From an uncultured Verrucomicrobiae bacterium (GTDB taxonomy: Bacteria; Verrucomicrobiota; Verrucomicrobiia; Chthoniobacterales; JAFAMB01), in contig CAWEXO010000010.1 in the NCBI GenBank assembly GCA_963813025.1, forward strand, positions 1 to 12,743: 12,743 nt of DNA. Direction: 5' to 3'. Below the pieces are notes generated by a model that saw only the letters and a program-made list of their open reading frames with translations, searched no databases and was not told the DNA's origin. Positions 1-12,743 of the stretch are shown in pieces (positions within the stretch are counted from its first letter, which is position 1; every line of letters begins with the position of its first letter). Both the position numbers and the translations under genes were made by a program.

Positions 1-1008
1 GCGCGCCAGGGCTTCCAATAAAGCGTTCCGATAGGACTGCAGCCGTTTGGCTGCCTTCCGCCAGGGTGCAACCGCTCCGCCCCGAACGGATCTCTCCGGA
101 TCCGGTATCACGAGGTCGGGATCGAAAAATGCCTCCGTACCTAATCCTTGGCAGGCGGGGCACGCGCCGGCCAGGCTGTTGAAGGAAAAGTGTTTTGGGG
201 TTAACGGTGGCAGAACAAAGTCGGTCCTCGGGTTACAGAAATCCGTCGAGTAGGGGATATCCTTCCAGTTACTCTCGCCCGGTAATTGTTGCGCAATGAT
301 GATCCGATTGTTGCCCCAGCCTAGAGCTGTATCGACTGACTCAGCCAACCGGGTTCGCACACCTTCTCGGACGATCAATCGATCCACGATAATTTCGATG
401 GTGTGCCGGCGATTTTTTGTCAGACGGATGGGCTCCGGTCGACTCAATTCCAGGATCTCACCGTCTACCCGGACTCGGACAAAACCTTCTCGTTTGATTT
501 TTTCAAGAACGTCGCGGTACTCGCCTAGTTGGCAACGCACGACTGGAGCAATCACCGAGAGTCTGGTTTCCTCCGGGTAGGCCAGAATCTGATCCACAAT
601 CTGCTGGGGCGTTTGTTTGAATATCTTCTCGCCGGTGGCGGGATCGTGGGGCTGGCCAACCGCCGAATAGAGGACACGAAGATAGTCATAAATCTCGGTC
701 GTGGTCGCGATGGTCGAGCGCGGATTTGCTACCGAGCCACGCTGCTCGATCGCGATTGAGGGCGAAAGCCCCTCGATGAAATCGACATCCGGCTTTTGCA
801 TCTGATCGAGAAATTGCCGGGCGTACGCGGATAAGCTCTCGACATAGCGCCTTTGTCCTTCGGCGTAAAGCGTATCAAACGCCAGGGAGGATTTGCCGGA
901 GCCGCTCATTCCGGTGATCACCACCAGCTTCTCGCGAGGCAACTCGACATTGATGTTCTGCAAATTGTGCTGGCGAGCACCTATGATGCGAATCTTCTCA
1001 GCAGACAT
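1..1008 (-). CDS. uvrA: Excinuclease ABC subunit A, 5' part (runs off the left edge)
   Basis: Manual minus-strand translation from ATG 1008: [67 protein letters not shown]...[10 protein letters not shown]...[17 protein letters not shown]. Walker A and UvrA signature motifs are present. Absent from the ORF track, consistent with no stop inside the window. Confidence 0.97.
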
Positions 1009-1099
1009 CGGGTGAAAATCGGTAAAGCGATTAACCAAGCACAACCCGGCAGACCGGACCAGCGGTTTTGTGGTGCAGACGGCGATGGGCTCCTGCACG

Positions 1100-1122
1100 G
1101 TAGGGACCGGCTCCGTCGGTCC
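1100..1122 (+). repeat. Solitary GTAG-type REP-like hairpin
   Basis: GTAG followed by GGACCGG-CTCCG-TCGGTCC (7-bp stem with one G-T pair) in the uvrA/SDR divergent intergenic region. Confidence 0.5.
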
Positions 1123-1157
1123 TCCCCTCGACCTTGGCCAGCCCACCAGATTCCCGC

Positions 1158-1209
1158 TTGACAAGACTTAAATAGTTGTACAAGTGTTTAAGAACAAAAG
1201 ATGTTTCTT
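1158..1209 (+). promoter_or_regulatory. Putative promoter/operator of the SDR gene
   Basis: Perfect TTGACA at 1158-1163 in an AT-rich patch. Imperfect palindromes TTgtACA-ag-TGTttAA (1176-1191) and AAGAACA-aaaga-TGTTTCTT (1190-1209). No clean -10 at 17 bp. Confidence 0.4.
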
Positions 1210-1659
1210 ATGAATAAATTGTCCGATAAAGTTGCCCTCGTGACCGGCGCAGCCAAAGGGATCGGCGCCGGGATTGCCAAAAGCTTCGCCGCCGAAGGCG
1301 CCGCCGTTGGTGGCAGTATCATCAATATCGGATCAGTCGTGACCCGGACGAACCCGCCGAATACGTGCATCTATACTGCGTCAAAAGCGGCCGTCGATGC
1401 GGTAACCTCGGTTCTGGCGAAGGAGTTAGGTCCGAGAAAGATCCGCGTTAACTCGATTAATCCGGGCTTTGTTGAGACGGAGGGAACTCATGCTGCCGGA
1501 TTCGTAGGAAGTGATTTCGCGAAGGAGGCGATCGCCCAAACTCCTCTCGGCCGCGGGGGGCAGCCCGATGACATTGGTCCGATCGCGGTATTCCTGGCCT
1601 CGGATGATTCCCGCTGGGTGACCGGCGAGCATCTGCTGGCTTCCGGCGGTTTACGGTAA
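1210..1659 (+). pseudogene. Short-chain dehydrogenase/reductase (FabG-like) with a large in-frame internal deletion
   Basis: TGAAKGIG Rossmann motif, then EGAAV fused directly to GGSIINIGS. The segment containing the NNAG motif is absent. YTASK (YxxxK), NSINPG and the TPLGR..VFLAS C-terminus are intact. 149 aa versus about 250 aa for classical SDRs. Confidence 0.8.
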
Positions 1660-1685
1660 AACTATGGCTGTTCTTCGTCGAGGGG

Positions 1686-1704
1686 GGCCGACTATCGGTC
1701 GGCC
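1686..1704. repeat. GC-rich hairpin after the SDR stop (degenerate REP or weak terminator)
   Basis: GGCCGAC-TATCG-GTCGGCC perfect 7-bp stem with no U-tract. Confidence 0.4.
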
Positions 1705-1784
1705 TGCTCAGTAATCCTGTTCAGCGTTTCGCTGTCGGAAACAAACTGATGGCGGCTGTCGCGGCTCCAGTGAATGCTAGGTAG

Positions 1785-2087
1785 ATGTCAGGGCCCAAGC
1801 GCAGCACGGTTTCCGAGAAGCAGGTCCAAGGGATCAGCAAAGCGCTAGCCGATCCAACACGCTACGAGATACTGAAACGCATCGGGCGGTGTCGGGATGG
1901 GCTGGCTTGCGAAGCCGTTCGCGATTGTCTTAAAATCAGCGCGCCCAACCTGTCTCACCACATGAAAGAGCTTGAGACGGCCGGTTTGATTACAGCGGAG
2001 CGCCGTGGAAGGCTTATCCATTACCGTGTCCGATCCGAAGTGCTCGAACGATTCTTCAATCGTTTGAAAGAGGATCTAAAGTGTTGA
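1785..2087 (+). CDS. ArsR/SmtB family transcriptional regulator
   Basis: KALADPTRYEIL...ISAPNLSHHMKELETAGLITAERRGRLIHYRV winged-helix signature; 100 aa. Confidence 0.92.
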   Translation: MSGPKRSTVSEKQVQGISKALADPTRYEILKRIGRCRDGLACEAVRDCLKISAPNLSHHMKELETAGLITAERRGRLIHYRVRSEVLERFFNRLKEDLKC

Positions 2088-2440
2088 TTGTGTTTGGGGG
2101 CTTGCCAGACGGGGAAGACAACCTGCGGCTGGGCCGGATCGTTATCGCCGATTCAGTCAATCCGCTGCAGTGTACACGCGATGCTTGGCTTTTGGCTGCC
2201 CGGCGCGCGTCGACAGAGGCGGTGGAGGTAGAGTTTGTCTGTTCTGATACGGCCTTGCACCGCCGGCGGATTGAGACTCGAATGCCCGACATAGAAGGAC
2301 TGAACCCACCTGTTTGGCGCGAGGTAATCGATCGCGAATATCAAGCTTGGGATCGCCCCCATGTCACGATTGACACGGCATACAGGACGATTAAGGAAAC
2401 GGTCCGAGAGCTCCTTGTTCAGGTAGGTTTTCCGCCATAA
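2081..2440 (+). pseudogene. AAA_33 / predicted P-loop kinase with the Walker A region deleted
   Basis: MLIVFGGLP start and EDNLRLGRIVIADSVNP...VCSD..HRRRIETR..DI...W..V..REY..WDR...IDTA match the small AAA_33 kinase family. The P-loop and roughly 50 following residues are missing from the frame. Overlaps the ArsR stop. Confidence 0.72.
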
Positions 2441-2461
2441 GTTGACCCCTCTGGCCCGAAT

Positions 2462-3499
2462 TCACTCGGCCATCAGCTTCGTTACTTGTGGCCCAAGGTC
2501 CGCCGGCTGAACGGCAGTTGATCGCACGATTCCGGCTTTATCGATTAACCAACTCTCGGGAATCGAGTGGACCCCGTATTTCGCGGCAATCCCAGTGTTC
2601 CAGCCTTGTCCATCGAAGTATTGCGGCCAGGGCAGAGATTTTCGGGCAATGAAATTTTCCAGGGCTTGACGATCCCGATCCAAGGAGATACCGACTACGA
2701 CAAAATCGTCGCGATATTTTTGCCAGACCTCTTTCAAAGCCGGCAATTCGCGAATGCAATCGGGACACCAGGTGGCCCAAAAGTTGATCAAGACGACTTT
2801 GCCGCGCAGTTTGCCCAAATCGAGGTTGCTGCCGTCCAAGGAGCTGAAGGATAACTTGAGGGGTTTCCCGATCAGCTGGGCGCGATCGAGTCTGGCCCGC
2901 GCAGCCTCCGCCGCTTTTGGATCACTGGAACGCGAGAGCTGCTGCAGAAAGTCAGTCGCCTTTTTGGAGTCAAGCCGGAACAGGAGATCAGCCCGAGCGA
3001 GCTGATACGGTACCGTTTCGGCCGCGGATGGGTGGGCGGCCAGGAAGGCTCCGATGCGTTGTTCCAACGCGGACAGCTCTTCGCGGGAGGATAGCGCGTC
3101 GGAATTGTCGATCCAGTTTTCCAGCGCGGCCTGGGCGCCCTGGGAGCGAAGTTCCGGAGAAGCCGTGACGTTTTCAAGCGCTCGAACGTCTCTTTCATTC
3201 TGCTCAAGAAGTGAAAGCCGCTCCGGAACGCTGCCGGCAAAGTCGGTAGTCTCTATCTTCCAGACGAGAGCCAGGGGAGCACGGCTATCTCCGGGGAATT
3301 GTTGGACGAAAGCGGCCGCTGCCTCGTGCAGGGCGTTTTTGGGACCGGCACGAAATTCGACGGCGTTCACCCCGGCCGGCACCGGTGCATCAACCCTTTG
3401 CCGCAACTGTTGGAGCTGTTGCCAGTGGGAGTCCGCCTCCGGCGCGGCAAAAGCCGGGATCAGCCAAAGCAGCAAAAGGCTCGCAATCAAAAATCGCAT
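2462..3499 (-). CDS. Exported TlpA/ResA-family thiol-disulfide oxidoreductase with an N-terminal helical domain
   Basis: Signal peptide MRFLIASLLLLWLIPAFA; C-terminal redoxin domain LRGKVVLINFWATWCPDCIRELP...GISLD...YGVHSIPESWLIDKAG. Confidence 0.9.
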   Translation of the reverse strand: MRFLIASLLLLWLIPAFAAPEADSHWQQLQQLRQRVDAPVPAGVNAVEFRAGPKNALHEAAAAFVQQFPGDSRAPLALVWKIETTDFAGSVPERLSLLEQNERDVRALENVTASPELRSQGAQAALENWIDNSDALSSREELSALEQRIGAFLAAHPSAAETVPYQLARADLLFRLDSKKATDFLQQLSRSSDPKAAEAARARLDRAQLIGKPLKLSFSSLDGSNLDLGKLRGKVVLINFWATWCPDCIRELPALKEVWQKYRDDFVVVGISLDRDRQALENFIARKSLPWPQYFDGQGWNTGIAAKYGVHSIPESWLIDKAGIVRSTAVQPADLGPQVTKLMAE

Positions 3500-3759
3500 G
3501 GAGATTCGATAATATGGTCGCGCGTTTGGTCAAGCACAGGTTGAAGCAGCTCGAGCGGCTTGCGACGTAGCGCGGACGGCCTCGTCCGTAAATCTCGACT
3601 GTCCGCTGGAATAGGTGGTCCGCCAAGATCGTTTCCAAAGCTCACCGAGAGCCGAAACTTTTTCGGAACCGGTCACCACAAAGAAGAAAACGGGAAAGCC
3701 AGCATGCCGAGAAAGGCTCACTATGCCCCGCTGGTGCGGCGAGAGGTACGGACGAGGCC

Positions 3760-4112
3760 GGGCGTGTCGGACTTTGGAAATCTGTAGCACGCCACCAAGC
3801 GAATGGTCGCCCGAGCGGTTAGAGATCGTCTCAGAATGCCGCACTGTCTTGTGGCGGTAGGGCGAAAATTTAGAGCATGTCTCGCAACATCCCAAAATCG
3901 GTAGGGCGAGAATTCATCTGAGCCTTGGGCGAAGACTCGTTCGAGCCGGGCGCTGCGGCAGGTCACACTGAAGACGGCTCAAACAAGTTCTCGCTAAAGC
4001 TCGAATAAATTTTCGCCCTACCGGCGCAGGACCAAAGACGCTTTGGGACATGTCTCGAACCTTAGTTAGCTCGATTGCGCGAGCTACAGATTGACCAAAG
4101 TCCGACAGACCC
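3760..4112. mobile_element. 353-bp MITE with ~30-bp terminal inverted repeats and a 6-bp target-site duplication
   Basis: Left end GGGCGTGTCGGACTTTGGAAATCTGTAGC (3760-3788). Reverse complement of the right end (4083-4112) is GGGTCTGTCGGACTTTGGTCAATCTGTAGC (26/30 match). GAGGCC is duplicated at 3754-3759 and 4113-4118. No credible ORF inside. Confidence 0.88.
3899..4023. repeat. Long inverted repeat / REPIN of a second GTAG family (family B) inside the MITE
   Basis: cgGTAGGGCGAGAATTCATCTGAGCCTTGGGCGAAGACTCGTTCGAGCCG (3899-3948) versus the reverse complement of 3975-4023, cgGTAGGGCGAAAATTTATTCGAGCTTTAGCGAGAACTTGTTTGAGCCG. A third, truncated copy GTAGGGCGAAAATTTA lies at 3857-3872. Confidence 0.85.
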
Positions 4113-4132
4113 GAGGCCCTCCGCGCTACGCA

Positions 4133-4151
4133 GAGCGGGTTTCACCCGCTC
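4133..4151 (-). terminator. Hairpin just downstream of the radical SAM gene
   Basis: GAGCGGGT-TTC-ACCCGCTC perfect 8-bp stem 17 bp after the stop. There is no U-tract, so a terminator role is uncertain; it overlaps the REPIN arm. Confidence 0.35.
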
Positions 4152-4168
4152 GAGCCAGTTCCTCACGC

Positions 4169-5281
4169 TCAGCCAAATAATTCGAGTTGGTTTCGTTGCA
4201 CTCGGCGGAATGCGGCAGTGCTCAATTCCAAGTGTCTTTCGGGCAGACCAGCCCGGCGGCAGCCCACCTCAAAAATCCGCTGCATTTGCTCGGCCAACAA
4301 TCCCTGGCCTTTCATGCGTGACCCAAAACGCGAATCGTTCAATTGGCCATCCCGCATCGAGCGAATCCGCCCGAGGATCTTTTCGGCGGCTTCAGGAAAT
4401 TGGGCATTGAGCCAAGCAGTAAAGATTGGAGCAACGGATAAGGGTAATCGAACCATGGTGTAAGCGGCGAACCGGGCGCCGGCTTCGGCTGCTGAGGCCA
4501 AAATATCGGGAATTTCATGGTCGTTCAGGCCAGGAATTACCGGCGCTACGTTGACGCCGACGGGAATCCCGGCGCTCGCCAGCGTGCGCACCGCATCCAG
4601 CCGAGCGGCCGGCAAGGAAGCTCGCGGTTCCATTTTGCGAGCGAGCTCGGGAACGAGAGTTGTCACCGAGATAGTCACACCGACAGCACTCCAGCGGACC
4701 AGCTCGGTCAGGAGATCGAGATCACGCACAACCAAGCGATTTTTTGTAACGATAAAGACCGGATTCCGAAACTCGGCGAGGACAGCCAGGCAGGCGCGGG
4801 TCAGGGCGAGCTTGCGTTCGATTGGCTGGTAGCAATCGGTGACGCCGCTCATCGTAATTACCTGCGGTTTCCAGCCAGAGGCACTCAGCGTTTGGCGGAG
4901 AAGTTCGGCGGCACGTTTCTTCACCAGAATACGCGACTCGAAATCCAGGCCGGCCGAGAACCCTAAATATTCGTGGGTTGGCCGAGCGTAACAATAGGAG
5001 CATCCGTGCTCGCAACCACGGTACGGGTTCAAGCTCACATCGAACCCGACGTCGGGGCTTTGGTTATGGGCGAGAATGGTTTGGGTGTCGTCCCGCAGGA
5101 ACTCGGTTCGGCGCAAGGGTTGTAGGGAGGCGTCGTTGGAGCTGGACGAGTCTTCCAGCCAATCGTCGGGCTCGTAATGGAGTCGCTCGAAACGATTCGG
5201 CGGGCTGATCGTAGCGCCGCGTCCTTTTGTCGTTGGATTAGAGGGATGGGACGCCATCCGGTAACATCGACCGGCCTCCAT
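4169..5281 (-). CDS. PA0069/Rv2578c-family (SplB-like) radical SAM protein; start may be 5257
   Basis: SLNPYRGCEHGCSYCYARPTHEYLGFSAGLDFES (CxxxCxxC), VTDCYQPIER, EPRAS, PVIPGLNDHE; ends QLELFG. Confidence 0.93.
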   Translation of the reverse strand: MEAGRCYRMASHPSNPTTKGRGATISPPNRFERLHYEPDDWLEDSSSSNDASLQPLRRTEFLRDDTQTILAHNQSPDVGFDVSLNPYRGCEHGCSYCYARPTHEYLGFSAGLDFESRILVKKRAAELLRQTLSASGWKPQVITMSGVTDCYQPIERKLALTRACLAVLAEFRNPVFIVTKNRLVVRDLDLLTELVRWSAVGVTISVTTLVPELARKMEPRASLPAARLDAVRTLASAGIPVGVNVAPVIPGLNDHEIPDILASAAEAGARFAAYTMVRLPLSVAPIFTAWLNAQFPEAAEKILGRIRSMRDGQLNDSRFGSRMKGQGLLAEQMQRIFEVGCRRAGLPERHLELSTAAFRRVQRNQLELFG

Positions 5282-5284
5282 ACG

Positions 5285-5298
5285 TGGTCAAATGAACA
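5285..5298. promoter_or_regulatory. Putative LexA (SOS) box, Verrucomicrobia type
   Basis: TGGTC-AAAT-GAACA, one mismatch to the TGTTC-N4-GAACA palindrome, directly upstream of the radical SAM gene. Confidence 0.65.
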
Positions 5299-5325
5299 TA
5301 TTCGATAGGCGCTAAGGAACGCCCC

Positions 5326-5341
5326 AGGCCGTCCGCGCTAT
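5326..5341 (-). repeat. Half copy of family A REP
   Basis: Minus strand reads ATAGCGCGGACGGCCT (15/16 to the REP 5' part), then diverges right after the loop. Confidence 0.6.
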
Positions 5342-5388
5342 GCCGAAGAGGTCGCCATGACATGAGGACTGGAGAACCGGTTATTGGT

Positions 5389-6315
5389 TCAGCTGTTTTT
5401 CGCAATTTCTCGGCGAGCCGCTTCTTCGCCAACTTCATTGGGACGAACGAGCATAATTCCGGCAAATTTGCGATAGCGAAAAATATAATCATGCAGCGGA
5501 GTGTCCACGATTACCCGTCGCTCGTCCTTGGAGGCGTGCATAAAGCGCAATGTTCCCGCATAATCGCGATATGCCAAGCCGACGTGTTCGGTAAACCCTT
5601 CAGGACCCGCACCCGTAATGCAAATTACGTCGCCGTTCTGGATGTAAGGTTCGACACTCGCAACCCAAGCTCGCGGAATGTGATAGATCGTCCGACTGGC
5701 TATCCGGTTCTCGATCGTCGCGATCTGCGGAACGAGAGCCGGGTTGTTTCGCATGTAACGTGATGATCGCCAAAAGCGGCTCATCTCATTGAGGTAACGA
5801 CCGCGCATCGGAACTCCTCCAAGCGAGCGTGTTAGGTTGCGCACCAGGCCGCGCTTTTCGTTATCGTAGATCCAATCCTCCAGGTAGTGGAGGCGCGAGG
5901 TGTAGCTCCCGTCACAGCGGCCTCCGCGATAACGGTCGGCTTCGATCGTTGCCAGGAGATCCTGCGGGGTATAGTTGCCGTCTTTCGCGTGTAGCATGCG
6001 AGCAAAACCGAGCGACAGTTCGAAGAAAGTCCAGCAATCGACCGCGTTAAAGTTAACCGACGGAGCTTCTATTCGACTATCAATCTCCAGGGTATAATTG
6101 CGATAAGGCGTTCCCAGCAAAGCCTTCCCCACTACGACCGTCCGATCGCCGAGGGGCAAAGACCGCCAGTTTTCCCGCTCGCTTTCCTCGACCAAAGAAT
6201 TGAAACGAGATTCGCCGCGAAAAACTGTCGAGAAGGGCAAGGCGGCTCTGGCATGGCCAGAAAACGCGCTGAGACAGCATGCGGCCAGAGCAAAAAGCCA
6301 GAAGGCACTCCGCAT
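5389..6315 (-). CDS. DUF1460 (NlpC/P60-type N-acetylmuramoyl-L-alanine amidase-like) exported protein
   Basis: Signal peptide MRSAFWLFALAACCLSAFSGHARA from ATG 6315; LLGTPY...TLE, VDCWTF (catalytic Cys), RYRGG...Y.SRLHY..DW, IQNGDVI, HVGLA, FMHAS motifs. Confidence 0.88.
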   Translation of the reverse strand: MRSAFWLFALAACCLSAFSGHARAALPFSTVFRGESRFNSLVEESERENWRSLPLGDRTVVVGKALLGTPYRNYTLEIDSRIEAPSVNFNAVDCWTFFELSLGFARMLHAKDGNYTPQDLLATIEADRYRGGRCDGSYTSRLHYLEDWIYDNEKRGLVRNLTRSLGGVPMRGRYLNEMSRFWRSSRYMRNNPALVPQIATIENRIASRTIYHIPRAWVASVEPYIQNGDVICITGAGPEGFTEHVGLAYRDYAGTLRFMHASKDERRVIVDTPLHDYIFRYRKFAGIMLVRPNEVGEEAARREIAKNS

Positions 6316-6343
6316 GGCGCTATCATGCCGACTCCTGGGGAGG

Positions 6344-6594
6344 AGTTCAAGCAGTGGTTTGAGCGGCATCAGCGGCTGGCGTAGCGCGGACGGCCTTGTC
6401 CGTAGCCTTGCGAGCGGGAAGCCACCACAAACAACAAAAGCATTCCGCACTGCTGGTATAATCTGGAGTCAAAGCGGTCGCGGCGCGCTGCCAGTGCCAC
6501 GAAAGTACGGACAAGGCCGTCCGCGCTACGCAGCAATCAGCAGTCCGCTCATGTCGCGCAAGCCGCTGACGCCGCTCAAACCGCTGCTTGAACT
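6344..6594. mobile_element. Intact REPIN-like doublet (family A REP)
   Basis: Outer arms 6344-6377 and 6561-6594 form a 34-bp inverted repeat with 2 mismatches. Inner GCGTAGCGCGGACGGCCTTGTCCGTA (6379-6404) is a perfect 26-bp inverted repeat of 6506-6531. Spacer about 100 bp. Confidence 0.9.
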
Positions 6595-6616
6595 TCCCTG
6601 AACTTCCTCGAACTTC
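6590..6616 (+). repeat. Three GAACTTC direct repeats at a 10-bp period
   Basis: GAACTTC at 6590, 6600 and 6610, ending 8 bp before the yqeY ATG. Confidence 0.7.
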
Positions 6617-6624
6617 ATTCGTCC

Positions 6625-7116
6625 ATGACCATTCAGGAAAAAATTGACCACGACCTGCGCGAGGCGATGCGCGCCCGGGCCGCGGAGAAGCTCTCCGTGC
6701 TGCGGATGGCAAAATCGGCCTTAATTAACGCGGTGATCGAAAAACTCAGAGTACGAGGAGGGTTGAGCGATCCAGAGGCTTTGACAGTTATTCGGAGGCA
6801 AGTGAAACAGCGACAAGACGCGATTGTGGGCTTTGCCCAAGGAGGCCGTCTGGAGATGGCCGAAAAAGAGCGTCGGGAAATCGCTATTTTGGAGGAATAT
6901 TTGCCTCGGCCGATGGCGGGAGAAGAAATCGCCCAGCTGGTTCGAGAAGCGATCGAAGAGGCGGGCGCGAGCTCCCCGGCACAAATGGGGCAGGTCATGA
7001 AAATCGCAACGCAAAAGGCGGCCAGCCGGGTGGACGGCAAATCCCTGAGCCACGCGGTCCAGGATGAATTGAAACGCCAAAGCTTGCATCGCCCGCAAAT
7101 CGCTAAAGATTTGTGA
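6625..7116 (+). CDS. yqeY: GatB/YqeY domain protein
   Basis: MTIQEKIDHDLREAMRAR..KLSVLRMAKSAL...VKQRQDAI..F..GGR.EMAEKE..EIAILEEYLP...MGQVMK...DGK. Confidence 0.92.
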   Translation: MTIQEKIDHDLREAMRARAAEKLSVLRMAKSALINAVIEKLRVRGGLSDPEALTVIRRQVKQRQDAIVGFAQGGRLEMAEKERREIAILEEYLPRPMAGEEIAQLVREAIEEAGASSPAQMGQVMKIATQKAASRVDGKSLSHAVQDELKRQSLHRPQIAKDL

Positions 7117-7119
7117 GCG

Positions 7120-7791
7120 ATGCGGGCTAGCGCGATCATCGTAGGCGCCGGCCACAGCATGCGTATGGGGTTTGACAAGACTTTCGCAAAGCTGAAGGGC
7201 CGCCCAGTTCTGACCTGGGCCGTGGAGAAGTTCGAAGCTTGTGCGACGATCTCCGATATCGTTGTAGTCGTTAGTGGGGAGTCCGTCGCGGACGCGGAGG
7301 CGCTGGTTCAAGACTCGGGCTCCCGAAAGGTGCGCCAAATCGTTGCGGGCGGTGCCGCTCGCCACCTCTCGGTTTGGAACGGCCTGCAAGCCTTGGCGGG
7401 TCCTATCCACCTTGTCGCGATTCATGATGCGGCGCGACCACTGGTCCGCGTGGCGGATATCGAGGCTGCCGTGGCGCAGGCGGAACTCTACGGCGCGGCT
7501 GCGCTGGCTACCCCGGTAGTCGATACGCTGAAATCTGCTGATCAGGCGAACGTTGTTGCGAGCAACGTGGATCGGTCCGGGCTGTGGGCCATGCAAACTC
7601 CGCAAGTCTTCCGTCGAGATTGGCTGGAAGCTGCATATAAACGTTTGATGGAAAGCAGCGAATCGGTTACCGATGAAGTCTCAGCTGTCCAAGCAATTGG
7701 GCATCCTGTGCGCTTGGTCCAAGGTGATACCTGGAACCTGAAGATCACTTACCCGAGAGACCTGGATTTAGCCGAAAAACTTGTTAATTAG
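7120..7791 (+). CDS. ispD: 2-C-methyl-D-erythritol 4-phosphate cytidylyltransferase
   Basis: AIIVGAGHSMRMGFDK, GGAARHLSVWNGL, IHDAARP, VDTLK, MQTPQVF, TDE, NLKITYPRDL. Confidence 0.96.
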   Translation: MRASAIIVGAGHSMRMGFDKTFAKLKGRPVLTWAVEKFEACATISDIVVVVSGESVADAEALVQDSGSRKVRQIVAGGAARHLSVWNGLQALAGPIHLVAIHDAARPLVRVADIEAAVAQAELYGAAALATPVVDTLKSADQANVVASNVDRSGLWAMQTPQVFRRDWLEAAYKRLMESSESVTDEVSAVQAIGHPVRLVQGDTWNLKITYPRDLDLAEKLVN

Positions 7792-7992
7792 CAGTATCGC
7801 CCAACGGGCTTGAGAGCCATTACCCGCGCCTCTCGCCTTTCACGAGATCCTGAAAATCGAAAGTCGATGTACCTGAATAAAGTTTTTCAAGGACGCTTTT
7901 TCCCTCGCGTCTTACATTGCGTCGAACCGATGCCACTGCCAGCGCTCTTTAACCACACGATAACTCGTTCTTCTGAGGCGCGGCCTCGCTAG

Positions 7993-9258
7993 ATGTTATA
8001 TCAATCAACTATCTTAGAAAACGGCGTTCGGATTGCGACCTGCGAGATGCCCGAGATGAAGAGCGTCAGTGTCGGCCTCTGGATCGCCGTCGGTGGCCGG
8101 CATGAGCCGGAAGAGCTTTGCGGAATCTCGCATTTTCTCGAGCACCTGCTGTTCAAGGGAACGGCGAAACGAACAGCCAAACGGATTACTGAGGACATTG
8201 AGAGCCTCGGCGGATTTATCAACGCGTTCACCACCGAGGACCACACGTGCTTTTACGCCAAAGTCGCGGCGAACCATCTTGGGACGGCCGCTGACGTTTT
8301 GTGTGACATGTACCTCAACCCGGTCCTTGCCGAGGAAGAGATTGAGCGCGAACGCGACGTTATCCGGGAAGAGATATTGATGTATCGGGATCAGCCGGCT
8401 CAATATTCACAGGAGTTGTTGACGGAAGCGATGTGGCCCGCCCACGCCCTTGGCCGCCCTTTGACGGGGTCCTTGACGACGATCGGAGCGATTCAGCGCC
8501 CCGATCTGGTGCGTTTTATCAAACACAGTTATAACGGAGCCACGACCGTTGTCACGGTGGCGGGAAGGTGTAACCATCGGGAAGTGGTCGCGACCTTCGG
8601 CGCAGGACTTGGCAGATTGTCCAGGGGCCGGGTTCCTTGTTTTGAACCCTGGAACGGAAACTCCCGTGACCGGCGGGTCATGGTGGCGGAACAAGACACG
8701 GAACAGACACACCTCGCTGTGGGTTATCACGCGATGAGCCGGACAGATGAGCGCCGGTACGCGTTGAAGCTCTTGAGCGTTATTCTAGGCGAGAACATGA
8801 GTTCCCGTCTTTTTCAGCAGCTGCGCGAACGCTACGCCTACTGCTACTCGGTGCATAGCGGCACGCTGGTTCTGCAGGACTCCGGTTTAGTGTCGATCGG
8901 GGTCGGGCTGGAGTTGCCGAAGCTGGGCAACGCAATGCGCGCCGTCGGACGAGAATTGGGAAAGATCCGGGCAAAAGCCCCGAGTAAAAAAGAGACCCGT
9001 CAAGCGCAGGAATACACGATTGGGCAGAACGAACTCAGTCTGGAAAGCACCATCAACCAGATCATGTGGATGGGCGAGTCGCTTTTGGCCTACGATCACG
9101 TCGTCGACCCGAAAGAAGTGCAGGAAAAGCTCAAAGCCGTCACTGCGGAAGATATAACGATGGTGGCGAACTTCTGCTTTTCGCCGGTCAAGATGGGACT
9201 GGCTCTGGTTGGGCCGGTCAAGAAAGATGCGGTCCAACCGTGGATCGATTTCTTGTGA
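7993..9258 (+). CDS. M16 family zinc peptidase (pitrilysin/MPP-like)
   Basis: GISHFLEHLLFKGT (HxxEH), GGFINAFT, ERDVIREEI, MSSRLFQQLRE..Y.YSV. Confidence 0.94.
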   Translation: MLYQSTILENGVRIATCEMPEMKSVSVGLWIAVGGRHEPEELCGISHFLEHLLFKGTAKRTAKRITEDIESLGGFINAFTTEDHTCFYAKVAANHLGTAADVLCDMYLNPVLAEEEIERERDVIREEILMYRDQPAQYSQELLTEAMWPAHALGRPLTGSLTTIGAIQRPDLVRFIKHSYNGATTVVTVAGRCNHREVVATFGAGLGRLSRGRVPCFEPWNGNSRDRRVMVAEQDTEQTHLAVGYHAMSRTDERRYALKLLSVILGENMSSRLFQQLRERYAYCYSVHSGTLVLQDSGLVSIGVGLELPKLGNAMRAVGRELGKIRAKAPSKKETRQAQEYTIGQNELSLESTINQIMWMGESLLAYDHVVDPKEVQEKLKAVTAEDITMVANFCFSPVKMGLALVGPVKKDAVQPWIDFL

Positions 9259-9321
9259 CGCCGAGCCCCATTTGCATCCCTCGTTGCACCGCACTAACGT
9301 GCGGACCTCTCAGTCAGAAGC

Positions 9322-10650
9322 ATGAACGTGGAAGTTGAAAATTTACCGAACTGCCTTGCCACTCTGCGCGTTGAGTTACTGCCGGAGCAGGTTACGAAAA
9401 AATGGGATGAGATCGCGCAAGGTTTTCGCAAGGTTGCGCGCATCCCTGGGTTTCGCCCGGGAAAGGCCCCGCAGAGTGTGGTTGAGGCCAAATTTCGGAA
9501 GGAAATTCAGGACGAGTTAACCCGAAAGCTGATCGCCGAGACGACCACCGAAGCGATTCGCGAAAAGGGACTGAAGGTGCTTTCAGTCTCCGAGGTTGAG
9601 GACGTGGAGTTCACTCCGGAAAGGCGAATGCGCTTTACCGCAACCTTGGTGACCTCACCTGAGTTTGAACTTCCCGAGTATCACCATATTCCGGTCCAGA
9701 TCACTCCAACGGAAGCTACCGATGAGGAAGTTGACGCCGGGTTGCGCAACCTGCGGGAGCGTTTTGCCACCTTTACGGATCTGCCCGGCCGCGAGCTTCG
9801 TCTGGAAGATTTTGCGGTGATCGATTATGCGATCAGCCTGGACGGCCAGCCATTGGCCGAAGCGCTGCCGCAGGCGCCTAAAATGCTTCACGGAAAAGAG
9901 GATTTCTGGATTAAAGCCGAAGGAGAGATTCTGATGAAGGGATTCGTCGAGGCTTTGCTCGGAATGGAACACGGAGAAACCCGAAATTTCACCTTGCCGG
10001 TCCCGAGCGACTATCCGGTTGCCGGTTTGCCCGATCGAACCCTCGGCTTCACCGTGACCCTGAAAGCAATCAAAGAAATGCATTTGCCGGAACTCGACGA
10101 CGCTTTTGCCGCGCAAGTGGCCGAAGGCTTGGATCTGGAGAAACTCAAGGAGACGATCCGCCGTCGATTGGAATCGGAGAAAGAGCACAACGGAGAGACC
10201 AGCAAACGAAACCAGATCGTTGATTACCTGGTTAGTCGGGTAGAGTGCGAGCTTCCGCAGTCGTACGTCAAAAACGAGACACGCCGTATCATGAGTGACA
10301 TCGTCAAACATAATCAACTGCGTGGGGTGACCGACGATGCCTTGCGCGAAAATGAAAGAGATATCGTCAATACGGCCTCGCGGAACGCCCGGGATCGCCT
10401 GAAAGCCAGATTTGTCCTCGCCCGGATTGCCGAAAAAGAAGGCTTGAAGGTGGAAGAGCCGGATCTCACCAGTCGGATACGTGTCCTTGCCGAGCAACAC
10501 CGGATCAGTTACGAAAAAGCACGCGCGGATCTCGAATCCGAAGGAACACTTTCGGCTCTTAAGGAAGAGATCCTGATCGGTAAGGTCCTTGATTTCCTGA
10601 CCTCGGATGCTAACGTCCAACGCAATTCTGGAGAAGTGGTTCTGCCCTGA
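9322..10650 (+). CDS. tig: Trigger factor
   Basis: [10 protein letters not shown] ribosome-binding signature, FKBP-like middle domain, LPELDDAFA; 442 aa; directly upstream of clpP. Confidence 0.96.
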
Positions 10651-10667
10651 TTTTTCGTCTTTCGCCC

Positions 10668-11311
10668 ATGTCAAAAAATGTTCATTCCGCGCCGAGCAAT
10701 CTTCTCGTTCCGATGGTCATCGAACAAACCGGACGGGGGGAACGGAGTTACGACATTTATAGCCGGCTACTGAAGGATCGAATCGTTTTCATCGGAACGG
10801 CGATCGATGATCATGTGGCGAATCTGGTCGTCGCTCAGATGCTGTTTCTCCAGATGGAAGATCCCAAACGAGGATATCAATCTTTACATCAATTCGCCCG
10901 GCGGCTCCGTGACGGCTGGTCTGGCGATTTATGACACGATGCAGTTCGTGACCTGCGACGTGGCTACCTACTGCATCGGCGTGGCCGCGAGCATGGGCGC
11001 GGTTCTTTTGACGGCCGGCACCAAAGGGAAGAGGTACGCGCTGCCAAACTCCGACATCATGATCCACCAGGTCTCCGGCGGCGCTCAAGGCACGGCGAGC
11101 GACGTCGAGCGCACGGTGGAGTACATGTTCAAGCTGAAAAAGCGGCTCATCAGTATTCTCGCGCATCACACCGGCAAAACGGACGAACAGATTCAAGTCG
11201 ATTCGGATCGCGACTATTGGATCACGCGCGCAGCAGGCGAAGGATTACGGACTTGTCGACGAAGTGGTGAAGTCGCGCAAAGATGTCGCTCCCGGAGCCG
11301 TTGCCGGCTGA
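10668..11311 (+). CDS. clpP: ATP-dependent Clp protease proteolytic subunit, with two apparent +1 frameshifts (~10869, ~11227)
   Basis: [27 protein letters not shown] / [13 protein letters not shown]...AASMGA...MIHQ...DRDYW / [27 protein letters not shown] (TGA 11309-11311). Removing 2 nt restores a 213-aa ORF. Confidence 0.95.
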
Positions 11312-11395
11312 CGGCTGACAACGCCGTTGCCCGCTTAAGTGTTTATCTAACTGGACGAAGTCACATATTTGGACGGATAATTAAGGATACAGAAT

Positions 11396-12666
11396 ATGGC
11401 TCGCGCATCTAACCTCACAATGTGCTCTTTCTGCGGCAAGAGCCATGCGGAGGTGCGCAAGCTCATTGCCGGCCCGGCGTTTACATTTGCGACAATTGCA
11501 TCAATGTCTGCAAAGGCATCCTCGACAAGGAACTGAACGAGGACGCCCGGCGGCAAACGACGAGTCTGCGTGTGCCGAAGCCGGCCGAAATCCGGCGCCA
11601 GCTCGATCAGTATGTCGTCGGCCAGGAGCCGGCGAAAAAGGTGCTCGCCGTGGCGGTTCACAACCATTTCAAGCGCATCCTGCAGACCAACGGCAGCAAG
11701 GACCTCGTCAATGGATCCATACGCCGATGTCGAGATCGAGAAAAGCAACATCCTTCTGATCGGCCCGACCGGCTCGGGAAAGACCCTTTTGGCTCGTACC
11801 CTGGCGCGGATTCTCGATGTGCCGTTTTGTATCGCGGATGCCACGACGCTGACCGAGGCCGGCTACGTCGGTGAAGATGTCGAGAATATCATTCTGCGCC
11901 TGTTACAAAATGCCGACTACGACGTGAAACGTGCCGAGATCGGCATCGTTTACATCGATGAAATCGATAAGATCGGGCGCAAGACGGATAATGTCTCCAT
12001 CACGCGGGATGTTTCCGGCGAAGGCGTCCAGCAGGCGCTTCTCAAGATCCTGGAAGGCAGCAGCTGCAACGTTCCGCCGCAGGGTGGCCGCAAACATCCG
12101 CACCAGGAATATATCCAGGTCAACACGGAAAAAATTCTCTTCATCTGCGGCGGCGCGTTCGTCGGACTCGATAAGATAATCAGCGGCGTATGGGCAACAA
12201 AGTACTCGGATTCCATACAACGCCAAATCGCGGTGACGAAGATAGCAGATCAGAAGAAATCTGAAAAGCACCGAGCCGGAAGACCTGCTTGCTTTCGGAA
12301 TGATTCCCGAATTCATCGGACGTCTCCCGGTCGTCACCGCGCTCGATGCGCTGACGGAAGAGGAGTTGATGCTGATTTTCACCGAGACGCGGAATGCGAT
12401 GGTCAAGCAGTACACCAAGCTGTTGGCGATGGAAGGAGTCAACCTGGTCGTCACCAAGTGATGCCTTACGCGCCTTGGCTCAGCAGGCGGTCACGAAAGG
12501 CACCGGCGCGCGCGCGTTGCGTTCGATGTTCGAGAAAATCATGCTCGACGTCATGTACGAAGTGCCGAGCCGGGAAGATATCGCCGATGTCGTGATTAAT
12601 CGCGCCGTCGTGGAAGGCAAGAGAGCGCCGCTGATCCGCAGAAAACAGGACAAGGACGCAGCGTAG
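11396..12666 (+). CDS. clpX: ATP-dependent Clp protease ATP-binding subunit, with five apparent single-base indels
   Basis: [15 protein letters not shown]...CDNC zinc-binding domain, [42 protein letters not shown] loop, [15 protein letters not shown]. Frame changes near 11474, 11710, 12180, 12261 and 12456; net correction gives 423 aa. Confidence 0.95.
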
Positions 12667-12668
12667 TT

Positions 12669-12730
12669 CGCGGCGGGAGCGGTGGGAGCGGGTTCAGCGG
12701 AGGGAGGTAGCGCGGACGGCCTCGTCCGTA
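12669..12730 (+). repeat. Family A REP with 9-bp periodic AGCGG leader (likely left arm of another doublet)
   Basis: GTAGCGCGGACGGCCTCGTCCGTA at 12707-12730 is identical to 3567-3590; AGCGG at 12678, 12687 and 12696. Confidence 0.9.
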
Positions 12731-12743
12731 CCGGGCTGTTACT

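Follow-up and report, generated by a model that had tools for sequence, protein, structure and literature searches.

The window analysed here, a whole contig of 12.7 kb (12,743 nucleotides; contig C10), belongs to a 4.4-Mb genome, G000, that is 80% complete. In the spacer separating two co-directional genes on its minus strand, one for a TlpA-like protein and one for a radical SAM protein, lies a 353-bp element without any open reading frame of note. The features are given below in order of position. C-numbers denote contigs of G000 unless G001 is named, and L-numbers denote loci retrieved in searches; G001 is a congener, 79% complete, and G007 is another genome of the same family.

2462..3499, minus strand: flanking gene for a TlpA-like thioredoxin/redoxin protein (context only)
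3567..3590, plus strand: intact, GTAG-tagged REP A, the uninterrupted arm of the REPIN that carries the element in its right arm
3591..3746, no strand: REPIN spacer of 156 nt, with copies at C2:6384-6535 (89%, filled) and C4:110597-110722 (76%, empty)
3747..3753, minus strand: inner stem arm of the split REP A
3754..3759, plus strand: left copy of the target-site duplication GAGGCC (REP A loop and closing pair)
3760..4112, no strand: non-autonomous element (MITE) with IS1182-type ends, 353 bp, non-coding
3760..3777, plus strand: left terminal inverted repeat; its first 15 bp, GGGCGTGTCGGACTT, form the conserved end of IS1182 type, to which both ends of L569 are identical
3857..3872, plus strand: family D internal GTAG repeat (GTAGGGCGARAATT...); in the C16 copy, IS110 family a is nested in the corresponding region
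3901..3924, plus strand: second family D internal repeat
4000..4021, minus strand: third family D internal repeat, inverted; the C14 copy contains a nested IS110 family b at this site
4095..4112, minus strand: right terminal inverted repeat, GGGTCTGTCGGACTT...
4113..4118, plus strand: right copy of the target-site duplication GAGGCC
4119..4129, minus strand: outer stem arm of the split REP A, with its GTAG tag and one mismatch
4169..5281, minus strand: flanking gene for a radical SAM protein (context only)

Deletion of 3760-4118, that is, of the element and one GAGGCC, leaves TACGGAC-GAGGCC-CTCCGCGCTAC, which differs at one position from the reverse complement of the REP at 3567-3590, just as an earlier sequence-only reading of this DNA had proposed. 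Its description of an insertion into a REP hairpin with a 6-bp duplication also holds, but the "loop" that it named as the site needs correcting: the duplicated bases are a 4-nt loop together with its closing pair, centred on the axis of the palindrome. The terminal inverted repeats are identical at 16 of 18 positions (3760-3777 against 4095-4112) and with an indel extend to about 33 bp, near the ~30 bp first estimated, but the conserved end is 15 bp long by comparison with G001, which retains only that much of it. Internally the element is a mosaic built from family D, an abundant GTAG repeat. The strong fold of 3747-4129 (z -8.1) comes from the nested inverted repeats and is no evidence of function.

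The target has the attributes of a GTAG-type REP in a REPIN, namely the tag, the hairpin, 46 exact cores, inverted doublets and RAYT-like genes. The label REP is justified by the last of these, as RAYT-like genes are found beside each of REP A, C and D, for example the one at C5:185071-185694 among REP A/H arrays. The split REP is the right, inverted arm of its REPIN, and the doublet 3567-4129 has paralogues. In the one on C2 an element (C2:6020-6370) occupies the same loop in the same orientation, with a spacer 88-89% identical to that of the window; in the one on C4 the REP is intact, providing an empty paralogue. Of eight element copies in REP A, the C10/C2 pair alone has long flanks in common, the others matching over no more than 24-29 bp, and the window and C2 copies are probably one insertion that was copied along with the REPIN. 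The search for an empty allele was answered by the C4 paralogue and not at the exact site, the orthologous spacer of G001 having neither the REPIN nor the MITE. Contigs of sequencing run X1 cover the locus partly and break at the element, and none has a joint that skips it, an outcome with no bearing on whether an empty allele exists. Elsewhere in the window, at 6344-6594, a further REPIN has two perfect inverted REP A copies (6379-6404 and 6506-6531) inside 38-nt arms; these arms consist of a short repeat resembling GAGCGGCTT, which is likewise present beside the element site and fills the orthologous spacer of G001.

A search with a profile of the ends found 107 ends at a score of at least 20 in G000 and one in the reversed-genome control, and the element family is not a chance match. 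Adjacent ends form 28 pairs. Five other short copies are about 89-97% identical to the window element over most of its length, none of them exactly so, and two further copies (on C14 and C16) are 91-96% identical to it once a nested IS110 is removed. The exact 15-mer occurs 44 times in G000 and 45 times in G001, the only genomes with multiple copies among the 43 of the family, 40 of which have none; it is present as a single copy in 8 of 400 genomes of the phylum, a result like that of the control. The interiors between the ends of G001 differ from those of G000, and some G001 elements are nested within the REP loop of other elements.

Remnants of the element are also present. At C9:115638 an 18-bp stub in which two ends meet lies between GAGGCC and AAGGCC, and there are REPs in which the first five bases of the element end stand in place of one arm; both are consistent with decay. 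As a side observation, the REP A copy at 5314-5343 of the window has its inner arm replaced by GGGCG and resembles a footprint of element loss, with similar cases at C8:75502, C11:969665 and G001 C4:334300-334522. At five other loci (L131, L133, L138 of G001, C1:194305-194571 and C11:71795-72143) the two loop copies beside the element point in opposite directions or are reversed with respect to the usual REP, and L138 is a fully palindromic nest, arrangements suggesting loop flipping or template switching.

Tabulating the ends with their flanks and duplications in G000 and its relatives, the check that the earlier reading had called for, yielded many copies with halves of REPs beside them. In exact register (offset 0), 53 of the 107 ends abut one arm and the loop of REP A, B or C, while six do so at offset 1 and at most two at any other offset; at random sites the half-REP test (at most 3 mismatches in 13) was passed by 188 of 100,000 (0.19%). 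This enrichment is partly circular, as the half-REP motifs of families B and C were derived from the flanks of the ends themselves, and exact intact copies of REP A, B and C do exist in G000 (46, 16 and 12, respectively). Among the 54 ends that failed the test, 21 have G(A/G)C at a distance of five or six bases, a feature with a random frequency of 7.7%. The position of the break within the REP recurs from copy to copy, though not in the 100% of cases seen for the autonomous elements of PMC1525189, and the proposal that REP centres serve as landing sites is borne out for many copies and for three REP families.

The duplications are mostly centred on the axis of the palindrome, with 6 bp at an even centre (REP A) and 5 bp at an odd one. 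A perfect 6-bp duplication flanks 5 of the 28 pairs, every one of them in REP A, with both orientations represented, and a perfect 5-bp duplication flanks 4; the 6-bp duplication noted in the window therefore applies to REP A but, with 5 bp at other targets, is no constant of the family. The remaining 19 pairs have neither, and in several of them the halves come from different REPs or the loops are inverted. In the rebuilt empty sites, four to six of the six flanking pairs are complementary in 6/6 cases for REP A and in 5/9 cases for the 5-bp duplications, and two perfect 5-bp duplications, at C15:134770 and C13:233258, are surrounded by weak stems. REP A, in either orientation, and REP B hold elements with near-identical interiors.

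REP A and a close variant seem to differ in their use as targets. REP H has the loop of REP A with one stem pair swapped; its 27 intact copies are accompanied by no end adjoining a REP H half, against 14 exact halves at ends and 46 intact copies for REP A; of the 22 ends with that form of flank, 21 have CG before GAC. The contrast is a hint at stem discrimination and only a hint, since the element copies in G000 are not independent events.

The family of the element is indicated by its ends. The left end of the window element matches both ends of L569 at 15 of 15 positions; L569, in an Opitutales record, is a deleted IS1182 of 564 bp that contains a DUF772 fragment and has GGGCGTGTCGGACTT at each terminus. 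Matches of 13-14 of 15 were found for the G007 element and for L571, L558, L338 and L345, and L571 and L558 carry GGGA- variants of the end that also occur among the ends of G000. L569 and L558, which are GGG-ended IS1182 elements, lie outside REPs and lack a clear duplication. Scored with the end profile, IS1182 ends give 17-25 and the two window ends 25.2 and 26.7. A first end scan of genome contigs gave mostly chance matches, except for five loci in one Verrucomicrobiae record, and from chance-looking matches with CTAG flanks in that scan a wider end pattern was built. It retrieved at least 124 loci across many phyla, comprising MITEs of about 160 bp and elements of 1.5-1.6 kb that encode IS1182 transposases: all four proteins tested from elements with such ends score 318-367 bits against NCBIfam NF033551 (IS1182; cut-off 270), and three have Pfam DUF772 and DDE_Tnp_1_6. 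Twelve loci in viral contigs all belong to this CTAG clade. Scanning metagenomes for the ends gave matches dominated by an IS21 coding stretch and no relevant element, and a plasmid BLAST search returned a single 33-bp match, a chance one. MITEs of about 162 bp with IS1182 ends at CTAG sites (L330-L465) are very widespread in Proteobacteria, Nitrospirota, Bacteroidota and other groups.

Full-length elements of the IS1182 family show the same kind of target. A query of the 43 family genomes with an IS1182 protein identified G007, which has nine IS1182 copies of about 1470 bp with ends GGGCTTGTCGGACTT and GGGGCCGTCGGACTT and a transposase gene at L494:1596-2870. Eight of the nine lie at the axis of a CGTCCC-NNN-GGGAC repeat, and four have a perfect 5-bp duplication, the others being mismatched as in G000. 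Perfect 5-bp duplications at hairpin axes also flank all seven copies listed in OY969764 and both of the full IS1182 copies L533 and L537, and the relatives of the G007 transposase fall into two target modes, 4-bp CTAG or 5 bp at hairpin axes. More distant IS1182-like elements with other ends and conserved palindromic or repeat flanks were also seen in G018 (L468/L478), G033 (L476/L483/L487) and G015 (L482/L486/L490/L493).

From these comparisons we suggest that the element is, very probably, a MITE derived from an IS1182-family insertion sequence, inserted at REP axes and mobilised in trans. Like such a MITE, it has matching inverted repeats, shares its ends with elements that encode an IS1182 transposase, and is short, non-coding, multi-copy and flanked by a duplication. 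An IS1182 transposase was not found in G000 (80% complete) or G001 (79%) with PF13751, protein queries or a DNA query, and no transposase with these ends was found there among matches to PF13751, PF01609, PF14294, PF13610, PF03400 and PF12762 or among multi-copy repeat families longer than 600 bp; the mobilising enzyme is inferred by analogy with other genomes. The search for a transposase bounded by the same ends thus failed in G000 and G001 and succeeded elsewhere, in the 15/15 match of L569 and the nine copies of G007. The family looks old, given the lack of an IS1182 transposase in the searches of G000 and G001 and the 89-97% likeness of the copies. The sequence-only view of a non-autonomous DDE-type element mobilised in trans is supported in its outline, with the amendments that no such transposase was found in the genome as assembled and that at least one copy probably multiplied as REPIN cargo.

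The same view had placed the element near the Mutator-like IS256/ISKra4 group, and this kinship, along with an origin from IS4Sa (as in ISRm22), IS1, IS1595 or IS6, is very unlikely given the 15/15 match to IS1182 ends. IS256-type transposases are indeed abundant in G000 (36 matches), but sequence around nine IS256-type loci scores no higher than 6.3 for such ends. ISKra4 is judged here from its description in PMC3942029, where insertion is random for IS256 and promoter-targeting for ISKra4 and whose main text contains neither "6 bp" nor "6-bp". An IS4Sa origin would fit the 6-bp repeats that ISRm22 makes at a REP axis (PMC1525189) and the left end of ISRm22, which begins CAGGGCTGTCC; against it, DUF4372 is absent from G000 and a broken copy in G001 has other ends. 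PF03400 (IS1) and PF12762 (IS1595) were not found in G000 or G001, and the IS6-like loci have other ends. A Tn3/TIME origin was rejected because G000 and G001 have only 15 bp conserved in common.

Several long copies contain IS110 genes between their ends (C14:355532-357202, C16:83566-85598, C8:159722-161737 and the C12 and C15 copies), which could be taken to mean that the element derives from IS110 in the manner of the ISPpu9 mini-elements. We consider this origin close to untenable. The genes belong to two unrelated families, with 10 and 8 listed copies, that insert at fixed bases of REP D and lie mostly outside the pairs of inverted repeats, and removing the IS110 from the C14 and C16 copies leaves an ordinary MITE with 91-96% identity; on these grounds the IS110 genes are passengers. 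A third IS110 family was noted as one copy, just after a REP B loop; loci recorded in G000 for these IS110 families are C8:159935-161739, C13:237717-239152 and C13:18498-20151. The TIR-bounded copy at C15:123519-125459 contains a partial IS110 gene and an intact-looking, REP D-flanked RAYT-like gene of 157 aa, and a 96% copy of the latter lies at C14:454612 without the ends.

A different history would have the ends as IS1182 relics, most copies having been spread by RAYT (HUH) transposases within composite REPINs after few true insertions into REP loops. In G001, about 25 inspected loci show an end joined to the same REP B'-REP C doublet, in most cases lacking a second end; the window and C2 copies have a common REPIN spacer; RAYT-like genes are flanked by REP A, C and D, one of them inside a TIR-bounded copy; and the searches of G000 and G001 yielded no IS1182 transposase. 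All of this would fit such a spread. We nonetheless think it unlikely as the main route, though far from negligible, because direct 5-6-bp duplications in three REP families and both orientations require separate staggered-cut insertions, and because the REP A copies other than the C10/C2 pair have no long common flanks. HUH enzymes are not known to make staggered-cut insertions with direct duplications. One-ended HUH insertion as the primary mechanism was rejected on account of the direct duplications, while RAYT-driven spread is compatible with the IS1182 explanation as a later, second route.

Hairpin targeting by an IS1182 element (IS1272) and insertion at a REP axis (ISRm22) have both been published. 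IS1272/TnSha1, of the IS1182 family in staphylococci, targets hairpins of differing sequence in both orientations and deletes the hairpin partly or wholly, with no duplication (PMC4923244, PMC5678879); palindrome targeting by some IS1182 members is attributed to Siguier et al. 2015 in PMC4923244, and duplication of the loop is drawn as a merely theoretical alternative in Fig. 13c of PMC5678879. The window element resembles these in its family, its short terminal inverted repeats and its insertion in hairpins in both orientations, but it keeps both arms and duplicates the centre, targets REPs and is non-autonomous; the deletion of the target without duplication that marks IS1272-type replacement is not seen. 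ISRm22 (IS4 family, IS4Sa) of Sinorhizobium meliloti is likewise a DDE element at the axis of REP palindromy with 6-bp direct repeats (PMC1525189, PMC2266710), several copies having mismatched repeats that are attributed to recombination, as hybrids (PMC1525189), and mismatched repeats are shared by the copies described here. Unlike the window element, it has another transposase family and other ends, is autonomous, and uses one REP family and a single duplication length.

The other REP-targeted elements, IS1397/ISKpn1/ISPsy8 (IS3 family) and IS621/ISPpu9/ISPa11 (IS110 family; PMC1525189), differ in having 3-bp (ISPsy8), 2-bp or no repeats and other chemistries, and the IS110 mode of REP targeting is present in G000 as a separate, nested system. 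The CTAG-targeting IS1182 clade, with (G/C)AGYCTGTCGGACTT ends that match the window element at 13-14/15, also yields MITEs (~160 bp), but with a 4-bp CTAG duplication at dispersed sites as against 5-6 bp at REP axes; ISPse1 of Paracoccus, an IS1182, has a 16-bp IR and a 4-bp DR (PMC3281130). With REPINs/BIMEs and RAYTs, as described in PMC3116915 and PMC3733652, the window element has in common its target and interior of GTAG-tagged REP doublets flanking RAYT-like genes, and it departs from them in its DDE-type ends and direct target duplications. A search of the literature, apart from ISfinder, gave no description of the element or of IS1182 MITEs in Verrucomicrobia REPs.

We propose that an IS1182 DDE transposase acting in trans would bind both ends of the element and join them to the two strands of a palindromic target with a stagger of 5-6 nt, five bases at odd and six at even centres, so that gap repair would produce the target duplication; the enzyme might recognise the target either as an extruded cruciform or as a symmetric duplex sequence. 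The transposase may since have been lost, or may lie in the unassembled fifth of the genome. The copies would afterwards have diverged, been rearranged as ends recombined with ends and REP arms with REP arms, and been invaded by REP-D-targeting IS110 elements, while some, such as the window copy and C2:6020-6370 in one REPIN, may have multiplied passively in REPINs. Landing in REPs would hold the element in intergenic, already tolerated positions. The less ordinary aspects are the dependence of duplication length on parity, a possible discrimination among stems and a possible hand-over to REPIN mobility. A broader and rather doubtful conjecture unites them: one IS1182 clade might find the symmetry axis of a palindrome, adjust its stagger (4 bp at CTAG, 5 bp at odd-centred and 6 bp at even-centred REPs) and read the stem too, as the use of REP A and never of its one-pair variant REP H would imply, with orphan ends, once the transposase was lost, hitch-hiking in RAYT-driven REPINs in a hand-over from DDE to HUH. 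Such a clade would be a natural instance of the loop duplication drawn in PMC5678879. The clearest case for this hand-over would be the one-ended units of G001, in which an end is joined to a REP doublet.

The element would add an example from Verrucomicrobiota to hairpin-seeking IS1182 transposition, and the G007 element is an intact, multi-copy partner suited to testing axis-centred cutting and the 5- versus 6-bp stagger. Four layers of nesting meet in one intergenic spacer system (the REPIN, the MITE in its REP, the REPs in the MITE, and IS110 or RAYT in those), a source of local rearrangement. G000 otherwise has a heavy IS load, with an IS630-like family of 29 copies and the IS256-type loci (36 matches), as well as a group II intron-like reverse transcriptase present in two copies (C14:295294) and, on C5, duplicated NRPS modules, all labelled from translations. 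Within the window, clpP and clpX are broken up among several reading frames, and a short-chain dehydrogenase gene is seemingly shortened internally (10668-12666 and 1201-1659), probably through assembly indels.
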